A stretch of 64,000 bases of DNA, from NCBI GenBank assembly GCA_051866635.1, contig JBJDXJ010000049.1:31163-95162 (forward strand), in the 5' to 3' direction. Of the stretch, positions 1 to 64,000 are shown piece after piece. How positions within the stretch are numbered: position 1 is the stretch's first letter; each line of letters opens with the position of its first letter. A program made the position numbers and the translations under genes. Source of the DNA: Clostridia bacterium (GTDB lineage Bacteria; Bacillota; Clostridia; UMGS1883). The notes beneath the pieces were generated by a model. That model saw only the letters and a program-made list of their open reading frames with translations. It searched no databases and had not been told where the DNA came from.

Positions 1-310
1 TGGGCGAAAAGCCTCTAAGTGCCTCTGTTGGTGCTTCTGTTATTTTCTCTGTGGGTTCCTCTTTTTCTGTTATGGGTGCCTCTGAGGGCGTTTCTTGGTG
101 TTTGACATTTTCAGCCTTTTCCATTACATTTATGGCTGTTTGAGTAGGCTCCTCAATAGCTTGTTCCCGTATATTAACAGGGGGAGTATAAGGTAAATCC
201 TCCTTTTGGCTGTTTGTGTCGGTTATGGCATTTCGTATTAAAAACGTGCCGTATAAAATTACAGTGCATATTGAAAGTAATGCGTAAATCATATGCGGTT
301 TTTTATTCAT
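1..310 (-). CDS. Partial membrane-anchored protein, probably SpoIIQ-like/M23 peptidase (runs off the window)
   Basis: ATG at 310 after an AAGGAGG RBS; N-terminal hydrophobic segment then a Pro/Thr/Glu-rich linker; lies directly downstream of spoIID. The catalytic domain is not visible. Confidence 0.55.
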   Translation of the reverse strand, partial: MNKKPHMIYALLSICTVILYGTFLIRNAITDTNSQKEDLPYTPPVNIREQAIEEPTQTAINVMEKAENVKHQETPSEAPITEKEEPTEKITEAPTEALRGFSP

Positions 311-353
311 GTGCAATCCTCCTTTTTAGTAAGGATTGCCTGATATTTATTTT

Positions 354-1295
354 TTATTCAATAAGGGTTGTACCTTGGTAGTAGTGGGACAGAATTTCCT
401 TGTAATTTTTTCCCTCTTTTGCCATGGCATTGGCACCGTACTGGCTCATGCCAACACCGTGACCGTAGCCTGTTACGGTAAAAATTACGTTGGGTTCGGA
501 AAAAGAAATGTCAAATTTTGTGCTTCTTAAGTCAAACATTGAACGTATTTTTGTTCCCGTAACGGAAACGCCGCCTATTATCATGCTTTTTACATGACCG
601 CCCTGTGTTAAAACAGGCTCCGATATGTCGGAAAAGGAGGAAATTACACTTGTTGGATAATTTGACAAAATTGTGTTTTTAAATTCCTCAAAGGTCACTG
701 ATTTTGTGGAGTAGTAATTTGTTCCCTCTTCTTCCCCCGGACTTTCAACGCTTACAAGGTACGGAACATCGCCGCCCCATACATCGGCGGAATTTTCTGT
801 CCGTCCTCCGCCCATGGAGTGGAAAACAGCCATAATAGGCTCGTCATTATATGTAAGATGCTCGCCCGTTGTTTCCTTTACGGCAGTTGTTATTCTTTCA
901 AGGTAAAAATCGTAATCTGCTCCCCAGTTTGCCATCATATCTTCTTTCGTGAAATATGCCTGACAGTGGTTCGGGTCTGTACATACATCCTGCACATGGT
1001 CTGTTGATTGCGACTTGTAAATAGTATATGTCCGTGCGGCAACTGCCTGTGCCTTCAATGCCTCAATTTCAAAGGAGGCAGGCATCTCCGCCGCCACAAC
1101 GCCTGTTAAGTATTCATCTTCGTCCATAATGCTGTCCGTTTGTGTTATATGGTTAAAAACGCTGACAGTTTTCTCGGAAACTGCCTCCTCCCCCACGCTT
1201 GTGGGCGGTTTGGGCGACATGAAAAGTGAAATAACAAAGGGCAGTAAAGTAGCCGATATAACATAGTATAAGGGTAACAGTATAATTTTTTTCAT
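354..1295 (-). CDS. spoIID: Stage II sporulation protein D
   Basis: Motifs GVVAAEMPASFEIEALKAQAVAARTY and GYGHGVGMSQYGA; SigE-like -10 CATATAAAT upstream (1324-1332, minus strand). Confidence 0.93.
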   Translation of the reverse strand: MKKIILLPLYYVISATLLPFVISLFMSPKPPTSVGEEAVSEKTVSVFNHITQTDSIMDEDEYLTGVVAAEMPASFEIEALKAQAVAARTYTIYKSQSTDHVQDVCTDPNHCQAYFTKEDMMANWGADYDFYLERITTAVKETTGEHLTYNDEPIMAVFHSMGGGRTENSADVWGGDVPYLVSVESPGEEEGTNYYSTKSVTFEEFKNTILSNYPTSVISSFSDISEPVLTQGGHVKSMIIGGVSVTGTKIRSMFDLRSTKFDISFSEPNVIFTVTGYGHGVGMSQYGANAMAKEGKNYKEILSHYYQGTTLIE

Positions 1296-1379
1296 TTGGA
1301 ACACCCCTGCAACATAATAGTAAATTTATATGCATTGACCATTTGAAATATTTGTGATAACATAGATTTGGTGATAAGA

Positions 1380-2204
1380 ATGAATACATTTATTTTTTCG
1401 GATAAAGACTTTAACTTAAGCCATACCTTTGACTGCGGCCAGTGCTTTAGGTGGGAGGAGGATGGCGGTAGCTTTGTTGGCGTTGCAGGGGGATACTGGG
1501 GCAAATTTACGCCGACAGAAAAGGGGATAGAACTTGTGACAACAAGCCCTGACGAAAGCTTTTGGATAAAATACCTTGACATGGAAAGGGACTATTCGGA
1601 TATAAAAACTCGTGTTGCAATAAACCCCTTGATGGAAGAAGCCGTTAAATACGGAAGCGGTATACGCATTTTAAAGCAGGAATTTTTTGAAACGCTTATG
1701 AGTTTTATTATATCCCAGCGTTCCTCAATCCCCAAAATTAAAAGCTGTATCAAAAAAATCTGTGAAAAATGGGGGGATGAGATACATATAGACAGTAATG
1801 TGTATTATACTTTTCCTACCCCTGAAAAACTTAAAGATGCTACCGAGGAGGATTTCCGTGCCATTGGCGTAGGCTACAGGGCACCTTATCTAACGCGGTG
1901 CGTACAGATGGTTTTGACAGGTGAAATTGACGAAAACAGCCTTTTACAGATGGACACCCCTTCTGCCCGTGAAAAGGTTTTAAGCCTTTACGGTGTAGGT
2001 GACAAGGTGTGTGACTGTGTAATGCTCTTTTCCCTTGCTAAATATGACTTGTTTCCAAGCGATGTGTGGATTAAAAGGGTTATGTGCGAAAGCTTCGGAA
2101 GCAGTGACAAAACGGCAAAAGAAGACGGAGAGAGGATATTCGGGAACTTAAGCGGTTTTGCACAGCAGTACTTATTTTATTACAGACGGAATATGAAATT
2201 CTAA
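1380..2204 (+). CDS. ogg: 8-oxoguanine DNA glycosylase (OGG1/HhH-GPD family)
   Basis: TFDCGQCFRW N-terminal motif, HhH GVGDKVCDC, FPSDVWIKR, AQQYLFY. Confidence 0.9.
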   Translation: MNTFIFSDKDFNLSHTFDCGQCFRWEEDGGSFVGVAGGYWGKFTPTEKGIELVTTSPDESFWIKYLDMERDYSDIKTRVAINPLMEEAVKYGSGIRILKQEFFETLMSFIISQRSSIPKIKSCIKKICEKWGDEIHIDSNVYYTFPTPEKLKDATEEDFRAIGVGYRAPYLTRCVQMVLTGEIDENSLLQMDTPSAREKVLSLYGVGDKVCDCVMLFSLAKYDLFPSDVWIKRVMCESFGSSDKTAKEDGERIFGNLSGFAQQYLFYYRRNMKF

Positions 2205-2545
2205 ATTTGCCTCCTTGTGCATACAAATTGCCAAGGAGGCGATTTTTTTGAACGAAGATTTTGTATATATAATGTATCCGGTAAAGATTGAAAAACTAAA
2301 GGAGATGGGACTGCCGTTTTTAACACCGAAGGAGCAAAAACCTCCTGTGGAAATAGTTGACGAGGAAAATTTTATGCCCCTTTGGTACGGCACGGCACGT
2401 TTCCCGGAAGATGATATATGATAAATCCCTGCTGTATTTTGTTGCAGCAGGGATTTTTGTTGACAAATCAAAAAATAATGATATAATAATAACGTAAATA
2501 TAATTAATTTATTGGAAATAATATATCAAGGAAGGAGCGTTTATT

Positions 2546-3214
2546 TTGACATATATAAAATTTGTATGTGATGCAATCGAAAATATAAATATTGGGAAAC
2601 CTATTTATACAAAAGATATAGCAAAAAAAATGGCAGATAATTATTGCATGCAAGAAAAAGACGCTGCTCTTGCAACATCTGTTGCTTTTAAAAGGATTAT
2701 AGATACTAATATAGTACCTCAATTAAGATATTATCAAAAAGGAATTTATTACAAAGTGACCGCTACACCGTTTGGAGAAACAAAAATAAATAAAGAGCAG
2801 CTTATAGCAGATAAATATATACTCCCCGATAGGGGCTACGAAACAGGTCTTTCACTTATGCATCAAATGGGTTTAACAACGCAAATTCCAAAAGAGAGAA
2901 CAATAGCAACAAATGCTGCAAAGGATTGTGCAAGAGCCGATAAAAAGCTTGGGGTGATAATTAAGCCGCCCAAGGTGAAAATTACAAAGAAAAACAAAGA
3001 TTATTTGCAGATACTTGATGTGTTGGAGCTGATTGATAAAGCACCTGTTGACGACCGGCAGACATATATAACTATAGCGAATCAAATAGAAAAAAGAAAT
3101 CTGCAATACGGTGAATTACTTGCCTTTGCAAATAACTATTATAATAAAAAGACAATATTAAATCTTGCAAATACAGCAAGTGCCGGAGGTGTGCATAATG
3201 AAACTGCATTTTGA
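2546..3214 (+). CDS. Type IV TA antitoxin (AbiEi/DUF6088-like)
   Basis: KGIYY and GYETGLSLMHQMGLTTQIP motifs; overlaps the downstream nucleotidyltransferase; own TTGACA...TATAAT promoter near 2461-2490. Confidence 0.75.
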   Translation: MTYIKFVCDAIENINIGKPIYTKDIAKKMADNYCMQEKDAALATSVAFKRIIDTNIVPQLRYYQKGIYYKVTATPFGETKINKEQLIADKYILPDRGYETGLSLMHQMGLTTQIPKERTIATNAAKDCARADKKLGVIIKPPKVKITKKNKDYLQILDVLELIDKAPVDDRQTYITIANQIEKRNLQYGELLAFANNYYNKKTILNLANTASAGGVHNETAF

Positions 3215-4178
3215 CAGAAATGCCTTTGCCGTAATTTTAAATACAATACATGAAAGAACCGGTTACAGAACAGATGTACTGGAAAAAGATTATTATGTCG
3301 TATTGGTGTTAAAGGAACTGTCGGAATTCCAAAAGAACGGATTGCCGGCTTATTTCAAGGGCGGAACTGCACTATATAAAGCCCTGAAAACAACAAATAG
3401 ATTTTCCGAGGACATTGATTTGTCTGTTGACACTCGCAATTGCACACGCAGTCAAAATGATAAAAGACTTGAAAAAGCAACAAAAAGGTACACTGTATTA
3501 CAAAGAGTCTGTGATGAAGGCAGAACCAATCGCTCAGAAATTATATCTGTATATAAGTACGAGCCTGTGACCGTCTACGATGCTAACGATAGCTTACAGA
3601 GGTTTGGCAAATTGAAAATAGAAGCTACTTCCTTTACTATAAGCGAGCCCGTTTCTTCGTTGAAAGTATCTGCCATGATATACAATTTGGCAACAGATGA
3701 AGAAAAGGAAATACTTGAATCAGTCTATGATGTAAAGCCTTTTTCAGTGATGACTATTACTCTTGAAAGGATTTTTGTGGATAAATTATTTGCCGCAGAG
3801 TCATATATAAGAACCTCGGATAAGGCAAACCGTGCTTTTGAAGCGGCAAAGCATATTTATGACTTATCGGTTTTGGAGAAACATCCTCAAATTATTTCTT
3901 TACTGCAAGACGAGGAACAGTTAGAAAGATTGCTTGAAATACGTATTAAAGAAGAACAAAATCGATTGGACGGTGTTCCAAATCTTTTACCGAAAGATTT
4001 TATATTTTTTACGAATGCTGAGGGAAATGTCGCTGTCCGAAAAGCTTATGAAATCATGCAAAGTCAATATGTAATGAGGGATTGTGATAAAATTGATTTT
4101 ACACTGGCAACAGAAAGCATTAAAAATATTTATAACCGTTTACTGTTAAATCCTGCATGGAATAAATGCAATATATGA
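3198..4178 (+). CDS. AbiEii/AbiGii-family nucleotidyltransferase toxin
   Basis: EKDY, FKGGTALYK, RFSEDIDL, KHIYDL motifs. Confidence 0.88.
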   Translation: MKLHFDRNAFAVILNTIHERTGYRTDVLEKDYYVVLVLKELSEFQKNGLPAYFKGGTALYKALKTTNRFSEDIDLSVDTRNCTRSQNDKRLEKATKRYTVLQRVCDEGRTNRSEIISVYKYEPVTVYDANDSLQRFGKLKIEATSFTISEPVSSLKVSAMIYNLATDEEKEILESVYDVKPFSVMTITLERIFVDKLFAAESYIRTSDKANRAFEAAKHIYDLSVLEKHPQIISLLQDEEQLERLLEIRIKEEQNRLDGVPNLLPKDFIFFTNAEGNVAVRKAYEIMQSQYVMRDCDKIDFTLATESIKNIYNRLLLNPAWNKCNI

Positions 4179-4188
4179 AAATAAATGA

Positions 4189-4227
4189 GGAGTACACCTT
4201 ACTAATTCAAAGGTGTACTCCTTTTTT
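4189..4227 (+). terminator. Intrinsic terminator after the AbiE pair
   Basis: GGAGTACACCTT...AAGGTGTACTCC hairpin followed by a T tract. Confidence 0.8.
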
Positions 4228-4355
4228 ACGTTATAGGAAATTCCTCATTTCTTATTCTGTCTGACTTAGCTAAGCTATTGTCAAAAGCGAGGAGACACTT
4301 TGTTTTTTTAATACTTTACAGCCCATGTGGTAAAATATTAAAAAGGAGTGGTTGT

Positions 4356-5225
4356 ATGACTATAAACTGCGGCATAATAGCCGAATTTAAAAATTACCTT
4401 ATGGAAGAGGAGAAGTCCTTTTCAACAGTGGACAAGTATGTCCGAGATGTAAATAAATTTGCACAAAAGATAGGAGATGAAGAAATCACAAAAGCTAAAC
4501 TTTTAGAATATAAAACAGCTCTGTGCAAAAGCTATGCCCCCTCCAGCGTCAATGGAGCAATATCATCCCTAAACGCCTTTTTCGATTTTGTGCAATGCCC
4601 CAATTTGAAATTAAAGTCTGTAAAAATCCAGCGGAAAATATTTATGAGCAAAGAAAAGGAGCTTTCAAAAAAGGAGTACGAAAGGCTTGTCCGCACCGCA
4701 AAAGAAAAGAAAAACAAACGCCTCTTTTACCTTATGCAAACTATATGTTCCACAGGTATACGGGTTTCCGAACTAAGGTTTGTAACGGTGGGGGCTGTTA
4801 AATCGGGAGAAGTGCAAATAAACCTGAAAGGCAAAATACGCTGTATTTTACTGCCCGGCAGTCTTATAAAAATGTTAAAACAATATATAAAGGAAGAAAA
4901 AATTAAAAAAGGCCCCGTTTTTGTAACAAAAAACGGAAAGCCATTGGATAGGAGCAATATATGGCACGATATGAAAAACCTTTGCACACAGGCAGGGGTG
5001 GATAGCAGAAAAGTGTTCCCCCACAATTTAAGGCATCTGTTTGCCCGTGCCTTTTATTCAATCCAAAAAGACATTGTCCGTCTGGCAGATATTTTAGGTC
5101 ATTCAAGCATAAATACAACACGCATTTACACCATGGAAACAGGCGACATTCACTTAAAACAGATAGAAAAACTGGGGCTTGTTTGTTTTATAGGAAATTA
5201 TAAAGAAAATAAAAATACCACATAA
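4356..5225 (+). CDS. Tyrosine recombinase (XerC/D-like), candidate invertase
   Basis: Catalytic motifs TGIRVSEL, HNLRH, LGHSS, TRIY; RBS AAGGAG before ATG 4356. Confidence 0.92.
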   Translation: MTINCGIIAEFKNYLMEEEKSFSTVDKYVRDVNKFAQKIGDEEITKAKLLEYKTALCKSYAPSSVNGAISSLNAFFDFVQCPNLKLKSVKIQRKIFMSKEKELSKKEYERLVRTAKEKKNKRLFYLMQTICSTGIRVSELRFVTVGAVKSGEVQINLKGKIRCILLPGSLIKMLKQYIKEEKIKKGPVFVTKNGKPLDRSNIWHDMKNLCTQAGVDSRKVFPHNLRHLFARAFYSIQKDIVRLADILGHSSINTTRIYTMETGDIHLKQIEKLGLVCFIGNYKENKNTT

Positions 5226-5240
5226 TCTACATTATGTGGT
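5214..5240 (+). repeat. Left inverted repeat / recombination site AATACCACATAA-TCTACA-TTATGTGGT
   Basis: Exact reverse complement of 5531-5557; palindromic arms around a 6-bp asymmetric core; overlaps the recombinase stop codon. Confidence 0.93.
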
Positions 5241-5271
5241 GAACCAAAATTACATATAGCCTTTGAAGTTA

Positions 5272-5300
5272 ATTATAGCAGTTAATTTACCCATTGTCAA
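5272..5300 (-). promoter_or_regulatory. Consensus sigmaA promoter inside the invertible segment
   Basis: Minus strand TTGACA (5300-5295), 17-bp spacer, extended -10 TGcTATAAT (hexamer 5277-5272). Confidence 0.9.
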
Positions 5301-5327
5301 GAGTTTTTTACTAATTTTGCATATGGC

Positions 5328-5358
5328 AAAAAGACCAATGGAAGCATTGGTCCTTTTG
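5328..5358. terminator. Probable bidirectional terminator within the invertible segment
   Basis: AAAAAGACCAATG-GAAG-CATTGGTCCTTTT. Confidence 0.7.
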
Positions 5359-5530
5359 TGTTGCGTTTTTTGTGCACTCAATTAAGTTTTATCAGGTAAT
5401 TGCAACGTTTTTTAAGGTACAGGGACACTCCCGGTCATTCATTTGGGGTGCTTTGGTGAAAAATTAGAACAGCACTTGGCTTTGGGTCGGGGGTGTCCCG
5501 TGTGGTGGGCTTTAGTGAGACAGCTTTAAT

Positions 5531-5557
5531 ACCACATAATGTAGATTATGTGGTATT
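5531..5557 (-). repeat. Right inverted repeat / recombination site ACCACATAA-TGTAGA-TTATGTGGTATT
   Basis: Exact reverse complement of 5214-5240. Confidence 0.93.
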
Positions 5558-5560
5558 GAC

Positions 5561-5608
5561 CACCTCATCAGCCGCCCTGCGGCGACAGCTTCCCCTCAAG
5601 GGGAAGCC
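5561..5608. repeat. REP-like double hairpin
   Basis: GCCGCCCTGCGGC and GCTTCCCCTCAAGGGGAAGC hairpins; resembles clostridial intergenic REP-like repeats. Confidence 0.55.
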
Positions 5609-5626
5609 TGTGAGGCTTTTTTACAG

Positions 5627-5762
5627 ACAATTTCCTCCAATGAAATTGTACACGCATGGGGAGGAGCGTTTACCACATTAGCTGCTCCCCTTCGACTGCG
5701 TGGTTTCGTTGGTATGTTAATATATAAACAGGTACGGATTTAACCGTACAAAAAACGCATTT
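5627..5762 (+). repeat. Structured leader element, copy 1
   Basis: Near-identical to 5981-6122; stems ACAATTTC/GAAATTGT, CACGCA/TGCGTG, GGAGC/GCTCC, GTACGG/CCGTAC. Confidence 0.85.
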
Positions 5763-5980
5763 CGTGCCATTTTAAAGGGAAAAACAGAAACACGGCACTT
5801 TTAAAAAAAAGATGCCGTGTTTTTTCCGACCTTTTTAAAAAAAAGATGTCGTTTTACTGCCTTGACTTTAAAATTAAATAATAGCAAAATAAAAAATAGC
5901 GATAAATATGCTGATGAATACAGATTACACCAATAATTATTGTTTCATCCATATGCATATTTTTTGCCAACAAAATTACT

Positions 5981-6122
5981 ACAATTTCCTCCAATGAAGT
6001 TGTACACGCATGGGGAGGAGCGCTTACCACATTAGCTGCTCCCCTTTGACCGCGTGTTTTTGTTGGCAGATTAAATTAATATATAAATAGGTACGGATTT
6101 AACCGTACTAAAAAAAGCATTT
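5981..6122 (+). repeat. Structured leader element, copy 2
   Basis: Direct repeat of 5627-5762; has an additional enclosing stem GCCAACAAAA/TTTTGTTGGC. Confidence 0.85.
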
Positions 6123-6259
6123 AATTTTTTTATATAAATTTAATTTGGAAATGAAAGCGTCACAAATTCCTGAGGTCGACAGGAAAGGCGATTGATTTTC
6201 CATTTCTGTGCGGCGTTGCCGCAAATAAAAAATATAAAAAATAATGGAGGAAATTAGTA

Positions 6260-9200
6260 ATGAAACTTAAAAGATTTTTAGCCATTGTAATTTCCCTTGC
6301 AATGGTACTTTCTATTGTGCCGGCGTTTAGCTTAACAGCAAGCGCGGCGGATATAACAGATGCCGCCCTTCTTGCCTATGCTACAAGCAGCACAACGGCT
6401 TTGTTTGACGCCACAAACCCCGCTCCCACCGCGGTAAGTGATACTGCAATTGCAACCGCTTGGCCCGAATCCGGCTGGTCGGGAACTATTAATAACGGTT
6501 ACCTTAATGTCAATGCGGGCCCCAGAATTCAGTGCTACATCGGCTCGTATACAAACGGCGGTCAGGCTGCGAACTTTGTAAACTTGGGCTCCGGCTACGG
6601 CTCCGGCAACGACTGGGTGCTTCTCAGATTTACTGCCGAGTACACATGTGCATGGGGCGACCTTGCTCTTTATGATATTGACGGCAATATCCTTACAGCG
6701 GTTCGTTACGGTACAGGCGACTCTAACTGCTTTGCTCCTTCCTGGGGTCATTCAGGTTGGGGTACACCCTACAGCTTTTCTAACTATACACTTTCCGCAG
6801 AAGGTGTTGTAGCTAACCTTACAAGCGGTTCTTCTTTGATTGATATTCTTCTTCGAAACTACGATCCCGACGGAACAGCTTCAAGCGGCGACGAATACTA
6901 CACAGCTACATTCTTTGTTAACGGTACATCTGTCTGCGTAGGTACATACACAGGTCTCGGTAACTTTAACGGCCTTGGCAAAATCGGCATGAGCCGTGGT
7001 TCAGGTAATTCTTGGGAGCGTATTTCCATGAAGACTCCCCTTGTTTATGCAGGCGACTATCCTGCAACTTCTGATGCTTCAACTATTGCGGCAGCTCTTA
7101 GCGCTCTTTCTGTTCCTGCTCTTACAAAGGGCGTGGATATAACACTTCCTGCTACGGCAACAGACTCTATGGGTACAACTGTGGACGTTACATGGACATC
7201 TTCCAATACAAGTGTTATTTCAAACACAGGTGTTGTAACAGCTCCCGCGGCACTTACAGAAGTTACACTTACACCTTCTGCAACATTTGAAGAGGCAACC
7301 GTTACAGGCTCAGCAAAAAAAGTAACCGTGTTCCCTGCATCTTATGCAAAAGATAGTATGTATGGGTACTATAAAATCGGCGACAAGGTTGATACATCAA
7401 GCATCAGCTGGTATCACCGTCAGACAACAGACGGCAGCGTTGGTGTAGATGGATTGACAACAACTACCGAAAACGGTGTAACATATTACACATTCCCTGC
7501 ACTGGGAGGTGTTGGCGGTACTAACGCAAGAACATCCATAGGTATTACGGCAGGTAACAGCTACCTTGTTCGTTTCTACTATGGCGGTACTGCTTTAGGC
7601 AACGGCGCCGGAAACACATACAATAAGGTATATACAACAGCCGGTGCTTATAATGATGAAGTAGCTTTAGACTATGTTTCAGGTACAGCAAGTACAGGTA
7701 TTACAACCACTGCCAATGTATGGACAGAAATACAGACAGTATTTACAGCTTCCGAAGGCGCAAACTTCCTTACATTTGTATACAGCTGGCTTGATGCAGG
7801 ATTAAAGATTGCAGATGTTGAGCTTTACAATGTTACCGATTTGTCAAAGACTGTTACTTTAAATATCTTAGACGTGGATGGTAACACCGTTAAAACACTT
7901 GAGGAGAGGTGTATATCAGGCGGAAGTGTTACATTTGAGGCACAGAGCTTTGCATCTAACGGTATATTCTACACTACCGAAGAGAAGACATACGAAAATG
8001 TAACAGAAGATGCTACATATACAATTTTTGCAACAGCTGACGCAAGTAAATATGCTTCTGTTGAAAGTTATACATGGAACTACACCACAGGGGCAGATAT
8101 TTCATCTACGCTTACAAAGGGTAATATCTCCGGTCTTTCCGACACTCTTATGACAATTAACTGGGGCAACACAAGACAGGGTATTATTAACTTTAATGTT
8201 CCCATAACAAGCGGCCAGCAGCTTGCTTCCGCAACGCTTACCCTTCGTCTCGGTGGTCAGCAGGGTGATTCTGTCGGTTTTGATGTGTATGCAATGCCCA
8301 AATCAAAATCACCCAAGGTGGCAGCAGCTCCCGATTCAGCTGCAGGCGTAAAGGTAGGTTCATACTCCGGCTCATACTCCGGCGAAGCACAGGACGCTGT
8401 AATAGAAGTTCCCCTTACATTCTCTGACTATGTTGACACCTCCGAAGGCCTTACATTAAGGCTTGCGGCAAATAGCCAGATGGGTGTGTATTGGGGTGCA
8501 AACCAGGGCGAAAGAGCACCTTTCCTTTCCAATATTACAATGGGCGAAATTACAGCAACAGCCGTTACGGTTAACTGTGTAGACACAAACAGTACGCTTC
8601 TTCAGACAGGTACTCAGTATCATACAAGCTTTTACGGATATAACAGTGAATTGATTTACCCCGAATTGGAAATCCCCACAATCGACGGTTATATCTTCAA
8701 GAGCAAGAGCGTATCCGGCACTACGGTAACGCTTAAATATGCCCAAGATACACAGGACGACTACTTCTTTGACAATATTACAAATATGAACACAAGGTTC
8801 ATATCTCTTAATATGCTCGGTGCACATAACGCTTTCACCAGCGAAATGACAGACAAGTCAGATGCTGCTGCACTTAAGCAGGAAAATTCAATGGGCGGTG
8901 CTTACGGCGGTGCATTAGCTCCCAATACGGCGCTCCCCAGAAGTAAGGCACAGGACAAAGATACGCTTGAAATGCTCCGTGCAGGTGCCCGTTACTTTGA
9001 TATTCGTGTTTCCCGTTCCGAATCAAACAGCTCATATTTAGGTGTATCGGCAAAGCATACAAACGGCGTAATGTACACAACACACGCGCTCCTTGGCGGC
9101 GAGTTAAGACCCATTCTTTATACAATCGCTCAGTGGGCAGAAACTCACCCCGGCGAAATTATTGTTCTTGACTTCCAGGAATTTTATGATTACAATTCCG

Positions 9201-11479
9201 GATATGACGGAAACTCTACGGCACAGTCATGGAGAGATCTTGATACCCTCCTTACACAGACAGGTGTTAATAACTATGTAACAATCGGCAATCAGTCCCT
9301 TAAAAATGTTACATACGGCGATCTTACCTCAAACGGCACAAAGGCAGGCATAGTTCTGTTCGGTCGTGCAACAGCAACAAACTCAAGTGTCGGCAAGTTC
9401 ATCCTTCGCGGTACACTTAACAACGCATTTGAAGGTAAGGCATATTCAAACTATGACAAGAGCGGAACAAGTATAGGTTCAAGCTACAGTGCAGCCTATA
9501 TCCAGGCTCAGGTTGACCATATGGACCAGTATCAGTCTGTAACAGGCGACTCAACCGGCGACAACATTATTTACTGGATGTTCAGAATAATGCAGGGTCA
9601 GAGCGAAGGAAGCAACCTTGTTACTCAGGGTGCAAGCGATAACACAAGCCTTTACAACGGTATTGTTGCTAATCCCTCTTGGCTTACAGCACTTCCTGTT
9701 GTAATGGTTAACACTGTGGGTACAAACACAGACAATATCGTTACACTTCTTAAAGAATGTAATGTGCCCACAGAAACAGTTAACTATGTTTATAACGGAA
9801 CAGTGGTTAAATCAGTTCCCAATGCTGCACTTGTCGGCACACTTTACACAAACGACGGCTTCTATGATGAACCTGTCTACAAGCTTATGGCAGGCACAGA
9901 CGGCGAATACTACGTTTCCGAAACCTTCTACACAGCTCCTTCCGCAGGCACAGTTACAAAGGTTGTAAAGGGCAGTGCAGTAGAAGTTGACGTTACAAAG
10001 CTCGGCAATGTTTACTCATCACGAGGCGGTAAGCTTTACGCAGATAAGCTTACAGATGACGGTGCCTACACAGGTAAGGACAGCTTTGCTGCCTTCAACT
10101 GGGGCACTACTCCTGCAGACAGAATAGGTGTAGCGGTTCTCAGTGCAGAAACAGGCAGAAGTGCATATATGCTTTCCGCAACAGAGGTAAGAAAGTACTT
10201 TAACACCTCTGCCGGTGCAACAAAGTTCTATGCAATCCCGGCTGCAACATACCGTTCACTTGACCTTTATAATGCAAGCGAAGTTATCTCCTATATGACA
10301 GATGCTAACCTTGTTGCTACCATAAGCCACGGCAACTGCGGCGATACAAGTGTAGGTACAGCTGAAATTATACTTGACACAGATAAAATTTCTGCAATTG
10401 CAGCAAGCGGTGACGTTGTAATTTTAGGTGACAGCGTAAACGGTCTTTACGGCTTAAAGAACGATATAAGTATTGTTTCTTGCTACGTTGTTGAAAGCAC
10501 AACAGAAGGTGCTACAACTACAACAGTTGTTAAACCCGGCGGCACATACACACTTGGCACGGCTAAAGTTTATGAAGATGGAGATAATAAACTTTATGCA
10601 CCCGAAAGCAATGTAACTGTAACCGGTGATATGACATTTAACGGATATAATACTTTAGGTGCAAACGTTGTTAACGGTGCACAGGTACGTATTGGCGACG
10701 GTGTTGATAAAGACGGCAAGATTTCCACAGGCAGCGGTCTCAGATTTATCACAACGGTTAACGCAGTCGATACAATTGCCGGTCTTACAAATATTACAGA
10801 AATAGGTGTTCGTATTACGGCTGAAGGCAACAGTGCATACAAAGATATTGTTACAACAGACTGGCAGACAGAAGACCACTCGGTATTCACATCTGCTCTC
10901 ACAAACCTTGAAGTAACAAACTACAACCGTAAATTCACAGCTACTCCTTATGTTAAGTATACTGATACAGCAACAGGCGATGAAGTAGTGGTTCTCGGTT
11001 CTACTGAAACTACAAGAAGTATCTATCAGGTAGCCGCAGGTCTCCTTGCAAACGGTTACACAACAGATAACGGTACAGGAAGTGACCCCGAAGACCATAC
11101 AGGTGAAATGCCCGAAGTACTTGTAAAGGTTCTTAACGCATATGTAAACCAGACAGGTATCCGTCTTACACTTGCAGACAGCACACTTACAGCACGTACA
11201 ACAGGCTCAGGTAGCTACACAGGCGACGCATTCTTTGAAGTAAGCGGTGCAACTACAGGAACTGATGAAGAAGGTAATACAACATATACATGTGTACTTA
11301 CACCTGTAGGCAGTGCAAAGATCAATACAAATTACTGGAACGAATATGTAAGAATTAACAACAACAATAAAGCAATTGCCGGATATGTAGAACTCGCAGA
11401 CAACGGCAACAATACATATACACTTACATTTAAGTACGGTAAATATAGTGTAGACAAAGCAGCAGCTTCTGCTGAATAA
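6260..11479 (+). CDS. Large secreted/surface multidomain protein with Ig-like and PI-PLC X-like domains
   Basis: Signal peptide ending TASA; Ig-like LPAT...VTWTSSNTSVISNTGVVT; PI-PLC motifs LGAHNA, LRAGARYFDIRV, HPGEIIVLDF; GGAGG RBS. Confidence 0.8.
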   Translation: MKLKRFLAIVISLAMVLSIVPAFSLTASAADITDAALLAYATSSTTALFDATNPAPTAVSDTAIATAWPESGWSGTINNGYLNVNAGPRIQCYIGSYTNGGQAANFVNLGSGYGSGNDWVLLRFTAEYTCAWGDLALYDIDGNILTAVRYGTGDSNCFAPSWGHSGWGTPYSFSNYTLSAEGVVANLTSGSSLIDILLRNYDPDGTASSGDEYYTATFFVNGTSVCVGTYTGLGNFNGLGKIGMSRGSGNSWERISMKTPLVYAGDYPATSDASTIAAALSALSVPALTKGVDITLPATATDSMGTTVDVTWTSSNTSVISNTGVVTAPAALTEVTLTPSATFEEATVTGSAKKVTVFPASYAKDSMYGYYKIGDKVDTSSISWYHRQTTDGSVGVDGLTTTTENGVTYYTFPALGGVGGTNARTSIGITAGNSYLVRFYYGGTALGNGAGNTYNKVYTTAGAYNDEVALDYVSGTASTGITTTANVWTEIQTVFTASEGANFLTFVYSWLDAGLKIADVELYNVTDLSKTVTLNILDVDGNTVKTLEERCISGGSVTFEAQSFASNGIFYTTEEKTYENVTEDATYTIFATADASKYASVESYTWNYTTGADISSTLTKGNISGLSDTLMTINWGNTRQGIINFNVPITSGQQLASATLTLRLGGQQGDSVGFDVYAMPKSKSPKVAAAPDSAAGVKVGSYSGSYSGEAQDAVIEVPLTFSDYVDTSEGLTLRLAANSQMGVYWGANQGERAPFLSNITMGEITATAVTVNCVDTNSTLLQTGTQYHTSFYGYNSELIYPELEIPTIDGYIFKSKSVSGTTVTLKYAQDTQDDYFFDNITNMNTRFISLNMLGAHNAFTSEMTDKSDAAALKQENSMGGAYGGALAPNTALPRSKAQDKDTLEMLRAGARYFDIRVSRSESNSSYLGVSAKHTNGVMYTTHALLGGELRPILYTIAQWAETHPGEIIVLDFQEFYDYNSGYDGNSTAQSWRDLDTLLTQTGVNNYVTIGNQSLKNVTYGDLTSNGTKAGIVLFGRATATNSSVGKFILRGTLNNAFEGKAYSNYDKSGTSIGSSYSAAYIQAQVDHMDQYQSVTGDSTGDNIIYWMFRIMQGQSEGSNLVTQGASDNTSLYNGIVANPSWLTALPVVMVNTVGTNTDNIVTLLKECNVPTETVNYVYNGTVVKSVPNAALVGTLYTNDGFYDEPVYKLMAGTDGEYYVSETFYTAPSAGTVTKVVKGSAVEVDVTKLGNVYSSRGGKLYADKLTDDGAYTGKDSFAAFNWGTTPADRIGVAVLSAETGRSAYMLSATEVRKYFNTSAGATKFYAIPAATYRSLDLYNASEVISYMTDANLVATISHGNCGDTSVGTAEIILDTDKISAIAASGDVVILGDSVNGLYGLKNDISIVSCYVVESTTEGATTTTVVKPGGTYTLGTAKVYEDGDNKLYAPESNVTVTGDMTFNGYNTLGANVVNGAQVRIGDGVDKDGKISTGSGLRFITTVNAVDTIAGLTNITEIGVRITAEGNSAYKDIVTTDWQTEDHSVFTSALTNLEVTNYNRKFTATPYVKYTDTATGDEVVVLGSTETTRSIYQVAAGLLANGYTTDNGTGSDPEDHTGEMPEVLVKVLNAYVNQTGIRLTLADSTLTARTTGSGSYTGDAFFEVSGATTGTDEEGNTTYTCVLTPVGSAKINTNYWNEYVRINNNNKAIAGYVELADNGNNTYTLTFKYGKYSVDKAAASAE

Positions 11480-11485
11480 TCAAAC

Positions 11486-11520
11486 ACAAAAGAAGCTCCC
11501 AAATCGGGAGCTTCTTTTGT
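11486..11520 (+). terminator. Intrinsic terminator
   Basis: ACAAAAGAAGCTCCC-AAATC-GGGAGCTTCTTTTGT. Confidence 0.85.
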
Positions 11521-11580
11521 ACTATTAAACAAATTTCTAAAATCCGTTGACAAAGCACTATTTTAGATGTACAATGAATG

Positions 11581-11675
11581 CGGAAAAAGGCAAGACCTCA
11601 AACGGTTATGCCAAAAGAAAACGTTTTATAAAAGAGTAACGCTAACTTTTGTCAGGGGCTGGCGTTACTTTTTTA
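11581..11675 (+). ncRNA. Putative antisense antitoxin RNA (type I TA)
   Basis: TTGACA-N17-TACAAT at 11547-11575; no ORF; terminator AGTAACGCTA...TGGCGTTACTTTTTT overlapping the 3' end of a convergent small ORF. Confidence 0.6.
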
Positions 11676-11733
11676 TGGTGATTACTAAAAGTAAAAGAAC
11701 AATCATAAAATAAATTATGTATTCATTTCCCAT
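11665..11733 (-). CDS. Putative type I toxin, 22-aa hydrophobic peptide MGNEYIIYFMIVLLLLVITIKK
   Basis: Strong GGGGGAGG RBS that can pair with upstream ATCCTCTC; single TM helix with basic C-terminus. Confidence 0.65.
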   Translation of the reverse strand: MGNEYIIYFMIVLLLLVITIKK

Positions 11734-12066
11734 AAGTATCCTCCCCCTTCTATCGAAAATGAGAGGATGGAATAACCGCCCGGCTTTTACACTGTTTTCA
11801 GTCTTATCTTTAACATCGGATTGCTCCGACAAGGTACAGTATACACTAAATTTATACATCTTTTTATAAAACTCTGCCCTGCAACTTTTCGGTTGCAGGG
11901 CATTTTAATGCTAAAAATACGATTAGTTGCAGATGTATTGATTTTGCAACATATCCTGTGTATTTTTAGAATGCTTACGAAAAAATAAAAAAATTCGTGC
12001 AAACTGTTGATTTTTTCGTGCAAATTAAATATAATAATAGTGAAGCCAAGAAAAGGAGATGATTAT

Positions 12067-12342
12067 ATGGCAACTTCAACTAATATAAGTATTCGTATGG
12101 ATACCGAAACAAAAGCAAAAGCTGACGCACTTTTCGCCGAATTGGGTATGAATTTAACAACAGCTTTTAACATTTTTGTACGCCAATCGCTCAGAGAAGG
12201 TAAAATACCATTTGAAATATCACTTAATCAGCCTAACGCAGAAACAATAGCAGCTATGATGGAGGCAGAGAGGATAGCAACCGACACATCTGTTAAAGGA
12301 TATACAGATATGGATAAGATGTTTGCCGACCTTGCCCGATGA
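12067..12342 (+). CDS. dinJ: RelB/DinJ family antitoxin
   Basis: ISIRMD..K..AD.LF.ELGMNLTTAFNIFVRQ..REGKIPFEI...PNAET. Confidence 0.9.
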   Translation: MATSTNISIRMDTETKAKADALFAELGMNLTTAFNIFVRQSLREGKIPFEISLNQPNAETIAAMMEAERIATDTSVKGYTDMDKMFADLAR

Positions 12343-12629
12343 ACAAAACAAAATATGAGGTAAAAACCACCTCACAGTTTAAAAAAGATTATAAAGCTGC
12401 AATTAAGCGTAATTGTGATATTGAGCATTTACAAAAGGTAATTACAAAATTGGCTAACGGCGAAAATCTTGATGATAAATACTATGACCATCCATTGACA
12501 GGACAATGGAAAGGATACCGAGAATGCCACATTGAGCCGGATTGGTTATTGATTTATTTAATCAAGAAAGATGTTCTTGTTTTAACTCTTACACGAACAG
12601 GGACACATTCAGACTTATTTGGAAAATAA
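12339..12629 (+). CDS. yafQ: YafQ family mRNA interferase toxin
   Basis: FKKDYK, DHPLTG.WKGYRECHIEPDWLLIY, RTGTHSDLF; ATGA overlap with the antitoxin. Confidence 0.92.
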   Translation: MNKTKYEVKTTSQFKKDYKAAIKRNCDIEHLQKVITKLANGENLDDKYYDHPLTGQWKGYRECHIEPDWLLIYLIKKDVLVLTLTRTGTHSDLFGK

Positions 12630-12639
12630 AAATCATTTA

Positions 12640-12782
12640 AGGGAGAAGCACAAAATTGGCTTCTCCCTGAACAAAGTGTCTCCTCGCTTTTGGCAATAGT
12701 TGCCTCTGAAGCACACAGAGGAGAAAACACTTTGTTACGCCATGTGCGTTTTCCTCGTTTGCGAGGAAATTCTCGCACGGCA
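12640..12782. repeat. Multi-hairpin intergenic element (MITE/REP-like)
   Basis: Consecutive stems AGGGAGAAGC/GCTTCTCCCT, AACAAAGTGT/ACACTTTGTT, TTTCCTCG/CGAGGAAA. Confidence 0.45.
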
Positions 12783-12795
12783 ATAAAATCAAATT

Positions 12796-12840
12796 TTTTT
12801 TACATTATAGGAAATGAGGAATTTCCTATAATGTAAAAAA
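12796..12840. repeat. Palindrome with 20-bp arms; related inverted copy at 4222-4251
   Basis: TTTTTTACATTATAGGAAAT-GAGGA-ATTTCCTATAATGTAAAAAA. Confidence 0.8.
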
Positions 12841-12922
12841 GCTCCCACAAGGGAGCTTCTTTTGATATATTAAAACAAATTTCACGGGACGATGAGGGCA
12901 TCGTCCCCGGTGGTAAATATGA

Positions 12923-15229
12923 TTAGTCGCTGACGGTTTTTATTGTGACGGAGGCGCTTTCTAACCCCGGGGCGGAAACTGTTAAAACAGCCTCGCCGGG
13001 AACAGAGGTTGATTTAACATAGATAACGGCGTTGCCGTTATGTAATTTGCGGTAGTTTGCACTATATGGTGTAACATCAAAGCCCGAGCCGTTTTCAATG
13101 CCTGCAATTTTGCATGAAAGTGAGGAAAGCTGTGCGGTGATTACAATGTCTTTCCAGTTAACCTTGATGCCATTTCTGTCTAAAGCCATTACTTCGACGC
13201 GGATTGTATCGTAGCTGTCATTTTTTAAAGTAAGCCTTTCGGTTGTAAGGGACAATCGAGCGGGTTCAAGGGTTGTTTTTAAAACATATTCACAGCCTTC
13301 TGCCTTAGCCTTTAATTCACCCTCTTCAAAGGGAACGTCCCATATAATTGTATTGCCGTGCTCAATGTCATCTGCGGCTTTAACGCCCAAGGATTTGCCA
13401 TTTAAGAACAGCTCAGCCTCTTTCATATTTGTGTAAGCCACAATTTCGCAATTTGTACCGCTTTCAAAATTCCAATGTTCACAGAACCATTGGGGGCGTT
13501 TTTTGTGATGGGGGGCGTTTTCGTCAGACTTTTCACGGGCGAAAATATAAATATAAGGTTCATTGCACCAAAGTGTTTTTCTAAAATGCCAGGAGGGCTT
13601 TTTAAAACCGCCCATATCCAAAAGCCCGGGCATAGATGCGTGTATGGGCCAACCGTGTGCCTCACCTAAATAGTCAATACCTGTCCACAAAAACTGCCCT
13701 GCAATATAGTCGTTGTCCCTTACCGCAGTCCAAGCCTTGTAGCTGTGGGAGTTTTCGCTTCCGTAAATTACGCTATTTGGGAAACGCTTGTGGTCTGTTT
13801 CATACAAATGCTCCTTGTAGTTATAGCCTGCAATGTCCAGTGCTTGAAAATATCCTGTATTTGTGGACAATTCAGGAAATGCTAACGCCGCTGTAACAGG
13901 GCGTGTATTGTCGCACTCTTTAACCCATTGCACAAGTTTTTTTGCGATAACCGCAAGGCGTTCTGCGTTTGGCTTGTTGGGGTCATACATTCTTTCAATT
14001 TCAGGCTTGTTGTGGTCGTTGTTGCCTGTCATGGAAGAAAATGTAGGGTGGCAATATGGGTCATTTGGATAATCAATCTCGTTGCCGATGGACCACATTA
14101 CAACAGAGGGGTGGTTTCTGTCACGAAGAACCATTGCCTTTATGTCCTTTTCTCCCCACTGGGGGAAATCTTCAAAATAACCAAAGCGTTTGGAGGGATA
14201 AACATTATGCCCTTGCCACCATTTGTTTTTGGGACCTTCCCATTCGTCAAAGGCTTCGTCCATGGTGATAAAGCCCAGTTCATCGCAAAGGTCCAAAAGT
14301 GTTGGGTCAGGAGGATTGTGGCTTGTACGAAGGGCGTTTGTGCCACATTCCTTCAATTTTAAAAGCCTGTCACGCCACACGGACGCAGGCACAGCCGCAC
14401 CAAGGCAACCTGCATCATGGTGAACGCATACGCCCTTAAGCTTTATGTTTTCACCGTTTAAGAAAAAGCCTTTGTCGGGGTCAAATTTAAAATACCTTAT
14501 GCCAAATGGTGTATACAAAGTATCGGTTATTTCACCATCTACCAAAACCTCTGTTTTAAGGGTGTAAAGATAGGGGCTTTCAGGCGACCAAAGACGGGGG
14601 AAGGATACGGTTAAGGTATCGGAGCCTGATGAAACAATACTGCCTTTATTGTCCAAAACAGTGTTTTTTACATCTGCATGCACAGTTGTTTCACATTCAA
14701 CACAAACTTTGGCTTCATCCTTTGAAATTTCGGGTGTTGTAATAAAAAGTGTGTCGGGGACTACAGAAGCCTTATCACAGATTGTTATATAAACCCTTCT
14801 TGTAATGCCTGTGCCTGTGTACCAGCGAGAATCGGCAGTTTCTTCACGATTTACCATAACGCTTACAACGTTTTCCTCATCTGCAAATTCCGTTACATCA
14901 TATGTAAAGGTGGAGTAACCGTAGGGACGTTTGCCAAGGTAGTTTGAATTAAACCACACTTTTGAATTGTTATAAACCCCTTCAAAGGTGATGTACACTT
15001 TAAAGTTGCCCTTTGGAATTGTGAAGCGGTTTCGGTAAAAGCATTTTCCGCCGGGAAGGTAGCCTGTACCGGAGGAATTGGATTTGTCAAACTGCTCTGT
15101 AACGCTCATGTCGTGGGGTACGGTGACGGAAAGCCAAGAGGAGTCATCAAAACCTTTGTAAAAGCCCATGGGTTCGTCACCTTTATGAAATTTCCAGCCC
15201 GAATTTAAAAATATTGTTTTTCTTTCCAT
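12923..15229 (-). CDS. Glycoside hydrolase family 2 (beta-galactosidase-like)
   Basis: LKGVCVHHD.G.LG, RTSHNP, RDRNHPSVVMWSIGNE, FLWTGIDYLGE. Confidence 0.92.
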   Translation of the reverse strand: MERKTIFLNSGWKFHKGDEPMGFYKGFDDSSWLSVTVPHDMSVTEQFDKSNSSGTGYLPGGKCFYRNRFTIPKGNFKVYITFEGVYNNSKVWFNSNYLGKRPYGYSTFTYDVTEFADEENVVSVMVNREETADSRWYTGTGITRRVYITICDKASVVPDTLFITTPEISKDEAKVCVECETTVHADVKNTVLDNKGSIVSSGSDTLTVSFPRLWSPESPYLYTLKTEVLVDGEITDTLYTPFGIRYFKFDPDKGFFLNGENIKLKGVCVHHDAGCLGAAVPASVWRDRLLKLKECGTNALRTSHNPPDPTLLDLCDELGFITMDEAFDEWEGPKNKWWQGHNVYPSKRFGYFEDFPQWGEKDIKAMVLRDRNHPSVVMWSIGNEIDYPNDPYCHPTFSSMTGNNDHNKPEIERMYDPNKPNAERLAVIAKKLVQWVKECDNTRPVTAALAFPELSTNTGYFQALDIAGYNYKEHLYETDHKRFPNSVIYGSENSHSYKAWTAVRDNDYIAGQFLWTGIDYLGEAHGWPIHASMPGLLDMGGFKKPSWHFRKTLWCNEPYIYIFAREKSDENAPHHKKRPQWFCEHWNFESGTNCEIVAYTNMKEAELFLNGKSLGVKAADDIEHGNTIIWDVPFEEGELKAKAEGCEYVLKTTLEPARLSLTTERLTLKNDSYDTIRVEVMALDRNGIKVNWKDIVITAQLSSLSCKIAGIENGSGFDVTPYSANYRKLHNGNAVIYVKSTSVPGEAVLTVSAPGLESASVTIKTVSD

Positions 15230-15248
15230 ACTCCCATCTCCTTATAAA

Positions 15249-15315
15249 TTTACCACTGGGGACAGGTTCATTTTGGTAAATTTTTTACCAAAATGAACCT
15301 GTCCCCAGTGGTAAA
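15249..15315. repeat. Perfect inverted repeat with 32-bp arms (REP-like)
   Basis: TTTACCACTGGGGACAGGTTCATTTTGGTAAA-TTT-exact reverse complement. Confidence 0.85.
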
Positions 15316-15319
15316 ATGG

Positions 15320-15808
15320 TTAGTAGCCTAATGTTTCGCCTAAAGAATCGTCATTTTCAATCCATGTGTTTACGTCAACAGTTGTGTACTTGTCGAGACT
15401 GTTACGGATAATGACTTTTTCAATGCCTGCATTAATAATTGCACGCTTGCACATTGCACAGCTTGAGGCACCTTCAACAAATTCGCCTGTTTCCACATCT
15501 TTGCCTACAAGGTACAAGGTTGCACCTAACATATCACGGCGTGATGCGGAAATAATTGCATTTTCTTCGGCATGGACACTGCGGCACAATTCGTACCGCT
15601 GTCCACGGGGAATATTCATTGCAATACGGCGGCAGAAGCCAAGGTCGATACAGTTCTTTCTTCCCCTTGGTGCACCTGTATAGCCTGTGGAAATAATTTC
15701 ATCGTTTTTTACAATAATAGCTCCGTAATTTCGTCTTAAGCATGTGCCTCTTTCCAAAACAGATGTAGCAATGTCAAGGTAGTAGTTAACCTTATCACGT
15801 CTATTCAT
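15320..15808 (-). CDS. dCMP deaminase family protein
   Basis: TCLRR.YGAIIV, HAEENAI, SCAMC zinc motifs. Confidence 0.9.
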   Translation of the reverse strand: MNRRDKVNYYLDIATSVLERGTCLRRNYGAIIVKNDEIISTGYTGAPRGRKNCIDLGFCRRIAMNIPRGQRYELCRSVHAEENAIISASRRDMLGATLYLVGKDVETGEFVEGASSCAMCKRAIINAGIEKVIIRNSLDKYTTVDVNTWIENDDSLGETLGY

Positions 15809-15821
15809 AATAATCTCCATT

Positions 15822-15990
15822 CCGCCGCCTTGCGTCGGCACAAATAGTAATTAAATTAATCTCTTATCCGCAAGGCAAGGAATGTAAGAGATTATTACGC
15901 ACATTGCCGTTTCGCACTATATGTGCGAAACTAAGGCAGTGCATAAATTCCATCGGAGGCTTAACGTGAAAACTTCACGTTAACACCGCC
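15822..15990. repeat. Multi-hairpin intergenic element (MITE-like or structured RNA)
   Basis: Stems TAATCTCTTA/TAAGAGATTA, GTTTCGCAC/GTGCGAAAC, TTAACGTGAA/TTCACGTTAA. Confidence 0.45.
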
Positions 15991-17412
15991 TTACATTATA
16001 ACAATCTTGGAAGCGTAGAACTTACCGTCCTTCAATGTACCGGATGCTACGATATAATCGTCAATATTTAAGGAAAGGAAGTCAACAGCAGCACCTGAAA
16101 TTGCGTTTGTAATAACAGCACCTGTGGCAATGAAAATTTCCTTTTCCGATACGGCACCTGTGTTCTGGTTTGTAACCTTAACGTAAAGACTGCGGTTTGT
16201 AATGTTTACCTTTGAAATAGGCCCTTCGGCAGTAACGGTTACAACGGATACTGTTGTAGGTGCAGTCACTTTAAGATGTGTGACCTTTCCTTCTGTAAAT
16301 TCTGCTGTTGCACTGTAGCCAACCCTTAAGTCGTAAACTGTGGAAGCGGCATCATTTACATATATCTGTGCAGAAGGGGAAATTTCATACTGAACAGAAT
16401 CGATAATAACACTGTTTGAACTTCCAAGCACAATACCTGTTATAGTGCCCTCTACAGGGTCAACCTGCACAGTTTCCGCTACAGTTTCAGTGCCGTCCCA
16501 ACGGTTTTGCTCTGTATTTACAATTTCAACATCGGAAAGAACATTGTTAATGTAGAAAAATGCCACGGATGCACCGGCAGAGGCATGGTCAAGGTTATCT
16601 GTTAAAATGCCGTCAATAAGAATGTTAACGTTATCTTCAATCTTGAAAATAGTGGGAGCACCCTCCCCTGTTGTATATGTGATGGTTTTTGCAATGTTGT
16701 TTTTGCCAACCAAGGTCACATAGCTTGCAGAAGTGGGCGCTTTATCCAGAACCCTGTGCAAAAGAACGGCAACCTGTGCCCTTGTTACGGAAGAATAGGG
16801 CTCAAAATAAATGTTATTGGGAAATTCGGGGTTATAAACACCGTTCATAAGCGAAGCTTTTGTAACAAAGTCAACATAGCTTTCGGCAGAAATGGGAATT
16901 TCACCTGAGTCGGAATAAATAAGCGAAATATCCTCATGTGCGGCAAGAGAGTCCTCAGCACGCATAAGCTTTACCAAAAGTTCAGCCATTTCATAGCGGA
17001 GAAGGGGGGAGGAGGCTCTGTCATTAGAGATAAATGCAGGAAGCTCCTCTTTTGTTAAAATGCCCTTGTACATAAGGTATGCCACTTCGTTGGGGTAAGG
17101 TGTGCCGTAAGGGGTAATAATATCCTTATAGGCTTCATATGCCGCATTTGTAAAGGTGGAGTAATCGGCAGTTACAAAGCCTGCAACACGTGAAATTAAA
17201 ACAAGAGCCTCGGTTTTTGTAATAGCCTTGTCAGGACGGAAGGTGCCGTCTGTATAACCTTTTATAATGCCTAAGGTGGTCATTTCCTCAATCTGAGGTT
17301 CTGCCCAGGCGTGAAATTCGTTAAGGTCGGAAAAGCTTGATGCCGCAAAAGCAGAAGTTGAAGATATAATCATTGCGGCTGAAAGTGCCAATGCAGTAAT
17401 TCGTTTTTTCAT
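15991..17412 (-). CDS. S-layer homology (SLH) domain protein
   Basis: Signal peptide; SLH motifs GIIKGYTDGTFRPDKAITK.E and F.PYSSVTRAQ. Confidence 0.88.
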   Translation of the reverse strand: MKKRITALALSAAMIISSTSAFAASSFSDLNEFHAWAEPQIEEMTTLGIIKGYTDGTFRPDKAITKTEALVLISRVAGFVTADYSTFTNAAYEAYKDIITPYGTPYPNEVAYLMYKGILTKEELPAFISNDRASSPLLRYEMAELLVKLMRAEDSLAAHEDISLIYSDSGEIPISAESYVDFVTKASLMNGVYNPEFPNNIYFEPYSSVTRAQVAVLLHRVLDKAPTSASYVTLVGKNNIAKTITYTTGEGAPTIFKIEDNVNILIDGILTDNLDHASAGASVAFFYINNVLSDVEIVNTEQNRWDGTETVAETVQVDPVEGTITGIVLGSSNSVIIDSVQYEISPSAQIYVNDAASTVYDLRVGYSATAEFTEGKVTHLKVTAPTTVSVVTVTAEGPISKVNITNRSLYVKVTNQNTGAVSEKEIFIATGAVITNAISGAAVDFLSLNIDDYIVASGTLKDGKFYASKIVIM

Positions 17413-17587
17413 TATAAAACCTCCGTAAAAGAATGATATATATTATATATATCATATTATCATATTGAGAAAGAAACTTCAACAAAAAATTAATGAAAAG
17501 TTCATTTGACAAATATTATAAATATGATATACTAACCACATAAATCGAATGCGTAAAAAACACGCAGAATGAAAGCGAGGCTATGAT

Positions 17588-19819
17588 ATGCTTTGTTCAA
17601 GATGTAAAAAGAATATAGCCGTAATGTTCATTTCAAGAATGGAAAACGGAAAGGCGGTAAACGAAAGCCTTTGTATGCCCTGTGCCAAGGAGCTTGGTGT
17701 GGGCAATCTTGATAAACTCATGGGCGATATTGACCCTGAGACTATGGCAAACTTGGAAAACCAGATGATGGAGGTCGTAAATGGGGAGGAAATCCCTCTC
17801 CCCGAGGACTTGGGCGGAAGTGTTATGAGCATAATAAATAACATTTTTTCAAACGGTGGCGGTCCAAAACAGGGCAGTAATACAAAGCCTAAGGACAATA
17901 AGAAAAAGGAAGAAAAAAGGATTATTGATTCTTTTGGCGAAAATCTTACAAAAAAGGCCAAGGCAAATAAACTTGATAAGGTTATCGGCAGAGAAGTTGA
18001 AATTGACAGAATGATTCAAATTTTAAACCGCCGCACAAAGAATAACCCTGCCTTAATCGGTGAACCGGGTGTTGGTAAAACAGCGGTGGCTGAAGGTTTG
18101 GCTGAAAGGATTGTTTCAAATCAGGTGCCTGTGAAACTTCGTGATAAGGAAGTTTATTTGTTGGACTTTACATCTATTGTGGCAGGTACACAGTACCGAG
18201 GTCAGTTTGAAGCAAGGCTTAAAAGCATTGTGGACGAGGTTAAAAAGCTGGGCAATATTATCTTGGTTATAGATGAGCTTCACAATATTGTGGGTGCAGG
18301 TGATGCAGAGGGTGCTATGAGTGCGGCTAACATATTAAAGCCTGCCCTGGCACGTGGCGATATTCAGGTTATCGGTGCAACAACCCTTGCCGAGTACCGC
18401 AAGTATATAGAAAAGGACAGTGCCTTAGAGAGAAGATTCCAGCCTATTATAATAGAAGAACCGTCAGTTGCACAAACAATTGAGATTTTAAAGGGCATAC
18501 GCCCCTATTACGAAAATTACCATCAGGTGAAAATAACAGATGAGGTTATTGAAAAGGCGGCAATACTGTCAGAAAGGTATATTACAGACCGCTTTTTACC
18601 CGATAAGGCTATTGACTTGATTGATGAGGCGGGAAGTAGGGCAAACCTTAAAAATAAAGCCCTTGCCACCATATTTGAGCTTAAGAAACAGCTTGAATTA
18701 ATAAGGCAGGAAAAGGACGAGGCGGCAAACGGAGATTCCATCGAAAACTACCAGAAGGCGGCAGACCTTAAGATGCAGGAATGTTCCATCATGCAGTCAA
18801 TTGACAATATTACCGAAAACATGGAGGATGTTTATCTTACTGTAGAAGATATTGCAAACGTGATTGAATTGCAGACAAAAATCCCCGTTAAGAAAATTAC
18901 CGAGGAAGAAACAAAGAGGCTTCTTGAGCTTGAAGATAATCTTCATAAAAGGATTATCGGGCAGAACGAAGCGGTCAGTGCAGTTTCAAGAACAATCCGC
19001 CGTAAGCGTGCGGCACTTTCAAAGAAAAAGCGACCCGCAAGCTTTATTTTCGTAGGTCCCACAGGTGTAGGTAAAACGGAAACTGTAAAGGCACTTGCCG
19101 CAGAGCTTTTTGAAAGCGAAGAATCATTAATCCGTGTTGATATGACAGAATACATGGAAAAACATGCCGTTTCAAGGCTTATAGGCTCCCCTCCCGGATA
19201 TGTGGGCTATGACGATGCAGGTCAGCTTACGGAAAAGGTAAGAAGAAAGCCCTACAGCGTAATCCTTTTTGACGAAATCGAAAAGGCACATCCCGATGTT
19301 ATGAATATACTTCTGCAAATTCTTGACGATGGCAGAGTTACAGACAGTCACGGCAAGGTAGTAAGTTTTGAAAATACTGTTATTGTAATGACAAGTAATG
19401 CAGGAAGCGGTTATTCATCCTCAGCTTTGGGCTTTGGCAAAACAGTGGGAGAAGCAAGCAAAACAAGGGCTATGGATGCTCTTAAAAAATTCCTTCGCCC
19501 CGAATTTTTAAACCGTGTGGATGAAGTTATCACCTTTGACCCCTTAACCAAAAATGAGCTTATTAAGATTGTTGACCTTATGATTGGAGAAATTGCTTCC
19601 ATGGCAAATGAACGAGGTATGACCATAAAGGTATCCGATGAGGTTAAGGACATTCTTTGTGAAAAGGGCTTTGACCCTGCTATGGGTGCAAGACCATTAA
19701 GAAGGCTTGTAAGTAGGGAAATCGAAGATAGATTAGCTGAAATAGTTATACGTGGTGAAAGACCAAACTTGGTGGAATTTACAGCCGAAAACGGAGAAAT
19801 TAAAACAAACGCACAATAG
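17588..19819 (+). CDS. ATP-dependent Clp protease ATP-binding subunit (ClpC/ClpE type, N-terminal Zn finger)
   Basis: CSRC...CMPC; two Walker A motifs ([16 protein letters not shown]); GSPPGYVGY. Confidence 0.93.
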
Positions 19820-19849
19820 TGCGTTTGTTTTTTGGGAGATGAGTTTTAT

Positions 19850-21586
19850 ATGTTCAAGAAATTACTTGGATGTGTACGTGAGTATAAATTGCCCACAATA
19901 CTCACATTTATCTTTATCGTGGGCGAGGTGGTAATAGAATGTCTTATCCCCTTTATTACTGCAAACTTAGTTAATTCAGTAAAGTCAGGCGTGGAAATCG
20001 AATCCCTTATAAAAACAGGGTTGCTCCTTGCTTTAATGGCGGTAATGTCCCTTTGTTGCGGTGCTATTGCAGGGGTAACCTGTTCGAAGGCATCTGCAGG
20101 CTTTGCCAAAAACCTTCGCCATGATATGTTTGAAAAGATACAGGCATATTCCTTTTCAAACATAGACAGGTTTTCATCATCATCACTTGTCACAAGACTT
20201 ACAACAGATGTGACCAATGTGCAGATGAGTTATATGATGGTTATACGTACTGCCATCAGAAGTCCCTTAATGCTTATATTTGCAACGGTTATGGCATTTG
20301 TAATGGGCGGAAGCTTAGCTGCAACATTTATTGTGGTTATCCCGGTTCTTGTTTTGGGCTTGTTAATAGTAAGCCGTAAAGCAATGCCTGCCTTCAGAAG
20401 GGTGTTTAAAAAGTACGACAGACTTAACGAGTCCATTGAAGAAAATGTCCGTGGTATGCGTGTTGTAAAGGGCTTTGCCCGTGAAGAATACGAAAAGGAA
20501 AAGTTCAACAAAGCCGCAGAAGATATTTGTGCCGATTTTACAAAGGCGGAAAGAATAGTAGCACTTAACCAACCCCTTATGCAGATTTGTCTTTACTTTA
20601 ACATGGTGTTTATCCTTTGGGTTGGTTCACGCCTTGTAATTACAAGTACAGGTCAAAGTATTGACGTGGGACAGATTTCTGCAATGCTTACGTACGGTAT
20701 GCAGATACTTATGAGCCTTATGATGCTTGCCATGGTTTATGTAATGCTTACCATGAGTGGCGAATCCATGAAGCGAATTTGTGAAGTTTTAGACGAAGTG
20801 CCAAACCTTACGAGCGGTGAAAAGGCTGTTAAAACTGTTAAAGACGGAAACATCGATTTTGAGGATGTTTCCTTCAAATATTCCAAAAAGGCAAAGAAAA
20901 ATGCCCTTTCCTGTGTTAACTTGCATATAAAATCGGGACAGACTGTTGGTATTATCGGAACTACCGGTTCCTCCAAATCATCCTTGGTACAGCTTATACC
21001 CCGTCTTTATGATGCCACGGAGGGCGTCGTAAAGGTTGGCGGCGTTGATGTTCGTGACTATGATTTGACCAAGCTTCGTGATTCTGTTGCCATGGTACTT
21101 CAGAAAAACTTACTGTTCTCAGGCACAATTGCCGAAAATCTCCGTTGGGGAAATGAAAATGCCACAGATGAAGAACTTGTCAATGCTTGCAAATTAGCAC
21201 AGGCACATGAATTTGTGTCCTCCTTCCCCGATGGCTACAACACATATATCGAACAGGGAGGTTCAAATGTTTCAGGTGGACAGAAACAGCGTCTTTGTAT
21301 AGCACGTGCACTGTTAAAAAAACCGAAAATCCTTATTTTGGACGACTCCACCAGTGCTGTTGACACAAAAACAGATGCACTCATAAGAAAAGGCTTTAAG
21401 GAATTTATCCCCGAAACAACAAAGATTATTATTGCTCAGAGAATTGATTCCGTGAAGGATGCAGACATGATTATCGTTATGGACAACGGCAAAATTGCAT
21501 CCACAGGTACACATGATGAGCTTATTAATAGCAGTGATATTTATAGGGAAATCTACAATCAGCAGATAAAAGGAGGGGAGGAGTAA
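19850..21586 (+). CDS. ABC exporter subunit (TMD+NBD), degenerate-site partner
   Basis: TM helices, GTTGSSKS, SGGQKQR, ILDDSTSAVD. Confidence 0.92.
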   Translation: MFKKLLGCVREYKLPTILTFIFIVGEVVIECLIPFITANLVNSVKSGVEIESLIKTGLLLALMAVMSLCCGAIAGVTCSKASAGFAKNLRHDMFEKIQAYSFSNIDRFSSSSLVTRLTTDVTNVQMSYMMVIRTAIRSPLMLIFATVMAFVMGGSLAATFIVVIPVLVLGLLIVSRKAMPAFRRVFKKYDRLNESIEENVRGMRVVKGFAREEYEKEKFNKAAEDICADFTKAERIVALNQPLMQICLYFNMVFILWVGSRLVITSTGQSIDVGQISAMLTYGMQILMSLMMLAMVYVMLTMSGESMKRICEVLDEVPNLTSGEKAVKTVKDGNIDFEDVSFKYSKKAKKNALSCVNLHIKSGQTVGIIGTTGSSKSSLVQLIPRLYDATEGVVKVGGVDVRDYDLTKLRDSVAMVLQKNLLFSGTIAENLRWGNENATDEELVNACKLAQAHEFVSSFPDGYNTYIEQGGSNVSGGQKQRLCIARALLKKPKILILDDSTSAVDTKTDALIRKGFKEFIPETTKIIIAQRIDSVKDADMIIVMDNGKIASTGTHDELINSSDIYREIYNQQIKGGEE

Positions 21587-23493
21587 TGAACAAAAAATCA
21601 AAAATGGGAACCTTGGGCAAAATTTTAAAAATGCTTATTGGCTTTTATCCCGTACTTCTTCCCCTTACGGCAGTTTGTATAATCTTTTCATCCATAACGG
21701 CGGCTATCCCTGCCATATTCCAGCAAAAGATAATAGCTGATATTGAAATATGGATGAGCACAGGTGACTGGCAAGGTGCCGCAGAGGTTATTCTGCCTAA
21801 GATATTTCTCCTTATAGGCTTTTACGTAATATCAATTATATCCGTAACGGTGTACACACAGCTTATGGCTTATATAACCCAGGGATTTTTGAACAAAATG
21901 CGTTGTGCAATGTTCAACTGCATGCAGAATTTGCCCATAAAATATTTTGACACTAAAAAGCACGGGGATATAATGAGCTATTACACAAACGATATCGATA
22001 CCCTCCGTCAGCTTGTTTCCCAGGCAATACCAACGCTTTTGCAGGCATCGATTATTGTTGTAAGCGTTCTGTGCATTATGCTTTACTACAGCTTTTGGAT
22101 GACTTTGGTAGTCCTTATAGGTGTGGTTTTCATGGTGCTTGTTTCAAAGAAAATAGGCGGCGGCAGTGCCAAGTACTTTGTACGCCAGCAGAAAGCCATC
22201 GGCAAAACAGAAGGCTTTGTTCAGGAAATGATGAACGGTCAGAGGGTTGTAAAGGTATTTAACCATGAAAAGGCATGCAAAAAGGATTTTAATGAAATAA
22301 ACGATGCCCTTTTTCAGGACAGCTACCGTGCCCATGCCTTTGCCAACTGCTTAGGACCCATTATTCAGAATATCGGTAATATCCTTTATGTTATAATTGC
22401 AACTGTAGGTGGTATACTTCTTCTGTCCCATGTTCCCAATTTAAGCATAGGTGCATTGATTTCAGGAAGCGTAGGAGTCTTGACTATTGATATTATGATT
22501 CCCTTCCTTAACATGACAAAGCAGTTTACAGGCAACGTTAACCAGGTAAGCCAGCAGATAAACTCTATCGTAATGGGTATTGCAGGTGCTGAACGTATTT
22601 TTGAACTTATGTACGGTGAAGCAGAAGCTGATGACGGATACGTAACGCTTGTCAACTGCACTGAAGATAAAGACGGAAATGTGGTTGAAAGCAAAAAATA
22701 TACAGGCAAGTGGGCTTGGAAACATCCCCACGGTGACGGTACGATTACGTATACACCCCTTAAGGGTGACATCCGTTTAACAGATGTTGACTTTAGCTAC
22801 GAAGAAGGAAAGACGGTACTTAAAGGCGTAACTGTTTACGCCGAGCCCGGTCAGAAGGTTGCATTTGTAGGTGCTACAGGTGCAGGCAAGACAACAATCA
22901 CAAATCTTATTAACCGTTTCTATGATATTGAGGACGGTAAAATTCGTTACGACGGCATTAACATAAATAAGATTAAGAAATCCGATTTACGCCGTTCCTT
23001 AGGTCTTGTTTTACAGGAAACAAACCTTTTCACAGGTACTGTTATGGACAATATCCGTTACGGCAATCTTGATGCAACAGATGAGGAATGTATTGAGGCG
23101 GCACGCCTTGCCGGGGCAGACGATTTTATTACCCGTCTGCCCGAGGGGTATAACACGTTGCTTGCAAATAACGGTTCCAACCTTTCACAAGGTCAACGAC
23201 AGCTTATTGCAATTGCCCGTTGTGCCGTTGCAAATCCCCCTGCCATGATTCTTGACGAAGCCACAAGCAGTATTGATACAAGAACAGAGGCTATTGTACA
23301 ACAAGGTATGGATAAACTTATGGAGGGCAGAACTGTATTTGTTATTGCCCACAGACTGTCCACCGTTAAAAACAGCGATGTTATTATGGTTCTTGACAAA
23401 GGAGAAATTATTGAACGTGGAAGTCACGAAAAGCTTATTGAAGAAAAGGGCACATATTACAGATTGTATACAGGTGCCTTTGAATTGGAATAA
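21586..23493 (+). CDS. ABC exporter subunit (TMD+NBD)
   Basis: GATGAGKT, LSQGQRQ, ILDEATSSID; coupled to the upstream subunit. Confidence 0.92.
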   Translation: MNKKSKMGTLGKILKMLIGFYPVLLPLTAVCIIFSSITAAIPAIFQQKIIADIEIWMSTGDWQGAAEVILPKIFLLIGFYVISIISVTVYTQLMAYITQGFLNKMRCAMFNCMQNLPIKYFDTKKHGDIMSYYTNDIDTLRQLVSQAIPTLLQASIIVVSVLCIMLYYSFWMTLVVLIGVVFMVLVSKKIGGGSAKYFVRQQKAIGKTEGFVQEMMNGQRVVKVFNHEKACKKDFNEINDALFQDSYRAHAFANCLGPIIQNIGNILYVIIATVGGILLLSHVPNLSIGALISGSVGVLTIDIMIPFLNMTKQFTGNVNQVSQQINSIVMGIAGAERIFELMYGEAEADDGYVTLVNCTEDKDGNVVESKKYTGKWAWKHPHGDGTITYTPLKGDIRLTDVDFSYEEGKTVLKGVTVYAEPGQKVAFVGATGAGKTTITNLINRFYDIEDGKIRYDGININKIKKSDLRRSLGLVLQETNLFTGTVMDNIRYGNLDATDEECIEAARLAGADDFITRLPEGYNTLLANNGSNLSQGQRQLIAIARCAVANPPAMILDEATSSIDTRTEAIVQQGMDKLMEGRTVFVIAHRLSTVKNSDVIMVLDKGEIIERGSHEKLIEEKGTYYRLYTGAFELE

Positions 23494-23576
23494 AGAGCGT
23501 GTGAAAAAAATAACTGCCCAAAGGCAGTTATTTTTTTTGGGTTTTGCCATATAAATGAAACAAAGGAGGCAAAACT

Positions 23577-23837
23577 ATGAAAGACTATATTGAAGAACGG
23601 GCAAAAAGCCTGGCTTATTACATAATAGAAAATCAGTCTACAGTAAGGGAAACTGCAAAGAAATTCGCCCTTTCAAAATCAAGTGTACATAAAGATGTCA
23701 CATATCGGTTGGAAAAAATAAATCCTTCTCTTGCACGGGAGGTAAAAAAAGTCCTTGAACACAACAAGGAGGAAAGACACATACGTGGTGGTATGGCTAC
23801 AAAAAAGAAATATGAAATGATGAAAAAAGTGCGATGA
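23577..23837 (+). CDS. spoIIID: Sporulation transcriptional regulator SpoIIID
   Basis: MKDYIEER...TVRETAKKF..SKSSVHKDV...RHIRGGMATK; SigE-like CATATAAAT upstream. Confidence 0.95.
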   Translation: MKDYIEERAKSLAYYIIENQSTVRETAKKFALSKSSVHKDVTYRLEKINPSLAREVKKVLEHNKEERHIRGGMATKKKYEMMKKVR

Positions 23838-23852
23838 CTCGCACTTTTTTCA

Positions 23853-24869
23853 TCATTTCATTGTATTAAATTCTATAGCGTGAGCAACGGAGGGAATACT
23901 TTCCCCTTGGAGCGTTATTGTGGGACTCATCAGTGCCCCTGTTGCAATAAATAAAACTCTGTGCAAATTAAGCTTTTCCATCTGGGGAAGGATATAACCG
24001 CACAGCATTGATGCACTGCAACCGCACCCCGAACCGCCTGAGTGGACATCCTGTTTTTCCTTGTCAAATATCATGCATCCGCAGTCCTCGTAATTATCAC
24101 GAAGAATTATACCGTCTTCAAAAAGTAAATCCTTTGCAATTTTTTTGCCCAAGTGACCTAAGTCCCCGGAAAATATCATATCGTAATCTGTTACTTTCGC
24201 ACCCACCGATTTAATGTGCCTGGTTAAAGTGTCACAAAATGCCGGTGCCATAGCAGGCCCCATATTGTTTGCATCTGTCATACCTATGTCAATAACCCGT
24301 CCTGCTGTGGCATGTGTTATGAAGGGCCCCTTTTCTTCTTTTCCAAGTACAACCGCACCGGAGCCTGTAACGGTCCACTGGGAGGAGGGAGGACGTTGGG
24401 CACCGTATTCCAGGGGAAAGCGAAACTGCTTTTCACTGCCGCAAAAGTGACTTGAGGTGGCGGCTATTGCACGGTTGGCACCTCCCGATATTAATATTGA
24501 TGCCACAAAAAGGCTTTCCGCCATGGTTGAACAAGCGCCGTACAGACCTAAATAGGGAATTGCCAATTGTCTTGCGGCGTAGCCTGTGGCGGTGCATTGG
24601 TTAAGAAGGTCCCCGGAAACTAAAATGTCAATATCTTCGCTCTTAAACTTGCCCTTTTCCATAGCGGTGATAACCGTTTCTTTAAAAAGTGCACTTTCGG
24701 CACTTTCCCATGTTTTTTCTCCGAAATATTCATCCTTTTCAACACGGTCAAAATTCTTCCCGTATGGTCCGTCACCCTCCTTTTTGCCTACCACCGAGGC
24801 AAAAGACAAAACAGAAGGACAATTATTAAATTTATATGTGGATGCACCTATTTTTGTAAACGCTGTCAT
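23853..24869 (-). CDS. spoVAD: Stage V sporulation protein AD
   Basis: GDLLNQC, GLYGACSTMAESL, QFRFPLEYGAQRP, GGSGCGCSA. Confidence 0.95.
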   Translation of the reverse strand: MTAFTKIGASTYKFNNCPSVLSFASVVGKKEGDGPYGKNFDRVEKDEYFGEKTWESAESALFKETVITAMEKGKFKSEDIDILVSGDLLNQCTATGYAARQLAIPYLGLYGACSTMAESLFVASILISGGANRAIAATSSHFCGSEKQFRFPLEYGAQRPPSSQWTVTGSGAVVLGKEEKGPFITHATAGRVIDIGMTDANNMGPAMAPAFCDTLTRHIKSVGAKVTDYDMIFSGDLGHLGKKIAKDLLFEDGIILRDNYEDCGCMIFDKEKQDVHSGGSGCGCSASMLCGYILPQMEKLNLHRVLFIATGALMSPTITLQGESIPSVAHAIEFNTMK

Positions 24870-24877
24870 AAGCCCTC

Positions 24878-25318
24878 CTACATAAGAAAAAGATAATAAA
24901 TAATACCCGATACAAATGCCGAGGCAACGCCGTACACTATAACAGGTCCTGCAATGACAAACATTTTTTCGGCAAGGCCTGTAATATAACCTTCGGTTTT
25001 GTATTCAATTGCAGGAGAAACAACGCTGTTGGCAAAGCCTGTTATGGGAACTAATGTACCGGCACCGGCAAAGCGGGCAATATCGTCAAAAACGTGAATA
25101 GCGGTCAAAAATGCCGCCAAGGCAATAAGCGTTACGGAAACTGCGGTGGAGGAAAGGGAGTCTGACAATCCTAAGGAAAGATAAAAACCTTTTAACCACT
25201 GCCCTGCCATACATATTCCGCCGCCTATGATGTATGCCTTTACGGTGTTTATTGCTGTGGATGTAGGTTCGGAACGGGATTTTACAAAATCTGCGTACTG
25301 CTTTTTTGATAATTCCAT
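24878..25318 (-). CDS. spoVAC: Stage V sporulation protein AC
   Basis: FAGAGTLVPITGFANSVVSPAIEYKTEG, KMFVIAGPVIVYG. Confidence 0.93.
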   Translation of the reverse strand: MELSKKQYADFVKSRSEPTSTAINTVKAYIIGGGICMAGQWLKGFYLSLGLSDSLSSTAVSVTLIALAAFLTAIHVFDDIARFAGAGTLVPITGFANSVVSPAIEYKTEGYITGLAEKMFVIAGPVIVYGVASAFVSGIIYYLFLM

Positions 25319-25400
25319 AAATAAAATTCACCTCGGTTGTAGCTTTTCCCGAAGATGAAATTTTATGCAAAAAATAAGACTTTGGTTAAACCAAAGTCCC

Positions 25401-25624
25401 GGGCTGTCGATAAACTTATTTTTCAATCGCGAAGGGTTCGGGAAAGAAGGTTTCCCGAATAAAATAGGCAGGGTAATCCGTATTGCCCTGCCGAAAGTGG
25501 CGATTTTAGGGGGCGTAGCCCCCTTGCACGAGAAATTGCCACTTTGTTCATTAAAATTACAGACCTCAAAGTGCCCAACGACGTAGTCCGCCTTTGAGGT
25601 CCCGTGACGATATTTCGACACGCT
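25401..25624. mobile_element. Possible MITE / non-autonomous IS remnant
   Basis: Imperfect terminal IRs (GCTGTCGATA / TTTCGACACGC) around many GC-rich hairpins; no credible ORF. Confidence 0.4.
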
Positions 25625-25626
25625 TG

Positions 25627-26898
25627 CTATTCGTAAATTTTATATATCTTTACACCGTGGAAGGGAACAACAGAATAAATCCTTTCGGAAACACTTTTTG
25701 TTTTACCTGTGTAAATATCGGTAATTGTTGCTTCCTCCATGCCGATAAGGGAAAGAGGTGTATCAACAGTCATATCTTTATCGGAAATGTTAAACTGTGC
25801 AATATACCTTGCATCGTCCTTTGTGCTTTCGGCGTACCAGATAACGGCACCTGTTTCGTCACGGTAAAGCTCACGGTTATTTGTGGAATACTTCATAAGC
25901 TCGATTAAATATTCATTTGTCATTAAACTTTCTGTCCACTCATCGTTATATGTCATATCGCCGCCGAAGAAGAAAGGCGAACGGAAAACAGACCAAAGTG
26001 CCATAAGGGTCATCTGCTCGTCCTTTGTAAACTTTGTCATATCACCACCGTTTCCGTCACATATACGGACTCTGCCCAAGGGAAGCATATCGCAGTCGGG
26101 CCATGCACCTTCAATACGAAGGTTCTGCCAGTTACGGCAACGGTCGAACATATCCTTTAACGCTTCCCATTTATCCCAGAAGTCGTCTGTCATACGCCAC
26201 ATATTGGCATGGTCACACAAATGCTCTGCACTTCTTAAAGAAGCGGCACCGGGTGAAAGGGAAAGAACAATATCTCTGCCTGTTTTGTCGATGGCGTTTC
26301 TTATCAATTCAACTTCACCTGCGTGGTAGGGACGGGCGATGTCGTCAACTTTTACAAAGTCAATTTCCCATGATGAGTAAAGCTCAAAAAGGGAATCATA
26401 GTATTCCTGTGCACCTTCACGGGAAGGGTCAACGCCGTACATATCGGTGTTCCAGGGACAAGTGGACTCAACACGGGCAATGTCAAGAGCTGTTCTGTCG
26501 GTGCCTTTTATGGGGGTGTTGTTCTTCACTGCCTGACGGGGGATGCCACGGAGAATATGTATACCGAACTTTAATCCCAAGGAATGAACATAGTCTGCAA
26601 GGGGTTTGAAGCCCAAATTATCCTTTGCAGAGGGGAAACGGTTTACAGCAGGCATAAGACGGGAATACTCATCTTGAACAAGAGGAGCATAGTCATTATA
26701 AAAGTGGTTTTTCGCATTTGGTTCATACCACTGAATGTCAACTATAATATATTCCCAACCATACTGTTTAAGGTTTTTTGCCATGTATTCAGCATTTTTA
26801 CGCACAACGTCTTCGGTGACAGCACTGCCGTAGCAGTCCCAGCTGTTCCAGCCCATAGGCGGTGTGGTGCAAAGCTTCTGATGATCTCTCTTTCTCAT
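25627..26898 (-). CDS. Glycoside hydrolase family 27 (alpha-galactosidase/beta-L-arabinopyranosidase-like)
   Basis: TPPMGWNSW, VDIQW, DFVKVDD, MWRMTDDFWD, WPDCDMLPLG. Confidence 0.92.
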   Translation of the reverse strand: MRKRDHQKLCTTPPMGWNSWDCYGSAVTEDVVRKNAEYMAKNLKQYGWEYIIVDIQWYEPNAKNHFYNDYAPLVQDEYSRLMPAVNRFPSAKDNLGFKPLADYVHSLGLKFGIHILRGIPRQAVKNNTPIKGTDRTALDIARVESTCPWNTDMYGVDPSREGAQEYYDSLFELYSSWEIDFVKVDDIARPYHAGEVELIRNAIDKTGRDIVLSLSPGAASLRSAEHLCDHANMWRMTDDFWDKWEALKDMFDRCRNWQNLRIEGAWPDCDMLPLGRVRICDGNGGDMTKFTKDEQMTLMALWSVFRSPFFFGGDMTYNDEWTESLMTNEYLIELMKYSTNNRELYRDETGAVIWYAESTKDDARYIAQFNISDKDMTVDTPLSLIGMEEATITDIYTGKTKSVSERIYSVVPFHGVKIYKIYE

Positions 26899-27058
26899 AT
26901 AATGCCTCCTTAAGAAAAATACAACTTCTTTATATCACGAATATATGTGAAATGTCAACATATAAAAGAACTTTATGACCTAATTGTTAAAATTAAAAAA
27001 ATTGTTTACTATTTTACTGTAAAATGGTATACTCATAAGGTGAAAGGAGTGTTTAAAT

Positions 27059-27697
27059 TTGGTAGAAAAATTAAAGCATTACAGCTTAGGCGAAGAAATA
27101 TTCAGCTCTGTTACTCACGGTGTAGGGGCGTTGCTTTCAATTGCTGCAACAGTTCTTGTTATTGTTAAAGCCGCAGTTCATGGAAACGCTATGGGTGTTG
27201 TGGGCGGTTCAATATATGGTGCTACAATGATTGTTCTTTATCTCATGAGCACACTTTATCACTCTATTACAAATCCCAAGGCAAAGCGTGTCTTCCGAGT
27301 TTTTGACCACTGCTCCATATTCCTTCTTATTGCAGGAACATACACGCCCTACTGTCTTTGTACACTTTGGGGCAACGGGGGACTTGGAATATTGATTGCA
27401 ATATGGTCTTGTGCCATTTTGGGGATTATTTTAAATGCAATAGCACTTGACAGGTTTAAAACAGTAAGCCTTGTCTTTTATGTGGTTATGGGAATTGCCA
27501 TTTTGCTTAAATTGAAAACACTTATTACCCTTATGCCCTTGGGGGGACTTGTGTTTATGTGCATTGCAGGTGCTGTTTATATTTTAGGCATTGTGTTTTA
27601 TCTTTTAAAGGTTAAATATATGCATTCTATCTGGCACTTATTTGTTTTAGGGGGAAGTATATGCTTCTTCTTCTCAATTTTGCTTTATGTTGTTTAA
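27059..27697 (+). CDS. Hemolysin III / PAQR family membrane protein
   Basis: EE..SSVTHG, STLYH, DHCSIFLLIAGTYTP, HSIWHLFVL. Confidence 0.92.
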   Translation: MVEKLKHYSLGEEIFSSVTHGVGALLSIAATVLVIVKAAVHGNAMGVVGGSIYGATMIVLYLMSTLYHSITNPKAKRVFRVFDHCSIFLLIAGTYTPYCLCTLWGNGGLGILIAIWSCAILGIILNAIALDRFKTVSLVFYVVMGIAILLKLKTLITLMPLGGLVFMCIAGAVYILGIVFYLLKVKYMHSIWHLFVLGGSICFFFSILLYVV

Positions 27698-27764
27698 AGA
27701 ACTTGTAAAATATCGGAAAATATGATATACTGGTAAAGATTACAAAATGAAAGGATGAATTTTC

Positions 27765-29069
27765 TTGTTAAACGACCCGTTACCCGTCGCCTGTATGCAG
27801 TTTATACTTTTGGTCTTAGCGGCCTTTTGTACAGGCGGAAAAGCGGCAGTGAGCCGTGTTAATGATTACAAAATGGAGGAGCTCTCAAAGGAAGGCAATA
27901 AAAATGCCGCCAGAGTTATGAAAATTATGGACCATGAGGTCAAAATAATGACTCAGCTCCGTACGGCAACCATTACATTTATAAGCGTGATATGTTCTTT
28001 GGGCGTTTATTTTTATACTCCCTTGGTGGCGGAAAATTTTGAGGGCGAGATTGTCCCCCTTTTAATTGTGCTTATTGTACATATATGCATTGTCACCATT
28101 TTTGGGGAGCTTATACCCAGAAAAATATGTGCATCTGACAGTGATGAATGTGCAATGAAGCTTTCGTGGTGGATTCTTTTATGTGCCACCATTTTCAGAC
28201 CCTTTGTATTTGTGCTTAACCTTGTTGCAAAGCTTTTTGTGGCAATAGTGGGCAGTGACCCTGACGGTGAAGAAGAAAAGGTCACCGAAGACGATGTTAA
28301 AATGATGGTTGACTTAGGCAGTGAAAAAGGTACTATCGCCCCTGAAGAAAAGGAGCTTATCAGAAATATATTTGAATTCGGCGATATGTGTGCCGATGAT
28401 GTTATGACTCACCGTAAGGACGTTTCTGTACTTATGATGGACGAAAGCCCCGAGGAATGGGAAGAAACTATCCGTGAAAGCGGATGTTCACGTTTCCCTG
28501 TCTGCGGTGAAGATATAGACGACATTGTGGGCGTTGTGTATGCCCGTGAACTTTATGAGTTTTTCTACGATAAAGGTGACGACATCGGAGAGATTATTCA
28601 TCAGGCATATGTGGTGCCTGAAAAAATCAGTGCGGATCTTCTTTTTGAAAATATGCAGAAGGAAAAAACGCATTTTGCCATAGTTGCCGATGAGTACGGC
28701 GGCTTTGCAGGTATCGTAACGATGGATGATTTGTTGGGCTGTATCGTGGGTGAAATCAAAGACGAAGAATATGACGAGGATGCTGAAGAAGAAAGGGAAG
28801 AAATAATCCCACTTGGTGAAAACGTCTGGGATATGGACGGTTTGTCTTTATTGGAGGATGTTCAGGCAGTTACAAAGACAGAACTTCCCGTAGACGAATT
28901 TGACACCCTTTCGGGTCTTGTTTTAAGTTGTATCGAATATGTACCTGACGACGGTGCAACAATCAGGGTGGAAACATGTAATCTTGATATTCAGGTAACT
29001 CAGATTAAGGACAGGCGAATAGTCAGGGCAATTGTAAGGCGTTTGCCCGATAAAGAAAATGACGATTAA
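27765..29069 (+). CDS. CNNM/CorC-HlyC family CBS-domain membrane protein
   Basis: IFGELIPRK, SRFPV, DEYGGFAGIVTMDDLL, C-terminal transporter-associated domain. Confidence 0.9.
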   Translation: MLNDPLPVACMQFILLVLAAFCTGGKAAVSRVNDYKMEELSKEGNKNAARVMKIMDHEVKIMTQLRTATITFISVICSLGVYFYTPLVAENFEGEIVPLLIVLIVHICIVTIFGELIPRKICASDSDECAMKLSWWILLCATIFRPFVFVLNLVAKLFVAIVGSDPDGEEEKVTEDDVKMMVDLGSEKGTIAPEEKELIRNIFEFGDMCADDVMTHRKDVSVLMMDESPEEWEETIRESGCSRFPVCGEDIDDIVGVVYARELYEFFYDKGDDIGEIIHQAYVVPEKISADLLFENMQKEKTHFAIVADEYGGFAGIVTMDDLLGCIVGEIKDEEYDEDAEEEREEIIPLGENVWDMDGLSLLEDVQAVTKTELPVDEFDTLSGLVLSCIEYVPDDGATIRVETCNLDIQVTQIKDRRIVRAIVRRLPDKENDD

Positions 29070-29089
29070 ATAACAAGGGAGGAAATATA

Positions 29090-30799
29090 ATGGCTAAACG
29101 AAACGGGTTTTCACCTACGGCTTTGATGCTGACACTTTTCGTTTTTCTTTTCCCCGTTTTAATGTGCGGGTTTGATAAGAAAGCTATTGTGTTTGCCTCT
29201 CTTTTTGCATCTTTGTTGGTTTTGGGCTATGAATCGGTAAAAAAGGGCATTGTTGTTATAACAACGCCTTTTCTGCTTTTATTTCTTGTAAGCATTTATT
29301 CATTTATTTCTCTTTTTTATGTAACCGATAAGGGAAGCCAGTTTGCTTTAAGCTCCTTTTTCCTTTTATGCACGATAATGACCGTGATATCCTCATTGAC
29401 AAAGTGGGATATGAAAGAGGAGCAGTTTAAAAATACAGGTGCAGAGCTTGTACATAAGGGTGCAACGGTGTTTTCTGTTTGTGTAATCTTCTGGCAGATT
29501 TTCATTGATTCAAAATTTATAAGCAAGCTGAATTTAGGGGGAGGAGCTCAAAGTGCAACAGGTTTAATCCTCCTTTCGGGGTTATGTGCGTGGGTTTATA
29601 TGGCAAGAAAAGGCAGACGCGGTGTAGCCTTTCTTGTTTCCGCCCTTTTTTTGGTGTACGGCTTTGTTATGTCAAGAAGCCTTCTGTGCTACCTCATGGC
29701 AGGAATACTATTGTTAGTTACATCCCTTAATATGCGTCACAAAAAGATGGAAGCACTTATGGCTCTGACCTTTTCCGTAATTTTAGGTGCTGTAAATATT
29801 GCGTATGCAATTTTACGGTTTGCAACAGGCAATGTGGAATACAAAGGTGCAATTACAGGCATTGGTAAAATAATCGGTGTGGGAAGCGGCGGATATGATG
29901 CCATTATGGCAGTATTGGACAGCTCTGCCACTCTTACGCCGAACACCTTTTTATACTTGACGGAAGCCTTTGGCATAATAGGTATAATCATCTGTATTGT
30001 GGGAATATTTGCAGGCTTTGTATTTTGGAAAAACAAAAAGACTTTTTCAAGCCTTTTTGCTTTTCTCACAATTATTGTAATTCTTTTGTCAGATGTGAAC
30101 ACGTTTTTCGTGATTTTGCCCTTGCTATTGGCTTACTACGGTGCAAGTTTACCTTTAAAAGGTGTTAAAATACAAAAATTTATGGGATTTATACCTGTTG
30201 TGTTAGCTTTCTTTTATGCCCTTTTGGTATTTTCAAGAATACCATTTTCAATGGGGGAAAATGCATATGAAACAGGGAATTTTGAAAAGGGGGAGGAGTA
30301 TTTCACCCTTTCGGCACGTCTTTCTCTTTTTGACTCTGAAGGCTGGGAAAAAGCATATGAATGTGTATTGGCTCAAAGTGAGAGTGGTGTGAAAAATACC
30401 TCCGCACAGATGAAATACCTTGAAAGAGCTTGGCAGTTCAATAAAAAGAATTACAATTACAGTAAACTTCATGCTGAGGCATGTACAAGGGAAGGAAATT
30501 ATGAAGGTTCATTGACAGCATGGGAATACATTATTGCAAATTGCGATAATGAATATCTCTATCCCCAATATGCACAAAAGATTATGGATGTTATGGCAAA
30601 TTCCTCCGATACTGTAAGGATTGAGGAATTGTATAACCGCATAGCCTATTACGCGGACAAGGCAGTGGACAGTGATATTAAGTTTGAAATTAACAACATC
30701 CTTGCAAAAAGTCAGTCATATTACATCGAAAGCCGTGAAAACGGTGAAATTTTAGGCGATATGTATCAGGATGATACATACCTTTCGGAGGAAAACTAA
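29090..30799 (+). CDS. Polytopic membrane protein with helical (TPR-like) C-terminus, possibly O-antigen ligase-like
   Basis: Many TM segments, GVGSGGY loop, soluble helical tail. Confidence 0.5.
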   Translation: MAKRNGFSPTALMLTLFVFLFPVLMCGFDKKAIVFASLFASLLVLGYESVKKGIVVITTPFLLLFLVSIYSFISLFYVTDKGSQFALSSFFLLCTIMTVISSLTKWDMKEEQFKNTGAELVHKGATVFSVCVIFWQIFIDSKFISKLNLGGGAQSATGLILLSGLCAWVYMARKGRRGVAFLVSALFLVYGFVMSRSLLCYLMAGILLLVTSLNMRHKKMEALMALTFSVILGAVNIAYAILRFATGNVEYKGAITGIGKIIGVGSGGYDAIMAVLDSSATLTPNTFLYLTEAFGIIGIIICIVGIFAGFVFWKNKKTFSSLFAFLTIIVILLSDVNTFFVILPLLLAYYGASLPLKGVKIQKFMGFIPVVLAFFYALLVFSRIPFSMGENAYETGNFEKGEEYFTLSARLSLFDSEGWEKAYECVLAQSESGVKNTSAQMKYLERAWQFNKKNYNYSKLHAEACTREGNYEGSLTAWEYIIANCDNEYLYPQYAQKIMDVMANSSDTVRIEELYNRIAYYADKAVDSDIKFEINNILAKSQSYYIESRENGEILGDMYQDDTYLSEEN

Positions 30800-31251
30800 T
30801 GAAAGCTGTTGTTCAAAGAGTTAAAAGTGCATCTGTGCAGGTTGAAGGAAAAATTACAGGTGAAATTGGCGAGGGGCTTTTGGTCCTTTTCGGTGCAGAA
30901 GAGGGCGACAAAGACGAAGATTTGGAATATGTAATTAAAAAGACAATAGACCTTAGAATTTTTTCAGACGAAAATGGTAAAATGAATTTGTCCGTAAAGG
31001 ATATTGACGGTGAAATTCTGGCGGTAAGCCAGTTCACTCTCCTTGCACAGATAAAGCAGGGTAACCGCCCGGGGTTTACGCTTGCAATGGAACCTGCACG
31101 GGCTCAAAAAATGTACGAAAAATACTGCAAGAAGTGTAGTGAGGCTCTTGGCAAAGAAACCCAAAAGGGTATTTTCGGTGCAGATATGCAAGTGAATTTG
31201 GTAAATGACGGTCCTGTTACAATAATTGTTGATTCCAGAAATAAAATTTAG
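30799..31251 (+). CDS. dtd: D-aminoacyl-tRNA deacylase
   Basis: MKAVVQRV, SQFTL, FGADMQV.LVNDGPVT. Confidence 0.95.
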   Translation: MKAVVQRVKSASVQVEGKITGEIGEGLLVLFGAEEGDKDEDLEYVIKKTIDLRIFSDENGKMNLSVKDIDGEILAVSQFTLLAQIKQGNRPGFTLAMEPARAQKMYEKYCKKCSEALGKETQKGIFGADMQVNLVNDGPVTIIVDSRNKI

Positions 31252-31313
31252 CTTGAAAAAAGGCAGATTATGATATATAATACCATAATGCAATATACTG
31301 AAAGGATGATAAT

Positions 31314-32801
31314 ATGGCACAGCAGAATAATCCCAATCAGCAGAAAACACGTGAAGAAAAGCTGAACGAATTAAGACAAGCGGGCAGAGACCCTTATGAA
31401 GTTACAAAATATGACGTGACTCACTCAATGACATATATAAAGGAACATTTTGACGAGCTTGAAGGCAAAACTGTTCGTGCGGCAGGCAGACTTATGGCTA
31501 AACGCCGTGCAGGCGGACTTATGTTTGCGGACGTAATGGACCGTGACGAAAAAATCCAGTTCTACTTAAAGCGTGACGAAATAGGCGAGGAAGAATTTAA
31601 CCGTTTCAAGCTTGAAATTGATGTATGGGACGTTATCGGTGCAGAAGGCGTTGTGTTTAAAACAGTCGCAGGCGAAATTTCCATTAACGTAACAAGCTTC
31701 ATTCTTCTTGCAAAGAATCTTTTCATCCCTGTAAAGGGCAACGAATATGTAAAGAACGAAGTCAGCGACCACGATATCCGTTACCGTCAGAGATATATGG
31801 ACTTAATTGCAAACCCCTCTGTGCGTGAAACATTTAAAAAGAGAAGTGCAATTATACGTGAAATCAGAAATTATCTTGATGAAAGGGATTTCTTAGAGGT
31901 TGACACACCTGTATTAAACTCTATTTCAGGCGGTGCTACAGCTCGTCCCTTTATAACACATCACAATGCACTTGATATTGATATGTATCTTCGTATTGCT
32001 ACAGAATTGAACCTTAAAAGGCTTATCGTAGGCGGTCTTGAACGTGTTTACGAAATGGGCAGACAGTTCAGAAACGAAGGTATGGACTTAACTCATAACC
32101 CTGAATTTACAAGTATTGAAATTTATCAGGCTTATACAGACTTTGAAGGCATGATGGAATTGACGGAAGGTCTTGTGTCTACAGTTTGCGAAAAGGTAAA
32201 CGGAAGCAAGAAGTTCACCTATAACGGCACAGAAATTGACCTGACAGGTCCTTGGGCAAGAATGACAATGAAGGAAGCTGTTAAAAAATATTCCGGCATT
32301 GACTTTGACACAATCAACACAAAGGAAGAAGCAAGAGATGCTTTAAAGGCGGCAGGTATCGAAGTTGAAGGCGATAAGTCAATCGGTGAAATGATAGCTC
32401 TTGCATTTGAAGAAAAGGCAGAAGAACATCTTACAGGTCCCATCTTTATTACAGAATATCCCGTTGAAGTATCTCCTCTTGCAAAGAGATGCCCCAAGAA
32501 TAAGGCATTTACAGAACGCTTTGAAGTGTTCGTAATGGGTAAGGAATTGGGAAACGCATTCAGCGAACTTAATGACCCTGACGACCAGAAGGCAAGATTT
32601 GAAGAACAGGTTAAGGCACTTGAGGCAGGGGACGAAGAGGCAGGCATGATGGACGAAGATTATATCAATGCACTTCGTTACGGTATGCCTCCTACAGGCG
32701 GTGTAGGTATCGGTATTGACCGCTTGGTAATGTTTTTGACAGACAATACATCAATCCGTGACGTAATTTTGTTCCCCACAATGAAGCCGTTGGAGAAATA
32801 A
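31314..32801 (+). CDS. lysS: Lysine--tRNA ligase (class II)
   Basis: [22 protein letters not shown]...[21 protein letters not shown]. Confidence 0.97.
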
Positions 32802-32802
32802 A
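32662..32802 (+). repeat. lysS 3' end, att-like direct repeat copy 1
   Basis: 141 bp repeated at 37029-37169 with 2 synonymous mismatches. Confidence 0.95.
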
Positions 32803-33454
32803 AACCGTTGTTTTCAAGGGTTTACGGGTAATGATTTAATGAATTTACCCACATTTTACCCATTTTGAAAGAACGAACTATATGACAAAATAAAAACCTG
32901 CAATGATAGTTTGATACTAATGTTGCAGGTTTTATTTATAATTAGTCATTTTGCTAATAGTTGGGAAACAGTAAAATGAAATTGTGTGGTCATTTTGGGA
33001 CATACAATTTATGATATCTTTTTCTTGAAAATGATTGATTTATTTGATATACTCAAGTTGAATATTTAGACAAATATGATTACAGTAGTTATAGAGAGTA
33101 CATTAACGATCGTTCCGTACAAACACTAAATATGTGTTTGATATGATTAATAAGGACAACTTCATAGAATACAATAAAGAGCTAGGAAATATTGACTTTA
33201 AGGTTTCAGATAGCAAGAAAAAACATGCGGTTGGCAATTCATTAGGCATTTCAGAAATGAAAAAGCTTGAAAGTGATAGAATTCCGGCAGTCATTTCCCA
33301 GTGAAGCAATTACAAGGAATAACAGGGATTTCATGCGAAGTTATCACAAGGGCGGAATAGTACCAAAATGTATGGTCCAAAATGGCTTTCTGAGCATTAT
33401 TGTGAAGGTTATATAGCCTTTAAGGCTTAAAATTCGTAAAATGAGGAGAAAAAC

Positions 33455-33691
33455 ATGGCACAGATAGACTTAAATAATGTTGAAAAACTCGAAAAAGCAA
33501 GAAATACAGTTCATGAAAAGGTATATACAACATACACATGTTTCGAACAATACGGTGATAAATATGTTCAGATTGATACGTATGGAAAATCTGATCGAGA
33601 TATGCCAGGTAAAATAAGTCAGTCAATACAGTTTAATAAAGAAACTGCAAAGTTTTTGGCTGAACTACTGACTAAAGAGTTTGAATTCTAA
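33455..33691 (+). CDS. Small conserved hypothetical protein
   Basis: GAGGAG RBS; QIDTYG..DR..PGKISQSIQF motif recalled from defence-island small proteins. Confidence 0.65.
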   Translation: MAQIDLNNVEKLEKARNTVHEKVYTTYTCFEQYGDKYVQIDTYGKSDRDMPGKISQSIQFNKETAKFLAELLTKEFEF

Positions 33692-33716
33692 TTTATCAAA
33701 TTGAGAGGTTGGCTAA

Positions 33717-34778
33717 ATGGCTACTTTTAAATTAGGAGAATTATTTTGTGGGGCTGGTGGAATTGCTTGTGGAGCCATGAATGCACGAAGTGCTGATGGA
33801 AAGTTTAAAGTTGCACATGCATGGGCAAATGATTACGACGCTGACACCTGCGAAACATACAAAAAAAATATATGTCCGGATTCCCCGGAAACTGTTTATT
33901 GTGAAGATGTAAGAAAATTGGATATAGAATCATTGGGACCAATTGATGCATTTTGTTATGGATTCCCTTGCAACAGTTTTTCAAATGTTGGCAAACATCA
34001 AGGATTTGAAAATGAAAAATTTGGTCAGTTGTATTGGTATGGTATAGAAGTTCTAAAACACCATAAACCTAAGTGGTTTGTTGCAGAAAATGTATCTGGA
34101 ATACGTTCAGCTGGTTCAGGTGATTTCGAAATTATTCTCGATGATATGCGTGAAGCTGGTTACAATTTAAATGTTCATCTTTATAAAGCTGAGCAATATG
34201 GCATTCCGCAAACTAGACACAGGGTCATAATTGTTGGAATACGAAATGATATAGCGGTTGAATATCGTGTCCCTGATCCAGTTATGTATACCAATTGTGA
34301 TATATCATCAGCTACAGCTTTAATGAACATTCCTGAAAATGCACCGAATAATGAAATAAGAAAACTCACGAAAAATGTTGAAAAAAGATTATCATATATT
34401 CGTCCCGGTGAAAATGTATGGCAGGCTGAAGAACGTCTTGGAGATAAATTCCCAGAAGAACTTAAGATCCGTACTAAAACCAAAATAAGTCAGATTTACA
34501 GGAAACTAGATCCAGAAAGACCTGCCTATACTGTAACGGCAGCTGGTGGAGGAGGAACTTTTATGTACCACTGGACCGATCGTGAACTCACAAATCGCGA
34601 ACGTGCAAGAATCCAAACATTCCCAGATGATTACGAATTTGTAGGCAACTACAGTAGCGTTAGAAGGCAAATTGGTATGGCTGTCCCTTGTAAACTTTCA
34701 GAGATTGTGATTTCCGCTATACTTAATTGTTTTGCTGGTATAGAGTACCCATCAATAAAACAAAATATGGAGGGATAG
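33717..34778 (+). CDS. DNA (cytosine-5)-methyltransferase
   Basis: LFCGAGG, GFPCN, ENV, QTRHRV, RERARIQTFP, IGMAV. Confidence 0.95.
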   Translation: MATFKLGELFCGAGGIACGAMNARSADGKFKVAHAWANDYDADTCETYKKNICPDSPETVYCEDVRKLDIESLGPIDAFCYGFPCNSFSNVGKHQGFENEKFGQLYWYGIEVLKHHKPKWFVAENVSGIRSAGSGDFEIILDDMREAGYNLNVHLYKAEQYGIPQTRHRVIIVGIRNDIAVEYRVPDPVMYTNCDISSATALMNIPENAPNNEIRKLTKNVEKRLSYIRPGENVWQAEERLGDKFPEELKIRTKTKISQIYRKLDPERPAYTVTAAGGGGTFMYHWTDRELTNRERARIQTFPDDYEFVGNYSSVRRQIGMAVPCKLSEIVISAILNCFAGIEYPSIKQNMEG

Positions 34779-34781
34779 TGT

Positions 34782-35861
34782 ATGATTCAAAAGTATGATG
34801 CAATAACAGGATTGCCAACTTTTATTGTCTCAGATTTTGATGAACCGATATTATACGCACCTGCAAGAATCGAGTTTGTTAACCCGTGTTTTTCTTTGAA
34901 AATTATTACCGCTTTTACTGACTGTGAAAGAATATCCACTCATATGATTAAACTTGCTGAAGGTATGAAGAATAATCGTTTAGTAAAAGGATTATCCGTA
35001 GAAATAATACTTGGAATGACGAAATCAAGTCTTTCGCAGAAAAAGCATGAAGATATATGCAGATTGATAAGATTCTTAAATGAAGCTAAAGATATGCCTA
35101 AAATCTCCTGTAGATATATTTGTCAAGGACCAGAAGTTCATTCAAAAGTATATATCTGGTCACAACACCATGAGCATTGCACTGAATTTCCATACATTGC
35201 ATTTTGTGGTTCATTGAATTATACAATGAATGCGTTTTATAAACGCAGAGAGTCTGTAAGTATATGTAATTCTTTAGGTGCTTATATGTACTATAAAGAG
35301 CTTTTGCCGGATACCATTGATTGCTTTGATTCTGACGTGTCGGAAAGGCTTAGAAATGTAATGAATAATACTTCGGACTCTTTTGTTGAACCAGATAATT
35401 CAGAAAAAGACTATCTTACATATGACGCTGAGACTCCGGTTGATACACTAACGGTTTCGCTATTACGTGCAGATGGAACTGATACCGGTTATGGTTCAGG
35501 AATAAATTGGGGCATTCGCAAAAATGGTACAAAACGAAATCCAAACCAAGCGTATATACCGTACAATAGGCAAGATAAGAAGCATGGATTTTTCCCTGAT
35601 AGAGAGAACCCTGATGATGAAAACTGCCCTATGTTTAAAGTCATTACAAAGGATTTTGGTTCTTTTCATATGCGTATGGCACAACAAGGGAACAAAGCTC
35701 TTCATAGTGTTGAAAGCAATGCAATATTGGGTGAATGGATTCGTAAAAGAATTGGAGCTCCAAATGGTGGATATGTGACAAAACAAATGTTGCAACTTTA
35801 TGGAAAAACTAGTGTTACCTTCCGCAAATATGAAGACGGAACCTATCTTTTGGATTTTTAA
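34782..35861 (+). CDS. PLD-domain restriction endonuclease (NgoFVII/CglI-like)
   Basis: HSKVYIW...GSLNYT PLD motif; C-terminal SGINWG...RNPNQAYIP B3-like region; lies between two MTases. Confidence 0.78.
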   Translation: MIQKYDAITGLPTFIVSDFDEPILYAPARIEFVNPCFSLKIITAFTDCERISTHMIKLAEGMKNNRLVKGLSVEIILGMTKSSLSQKKHEDICRLIRFLNEAKDMPKISCRYICQGPEVHSKVYIWSQHHEHCTEFPYIAFCGSLNYTMNAFYKRRESVSICNSLGAYMYYKELLPDTIDCFDSDVSERLRNVMNNTSDSFVEPDNSEKDYLTYDAETPVDTLTVSLLRADGTDTGYGSGINWGIRKNGTKRNPNQAYIPYNRQDKKHGFFPDRENPDDENCPMFKVITKDFGSFHMRMAQQGNKALHSVESNAILGEWIRKRIGAPNGGYVTKQMLQLYGKTSVTFRKYEDGTYLLDF

Positions 35862-35881
35862 TTTCAGGGTGATGAATTGTT

Positions 35882-36835
35882 ATGGCAAGTATATGTAGTC
35901 TTTACAGTGGAATCGGCGGAATAGACTTAGGTTTTATTCAAGCAGGATTTGATGTAGTGTGGGCAAATGAACTTGATGTTGCCGCATGCAAAACATACAG
36001 GCACAATTTCAAAGATAATTGTTTGGTCGAGGGTGATATTAAATGTATATCAACAAACGATATACCTAATTTTGATGTTTTGACTGCAGGTTTTCCGTGT
36101 CAGCCATTTTCTATTGCGGGACTACAAAAGGGATTTGAGGATAGAGATGGAAATCATTTTTTTGAGATAATCCGCATCATTAAAGCCAAAAGACCTAAAG
36201 TCGTATTTTTAGAAAATGTTCCTAATCTCATAGAACATGATAATGGAAAAACATTTTTGGTTATTTTTAACTCACTTGCACAGCAAGGTTATGCGGTTTA
36301 TTATCGCATTTTAGCATCAAATGATTATGGAAACCTTCCGCAAATTAGAAAACGCATCTATATTATTGCTATTAGAGAGAATTTAACTGATAAGATGTAT
36401 AAATATCCAGAACCAATTAAACTGACACAAATGTCTAGTGATATTATTAAGCGCCATATGAAGCAACATGATGTTTATTATTACAGAGAACCCAAAATGT
36501 ACCAGTATCTATCTATGCACATGAATGACCGTTTTGCTATATACCGTATAACAGATGATCAGGTACGTTGGACAAAAAACAGAATGTGTCCTACATTGAC
36601 AGCTAATATGGGAACTCATAAAGACCGCGTTCATGTTGTGTGGGATGATTATGGGATCCGTAAGATAACACTACGGGAATGTCTTGATTTTCAGGGCTTT
36701 CCTCAAGACTTTTGTTTTCCTAAAACTATAACTATCAATGATGCCTATAAGCAAGTTGGAAATACTGTTTCTGTCCCGGTAATTCGGAGGTTAGCAGAAT
36801 CGATAAAACAATTACTGTGTGAGGCGAATGTATGA
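35882..36835 (+). CDS. Second DNA (cytosine-5)-methyltransferase
   Basis: LYSGIGG, GFPCQPFS, ENV, QIRKRI, QVGNTV. Confidence 0.95.
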   Translation: MASICSLYSGIGGIDLGFIQAGFDVVWANELDVAACKTYRHNFKDNCLVEGDIKCISTNDIPNFDVLTAGFPCQPFSIAGLQKGFEDRDGNHFFEIIRIIKAKRPKVVFLENVPNLIEHDNGKTFLVIFNSLAQQGYAVYYRILASNDYGNLPQIRKRIYIIAIRENLTDKMYKYPEPIKLTQMSSDIIKRHMKQHDVYYYREPKMYQYLSMHMNDRFAIYRITDDQVRWTKNRMCPTLTANMGTHKDRVHVVWDDYGIRKITLRECLDFQGFPQDFCFPKTITINDAYKQVGNTVSVPVIRRLAESIKQLLCEANV

Positions 36836-36988
36836 TGATAAAGTCCAATGTAAATGTCAAGCTAAAAATTGGCATGTCCCCACCTGGAAATCAGCGGAAC
36901 GATTCTATTGTGTTAAGATATATCGCACAATAGAACCGCCGCATCTGTGTTATAAAACCCTTTTAAAGATGAGATAGGTGACATTTAG

Positions 36989-37169
<181 letters not shown>

Positions 37170-37360
37170 TGGCGTAGGTATGCGGTTTGTGGTGGTTTTA
37201 TTACACCATACTACACCATTACTACACCAAAATATGCAAGAATTTATGTAAGTAAAAATTGAAAAGAAGCAATGCTTTAAAATCGCTAAAGGACTATGGA
37301 ATAAAATCCGTAGTCCTTTTTGTTTTACAAAGAATTAAATGCGATTAGGAGGTGAAAACA

Positions 37361-38386
37361 ATGTCAATACAATTTGATTATTTCTATGGAAGTGAAGCGG
37401 AGCAATATACCTTTTATCGTATTCCAAAAATACTGTTCAAGGATAAAATATTCAAAGATGTTTCTGCGGAAGCAAAGGTTTTGTATGGTCTTATGCTTGA
37501 CCGTATGGGATTGTCAATTAAAAACAGATGGTTTGATGAAGAAAACCGAGTATATATAATCTACACAATAGCAGATATTATGGAGGATTTGAATTGTGCT
37601 GATCAAAAAGCCGGAAAACTGTTATCTGAACTTGATACAGTTAAAGGAGTTGGCTTGATTGAAAGAAAGCGACAAGGTTTAGGAAAGCCAAATATCATAT
37701 ATGTTAAAAACTTCGCCACTATTGTACGGATGCAGGATGATTTTAATCACGATTCAAGAGAAGTGAAAATCACGATTCAAGAAAATTTAGAATCACAAAT
37801 CAAGAATAGTGAAAATCACGATTCAGGAAAAGTGATTATAACAAATCAAGAATACCCAAATTCACCTTCCAATTATAATAATATAAATAATAATAAAATA
37901 AATAATACTGATTTTAATGATAATCATATCCTATCATATCATTGTAATGGTAAAGATAGTATTCCACCTCCTCCCTCTGATATTGTACCGATTGATACGA
38001 TAGGATGGATAAGAGAAAGACAAGAATACAAAGAAATCATTAAAAATAATATCGAGTATGATATTTTACTTGAACAATATGAAAAGAAATGGCTTGATGA
38101 AATTGTTGAAATTATGGTTGATGTTGTTTGTAGCAAAGAACCGTATATCCGTATAAATAAACAGAGCTATCCTCAAGAGGTTGTTAAGAGTAGATTCTTG
38201 AAAATAGATTCATCTCATATTGAGTATATCTATATGTCGCTTAAAGATAACACATCAAATGTCCGGAATATCCAGGCATTTTTAATTACTACAATTTATC
38301 GCTCTTTTGAAACATCTGATAATTGGTTTAATGCAAAGGTTAAGTATGATATGGCAAATCCCAAAACGGATTGGAGCGATGGATAA
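37361..38386 (+). CDS. repA: Replication initiator RepA_N family
   Basis: FYRIPKILF, AKVLYGLMLDRM.LS..N.WFDE, RQGLGKPNIIYVK. Confidence 0.9.
   Translation: MSIQFDYFYGSEAEQYTFYRIPKILFKDKIFKDVSAEAKVLYGLMLDRMGLSIKNRWFDEENRVYIIYTIADIMEDLNCADQKAGKLLSELDTVKGVGLIERKRQGLGKPNIIYVKNFATIVRMQDDFNHDSREVKITIQENLESQIKNSENHDSGKVIITNQEYPNSPSNYNNINNNKINNTDFNDNHILSYHCNGKDSIPPPPSDIVPIDTIGWIRERQEYKEIIKNNIEYDILLEQYEKKWLDEIVEIMVDVVCSKEPYIRINKQSYPQEVVKSRFLKIDSSHIEYIYMSLKDNTSNVRNIQAFLITTIYRSFETSDNWFNAKVKYDMANPKTDWSDG
37745..37852 (+). repeat. Iteron-like repeats (23-bp period) inside repA; putative oriV
   Basis: AATCACGATTCAAGA-type units at 37745, 37768, 37791, 37814 and a degenerate one at 37837, followed by an AT-rich tract. 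Confidence 0.8.
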
Positions 38387-38592
38387 TGTGTGATTATTAT
38401 GAGAACTATGAAAAACTTGCCGAAGCAATTATATTGTTAGCAATAGAAGATTACAGAAAGAGCTGTTGTAATCAAACAAGATATGCAATAGAGCGTTTCT
38501 TCCGTTCTGATTGGTTTATGGTCCTCACCGATATTGACGGAGAAAAGCTTATAAAAAAATTAAGAGCAGAAAGGATGATGAATCGTGAGTAA
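38386..38592 (+). CDS. Hypothetical protein
   Basis: Coupled ORF between repA and parA; IERFFRSDWF motif. Confidence 0.7.
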   Translation: MCDYYENYEKLAEAIILLAIEDYRKSCCNQTRYAIERFFRSDWFMVLTDIDGEKLIKKLRAERMMNRE

Positions 38593-39403
38593 AGTAATAG
38601 CGATTGCAAATCAAAAAGGCGGTGTCGGTAAAACAACCACTACTGCCAATTTGGGTATAGGACTCGTCAATGAAGGGAAAAAGGTGTTGCTAATAGATTG
38701 TGATGCACAGGGCAGCTTAACAGAAAGCTTAGGCTTTATAAACCCTGATGAACTTCCCACAACTCTTTCAACCTTAATGGCTATGTCTTTAAATGACCAA
38801 GAGATACCAAAAGGCGAAGGCATATTACATCACAACGAGGGTGTTGACTTAGTTCCGGCAAACATTGAGCTTTCGGGTATGGAAACCGCACTTGTTAATG
38901 CTATGAGCAGAGAACGAGTGCTAAAAGGGTACATTGATTCAGTTAAAAATAATTATGATTATGTCTTAATTGATTGTACCCCCTCGCTCGGTATGCTGAC
39001 TATCAATTCACTTGTAGCCGCTGATGAGGTTATTATTCCGGTACAAGCTCAGTATCTTCCGGCAAAAGGTTTGGAACAATTACTTACAACTGTCAGCAAA
39101 GTAAAAAGACAAATTAACCCCAACTTAAAAATTGGCGGAATACTTTTAACAATGGTCGATAACCGTACAAATCTTTCAAAAGATGTTTCAAGAGTTATCA
39201 GATTGAATTACGGAAATAATTTAAGAGTTTATAAGACAGAAATACCCTACTCTGTAAAAGCTGCTGAAATTTCTGCTGTCGGTAAGAGTCTTTATACCTA
39301 CAACAAAAATGGTAAAGCGGCAGATGCGTATAAGGAGTTTTCTAAGGAGGTGCTTGATAATGGCAAACAACGGAATAAACATAGGTCTGAAATCATACGA
39401 TGA
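38585..39403 (+). CDS. parA: ParA family ATPase
   Basis: NQKGGVGKTTT, LIDCDAQG, IDCTPSLG. Confidence 0.94.
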   Translation: MSKVIAIANQKGGVGKTTTTANLGIGLVNEGKKVLLIDCDAQGSLTESLGFINPDELPTTLSTLMAMSLNDQEIPKGEGILHHNEGVDLVPANIELSGMETALVNAMSRERVLKGYIDSVKNNYDYVLIDCTPSLGMLTINSLVAADEVIIPVQAQYLPAKGLEQLLTTVSKVKRQINPNLKIGGILLTMVDNRTNLSKDVSRVIRLNYGNNLRVYKTEIPYSVKAAEISAVGKSLYTYNKNGKAADAYKEFSKEVLDNGKQRNKHRSEIIR

Positions 39404-40283
39404 CCTTTTTAAGACGGATGAAGGCAGAAAAACCGAAGAAATCATACCGATGCAATTATCGGAGTTGAAGCCGTTTTCAGAGCAACCCTTTAAGGTTCTT
39501 GAAGATGAAAGTATGACAGAGCTTGTTGAAAGCATTAAACAAAGCGGAGTTTTATCACCCATAGTTGCAAGACCTCACCCCGAAGGTGGTTATGAAATAC
39601 TTTCGGGACACAGACGGGCAAAGGCTTGTGAAATAGCCGGAATTACAGAAATTCCGGTTGTGGTTAAAGACCTTGACGATGATACAGCAATTATACTGCT
39701 TGTTGACAGTAACTTGCAGAGAGAACATATCTTACCGAGTGAGAAAGCAAAGGCTTATCAAATGAAACTTGAAGCTATGAATAGACAAGGAAAACGGACT
39801 GATTTAACTTCTGACCAAATTGGACAGAAGTTAGATGGTCTTACTTCACGAGATGAACTTGCAAAGCAAATAGGCGAAAGTCCTATTCAGATTCAGCGTT
39901 ATATTAGACTTACAAATCTTGTTGATAAACTTCTTGATATGGTTGACAACAAAGATATTGCTATGAATGCTGCGGTTGAGTTGTCTTATCTTAGTGCTAA
40001 AGCACAATGCGAGGTGTTAGAAGCAATAGAAATTGAGGATACTGCCCCATCCATAGAGCAATCCAAAAAAATCCGCAAATTCTTTGATGAAGGCAGATTG
40101 AATCCTGATGTTATTCTTTCTATTATGCAGGAGCAAAAAGAAGAAAAAATCAAAATTACACTTACTGATGACAAGCTGAAAAAATATTTTCCCAAAAGCT
40201 ATTCAAAGCAGAAAATGGAAGATACTATAATAAAACTGCTTGAAGATTGGCAAAGGAAAAGACAAAGAGAAATGGAGAGATAA
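39360..40283 (+). CDS. parB: ParB family partition protein
   Basis: GVLSPIVAR, YEILSGHRR, DSNLQRE..LPSEKAKAY. Confidence 0.93.
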   Translation: MANNGINIGLKSYDDLFKTDEGRKTEEIIPMQLSELKPFSEQPFKVLEDESMTELVESIKQSGVLSPIVARPHPEGGYEILSGHRRAKACEIAGITEIPVVVKDLDDDTAIILLVDSNLQREHILPSEKAKAYQMKLEAMNRQGKRTDLTSDQIGQKLDGLTSRDELAKQIGESPIQIQRYIRLTNLVDKLLDMVDNKDIAMNAAVELSYLSAKAQCEVLEAIEIEDTAPSIEQSKKIRKFFDEGRLNPDVILSIMQEQKEEKIKITLTDDKLKKYFPKSYSKQKMEDTIIKLLEDWQRKRQREMER

Positions 40284-40285
40284 AT

Positions 40286-40420
40286 ATGACTTGGTTATGG
40301 ATTATATTAGCTTTTATTGCCGGAACAATTTTCGGTATTGGAACAATATGCTGCTGTATAGTAGCAGGTCAGGAGGATAGAAAACTTGAAAAACTTAATA
40401 CAGACAATACCGACTGCTAA
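40286..40420 (+). CDS. Small membrane protein (DUF3789-like), 44 aa
   Basis: MTWLWIILAFIAGTIFGIGTICCCIVAGQEDR...; GGAG RBS; absent from the ORF track. Confidence 0.6.
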   Translation: MTWLWIILAFIAGTIFGIGTICCCIVAGQEDRKLEKLNTDNTDC

Positions 40421-40458
40421 CAAAAAGTATGTCGGCTTTTTTTATGGAGGTAAATGCA

Positions 40459-40716
40459 ATGGATTGGAGAAAAAACGCAGGTTACATTATAACAAATTCA
40501 ATCACAATCGGTGATTCGGAAATCGTACTCGGCGTACACGAAACAAGACCTAACGCTTTTGTGACTTGGGAGTGTACCGACAAGGATAATTACTTTTGGG
40601 GACATTATTTTTCTGATTTAATTTCAGCACAAAAAGATTTTTGTGAGCGAGGTGTGAGAAAAACTGAGTTCTATGAACATAGCAAAAAGAAAAAAGCACC
40701 TGAGCCTGAGAGGTGA
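40459..40716 (+). CDS. Hypothetical protein
   Basis: GGAGG RBS; FVTWEC...YFWGHYF; C-terminal PEPER. Confidence 0.75.
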   Translation: MDWRKNAGYIITNSITIGDSEIVLGVHETRPNAFVTWECTDKDNYFWGHYFSDLISAQKDFCERGVRKTEFYEHSKKKKAPEPER

Positions 40717-40720
40717 TTTT

Positions 40721-40927
40721 ATGGCGAACAGCAGAAGTCCTAATGAAAAGTATAATGAAAGCGGATATGCTGATGGTACTGCCTATTTAGCATTACAGAA
40801 TGTTAAAAGAGAGGAACGCAAGAAAATTATTTCCGAACTGAAAGCAGTTGCAAATAAATATGGATACAGAATCGTCAGTACAATCGAGTTGAAAGAAATC
40901 GAAGGTGATTTAGATGCCGAAATCTGA
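40721..40927 (+). CDS. Hypothetical protein
   Basis: GAGGTG RBS; NESGYADGTAY motif. Confidence 0.65.
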   Translation: MANSRSPNEKYNESGYADGTAYLALQNVKREERKKIISELKAVANKYGYRIVSTIELKEIEGDLDAEI

Positions 40928-41120
40928 TTGCCATTTTTACAGAGGCAGTAATTTTTGTGCTGCCTTAACCGAAATGTTATGTAATTGTGGCAAGTGCAGT
41001 TTTTATAAAACAGAAAAAGAACATCAAGAGTGTCTTAAAAAATATCCTCCTATCAATTACAAGGAGTTATATGAGATAAGGCATAAAAACAATAGAAAGC
41101 GAGGTGCAGATAATGAGTGA
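40914..41120 (+). CDS. Small Cys-rich hypothetical protein
   Basis: DCHFY..C.AL...C.CGKCSFYKT; overlaps both neighbours. Confidence 0.65.
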   Translation: MPKSDCHFYRGSNFCAALTEMLCNCGKCSFYKTEKEHQECLKKYPPINYKELYEIRHKNNRKRGADNE

Positions 41121-42015
41121 TGAAAAAGAAATCAGAAAAGCCGGCGATTATACAATCATACAATCAATGCAAATTGGTGAAAAAGAATTTGTGCTTGGAG
41201 AGAATATGCAAGCAAAAGACGGAAAATATTATCTTGTTGCAAATTATGAGTTTAATGAAATATTTGAAAGATATACGGATGTTCATTATTCTGTCGATTA
41301 TGTTGAGGTAGCTGACATATTCGCACAAAGAATTTCAGCCGAAATAGAAAAATTAAAAGTCGGCAGATGTGATTTGTGTATGAATATTTTAACGAAAGAT
41401 GATTGCATACCTATTGGCAACGAAAGCTTTATCGGTAAAATTATTGTATTAAAACCGGATAAATTAGCTCCCGAATATAGAAATGAACATTATCAGATTA
41501 TGAGGTGTACGGGTGGTAACGGTGCAAAAGCTGATGGACTTGGAACTTCGGTATTTTGTAAGGAAATGTTTACGGGCGAAGAAATGAAATACAGACGAGC
41601 TTCCGTCATTGGGATATTAAAAGAAGATTGCTATCCCGCTTGGCTTACTGATATTTTAGAGTGCGAAAAGGCTATGAAAAACCCTAATACATTTCAATAT
41701 GGCGAATATCACTTTTTACCTGTTGGCAATATTCCTAAAAACGAACCTATTTACAAAACATCACAATTTTTACATAGTGATAAAGATATGAGAATGTGGA
41801 CGGAAACTTATGAGGGTGTTCACGGCAAAGCCAATAAGATTTATTCGTATAGTGATTTTTATAAGGCTTCAGGCGATTCAAAGTGTGATGTTTTCAAATG
41901 CCTTGAAAATAGAAACCTATATTTGCCCGGCGAACACGAATTGTTTAAATACACGGGTAAATACAAAGAAGTCGGCAAGGAAAAGAAAAAGTCACGCAAG
42001 GAGGTCGAGAGATAA
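41113..42015 (+). CDS. Hypothetical protein
   Basis: Long ORF in the operon; CTGGNGA motif; C-terminal KEVER. Confidence 0.8.
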   Translation: MSDEKEIRKAGDYTIIQSMQIGEKEFVLGENMQAKDGKYYLVANYEFNEIFERYTDVHYSVDYVEVADIFAQRISAEIEKLKVGRCDLCMNILTKDDCIPIGNESFIGKIIVLKPDKLAPEYRNEHYQIMRCTGGNGAKADGLGTSVFCKEMFTGEEMKYRRASVIGILKEDCYPAWLTDILECEKAMKNPNTFQYGEYHFLPVGNIPKNEPIYKTSQFLHSDKDMRMWTETYEGVHGKANKIYSYSDFYKASGDSKCDVFKCLENRNLYLPGEHELFKYTGKYKEVGKEKKKSRKEVER

Positions 42016-43058
42016 TGGAAAATAAAGAAATAAGATTTATTGACAGTCATTACAATGAGCTTTTTCGCATCAAGGACAACGAAAGTATAACTGTCACATT
42101 TTCAGACGGCTCTATGTCAGACCGGCAATGCACATACATTGATGATTATCATACTAAAATAGGTTACAATGTATTTCACATCTGTGAATTTGCAGAACTT
42201 ATGGAGCGTGGCGGTAGTGTATATCGCCCGAAAGACACACCGAAGTATGAACTTGAAAAAATAGAACAATCAGAATTTGAATATATGTTTGCTTCGGACA
42301 AGAATGATACATTAAATCGTGGGTGTGTTTGCTATATCCGATGTTACTTTGATAATTCTATTAACGAGCGTTTACAGACAACATCAATGGTTGAAAATAA
42401 AGAGATTTATAATAAATATCATACTACTGATTTCAGCCGTGAATGTGATAATGTAATAAACTATTTCCGATTTCAAGCAGATAATCCGATACTTAAAAGC
42501 CGGATAGCGATGCATAATGCATCGTATGACTTAAATGCCGAAAAGTTTGCAAGCGACAAGGATATTTGCGGATACAAGGTAACAACAGAGAAAAATGTAT
42601 ATTACATACGTTGCGATCCAAGGAAAAACACATATAACGCATATATCTACTGCTACGATAAGCAACTGCTTCAGACCTACAAAGACTTAAAATTTGTTGA
42701 GCAGAACTATGACGATATTGACAGAGATAAGTTTTTTAAAACTGATAATGGCATAACCGAGGTTTATTATAACCCTGATGCAAATGCCGGAGGTCAACTT
42801 GTGTATTTGGATATTTCAAACACAGATATTAAAAATGCTTCAAAGGAATGTAAAACAAAGGACGATTTCTTTGCTTATATAGAAAGTGCCGCACGAGGAT
42901 ACTTGGTTGATGTTGGTACGCCTACTTTTATGGAAAATGCAAAGAGCTTCATAAACAGAAAAGCAGATTTTGAAGGCTGCACTGATAAAACAATGAAAGG
43001 CTTGAAAAAGCTTGCAGGAGTTGAAAAGACAAAACCGCCCAAAGATCCGGAGAGATAA
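42015..43058 (+). CDS. Hypothetical protein
   Basis: IRFIDSHYNELFRI...FHICEFAE motif; C-terminal KDPER. Confidence 0.8.
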   Translation: MENKEIRFIDSHYNELFRIKDNESITVTFSDGSMSDRQCTYIDDYHTKIGYNVFHICEFAELMERGGSVYRPKDTPKYELEKIEQSEFEYMFASDKNDTLNRGCVCYIRCYFDNSINERLQTTSMVENKEIYNKYHTTDFSRECDNVINYFRFQADNPILKSRIAMHNASYDLNAEKFASDKDICGYKVTTEKNVYYIRCDPRKNTYNAYIYCYDKQLLQTYKDLKFVEQNYDDIDRDKFFKTDNGITEVYYNPDANAGGQLVYLDISNTDIKNASKECKTKDDFFAYIESAARGYLVDVGTPTFMENAKSFINRKADFEGCTDKTMKGLKKLAGVEKTKPPKDPER

Positions 43059-43069
43059 TCGTACAAAAT

Positions 43070-43468
43070 ATGCTAAAAAGGTGCGTGATGAAAATGGTAA
43101 CAGCAAGTGTACGATTTCTTACGAACAATCTTGTAGCTGATTTGACTTGCAGAAACGCAGATTTGCAAACAAACCTACAAAATATTGGCGTACTTACTCC
43201 ACTAAGCCTGATAAGACTTGATAATGCAAGAACTCTGCAAATATACCTTTCCCCCAATGATGAGCTTGGCGAGCTTGTCTGTAACTTGGTGAACACTAAA
43301 AGTGATACATTAGGTAATGTTCAAAGGCTGTGCAGGCACATATACTGTATGAACGAGCAGAACAGAGAAAACTTTGTAAAAAGGATTGAAAACGGAAATA
43401 TAAAGTCTGTTACACAAGCTATAAAAGAAGCCGATAAAATTCGTGCTGAGAAAAATGCAAGCCGATAA
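43070..43468 (+). CDS. Hypothetical protein
   Basis: Fills the operon gap before the giant ORF; start codon uncertain. Confidence 0.6.
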   Translation: MLKRCVMKMVTASVRFLTNNLVADLTCRNADLQTNLQNIGVLTPLSLIRLDNARTLQIYLSPNDELGELVCNLVNTKSDTLGNVQRLCRHIYCMNEQNRENFVKRIENGNIKSVTQAIKEADKIRAEKNASR

Positions 43469-43492
43469 ATTGACTTATGGAGGTGATAAGAA

Positions 43493-46400
43493 ATGGCAAC
43501 GAAACTGCAAAGAATAACTCAGCTTTCCTATGACAGCACTAAAGAGTTATCTTCTCAAAGCAAATGGACGGACTTTTTAAGCTCTGCCGCTTGGCACTAC
43601 AAATATCCATTTGAGGATCAAGTTCTTATTTATGCTCAACGCCCGGATGCAACTGCCTGTGCAGACTTTGATACTTGGAGTACCAAGCTAAACCGCAGGA
43701 TAAATCGAGGTGCAAAAGGCATTGCCCTTCTGCGTGAGCAAGGAAATGAATACTTCCTTGACCACGTGTTTGATATATCGGATACCACACCACGCACAAG
43801 AAATGCAGTTATAAGGCTTTGGGAATATAATGACAAGTATGACGATGCAATCATTGAAACACTTGAAAATACCTTTGGAGAACTCAAGATTACAACCACA
43901 CTTACGGATGCAATAATCTGTGCTGCACATAATGCGGTTGAGGATAACAAGGCTGATTACTTATCTGAACTTAGATATACAAAGGGTGATAGCTTTTTAG
44001 CTGACTTGGACGAGCTTAATGTCGATGTAGAATTTCAGCAAACCGCTGAAGCTTCGGTCGCATATATGATAATGCAAAGAATGGGACTGCATCCGGAGGA
44101 GGTCTTTGATAATGAGGAATTTCGTCATATCATTGACTTTAATACTATTGAAACAATGTCTGTTCTCGGTAACGCTGTAAGCGAAATATCGGAACAAGCA
44201 CTCAGAGAAATATCCTCTACCATTGTTGCAGAAGCAAAAAAAGAACAACAGCAAGCAAAAATTTTTGCAGAAAATAAAAATGTGGAGTACAATAATGTCA
44301 AAGAAGAAACTCAACCACAAATTCATACGGAAAGGAATGATATAAATGACAGAGGTAACTTACAGGAGCGAGAACGGGATTCTGATACCGAACTTGGAAG
44401 CACCGAAGAACGGACTGCCGATAGGCAAATACGGAATGATGAGGAAGAAATTTCTCAAGCAGAACAGACGGAGCCTTTATTCAGCAATGATGATTCGAGG
44501 AACATTGATGAACCATCTTCACGAAATAGACCAAACAGCGAAAGCACAGGTCGAGGAAATGGTACAGAAGATGGCGAAATCGGAGGGCGTGACGGAGAAG
44601 CTGAAAGCAGAGAATCCGCAGAGGTGGACAGGCTTGATGAACAACCTCAAACATTCCGCAGAAGAAGTAGTCCTCAGACAGTTAGTTCTCAGCTAAGTCT
44701 GTTTGACCTTATTGAAGATGAAGATGTTGCCGTAAGTATGGCAAGAGAAGCAGAGCGATTGAACAATCTTCGCCCTGCTTTTTCTATTTCTCAGGAGATT
44801 ATAGATAAGGTATTAAGTGACGGAACAAACGAAAAAGAAAGTCTGCTTATGATAAGTGCAGAGTTTTCTAAAAACAAGCCGCTTGCGGACAAGGTTGAGT
44901 TTCTGAAAGACCACTACGGCATTGACGGAAAAGGCTTTATATTTGATGGAAGAAAAGTAACTGCTTGGTGGAATAAGGACGGAATGAAAATCAGCTATGG
45001 AAGCAGCATACGGGATAATTTTACACAAGAGCTTTCTTGGGAAGATGTTGCACGGCGAATTGACGAGCTTTTGGATATTGGCAGATTCGCCCCGTCTAAT
45101 ATTCTGCTTCAGATTGATGAATATATCTATACCAAAACTGCCGAAAACTTTTGGTATATGTATAGAGATTTAAATTATGACGATTATCCTGAACTTCGGG
45201 AACTGTTTACAGATAAAGCTTTTGAAAGAAAAGGCGGCTTCCCTGAAGATGTAAAGCGTCTGAAGGAATTTCTTAAAACCTCTGCCGGACTTGATATGAC
45301 CAAAACAGCGGTGCAAAAGATTTGTGATATGTGTGATGAGGGCAAAGATGTAACTCGGTTTTGGTATATCAATCCCCACGAAACAAACAAAATGCTTGAA
45401 GATTTATATATTGTCCGCAAGCAATACACATCACAATCACTTTCGTATGTACCACCTGCAAGGTTTATTACAGAGGACGAAATTGATAATATCTTTCGTG
45501 GCGGTACGGATATGCAAGACGGCAGATACAGAGTATATAACTACTTTGCGGAGCATCCCGACAAAGAAGAACGAATCGCATTTCTCAAAAAAGAATATGG
45601 TACGGGCGGTAGCTATAACGGGAAGCGAAACGAGGATTACGATGGAAAAGGTATTCATTTCAGCAGAGGTCAGCTTGGAAATCCTGTTGCTGAAGTTCAT
45701 ATCAAGTGGAACGAAGCTGAAAAGCGTATTGATAAACTCATAAAACAAGGCAGATATTTAACCCAAAAAGATATTATAAACATTCCTGATTATGAACGAC
45801 ACGAAGTGGCTTCTTCTATTTATTATGCTTTTCAAAATCGTATTCAGGACGGTCAATACAGACCATATCCGAGTGATATGAATTATTATGGCGATGCTAT
45901 GAAATTGATTGCGGAAAAAATAAAATCGCCTGCACAGATGGAGGAAATCTTTGAGGAACTTAATATCCTTTTAAGTGAAACTCTACCTGATGACAGAGAT
46001 TACAAGTGGCGAATCGAAGCAAGAGATACCCTTGAAAAATATATGGAGGGTAATTTTAACCTGTTCCCCGGTATCGACAGACCTGCGCCCAATTCTGTAA
46101 AAGACCTCAAAGAAGCTATGCGGGTTATCAATGAATATTCTAAAGAGGAATTTGAAGGCGATGAAGCTGACTTTTCTGATTTAACTTCCGTTTCTCTTGC
46201 ATTTACGGAAACTGAAGATGGAAAGCATTTTATTGATGTTGAGGCAGACCTAATCAATCATAAAATCATACGAAGCATTGATAATCAGTTAGTTGAAGAA
46301 CTTAAATATGGCTCTTTATCGGAACTTACGGAAAAAGAGCTTTACGGAATGAGCTTTGATGATTTAGTTTACTTTACCGATGAACAGCTTGCACCATTCT

Positions 46401-49400
46401 ATAAATCGCCTGATACTCTTATGGAAAATCCTGAACCCGAACACGAAGCCTTTGCAGACTTCCTTGCCCGTATTCACGAAGAAGATGACGGAAAGACAGT
46501 TGCACTTCTGCCATTAGGAGATTTCTATGAAAGCTACGGAGCAGATGCAGAAGCCATTGCAGAAGCTCTTAATTTTCAGACAACACATAAAACCGTTGAA
46601 GGTGTTGAGTATGCTCTTTGTGGCTTTCCTAAACACAGACTTGAAGAAAATGTTGAAGTATTAACCGAAAAAGGCTTTGATGTTATTTTGGTTGATGATG
46701 ATGGAAATCCACACAAGGTAATTTCAAGAGAAAAAGCATTGAATGATACTTCTGAAGCTACCACTCCTCTTTGGGATGAAGAAACTGCAATTCGTGTTGC
46801 ACAGGAAGAATGGGAAAAAGCAACAAGAGCACCTGTTCATAAACCTACATACGAACAACGCAACTACAATTTTATGCGAGAGTTTGCCCCTGATGTTCTT
46901 CAGGGTAATGTAAGATACGCTTTGTATGAATCTCAAGGCTTTATGCCTATTCATATTAACAGACTATCAGAAGATACCTTTTCTATTTCTCATACCTATA
47001 AGCAAAACGGCGATTTGATGTATGATCCTGAAATGGTATTTGAGATTGACGAAGAAAACGGAGCCTTAAAACCTCTTGAATACCGTCAGGACAATATGGG
47101 AATATATCAGGTTGTCGGCGAAAATGTGAATGACCGTGATTTATCGTCTTTTGCAGTTCAATGGTTCAAAAACATTCGTAGTCAGGGATTCCATTTAGCT
47201 ATGGAAAGACTTGAATATGCAGATGCAGACATTGAGGTTTCGTATAATGAAAAAGGCGAAATCATAAATGTTGAAGGAGAAGAAAATGCCGTTGCTTTGT
47301 ATATTGAGGAAAACGGAGTTGAGTTACCGGTTGACGAAACGGCAGAACTTGTTGGAAAAGAAATTACGATTGATGACCGCAAGTTCATTGTGGATAGTGT
47401 CAGCAAAGATTTTAATTCAGTAAGCCTTAAAGACATTACTTTCCAAGACAATGTTGGTTTTCCAATCTTTCGCAGAGAAAGTGTTGACTTTGTAAAAGCG
47501 GCACTCAAGCAGCAAAACGAAACCAAAAAGATTGTACCTGAATTTGAAAAGGTTAAGCCTGCAAAAATTGCAAACACGGTTGTCTATCCCGAAATACCAA
47601 TGGCACAGAGGACTAACTTTGTCATTGATAATGATGAATTAGGTTTTGGCGGTGCAAAAGAAAAGTTCAGAAAGAATATGGAAGCTATAAGGGTTTTGAA
47701 GGAGTGTGAGTTTGACCACAGGCTTGCAACTCCCGAAGAACAAAAAATACTTTCTGAATATGTTGGTTGGGGCGGTCTTTCTGATGCCTTTGATGAAACA
47801 AAATCTAATTGGGCAGATGAATTTCAAGAGTTATATACTGCACTCTCTCCCGAAGAATATGAACAAGCGAGAGCTTCAACCCTTACATCTCATTACACAT
47901 CTCCTGTAATAATCAAGTCTATGTATAAAGCACTTGAAAACATGGGATTTAGTCAGGGTAATATTTTGGAGCCTTCGTGCGGTATCGGTAACTTTATGGG
48001 ACTTGTTCCAGAAAGTATGAAAGACAGTAAGATATACGGCATTGAAATTGACAGTATAACGGGCAGAATTGCACAACAACTTTATCAAAGAAATTCAGTA
48101 GCTATTCAGGGGTATGAAGATACAACACTCCCAGATAGTTTTTTTGATGTAGCAATCGGTAATGTGCCTTTCGGAGATTACAAGCTTTCGGATAAGAAAT
48201 ATAACAAGCACAATTTCCTGATACACGATTACTTCTTTGCGAAAACTCTTGATAAGGTTCGCCCCGGCGGTATTGTTGCTTTCATTACATCAAGCGGAAC
48301 TATGGATAAACGCAATTCAAAGGTCAGACAATATATAGCACAAAGAGCCGACCTTGTTGGTGCAATCAGACTTCCTAACAATGCTTTTCTTAAAAATGCC
48401 GGAACTGAGGTAACTGCTGATATTTTATTCCTGCAAAAGAGAGATCGAATGACAGATTTAATGCCCGGTTGGGTGCATCTTGGCACTTTGGAGAATGGCA
48501 TAACTGTCAATCAGTATTTTGCGGATAACCCCGATATGATACTTGGCGAGATGGAAATGGTGAGTGGACCTTTCGGACCTACTCCTACCTGCACTCCCAT
48601 TGAAGGCGCTGACCTTTCGCAGCAGTTAAACGATGCTATTCAAAACATACACGCTACCATTACCGAATATGAGATTGATGATGTTTCAAATGATGAGGAA
48701 CTGACTATCCCTGCTGATCCAAACGTGCGAAATTTCAGCTTTACATTGGTTGACGGTGATGTGTACTTTCGTGAAAACAGTTTTATGCGAAAGGTTGAGC
48801 TTAACGCAACCGCACAGAACCGTATAAAAGGTATGATTGGTATTCGTGATTGTGTTCGTGAACTGATAGAATATCAAACCGAAGGCTATTCAGATTATGC
48901 CATAAAGCAGCAACAAGATAAGTTGAATAAGCTCTATGATGATTTCACACAGAAATACGGGCTTATCAATTCTCGTGGTAATTCAATGGCTTTTTCGGAT
49001 GATAGTTCGTACTTCCTCTTATGTTCTCTTGAAGTACTTGACGAAAACGGAGAGCTTGAAAGAAAAGCCGATATGTTCACGAAGCGAACAATCGGTGCTA
49101 AACCCGAAATAACAAAGGTTGATACATCTTCCGAAGCATTGGCGGTTTCTCTTGGAGAAAAAGCAAAGATTGATATGGATTTTATGTCAGAGCTTACGGG
49201 CAAAACCGAAGATGAGCTTTATGAGGACTTGAAGGGTGTTATATTCCTAAATCCCCATTATAACGAAGATGATGAACCTGCGTATCTAACGGCAGACGAA
49301 TATCTTTCGGGCAATGTCAGAGAAAAACTTTCTGTTGTAAAAAGCATTGCCGCAAACAATAGTGATTACAAAATAAATGTTGAAGCATTGGAAAAGGTGC

Positions 49401-52381
49401 AACCCAAAGACTTATCTGCAAGCGAAATTACAGTAAGGCTTGGCTCAACTTGGATACCGCAAGAGGATATAAAGGACTTTATCTTTGAACTTCTCTCTCC
49501 CGGATATTATGCAAAGGATAAGATTGATGTCAAGTATTCCAATATCACGGGCGAATGGTCTATTTCAAACAAGAGCTATGATAAGGGTGTAAAGGCTACA
49601 AACACCTTTGGTACTCACAGAATCAATGCGTACAAAATTATTGAGGAATCGTTAAACCTTAAAGATGTACGCATTTTTGATTATGTTGAGGATGAAGAAG
49701 GTAAAAAGAAACCTGTTCTGAACAAGAAAGAAACTACAATAGCTCAACAAAAGCAAGACCTTATCAAAGCCGAATTTGATAATTGGATATGGAAAAATCC
49801 TGACAGACGAGAAAGACTTACAAAGCTATACAATGAAAAGTTCAATTCAACAAGACCTCGTGAGTATGACGGTAGTCATATTACCTTTAGTGGTATGAAC
49901 CCCGAAATAGTTCTCCGTAAACATCAGCAAGATGCAGTTGCAAGAATTATGTACGGCGGCAATTCTCTTTTAGGTCATGTTGTCGGTGCCGGAAAGACTT
50001 GGACTATGGTTGCGGCTGCTATGGAAAGTAAGCGTTTGGGACTTTGTAATAAGTCGCTTTTTGTAGTTCCTAATCACTTGACGGAACAATGGGCCTCAGA
50101 GTTTTTACAACTCTATCCTGCCGCAAATATTCTCGTTGCTACAAAGAAAGACTTTGAAACAAAGAACCGTAAAAAGTTCTGCGGAAGAATTGCTACGGGA
50201 GATTATGATGCAGTTATAATCGGTCATTCGCAGTTTGAGAAAATACCAATGTCTTATGAAAGACAGGTTGCTATTCTTGAACGGCAAAAAGATGAGATTA
50301 TGAACGGCATTATTGAAGCTAAAGCACAAAAAGCTGAACGATTTACTATCAAACAGCTTGAAAAGTCTAAAAAATCCATTGAAACAAAGCTTGCAAAGCT
50401 TAATGACCAAAGCCGAAAAGATGATGTTGTAACCTTTGAGGAACTCGGCGTTGACCGAATCTTTATTGATGAAGCACATTATTACAAAAACCTTTATCTC
50501 TACACCAAAATGCGTAATGTCGGCGGTATCGCACAGACAGAGGCACAGAAATCATCAGATTTATTCATGAAAACACAATACCTTGATGAAATCACAGGCG
50601 GTAAGGGTGTTATCTTTGCAACGGGTACTCCCGTATCAAACAGTATGGTTGAGCTTTATACTATGCAGAGATACTTGCAGTACAACGCACTCAGAGAAAA
50701 GAATTTACAACATTTTGATGCTTGGGCATCTACTTTCGGTGAAACAATTACAGCTATTGAGCTTGCACCGGAAGGCACAGGCTACAGAGCAAAAACGAGG
50801 TTTGCTAAATTCTTTAACTTGCCGGAACTTATGGCTATGTTCAAAGATGTTGCGGATATTCAAACTGCCGATATGCTTAATCTCCCTACTCCGGAGCCAC
50901 ACTATAAGACCATTGCAGTTGAGCCTACTGAAATTCAAAAGGATATGGTTTCAGAGCTTGCAGACCGTGCAGAAAAAGTTCGCAATAAAATGGTTGATCC
51001 TTCGGTTGATAATATGCTCAAGATTACCAATGACGGACGAAAGCTTGCACTTGACCAAAGGCTTATAAACCCCCTCTTGCCAGATGATGAAAATTCTAAA
51101 GTTTCAGCTTGTGCAAGAGAAGTCTTTGAGTTGTGGGAGCAAACATCTGACATTAAAGGGACTCAGCTTGTATTCTGCGATTTATCTACCCCAAAGAATG
51201 ATGGTACATTTAATGTTTACACAGACATCAGAGATAAGCTGATTGCAAACGGTGTACCTGAACATGAAATTGAGTTCATACATAATGCAGATACAGAGGT
51301 TAAAAAGAAAGAACTGTTTTCAAAGGTTCGTAAGGGTGATGTGAGAGTTTTGCTTGGTTCTACTCCTAAAATGGGTGCAGGAACGAATGTGCAAAGACTT
51401 CTATATGCTTCACACGATTTAGATTGTCCTTGGCGGCCCGCTGACCTCGAACAGCGTGCAGGTCGAATCATAAGACAAGGCAACACAAATCCTGATGTTC
51501 ATATTCGCCGTTATGTAACTAAAGATACTTTCGACAGTTATATGTGGCAGCTTGTTGAAAATAAGCAGAAATTCATATCACAGATTATGACAAGCAAATC
51601 TCCGGTAAGAAGTGCTGAAGATATTGATGAAACTGCTCTTTCGTATGCAGAGATTAAAGCTTTGGCAACGGGTAATCCGTATATTAAAGAAAAAATGGAC
51701 TTGGATACGCAGGTAGCAAAATTAAAACTCATTAAATCAAGTTTTATGAGTCAGAAATACGAGCTTGAGGACAAAGTTATAAAAGAATACCCTCGAACCA
51801 TCGCAGACCTCACAGAGCGAATTAAAGGCTTTGAGGGTGATATTGCTATTACACAGAAATATCCCAAACAAGAGGATAAATTCTATCCGATGACCATTGA
51901 CGGATTACCCTATACCGACAAAGAAAAAGCCGGTACGGCATTACTTGAGAGATGCAAGAAAATGACATCACCTGAACCGACACCTATTGGCGATTACAGA
52001 GGTTTTTCAATGGACTTGTCTTTTGATACAACAACAAAGGTGTTCTATGTATCACTTAAAGGTAATTTAAGTCATAAGATTGAGCTTGGTACAGATGTGT
52101 TCGGTAACTTGCAAAGACTTGATAATGCTTTGGAGGGACTTCCAAAGAGATTAGAGGTTGTAAAGGAAAATCTTGAAGAAACAAAAAAGCAATTTGAAAC
52201 TGCAAAAATTGAAAGTCAAAAAGAGTTCCCGCAAGAAGCAGAGCTTCAGGCAAAAATCGAAAGACTTGCAGAGGTTGATGCACTTCTCGATATGGATAAA
52301 AAAGACCACGAAGGTGCTGAGCTCGGAGAGCCTGACGAAAATGAAATACCACTAAAAAAAGTTGTAGGATTGGAGAGATGA
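43493..52381 (+). CDS. Giant DarB-like protein: ArdC-like N-terminus, MutS-I-like domain, N6-adenine MTase and SF2 helicase
   Basis: QVLIYAQRPDATACA; LGDFYE.YG.DA; LEPSCGIGNF and NVPF; HVVGAGKT, DEAH, EQRAGR. Confidence 0.9.
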   Translation: MATKLQRITQLSYDSTKELSSQSKWTDFLSSAAWHYKYPFEDQVLIYAQRPDATACADFDTWSTKLNRRINRGAKGIALLREQGNEYFLDHVFDISDTTPRTRNAVIRLWEYNDKYDDAIIETLENTFGELKITTTLTDAIICAAHNAVEDNKADYLSELRYTKGDSFLADLDELNVDVEFQQTAEASVAYMIMQRMGLHPEEVFDNEEFRHIIDFNTIETMSVLGNAVSEISEQALREISSTIVAEAKKEQQQAKIFAENKNVEYNNVKEETQPQIHTERNDINDRGNLQERERDSDTELGSTEERTADRQIRNDEEEISQAEQTEPLFSNDDSRNIDEPSSRNRPNSESTGRGNGTEDGEIGGRDGEAESRESAEVDRLDEQPQTFRRRSSPQTVSSQLSLFDLIEDEDVAVSMAREAERLNNLRPAFSISQEIIDKVLSDGTNEKESLLMISAEFSKNKPLADKVEFLKDHYGIDGKGFIFDGRKVTAWWNKDGMKISYGSSIRDNFTQELSWEDVARRIDELLDIGRFAPSNILLQIDEYIYTKTAENFWYMYRDLNYDDYPELRELFTDKAFERKGGFPEDVKRLKEFLKTSAGLDMTKTAVQKICDMCDEGKDVTRFWYINPHETNKMLEDLYIVRKQYTSQSLSYVPPARFITEDEIDNIFRGGTDMQDGRYRVYNYFAEHPDKEERIAFLKKEYGTGGSYNGKRNEDYDGKGIHFSRGQLGNPVAEVHIKWNEAEKRIDKLIKQGRYLTQKDIINIPDYERHEVASSIYYAFQNRIQDGQYRPYPSDMNYYGDAMKLIAEKIKSPAQMEEIFEELNILLSETLPDDRDYKWRIEARDTLEKYMEGNFNLFPGIDRPAPNSVKDLKEAMRVINEYSKEEFEGDEADFSDLTSVSLAFTETEDGKHFIDVEADLINHKIIRSIDNQLVEELKYGSLSELTEKELYGMSFDDLVYFTDEQLAPFYKSPDTLMENPEPEHEAFADFLARIHEEDDGKTVALLPLGDFYESYGADAEAIAEALNFQTTHKTVEGVEYALCGFPKHRLEENVEVLTEKGFDVILVDDDGNPHKVISREKALNDTSEATTPLWDEETAIRVAQEEWEKATRAPVHKPTYEQRNYNFMREFAPDVLQGNVRYALYESQGFMPIHINRLSEDTFSISHTYKQNGDLMYDPEMVFEIDEENGALKPLEYRQDNMGIYQVVGENVNDRDLSSFAVQWFKNIRSQGFHLAMERLEYADADIEVSYNEKGEIINVEGEENAVALYIEENGVELPVDETAELVGKEITIDDRKFIVDSVSKDFNSVSLKDITFQDNVGFPIFRRESVDFVKAALKQQNETKKIVPEFEKVKPAKIANTVVYPEIPMAQRTNFVIDNDELGFGGAKEKFRKNMEAIRVLKECEFDHRLATPEEQKILSEYVGWGGLSDAFDETKSNWADEFQELYTALSPEEYEQARASTLTSHYTSPVIIKSMYKALENMGFSQGNILEPSCGIGNFMGLVPESMKDSKIYGIEIDSITGRIAQQLYQRNSVAIQGYEDTTLPDSFFDVAIGNVPFGDYKLSDKKYNKHNFLIHDYFFAKTLDKVRPGGIVAFITSSGTMDKRNSKVRQYIAQRADLVGAIRLPNNAFLKNAGTEVTADILFLQKRDRMTDLMPGWVHLGTLENGITVNQYFADNPDMILGEMEMVSGPFGPTPTCTPIEGADLSQQLNDAIQNIHATITEYEIDDVSNDEELTIPADPNVRNFSFTLVDGDVYFRENSFMRKVELNATAQNRIKGMIGIRDCVRELIEYQTEGYSDYAIKQQQDKLNKLYDDFTQKYGLINSRGNSMAFSDDSSYFLLCSLEVLDENGELERKADMFTKRTIGAKPEITKVDTSSEALAVSLGEKAKIDMDFMSELTGKTEDELYEDLKGVIFLNPHYNEDDEPAYLTADEYLSGNVREKLSVVKSIAANNSDYKINVEALEKVQPKDLSASEITVRLGSTWIPQEDIKDFIFELLSPGYYAKDKIDVKYSNITGEWSISNKSYDKGVKATNTFGTHRINAYKIIEESLNLKDVRIFDYVEDEEGKKKPVLNKKETTIAQQKQDLIKAEFDNWIWKNPDRRERLTKLYNEKFNSTRPREYDGSHITFSGMNPEIVLRKHQQDAVARIMYGGNSLLGHVVGAGKTWTMVAAAMESKRLGLCNKSLFVVPNHLTEQWASEFLQLYPAANILVATKKDFETKNRKKFCGRIATGDYDAVIIGHSQFEKIPMSYERQVAILERQKDEIMNGIIEAKAQKAERFTIKQLEKSKKSIETKLAKLNDQSRKDDVVTFEELGVDRIFIDEAHYYKNLYLYTKMRNVGGIAQTEAQKSSDLFMKTQYLDEITGGKGVIFATGTPVSNSMVELYTMQRYLQYNALREKNLQHFDAWASTFGETITAIELAPEGTGYRAKTRFAKFFNLPELMAMFKDVADIQTADMLNLPTPEPHYKTIAVEPTEIQKDMVSELADRAEKVRNKMVDPSVDNMLKITNDGRKLALDQRLINPLLPDDENSKVSACAREVFELWEQTSDIKGTQLVFCDLSTPKNDGTFNVYTDIRDKLIANGVPEHEIEFIHNADTEVKKKELFSKVRKGDVRVLLGSTPKMGAGTNVQRLLYASHDLDCPWRPADLEQRAGRIIRQGNTNPDVHIRRYVTKDTFDSYMWQLVENKQKFISQIMTSKSPVRSAEDIDETALSYAEIKALATGNPYIKEKMDLDTQVAKLKLIKSSFMSQKYELEDKVIKEYPRTIADLTERIKGFEGDIAITQKYPKQEDKFYPMTIDGLPYTDKEKAGTALLERCKKMTSPEPTPIGDYRGFSMDLSFDTTTKVFYVSLKGNLSHKIELGTDVFGNLQRLDNALEGLPKRLEVVKENLEETKKQFETAKIESQKEFPQEAELQAKIERLAEVDALLDMDKKDHEGAELGEPDENEIPLKKVVGLER
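44346..44696 (+). CDS. tnpV: TnpV-family protein nested out of frame within the giant ORF
   Basis: IPNL...IGKYGMMRK.FLK, HLHEID..A, EGVTEKLKAENP..WTGLMNN; GAAAGGA RBS. Confidence 0.8.
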   Translation: MTEVTYRSENGILIPNLEAPKNGLPIGKYGMMRKKFLKQNRRSLYSAMMIRGTLMNHLHEIDQTAKAQVEEMVQKMAKSEGVTEKLKAENPQRWTGLMNNLKHSAEEVVLRQLVLS

Positions 52382-52737
52382 AAATGAGTACAGAGAATTT
52401 AAGAGGTTTGCTTTGGGAGAAAGCAGCTAAAGAGCAAAGCGATTATATTGAACATCTTAAAACGCTTTCACTACAGGAAATTATTGATAAGTCTTACGAA
52501 AAGGTAATGCGTGATGATATTCTTATGACCTTTGAGGATGATTATTTATCTGACAAGCAAGTAGCAGAGCTTATAAAGCTTGACTATCCATTGTCTGCTT
52601 GCTATGAGGAATGGATGGATACCGATTATTCTCATATGGAAATGTTAAGAGATACCATTGACGATTACACAAAAAGACTTGTTAAGGAAAACGAAGCCGA
52701 AAAGAAAAACAAGAAAAAGCACGAACCGGAAAGATAA
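52378..52737 (+). CDS. DUF3848-like protein
   Basis: EIIDKSYEKVMRDDIL...PLSACYEEW; C-terminal HEPER. Confidence 0.7.
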   Translation: MKMSTENLRGLLWEKAAKEQSDYIEHLKTLSLQEIIDKSYEKVMRDDILMTFEDDYLSDKQVAELIKLDYPLSACYEEWMDTDYSHMEMLRDTIDDYTKRLVKENEAEKKNKKKHEPER

Positions 52738-52746
52738 AAAATCTAA

Positions 52747-52814
52747 AATCTGTACCTATTTTTGCTCCAAAGTATTGAAAAACCCACACTCTTGTGATAT
52801 AATAGGTACAGATT
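52747..52814 (+). promoter_or_regulatory. AbiE promoter flanked by a 14-bp inverted-repeat operator
   Basis: AATCTGTACCTATT (52747) and AATAGGTACAGATT (52801) around TTGAAA-N17-TATAAT. Confidence 0.75.
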
Positions 52815-52826
52815 GGAGGTGCGGAA

Positions 52827-53594
52827 GTGAAATATATAAGTGAGCTTCAAGAAAAAAAGATTTTTAATATGGCTTATGTAATCGAGCTTACAGGCAATGA
52901 CAATACCGCAAAATGCTTGATACAAACATATTTGAAAAAGGGATATATAATACGAATAAAACAAAATATGTATGCCGCAACCGAGCTTGTAGGCGGCAAT
53001 GTTATTGCTAACCATTTTGAAATCGGAAGTATGATAAATGATAATGCATATATTTCGCATCATAGTGCTTTGGAATTTCACGGCTATGCAAATCAAGTGT
53101 ATTACGAAGTTACAGTTTCATCCAAGTCAAAATTTAAGGAGTTTAGCTTTGACGGAATATCTTATTCTGTGTATTCTCCTAAAATTACCGATGGTGTTAT
53201 TGTTCCTCTCTCAAGTCCGTTAATTCGTGTTACCGACATAGAGCGAACGGTTATTGATTGCATCTATGATATAACACGCTCCGGAGGAATTGAAGAAGTC
53301 CTTGAATGCTTTAATTTGATTCCTTACCTTGATGAAGAAAAGCTACTCCACTATCTTGCGGAGTATAATCAAATTTATCTGTATCAAAAGACAGGATATA
53401 TTCTGGAAGCCTTTAAGGGAAAAATGGCTTTATCCGATAACTTTTTTAATAAATGCGAAAGGAATATAAACAATCGCAAAAAGAATTTTACAGACGGATA
53501 TTATGGAAAACAATTGTACCATTCCAAATGGAAGCTGTATGCACCCGAAAATCCACTTGAAATACTAAACCAAGGAGATGATGAACTTGTATAA
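52827..53594 (+). CDS. Type IV TA antitoxin AbiEi-like
   Basis: YISHHSALEFHG, RVTDIERTVIDC. Confidence 0.85.
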   Translation: MKYISELQEKKIFNMAYVIELTGNDNTAKCLIQTYLKKGYIIRIKQNMYAATELVGGNVIANHFEIGSMINDNAYISHHSALEFHGYANQVYYEVTVSSKSKFKEFSFDGISYSVYSPKITDGVIVPLSSPLIRVTDIERTVIDCIYDITRSGGIEEVLECFNLIPYLDEEKLLHYLAEYNQIYLYQKTGYILEAFKGKMALSDNFFNKCERNINNRKKNFTDGYYGKQLYHSKWKLYAPENPLEILNQGDDELV

Positions 53595-54546
53595 ATACGA
53601 TAAAGCTTTTTTGGAACAGAAAGCAAAAGAAACAGGATTTGTGCGTGATAATCTTGAAAAGGTTTACCGCCTTACCGATGTTTTGATGTACCTTAATACT
53701 AACCCCAATCTTTCAGAGCGACTTGTATTAAAAGGTGGTACAGCAATCAATCTTACTGTTTTTAATATGCCTCGTCTTTCAGTTGATATAGACCTTGATT
53801 TCAACGAAAATTGCAACCGAGAGGAAATGCTTGAAGCGAGAAAAATTATAGGCGATAATATTCTTGCATATATGAAAGCTAACGGATATACTCAAATGGC
53901 AGATAAAAGTAAGACGCCGCATTCTCTTGATTCTTGGGTGTTTGCCTTTACAAATTCTGCGGGTAATAATGATAACATTAAAGTTGAAATAAATTATTCA
54001 ATACGTAATCATGTTTTACCCATACGAATTGCAGATGTTGATGTTGATTTTTTACCGAACAAATTTAAGGTGAGAACACTTGCAGCACAAGAACTGTTCG
54101 GTAGCAAAATCAAAGCACTTATGGAACGGACTGCGGCAAGAGATATGTATGATGTATGCAATCTTATTGACTTTGGAGTTTTCGATGAAAGCGAGCAAGA
54201 AATGCTGAGAAAATGTGCAGTATTTTATCACGCTGTCGGAAGCACAAAGGAATTTAATGAGCTTATTGGTATAAAGCATTTTGAGCAGCTAACATTTAAT
54301 AAAGTAAAACGCACTTTAATTCCTGTTATCCGAAAGGGAGAATATTTTGATCTTGAAGCTACAAAGAAAAAGGTTGGAGATTATATAACGGAGCTGATGC
54401 AGATAACAGAACCGGAGCAAGAGTTTTTACATAAGTTTGCAGATGGTATTTATGAACCGGAGCTTGTATTTGATGATGGCGAAATTTTAGAACGCATACG
54501 AAATCATCCTATGGCAATATGGAAAACATCACAAATGAATAAATAA
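53578..54546 (+). CDS. AbiEii-family nucleotidyltransferase toxin
   Basis: LKGGTAIN, RLSVDIDL, KIKAL.ER.AARDMYD. Confidence 0.9.
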   Translation: MMNLYKYDKAFLEQKAKETGFVRDNLEKVYRLTDVLMYLNTNPNLSERLVLKGGTAINLTVFNMPRLSVDIDLDFNENCNREEMLEARKIIGDNILAYMKANGYTQMADKSKTPHSLDSWVFAFTNSAGNNDNIKVEINYSIRNHVLPIRIADVDVDFLPNKFKVRTLAAQELFGSKIKALMERTAARDMYDVCNLIDFGVFDESEQEMLRKCAVFYHAVGSTKEFNELIGIKHFEQLTFNKVKRTLIPVIRKGEYFDLEATKKKVGDYITELMQITEPEQEFLHKFADGIYEPELVFDDGEILERIRNHPMAIWKTSQMNK

Positions 54547-54642
54547 AATTCTTATACAAAAATTTAATAATTCAAGAAAGTCTGTTGTAGAAATATGACA
54601 GGCTTTTTCTATTTTCAAAAAAGAAAGTTGAGGTAATTTATA

Positions 54643-55287
54643 ATGAAAAACAGAAATATTTTGAGTGATTACAACAGAGATACATTTTTGAACAACATTG
54701 AAAATTTCTTATACAGAGTATGTTTCTCTGTAAAAGAGGTTGATGAAGCTATGAGCAAAATATATGAACTTGTGCCGCACGGTTTTAACCCATTGAGATA
54801 TTTTACATTCACGCCGATTTATGCGTTTGAGAAGTTCACTTACGGCGCTGATGAAGAAAGAATACATAAAACACCTTTATTCAGACGAGATGGCTGTGTG
54901 CTGTCGGTAAGTATTCTTGATACAGACGGTGACAATCCTACCGATGCAATGCAGGGATATGAAATCATCCTGCTTGATAATATGAACATTATCGCAGTTC
55001 CCGGTTACAATATTGATATTGAAACAGACGATAAGGTTGTTTGTTGCAGATACTTATATCTTGAAACAAACAGCGTAAACAATCTGAAAGGAATCTTTGA
55101 TACAGATAAATTCATTCTCGATTTAACTGAAGAAGTTATGACTTCATTGCAGTTGCGAGGTTGCGAAGATGTATATGACGAGTGTATCGACTGCCCGTTG
55201 CAAGACTTGTGCAATATGGCAGAAATTGAAGAGATGGACGAGGAAATCAATCCCGATGACGAGATTGATTATGATGATGTAGACTGA
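54643..55287 (+). CDS. Hypothetical protein with acidic C-terminal tail
   Basis: GAGG RBS, 214-aa ORF, CIDC followed by an Asp/Glu-rich tail. Confidence 0.7.
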   Translation: MKNRNILSDYNRDTFLNNIENFLYRVCFSVKEVDEAMSKIYELVPHGFNPLRYFTFTPIYAFEKFTYGADEERIHKTPLFRRDGCVLSVSILDTDGDNPTDAMQGYEIILLDNMNIIAVPGYNIDIETDDKVVCCRYLYLETNSVNNLKGIFDTDKFILDLTEEVMTSLQLRGCEDVYDECIDCPLQDLCNMAEIEEMDEEINPDDEIDYDDVD

Positions 55288-55321
55288 TAAGGCTACGTGG
55301 CAAATGCGGAGCATTTGTATT

Positions 55322-55392
55322 AGCAAGCACGGAAATTTGCCGTCAAATTTCCCGCTTGTTAGGGTGAACCCTAATACCCCGATGCTTGCCGC
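55322..55392. other. Putative oriT
   Basis: Hairpins (GGAAATTTG/CAAATTTCC, TTAGGG/CCCTAA) then ATGCTTGCC, like the pC221-type nic site, directly upstream of mobC. Confidence 0.65.
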
Positions 55393-55404
55393 ATTAGAAA
55401 TGAG

Positions 55405-55722
55405 GTGATACCTGTGGAAGAAAGAGTTATAAAACTAACGGTTCGTCTTACTCCAAAAGAACACGAACATTTAAAAAGAGAAGCTGATAAATGCGACTTA
55501 AAAATGGAGCCATATATTCGCAAACTGATAGCAGGCTATGAGGTCAAGGCAAGACCTCCTAATGAATATATAACTCTCATTAGAGAGATAAACGCAATCG
55601 GTAATAACATAAATCAGATTGCTCATATTGCAAATGCTGAAGGTCGAATCAGCGACAACAAAATCAGCGAGGTAAAAAAATATCTGAGTGATATTATGCA
55701 GCTTGTGAGAGGATTGAGATAA
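55405..55722 (+). CDS. mobC: MobC relaxosome accessory protein
   Basis: RHH-like N-terminus; EINAIGNNINQIAH.AN. Confidence 0.92.
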   Translation: MIPVEERVIKLTVRLTPKEHEHLKREADKCDLKMEPYIRKLIAGYEVKARPPNEYITLIREINAIGNNINQIAHIANAEGRISDNKISEVKKYLSDIMQLVRGLR

Positions 55723-57090
55723 ATGGCAATTACAAAAATATGGTCTGTTAAATCAAGACTTGATACAAGCCTTAACTACATTTCCAATCCGGATAAAACA
55801 TCAATTCAACCCGACATTGATGCACGAGAAGGTGTTATCAAGTACATAAAAAATAAAGACAAAACGGAACAATGTAAATTTGTAACAGCCTTTGGTTGTT
55901 CGGAGGACTTGGCTTTTTCTGATATGATGGCAACTCAAATGATGTATGAACGAAAACGAAGAAAAAACGGAGTGGTCGCTTATCATATAGTTCAAAGCTT
56001 TAAAGACTTTGAAACAACACCGGAAGTGGCTCATAGGTGCGGACAGGAACTTGTAAAACGATTGTTTGAGGGCAAGTATGAATGTGTGCTTGCAACACAT
56101 CTTGATCACGCCCATATTCATAATCACATCATCATAAATTCTACTTCCTTTGTAGATGGCTCAAAATATAAAAATAATTTCAAAGATTACTTTCACGATA
56201 TTCGAGGTGTTTCAGATGCAATATGCCGTGAGAACTGTTTATCTGTTATTGATAAACCCAAACACAGAGGTATGCACTACGCAGAAATTAAAGCCTTGCG
56301 TGAAGGTAAGGATACTATTAGAGGTAGTGTAAGAAAAGAGCTTGATGATATTATCAGCATTTCTTATACAATGAAAGATTTTTGGAGGATATTAGAGAAA
56401 CGAGGTTTTGTTATATGCAGACGCAGACCGAAATATCAATATACTTCTTTCATTCCCCCGAATGGTAAAAAGCAAATTAGACTTGACAAACTTGGTCCGG
56501 AATATACCGAAGAAGCTATTATGGAAAGAATAGCAACAGCAAGAAACGGTATCCGTACTGCTTCACCATCTGAATTACCGAAACGAAAGGTATATAAATA
56601 TAATGGAGATTTGAAATCATTAAAGCCTAAAAAGTTGAAAGGCTTTGTTGCTCTGTACTTCCACTATATGTACTTTTTCAAAATCATACGCAGAAAGGAA
56701 ACTCCGCAAAGGGTTTCCTTTTTCTTGCGTGATGAGCTTATAAAGTTTGACCGCTACCAAAAGCAGTTCAAATTTCTATATAAGAACAACATTGAAAATG
56801 GCACACAGCTATCCGCATTACAAAAATCAAAGGAGGACAAAATCAATGACTTAGTAAATGAGCGAAAGGCTTTATATGCTTCCCGAACAGATGAGAATGA
56901 ATCTGAAATCAAAGACAAGGCTAACGAAATCAACAAAGAACTTCAATACCTGAGAGCTGATGTGCGAATGTGTAAAGCAATCGCAGTTGATTCATACAAA
57001 ATCGCAAGGAAAAGCCAAGAAGTCAAAAATCTATTAAAACAGGCAGAAATGGAGATGAAAGCGAATGAACACAAGCGGCGAGGTCGCTGA
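55723..57090 (+). CDS. MOB_P relaxase
   Basis: MAITKI, YI.NPDKT, AYHIVQSF, THLDHAHIHNHIIINS. Confidence 0.93.
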   Translation: MAITKIWSVKSRLDTSLNYISNPDKTSIQPDIDAREGVIKYIKNKDKTEQCKFVTAFGCSEDLAFSDMMATQMMYERKRRKNGVVAYHIVQSFKDFETTPEVAHRCGQELVKRLFEGKYECVLATHLDHAHIHNHIIINSTSFVDGSKYKNNFKDYFHDIRGVSDAICRENCLSVIDKPKHRGMHYAEIKALREGKDTIRGSVRKELDDIISISYTMKDFWRILEKRGFVICRRRPKYQYTSFIPPNGKKQIRLDKLGPEYTEEAIMERIATARNGIRTASPSELPKRKVYKYNGDLKSLKPKKLKGFVALYFHYMYFFKIIRRKETPQRVSFFLRDELIKFDRYQKQFKFLYKNNIENGTQLSALQKSKEDKINDLVNERKALYASRTDENESEIKDKANEINKELQYLRADVRMCKAIAVDSYKIARKSQEVKNLLKQAEMEMKANEHKRRGR

Positions 57091-57754
57091 TTTAATGGTC
57101 AAAGAAGGCTTGCAGATTACCGAAGAAGCCGTGAAGCTTACGGGACTTGGTGCCAAAAATCTTGCAGCTATTATTATCGCCCTTTTGAAAGAGGATAATA
57201 AGTTGCAAGGCAAAACCAATCTTAAAAAACTTCTTAAATCTGATAAACCGCTTTGTATTATGCAAATTAAAGAAAGCGACATTAAAAAATTTAACTCAGA
57301 AGCAAACAAATATGGTGTTCTTTTCACAGCGGTAAAAGACAATACAAACGATTCCGGACTTTGCGACATTATCGCTAAGCAAGAAGATGTTACAAAGCTC
57401 AATTACATTATGGAGAAAATGGGATATGCTGCACCCGAAAATGAAATTGAACCCGAACCGGAACCGGATAAGGAAAAAACCGATGAAGAACCTGCAAAGG
57501 AAGAACAATCAAAAAACCGCAATCCCCGTGCCAAAGAAAATCAGCGAGAGAGCGAATCTATGAAGCACGGGGTTACGGACGGGATGGAAAACCCTTCTAA
57601 CGGGAAACCATCAGTAAAGAAAAAGGTTGAGGATATAAAGGCGGAGCAGGCTCAGAAGAAAGCCGAAAAAACTCCCGAACGAGAAAAAACTCACACATAT
57701 TATCAGCCCAAATGGCAAAAGAAGAAAAATAAAAAGAAAGGTAAATCAAGATAA
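57065..57754 (+). CDS. PcfB/DUF3801-like protein
   Basis: G.KNLAA, GKTNLKKL, KYGVLF, KPSVKKK; follows the relaxase. Confidence 0.75.
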   Translation: MNTSGEVADLMVKEGLQITEEAVKLTGLGAKNLAAIIIALLKEDNKLQGKTNLKKLLKSDKPLCIMQIKESDIKKFNSEANKYGVLFTAVKDNTNDSGLCDIIAKQEDVTKLNYIMEKMGYAAPENEIEPEPEPDKEKTDEEPAKEEQSKNRNPRAKENQRESESMKHGVTDGMENPSNGKPSVKKKVEDIKAEQAQKKAEKTPEREKTHTYYQPKWQKKKNKKKGKSR

Positions 57755-57855
57755 TGAAATATCAACCTAACAGGTACAGAGAGCCGCCGTAAATTATGGC
57801 GGCTTTTCTGATAAACACAAACAAAAATACATTTTGAAAAGGAGATTTTAACTTT

Positions 57856-60800
57856 ATGAAAACCAAACATTTTTCTATGAAATCAGTTATTTCCATGCTG
57901 CTTGCACTCGTTATTATCGGAGGCACACTCCCTGTGTCGGTCTTTGCGGCACAGTCCAATGAATATGTCGATCCGGCGGATAATTGGCTGTCATCAAACA
58001 ACCGTACCAACGAGCTTGATGTAAATGCCACTATCACAAACGAAACGCAATATTGTAATGTCTGCAAGAAATTCACAAGCGTACTTACCTATCGTGTTCC
58101 CGAATATACAAAGACGGGAGAAACAGCGCTTAATCGTGGAGTACGATATTCGGACGGTACCTGCATTGACGGCGTTTCAAAAGGAAACCTTGATAACGGC
58201 ACTCCCGGTATTGATGCGTACTATACAGGGTATCACTTTACGAAGGCTGTATGCCAAACCTGCGGAACGATAAACTCCGGTGACGGTCCCACCGATTATG
58301 ATTTTAATAACAATGTTTACAGCTTAAACAGCTGCGACCATAACTTTTTCTTGGACTTTGACGCCACCACATACGAGCCGTATGATGAAGGCAGACATTT
58401 AACTACATTAAAACGCGGCGAATACTGCAAGTTCTGTAAAGGAACATTTGCAAGAGCGTCAAGAGGACTTGAATCACATGATTTTACAGAAAGCGTAGAT
58501 GCACAGCTCGGCAATAACCGTTTTTATGTTGCTGAAAAATGCGATGACTGCGGATATGAAACAAGCGAATATGTAACTGCAAAATCGGTTGTGGCTTCCT
58601 ATTACGGAACAGCAGACGGCGAAGCGCATACACTGACTGTTTCCGACATCTCGGACAGCGGCGTTAAAACAAGTATCCGTTACGGTGATACTGCCGATAA
58701 CTGTACAAAAAGTTCTGCTCCCAACTACACACAACCGGGATATTATACTGTGTACTACAGAATCAATTACAGCTATGCCGGAGAAACAATGACAGAGAAT
58801 GGTGTTTCCTATGTATGGCTTGTAAATAATGATGATTCGGACAGCAATGATACTATTATAGCAGTTCCCCCGGCTCACGAACACGATTATCATTATCTTG
58901 AAACAGTTCCACCAAGCTGTGAAAATCTTGGCTATGACAGATTCCAATGTAATGGCTGTGGTAATTTAATTAAAACAAATTACACTCCATCAACAGGGCA
59001 TACATATAAGGCAGTTACTATCCGTGAAGCAACTTGTAAGCAAGGCGGTCTTAAATTATGGCTGTGTTCCGACTGCGGAGATTTCTATGAGGAAACAACT
59101 CCCCTTGCTACTCACAGCTACAAAACAGTAAAGCATAATCCAACTTGCAGAATAACAGGTTATACGGAGCATATCTGCGAGGTGTGCGGTGATAACTATA
59201 TAACCGATATTACACCGATTATCTCTCACGCATACGAAAATATCACAAAAGAGCCGACTTGTACGGAAAAAGGCTATACAACACATACTTGTACAATGTG
59301 TGATTATCATTATGTAAGTGATTACACAGATGCACTCGGTCATTCTTGGGATGAAGGTCATACAGTAACAAACTCCACTTGTGAAGCTGAAGGTGTTATT
59401 GAGTATCATTGTTTAAATGATGGTTGTACAGAAAAGATGATTAAGGCAACAAACGCAAACGGACACACTTCCGGAGCTGCTGCAACTTGCACAGAACCTC
59501 AAAGATGTACTGTATGTGATACAGTTTTGGAACTTCCGACAGGACATCACTATGACAGCGAGGTTATAGCGCCAACTTGTACCTCAATGGGATATACTTT
59601 TTATACTTGCCGTGACTGCGGCGATACCTACACGGGAGATTATACAGACAAAGCAGAACATAATTACAAAAAGACCGTGACTGCTCCTACTTGCACAAGT
59701 CACGGCTATGCAACATATACTTGCAAAGATTGCGGTCATTCTTTTGTATCTGATTACACGGAGAAGATAAATCATAGCTACGATAAAAATGTAACTGCAC
59801 CTACTTGTACATCAATGGGTTATACAACTTATGTGTGTGCGGATTGCGGTGACGCATACAAAGCTGATTATGTTGATATGACAGAGCATAACTATAACAA
59901 GGAAACTGTAGAGCCGACTTGTACAGAACACGGCTATGCTGTATATACTTGCCCTGATTGCGGAAAGTCATATATCGGTGATTTCACAGATTGTAAAGAA
60001 CATCACTATACCGAAACAGTAATTGCTCCGACTTGCACATCAATGGGTTATACCATTTTCAAGTGTGAGGATTGTGATGATGAATACAAAGGTAACTACA
60101 CAGATAAGATTCCTCACAATTACAAAGGTACAATAACAGAAGCAACTTGCACCTCGCACGGATATACAACATATTCTTGTGAAGATTGTGACGCAGAATA
60201 TATAGGTGATTACACAGAGCAAGCCAATCACACATACGAAGGTACAGTAACCGAGCCGACCTGTCTCGAACTTGGCTTTACAACCTATGTATGCTCTGCT
60301 TGCGGAGATACCTATAAGGCTGAATACAAAGAAGCTTTAGGACATACTCCTTCAGATTGGATAATTGATATTCCTGCGACTATCAACAATGCCGGAGAAA
60401 AGCATACTGAATGTTCTGTCTGCGGTTTAAGACTTATGACAGTTGCACTCCCGCAGCTTATGGGCAGAGATTTTTCTGACGAGGACGGGCTTGCAGTTGT
60501 AGGCGATTATTCTATCAAGCTTTATGATAAGAACAATATGCCTGTTTGGAACGCAGAAGTAACTATTGATGTAAATGATAATGTTTCAATCATCTTACCC
60601 GATGGCAGACTTTTAGATTATGCAGACCAAACAACTATTGAAGCTACAAGAACAGAAAGCGGTGAAGCTGCACCAAATCTTGCAATCTTTATCGTAGATA
60701 AGAACAATAACAATGCAACAGGCAAAACAGATAAAAGCGGAATATTGAAAGTTCCCAACAATCAATCCTCCACAGGTGACAATAACGGCACAATCGGCAA

Positions 60801-63288
60801 AGAAAATGATACATTCGTTGTAACTGTAACCGATAAAACAAATGTTGTTATTTCAAACTGTGATATTAAGATTGGTGAAAGCAATAACATAGTTATTGAC
60901 TTGCCGGAGGGCATTAAACCTACTCGTGAAAATCCTGTTTTAGTAACTGTTGTTGACCACAACGGCAAAGCACAGGAAGGTATTACAATAATTGCTATCG
61001 GTGATTCTGATTTTATGGAAAAAGGTAGCACCGATATGTACGGCAAGATTACACTCCCTACTGCATCGGACGGATACACGGACGAGAACGGAAAGGTTAA
61101 TGTTGATAATATCAATGTAATCGTAAATGATGAAATCGGCGTAATTTCCAATGCTTATGTCAAGCACAACGAGGACGGAACAATCAATGTAACGCTACCC
61201 GATGAAAAGACAATCAGCTATGCAAACCGCATTACCGTAACTGTGCTTGATTCTGTCGGAAAGCCTGTTGTAGATGTTAATGTAACCGTAAGCGATGTTG
61301 CAGAAAAATCATATACTGCAAACACAGATGAAAACGGTACTATCGTTGTACCTCCTCTTTCTGAGGATATGACAGATAATGAGGGTAAGGCTGTTGTAAA
61401 CGGATATAACATACTTATCGAAGATGAAACAAAGCCAATTGAAAATGCTTTTGTATATATTAAGGACAATAAAATCTATGTTGAACTTCCCGAAGGCATA
61501 ATATTCGATTATAACAACAGAATTACCGCTACAATCACAGACAAGGACAATGCACCCGTCAAGGATATGTCAGTAACCTTTACCGACAGCACAGATAAGA
61601 CAGAAACAAACCTCACTGACGAAAACGGAAAAGCAACCGTACCGCCTATCTACATTGACTATACAGATGTAAACGGATATTCAGAGGTTGATGGTTTCGT
61701 AGTAACTGTAACAAGTGAAAAAGGTGCTATTGAGAAGGCTTTTGTAACTCACAATGCAGAAGTTAAAAACGAAAATGAAACTGTTAAGACAGAAGAAAAC
61801 ATTTCAATCGAGCTTCCGGAAAACAGCAAGTTCGATTATGCAAACCGAATTACTGTTACAGTATTTAACAAAGCTGATAATACTCCGATTAAGGATATGG
61901 AAGTAATCGTTTCAGAGCTTCCCGAATCCGATGCAGAGCCTAAAGTGTTAAAGGATAAGACCAACGAAAAAGGTATGGCAGTATATCCTCCGCTTTCTGA
62001 AGATATAACTGATGACAATGGTGATTCAGGTGTAACCGAAGAAAAGCCAAAAGACGAAACGGGTGAAGTTGAAACTACATCTTACATTGTTAAGGTAAAT
62101 GATACTAAAGGCATTATCACAGGTGCGTTTATCGAAATCAAAGACGGAAAAGTTTATGTTACTCTTCCCGAAGATAAGACTTTAACTACATCTAATCAGA
62201 CAACTGTAACTGTTCTTGGCAAAGATAATAAGCCTGTTCAAGGTATTTTGGTAACTGTTAAAGATGCTACAACCGAAAAGAGTTCAACCACAAATTCAAG
62301 CGGACAGATTACAGTTCCCGTTAAGACTTCTTCCGGTGGTGGCGGTGGTTCATCAAGCGGTGGCAGCTCCGGCGGTGGCGGATACAGCATTTCTACTATA
62401 AATGTTAAAGTAATTGATAAAGATGGAAAAGCTGTAACTGTATCAAAATCAACAGGCACAGACAAAATCACACTTACACTTCCAACAGGTAAAGATTTGT
62501 CAAAGGATGATAACTACTACACCATTACTGTTACAGACAGAAACGGCAAGGCTAAAGCTGATTATACAGTTGTCTTAAAGGATAAGAACTCAAACGAGCT
62601 TACAGGCAAAACCGATGACGAAGGAATACTTGTTCTTCCGACAAAGGAACACAAGGCATATATCGTTGGTTACAATGACGGCACATTCAGAGCAGATAAT
62701 GATATGACAAGAGCTGAAGCTGCTGCTATCTTTGCAAGGCTTATTTCAGAGGAAAAGAACGAAAAGATTGGCGGTAAATCCACATTCAAGGATATTGATA
62801 AAAATGCTTGGTATGCTGATTATGTAGGTTATCTTGAAAAATACAATGTCATAAACGGATACAATGACGGCACATTCAGATCGGAGGATAATGTTACAAG
62901 AGCAGAGTTTGTTACAATGGCAGTCAGATACTACGAAATATTTAACGAGGTCAAGAAAACAGGCTACACAGTTAAATATACCGATGTATCTTCAAGCTAT
63001 TGGGCATATACTGACATAGCTTTTGCAAAGAATATCGGTTGGCTGAACGGATATGCTGACGGAACATTTAAGGGTGATAAAAACATCACAAGAGCCGAGG
63101 TTGTAACAGTAACAAATCACGCAACAGGCAGAACTCCTGATGAAGATTTTATCACAAAGAATGTAACAACTCTTAACCGCTTTACAGACCTCAAGAATAA
63201 CTCTCATTGGGCATACAATGATATTATGGAAGCAGCTAATACTCATAAGGCTGTTACACATAAGGATAGCGAAACTTGGGTGAAATAA
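57856..63288 (+). CDS. Large secreted SLH-anchored protein with Cys/His repeats and Ig-like repeats
   Basis: Signal peptide; >10 PTCTxxGYTxxxCxxC...H repeats; repeated DYANRITVTV modules; Gly/Ser linker; three C-terminal SLH motifs (GY.DGTF.....TRAE). Confidence 0.88.
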   Translation: MKTKHFSMKSVISMLLALVIIGGTLPVSVFAAQSNEYVDPADNWLSSNNRTNELDVNATITNETQYCNVCKKFTSVLTYRVPEYTKTGETALNRGVRYSDGTCIDGVSKGNLDNGTPGIDAYYTGYHFTKAVCQTCGTINSGDGPTDYDFNNNVYSLNSCDHNFFLDFDATTYEPYDEGRHLTTLKRGEYCKFCKGTFARASRGLESHDFTESVDAQLGNNRFYVAEKCDDCGYETSEYVTAKSVVASYYGTADGEAHTLTVSDISDSGVKTSIRYGDTADNCTKSSAPNYTQPGYYTVYYRINYSYAGETMTENGVSYVWLVNNDDSDSNDTIIAVPPAHEHDYHYLETVPPSCENLGYDRFQCNGCGNLIKTNYTPSTGHTYKAVTIREATCKQGGLKLWLCSDCGDFYEETTPLATHSYKTVKHNPTCRITGYTEHICEVCGDNYITDITPIISHAYENITKEPTCTEKGYTTHTCTMCDYHYVSDYTDALGHSWDEGHTVTNSTCEAEGVIEYHCLNDGCTEKMIKATNANGHTSGAAATCTEPQRCTVCDTVLELPTGHHYDSEVIAPTCTSMGYTFYTCRDCGDTYTGDYTDKAEHNYKKTVTAPTCTSHGYATYTCKDCGHSFVSDYTEKINHSYDKNVTAPTCTSMGYTTYVCADCGDAYKADYVDMTEHNYNKETVEPTCTEHGYAVYTCPDCGKSYIGDFTDCKEHHYTETVIAPTCTSMGYTIFKCEDCDDEYKGNYTDKIPHNYKGTITEATCTSHGYTTYSCEDCDAEYIGDYTEQANHTYEGTVTEPTCLELGFTTYVCSACGDTYKAEYKEALGHTPSDWIIDIPATINNAGEKHTECSVCGLRLMTVALPQLMGRDFSDEDGLAVVGDYSIKLYDKNNMPVWNAEVTIDVNDNVSIILPDGRLLDYADQTTIEATRTESGEAAPNLAIFIVDKNNNNATGKTDKSGILKVPNNQSSTGDNNGTIGKENDTFVVTVTDKTNVVISNCDIKIGESNNIVIDLPEGIKPTRENPVLVTVVDHNGKAQEGITIIAIGDSDFMEKGSTDMYGKITLPTASDGYTDENGKVNVDNINVIVNDEIGVISNAYVKHNEDGTINVTLPDEKTISYANRITVTVLDSVGKPVVDVNVTVSDVAEKSYTANTDENGTIVVPPLSEDMTDNEGKAVVNGYNILIEDETKPIENAFVYIKDNKIYVELPEGIIFDYNNRITATITDKDNAPVKDMSVTFTDSTDKTETNLTDENGKATVPPIYIDYTDVNGYSEVDGFVVTVTSEKGAIEKAFVTHNAEVKNENETVKTEENISIELPENSKFDYANRITVTVFNKADNTPIKDMEVIVSELPESDAEPKVLKDKTNEKGMAVYPPLSEDITDDNGDSGVTEEKPKDETGEVETTSYIVKVNDTKGIITGAFIEIKDGKVYVTLPEDKTLTTSNQTTVTVLGKDNKPVQGILVTVKDATTEKSSTTNSSGQITVPVKTSSGGGGGSSSGGSSGGGGYSISTINVKVIDKDGKAVTVSKSTGTDKITLTLPTGKDLSKDDNYYTITVTDRNGKAKADYTVVLKDKNSNELTGKTDDEGILVLPTKEHKAYIVGYNDGTFRADNDMTRAEAAAIFARLISEEKNEKIGGKSTFKDIDKNAWYADYVGYLEKYNVINGYNDGTFRSEDNVTRAEFVTMAVRYYEIFNEVKKTGYTVKYTDVSSSYWAYTDIAFAKNIGWLNGYADGTFKGDKNITRAEVVTVTNHATGRTPDEDFITKNVTTLNRFTDLKNNSHWAYNDIMEAANTHKAVTHKDSETWVK

Positions 63289-63390
63289 TCCTTTGTGCAA
63301 AAGGCAGAAAGCAGTCCGAAAGGATTGCTTTTCTGCCTGCTTTGCGGTATAATGTCTTTATAGATAAATCGGAATTTGAAGAGGTTAAAT

Positions 63391-63903
63391 ATGATACTTG
63401 AAACAGACAGACTGTACATGAGAGAGCTAATACAATCTGATTACAATGCTTTATGTCAAATTTTGCAGGACGAAAAAACAATGTACGCTTATGAAGGTGC
63501 ATTCAGTGATTCGGAAGTGAAAGAATGGCTTGACCGGCAGCTTATGCGTTATCAGAAATGGAATTTTGGATTGTGGGCTGTTATCTTGAAAAACACAAAT
63601 AAACTGATTGGGCAATGCGGACTTACGATGCAGTCATGGAAAGATACGGAAGTACTTGAAATAGGTTATCTTTTCAATCGTACATATTGGCATAAAGGGT
63701 ATGCAACAGAAGCAGCAAAAGCCTGTAAAAAATACGCTTTTGAAATATTGAAAGCAAGTGAAGTTTGTTCCATTATCAGAGATACGAATATTGCATCTCA
63801 AAATGTAGCAGTTAGGAATGGAATGACTGTAAAAGATAGGTGGATAAAGCATTACAGAGGCGTAGATATGCCGCATTACAGATATGTAGTTTATAACAAG
63901 TAA
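63391..63903 (+). CDS. GNAT (RimJ/RimL-type) N-acetyltransferase
   Basis: ILETDRL, EIGYLF..YWHKGYATEAA, NIASQNVA; own TATAAT promoter overlapping the upstream terminator. Confidence 0.9.
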   Translation: MILETDRLYMRELIQSDYNALCQILQDEKTMYAYEGAFSDSEVKEWLDRQLMRYQKWNFGLWAVILKNTNKLIGQCGLTMQSWKDTEVLEIGYLFNRTYWHKGYATEAAKACKKYAFEILKASEVCSIIRDTNIASQNVAVRNGMTVKDRWIKHYRGVDMPHYRYVVYNK

Positions 63904-64000
63904 ATTCCGGTTTATATTACCGCAAATAAAATTTCTGTTTTGAAATTTTTTTGACTATACAACCGTTTCATTATACAATGAAATCAGCAGAAATGCAGAA

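Follow-up and report, generated by a model that had tools for sequence, protein, structure and literature searches.

A probable invertible promoter switch with dif-like sites beside an Xer-like recombinase gene in a gut Clostridia genome

The locus described here consists of a recombinase gene followed by a short segment enclosed by two inverted sites, and we consider it probable (roughly 0.8) that it is a fim-type phase-variation switch, OFF as sequenced and, judging from its layout, aimed after a flip at the gene of a 1739-amino-acid secreted protein. Positions are those of the window, that is, the whole 64,000-nucleotide stretch of DNA analysed. A first, sequence-only reading of the window had proposed a phase-variation switch caught in the OFF state, and comparison with relatives supports that proposal: the arrangement recurs in 30 of 38 homologous loci, both orientations are represented, and orthologs carry interiors that are reversed with respect to each other. 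In mechanism the locus belongs with the fim-type invertible promoters, and in its sites and enzyme it resembles Xer/dif. In Escherichia coli, fimS is an invertible segment of ~300 bp with an outward promoter, flipped by the tyrosine recombinases FimB and FimE, which are encoded directly upstream and whose transcript extends into the element. The fimS system uses short repeats, two recombinases of differing directional bias and accessory DNA-bending proteins that are needed for inversion, whereas the present locus has 27-nt symmetric dif-like sites and one recombinase, with no accessory sites identified.

A repeat search returned two 27-nt arms, at 5214–5240 (the left site, IR-L, with centre TCTACA) and at 5531–5557 (the right site, IR-R, with centre TGTAGA), which are inverted, 100% complementary and separated by 290 nt. 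These oppositely oriented sites flank a short non-coding segment, and the flippable unit, sites included, comprises 344 bases. Each site is built of symmetric arms around a 6-base centre, in which two of the six bases are asymmetric; the right site forms a near-palindrome of 30 nt. A 24-nt core pattern, searched with up to three mismatches, found these two sites and no others in the window (shuffles with a match, 0 of 100) and again only these two in the whole genome (2,329,367 bases in 63 contigs; control pattern, 0), and a metagenome scan using the same core returned 0 stretches. The sequence-only reading had described an exact 27-bp reverse-complement pair, unique in the genome as it turns out, with palindromic arms around an asymmetric 6-bp core and a left site that overlaps the recombinase stop codon. 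All of this holds: two of the six core bases break the symmetry, and the stop codon TAA at 5223–5225 falls within 5214–5240.

Because the asymmetric centres face each other, recombination between the two sites would invert the 290-bp interior and not delete it. Since both arms are exact reverse complements, we infer that the four half-sites are served by one recombinase species, with the centre alone setting the direction. The Xer-like recombinase encoded at 4356–5225 most likely binds both sites as a single protein species, and it is presumably this recombinase that flips this segment.

The likeness of the sites to dif is literal. According to the dif survey, the inner arm bases CATAA and TTATG are the best-conserved part of dif (PMC2731167). 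Both motifs are present here in the same 11-6-11 layout, next to a recombinase of the Xer type, and in this register 17 consecutive bases of the window site equal the printed dif of Sodalis glossinidius, with 16 of 17 matching that of E. coli K12 (PMC2731167). The earlier label of dif-like is therefore justified by 17 consecutive bases common to a printed proteobacterial dif site. Unlike in Xer/dif, the arms are exact reverse complements of each other, pointing to a single recombinase species, and the sites come as inverted pairs beside a dedicated recombinase with inversion as their probable function. Furthermore, this genome carries not the single site per replicon, at the terminus, that serves dimer resolution, but eight sites in four inverted pairs, each pair beside its own recombinase gene.

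The recombinase gene itself (4356–5225, plus strand) encodes a 289-residue Xer-like tyrosine recombinase, the presumed invertase of the switch. A tyrosine recombinase had been placed beside the switch from the start, and the gene proves intact, with a catalytic domain above the Pfam cut-off (PF00589, 92.8 bits against 27.1); the Pfam domains are Phage_integrase (2.7e-26) and Phage_int_SAM_1 (1.9e-07). Against the NCBIfam equivalogs the protein scores 139.6 for XerA (cut-off 220), 125.4 for XerD (329.6) and 111 for XerC (335), and it is thus Xer-like but outside XerA, XerC and XerD proper. Among solved structures, the best match is an archaeal XerC-like protein (PDB 4a8e, 5.7e-22). Residues R136, K160, H223, R226, H249 and Y258, which we take to be catalytic from the standard motif positions, are invariant across 18 aligned family sequences, and the open frame of the window copy retains all six. 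The end of the gene lies within IR-L because the recombinase carries an 11-residue C-terminal extension that only one other of the 18 aligned proteins has, namely its nearest relative P0003 (84% identical); the gene of most relatives stops ~20 nt short of the left site. Upstream, a weak promoter-like site on the plus strand (4308–4336, TTAATA-17-TAAAAT with TG, 9 of 12 consensus positions), no better than chance matches, precedes the ribosome-binding site and the ATG at 4356.

These properties bear on a different interpretation, namely that the sites are of the Xer/dif type and serve chromosome-dimer resolution, or the integration and excision of a mobile element, instead of inversion. The 11-6-11 layout with 17 bases in common with a printed dif would suit such a role, as would the resemblance of the recombinase to XerA, XerC and XerD. 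Nevertheless, the protein falls well short of the equivalog cut-offs for XerC and XerD; the two sites, with opposed centres and only 290 bp apart, enclose nothing except a promoter and a terminator; the genome holds four such pairs (eight sites), with a dedicated recombinase gene beside every pair; and orientation differs among orthologs whose flanks are collinear. We therefore give this interpretation almost no weight.

The interior of the segment has the elements that an invertible promoter calls for. On the minus strand, a sigma-70-type consensus promoter with an extended -10 element occupies 5272–5300 (TTGACA at 5300–5295, a 17-nt spacer and TATAAT at 5277–5272, preceded by TG). It fires leftward and outward across IR-L, 31 nt away, which corresponds to the OFF state. 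The perfect promoter claimed at first reading is thus real at sequence level, with 12 of 12 consensus bases plus the TG. Promoter-like matches are no more frequent in 4100–6400 than chance would give (five found, compared with 7.1 ± 2.4 expected from shuffles); this one is the sole perfect match in that region, and the remaining four score 9 of 12. Behind the promoter, the terminator reported earlier was recovered as a two-way hairpin at 5333–5352 that folds on both strands (-17 to -18 kcal/mol) and is flanked on both sides by U-runs, and it may act as an insulator.

Two further elements complete the segment and its left border. Immediately ahead of IR-L lies an A-tract (5199–5213) with 10 A in its last 12 bases. 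Read on the minus strand (5240–5217), IR-L resembles a terminator, with a 10-bp hairpin followed by a U-run that the complement of the A-tract supplies; the right site lacks such a U-run. The remainder of the interior is largely filler: a copy of a dispersed repeat of ~140 nt at 5378–5519, which has many matches in congeneric genomes (71–89% identity) and partial copies on two contigs of the same genome (C42 and C19), accounts for the long 290-nt interior. This repeat folds no better than its shuffles.

To place the locus among its relatives, we surveyed 38 loci with recombinase homologs: 19 from relatives, 13 further matches, two from genome contigs (the only two found in a scan of those contigs with the recombinase, one of them a distant 24% match) and the four copies of the genome itself. 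Three others (L025, L029 and L037) had no full-length recombinase match and were left out. An exact repeat pair of 18–28 nt follows the recombinase gene directly in 30 of the 38 loci, enclosing 156–315 nt. Among the other eight, three end within 500 nt of the gene, one (L026) has an imperfect pair, which brings the loci with a repeat pair to 31 if it is counted, one (L024) is only 24% identical, and three are unexplained. All 30 paired loci contain one clearly better promoter that fires outward at a distance of 17–70 nt (mostly 25–39) from one of the sites.

The elements around that promoter are conserved as well. The 12 bases before the left site hold a mean of 7.9 A over the 30 loci, compared with 3.5 T in the 12 bases after the right site. 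A hairpin of at least 7 bp located 60–100 nt behind the -35 element is found in 25 of 30 loci; its stem starts with GACC(A/G) in 21 of these 25, with paired changes in both arms. Palindromic site centres, on the other hand, are uninformative, being found in 0 of 30 loci where ~2 would be expected by chance.

A single orientation in deep reads and relatives had been named beforehand as evidence against a switch. Among relatives, the promoter points toward the recombinase in 21 of the 30 loci and away from it in nine, the calls for L023 and for the genome's own C35 copy being based on weak promoters. When state is mapped on a recombinase tree of the 30 loci, it needs seven changes, and 332 of 1000 label shuffles need seven or fewer; the state is thus without phylogenetic signal, which fits frequent flipping.

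Orthologous loci of sister species in opposite states allow a direct comparison, and in four such pairs the interiors are closer when one of them is reversed, with collinear flanks. For L033/L011, the interior identity is 0.88 reversed and 0.59 forward, and the 300 nt after the right site align forward at 0.77. The corresponding values are 0.68, 0.51 and 0.77 for L040/L010, 0.76, 0.59 and 0.73 for L021/L034, and 0.60, 0.19 and 0.54 for L039/L032. A control pair in the same state (L006/L004) shows the converse, with 0.62 reversed, 0.98 forward and 0.94 for the flank. The fifth opposite-state pair, the genome's own C38 copy and L030, has diverged too far for a call (0.57 reversed versus 0.53 forward).

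The closest comparison for the window is its ortholog in the congener G004, where the promoter adjoins the right site and is aimed at the orthologous secreted-protein gene, that is, in the ON state. At the DNA level the two recombinase genes are 69% identical and the starts of the secreted-protein genes 70%. This ON call is made from promoter position alone, since the interiors are too diverged to align significantly: local alignment of the window interior, forward and reversed, scores 28 and 31 with G004 and 39 and 37 with a second congener, G001, the null maxima being 27 and 28; neither comparison favours a direction, and the interiors of G001 and G004 do not align above the null. In G001 the switch, again judged from promoter position, has the same state as in the window, which counts against the inversion reading. 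The order of module followed by gene is conserved in the congeners. Assembled Logan contigs of three runs (one DNA run with 0.13 of the words and two from the same study) were also compared; no joint in them changes strand and they show the window's state only, which weighs neither for nor against inversion, and one related contig, from run X1, has the window's right junction.

It could be argued that the locus is a frozen relic, whose sites and promoter were inherited from an active family and which no longer inverts. The shared state of the window and G001 would be expected in that case. Against it, the two sites are identical in 27 of 27 bases, the recombinase frame is open with its six catalytic residues present, and the G004 ortholog is found in the other state. 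We regard a relic as very unlikely, and an active switch as the better account of the same data.

The window module is one of several in its genome. A tblastn search with the recombinase against the genome returned four paralogs (100, 64, 61 and 50% identity) and two distant matches at 24%. Each of the four has its own exact inverted-repeat pair directly 3' of the gene, enclosing 192–290 nt. The four pairs share the arms ACATAAT/ATTATGT, with one base different in C35, and their 4-nt centres are all different. In the window, C31 and C35 modules the best promoter faces the recombinase. The C38 module is ON, with its promoter adjoining the right site and aimed at a 2565-residue protein with a signal peptide. 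The remaining two modules have as targets an ABC exporter with a C39 peptidase domain and its HlyD partner, and a DUF6625 protein.

Taken together, these elements suggest how the switch would operate. In the OFF state, the promoter would fire toward the end of the recombinase gene, and the resulting RNA would run into the hairpin and U-run of IR-L and probably end within ~50 nt. As the conserved A-tract supplies the U-run after the IR-L hairpin, the OFF promoter should yield only a short terminated RNA. Recombinase read-through, in turn, would be stopped by the two-way terminator at 5333–5352. After inversion, the promoter would lie at about 5471–5499, with a start near 5506, and fire across IR-R; without a U-run behind it, this site should let ON transcripts through. 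Transcription would then continue into a leader of ~755 nt ahead of the ATG at 6260 and would reach the gene of the 1739-residue protein. Termination at IR-L and the A-tract, and more generally the roles that we assign to the A-tract, the insulating hairpin and the U-run-free right site, are those that their base composition and predicted folds suggest.

The presumed target (6260–11479, plus strand) encodes a protein with a signal-peptide-like N-terminus, an Ig-like domain (aBig_2, 4.2e-06) and a weak PI-PLC-like stretch at residues 894–1095 (E 0.003). It had been called a surface protein; no anchor motif was seen in the product, and we refer to it as secreted. No NCBIfam family covers the protein (P0001), an ESM Atlas search gave no usable match, and no similarity to the target of the C38 module extends past the signal peptide.

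The leader between the switch and this gene appears as genus-restricted and structured. It holds, just outside IR-R, an inserted 70-nt hairpin repeat element (5556–5625), absent from the related contig of run X1, in which 5555 is joined to 5626 with 14 other letters between; positions 5561–5609 recur in many relatives at 84–92% identity. A leader element then occurs twice on the plus strand. The first copy (5627–5755) consists of two conserved hairpins followed by a small palindrome, and the second (5981–6114) repeats D1 at 90% and D2 at 95%; of 23 predicted pairs in the element, six are changed on both sides. Between the two copies, also on the plus strand, lies a strong terminator-like hairpin with a U-run at 5787–5826 (-22.1 kcal/mol, z -5.2, with 0 of 200 shuffles folding as well). 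The consensus terminator scan missed this hairpin, and it was picked up by folding. A second weak promoter-like site follows at 5862–5890 (9 of 12). An Rfam search of 4000–6500 with E up to 1 gave four matches, all below gathering scores and none on the leader elements; the match at 5506–5575 merely covers the palindromic right site. Separately, a 16-nt motif common to the recombinase promoter region (4319–4334) and both leader loops was considered as an autoregulatory half-site, an idea that did not hold across the family: of 30 loci, only three have arm-like hexamers within 160 nt 5' of the recombinase gene, and the window's is the sole one in which they lie near the promoter.

From its predicted fold, the hairpin at 5787–5826 may attenuate ON transcripts and weaken ON output, and the target gene might instead use the weak promoter-like site at 5862–5890. 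In its full form this argument says that the segment flips without simple ON/OFF control of the 1739-residue protein: ON transcripts would stop at the leader hairpin, and the gene, if expressed at all, would be driven from a downstream promoter or would need an antitermination factor acting on the conserved leader hairpins. The strength of the hairpin and its U-run, the duplication of the leader element around it and the promoter-like site behind it all agree with such an arrangement, as does the G004 ortholog, whose leader has one copy of the same element and no evident terminator. However, the only perfect promoter in 4100–6400 is the one inside the switch, weak promoter-like matches are no commoner there than in shuffles, and the order of module and gene is kept in congeners. 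We consider a switch uncoupled from its neighbour unlikely, and retain ON/OFF control of the secreted-protein gene as the preferred reading.

A broader proposal, which we offer as tentative and hold to be somewhat improbable as a whole, is that the locus is a self-insulated, domesticated cassette of the single-Xer/dif kind, in which both states are actively shaped, modules coexist independently and a leader RNA forms a second layer. Under this proposal, the terminator made by IR-L and the A-tract would silence the OFF promoter and keep antisense transcription out of the recombinase gene. The mRNA of that gene would end inside the invertible segment, so that its 3' end would differ between states, and this could provide a fimE-like orientational control and a bias to OFF, the state of 21 of the 30 loci. 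Differing centres are expected to prevent crossover between sites of tyrosine recombinases; if the differing 4-nt centres do bar crossover here, they could let four switches coexist independently, and these four modules would control two giant secreted proteins, a bacteriocin-type exporter and the DUF6625 protein. The genus-specific structured leader RNA would finally add a layer of control after initiation.

Switches of this kind are already catalogued in gut Clostridia, and this locus is confirmatory, not surprising. The closest described system is inverton group 139 with tyrosine invertase group 35, which are linked to each other in the hCom2 survey, a PhaseFinderDC study of a cultured human-gut community (PMC11892184). 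Membership, judged from dimensions and setting and not from the repeat motif, is likely. In the survey, 32 of the 33 invertons of the group come from Clostridia, nearly all with a tyrosine recombinase nearby, and read-supported shifts of orientation are given for Clostridium sp. D5 and Intestinimonas butyriciproducens (PMC11892184). As in the window, short invertible segments adjoin a tyrosine recombinase gene that lies beyond the promoter's regulation (PMC11892184). Our locus likewise has a same-strand recombinase adjacent and upstream (within 5 kb, in a non-regulatable orientation) and a host among the Clostridia. In the printed examples of the group, repeats of 26 and 14 nt enclose 205 and 227 nt, compared with 27 and 290 nt here, and the consulted passages of the survey contain no account of dif-like sites, of an A-tract terminator or of an internal hairpin (PMC11892184). 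A full-text literature search for the arm 9-mers together with inversion gave no relevant paper, and the available portion of the DeepInverton paper (PMC11602134) has no mention of Clostridia or of this recombinase family.

Better-known switches differ in other respects. In Clostridioides difficile, the flgB, cwpV and pdcB switches lie ahead of surface and motility genes and invert in a RecV-dependent manner; RecV is the one recombinase named for the flagellar switch, and the genome has multiple sequences that invert (PMC7446863, PMC9286219). Here, in contrast, a separate recombinase gene adjoins each of the four switches, and a consensus promoter is present in the interior. The Mpi/Tsr invertible promoters of Bacteroides also serve surface phase variation in gut commensals, some of them with adjacent tyrosine recombinases, but they belong to another phylum and have other repeat motifs and another promoter type.

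What the present locus adds is a set of four modules in one small genome, a conserved A-tract terminator and insulating hairpin, the literal likeness of the sites to dif and a genus-restricted structured leader. A 2.3-Mb genome of an uncultured gut Clostridia bacterium would thereby hold four independent promoter flip-switches of one family, pointing to very large secreted proteins, an exporter of peptides and one protein whose function is unknown. Taken together, the dif-like site and A-tract, the outward-firing promoter and the insulating hairpin offer a precise sequence signature with which such switches can be found without reads. The recombinase family is large, with at least 7,997 clusters at 90% identity and E ≤ 1e-30 (7,997 of 7,998 scored candidates), and its members bear generic names: homologs are called only "integrase" or "tyrosine-type recombinase/integrase", from sources given as Clostridia, Oscillospiraceae or Ruminococcaceae bacterium. 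Given this size and naming, phase variation by such modules is probably very common, and under-annotated, in gut Firmicutes. The closest named family member, from Anaerotruncus massiliensis (Oscillospiraceae, 49% identity), has a repeat pair of its own.

Downstream of the switch, between its right site and the target gene, the window carries two copies of a two-hairpin leader element (5622-5712 and 5976-6066), and further instances were found on the minus strand at the loci L025 (636-726) and L026 (1380-1470) of relatives. The predicted structure comprises 23 pairs. In 6 of these, all located in the second stem, both sides differ when the two copies in the window are compared with those of the congeners; the loop, of 13 nt, is conserved. 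The element returned no match in Rfam and was found in only 5/64 genomes of the family, and every occurrence is located after a switch of the same family as the window switch. With just four complete sequences compared, drawn from two lineages, the element may represent a new small leader RNA.

The loops of both leader hairpins contain reverse-complemented copies (5669-5684 and 6024-6038) of a 16-nt motif that resembles a recombinase half-site. In the window, this motif is found at 4319-4334, overlapping the -10 element of the weak promoter-like site of the recombinase; its position upstream of the recombinase is not conserved across the 29 other family loci.

Beyond the leader, the 1739-aa target (6260-11479) contains one Ig-like domain and, at residues 894-1095, a stretch weakly similar to the PI-specific phospholipase C of bacteria (E 0.003-0.009, several PDB chains). 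No cell-wall anchor motif was seen at its C-terminus, and "secreted" is therefore a safer label for this protein than "surface". The same genome carries three more switches of this family, each with its own recombinase. The one at C31:34450-34718 is OFF and precedes a C39-peptidase ABC exporter and an HlyD-type protein, the one at C38:76437-76707 is ON and precedes a 2565-aa secreted Ig-like protein, and the third, at C35:6316-6555, is OFF and precedes a DUF6625 protein.

Two repeats lie in and beside the invertible segment. Within it, a dispersed repeat of ~140 nt (5378-5519) lengthens the interior beyond that of most relatives; many separate matches to it were found in congeneric genomes (71-89% identity), with partial copies on contigs C42 and C19 of the window's own genome. 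Just outside the right site, a GC-rich hairpin repeat of 70 nt (5556-5625) resembles a small mobile element or a REP-like one. Its core (5561-5609) has many copies in related genomes at 84-92% identity, the repeat reaches a high summed depth from many contigs of three gut runs, and at this position a related contig from gut run X1 carries 14 different letters instead.

Several contigs from relatives end at a switch of this family, or no more than a few hundred bases away from one (L025 on G001:C179, 1289 nt; L007 on G008:C341; L035 on G008:C42; L020 on G012:C67). Such breaks are the assembler behaviour expected at segments of mixed orientation; these genomes are, however, fragmented in any case.

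The gene immediately upstream of the recombinase encodes an AbiEii-type nucleotidyltransferase toxin (3165-4178, Pfam 5.3e-21). Ahead of this toxin gene, and overlapping it, lies a 222-aa ORF for which Pfam gave no hit. Together they span 2546-4178 and probably constitute an AbiE-type toxin-antitoxin or abortive-infection pair.
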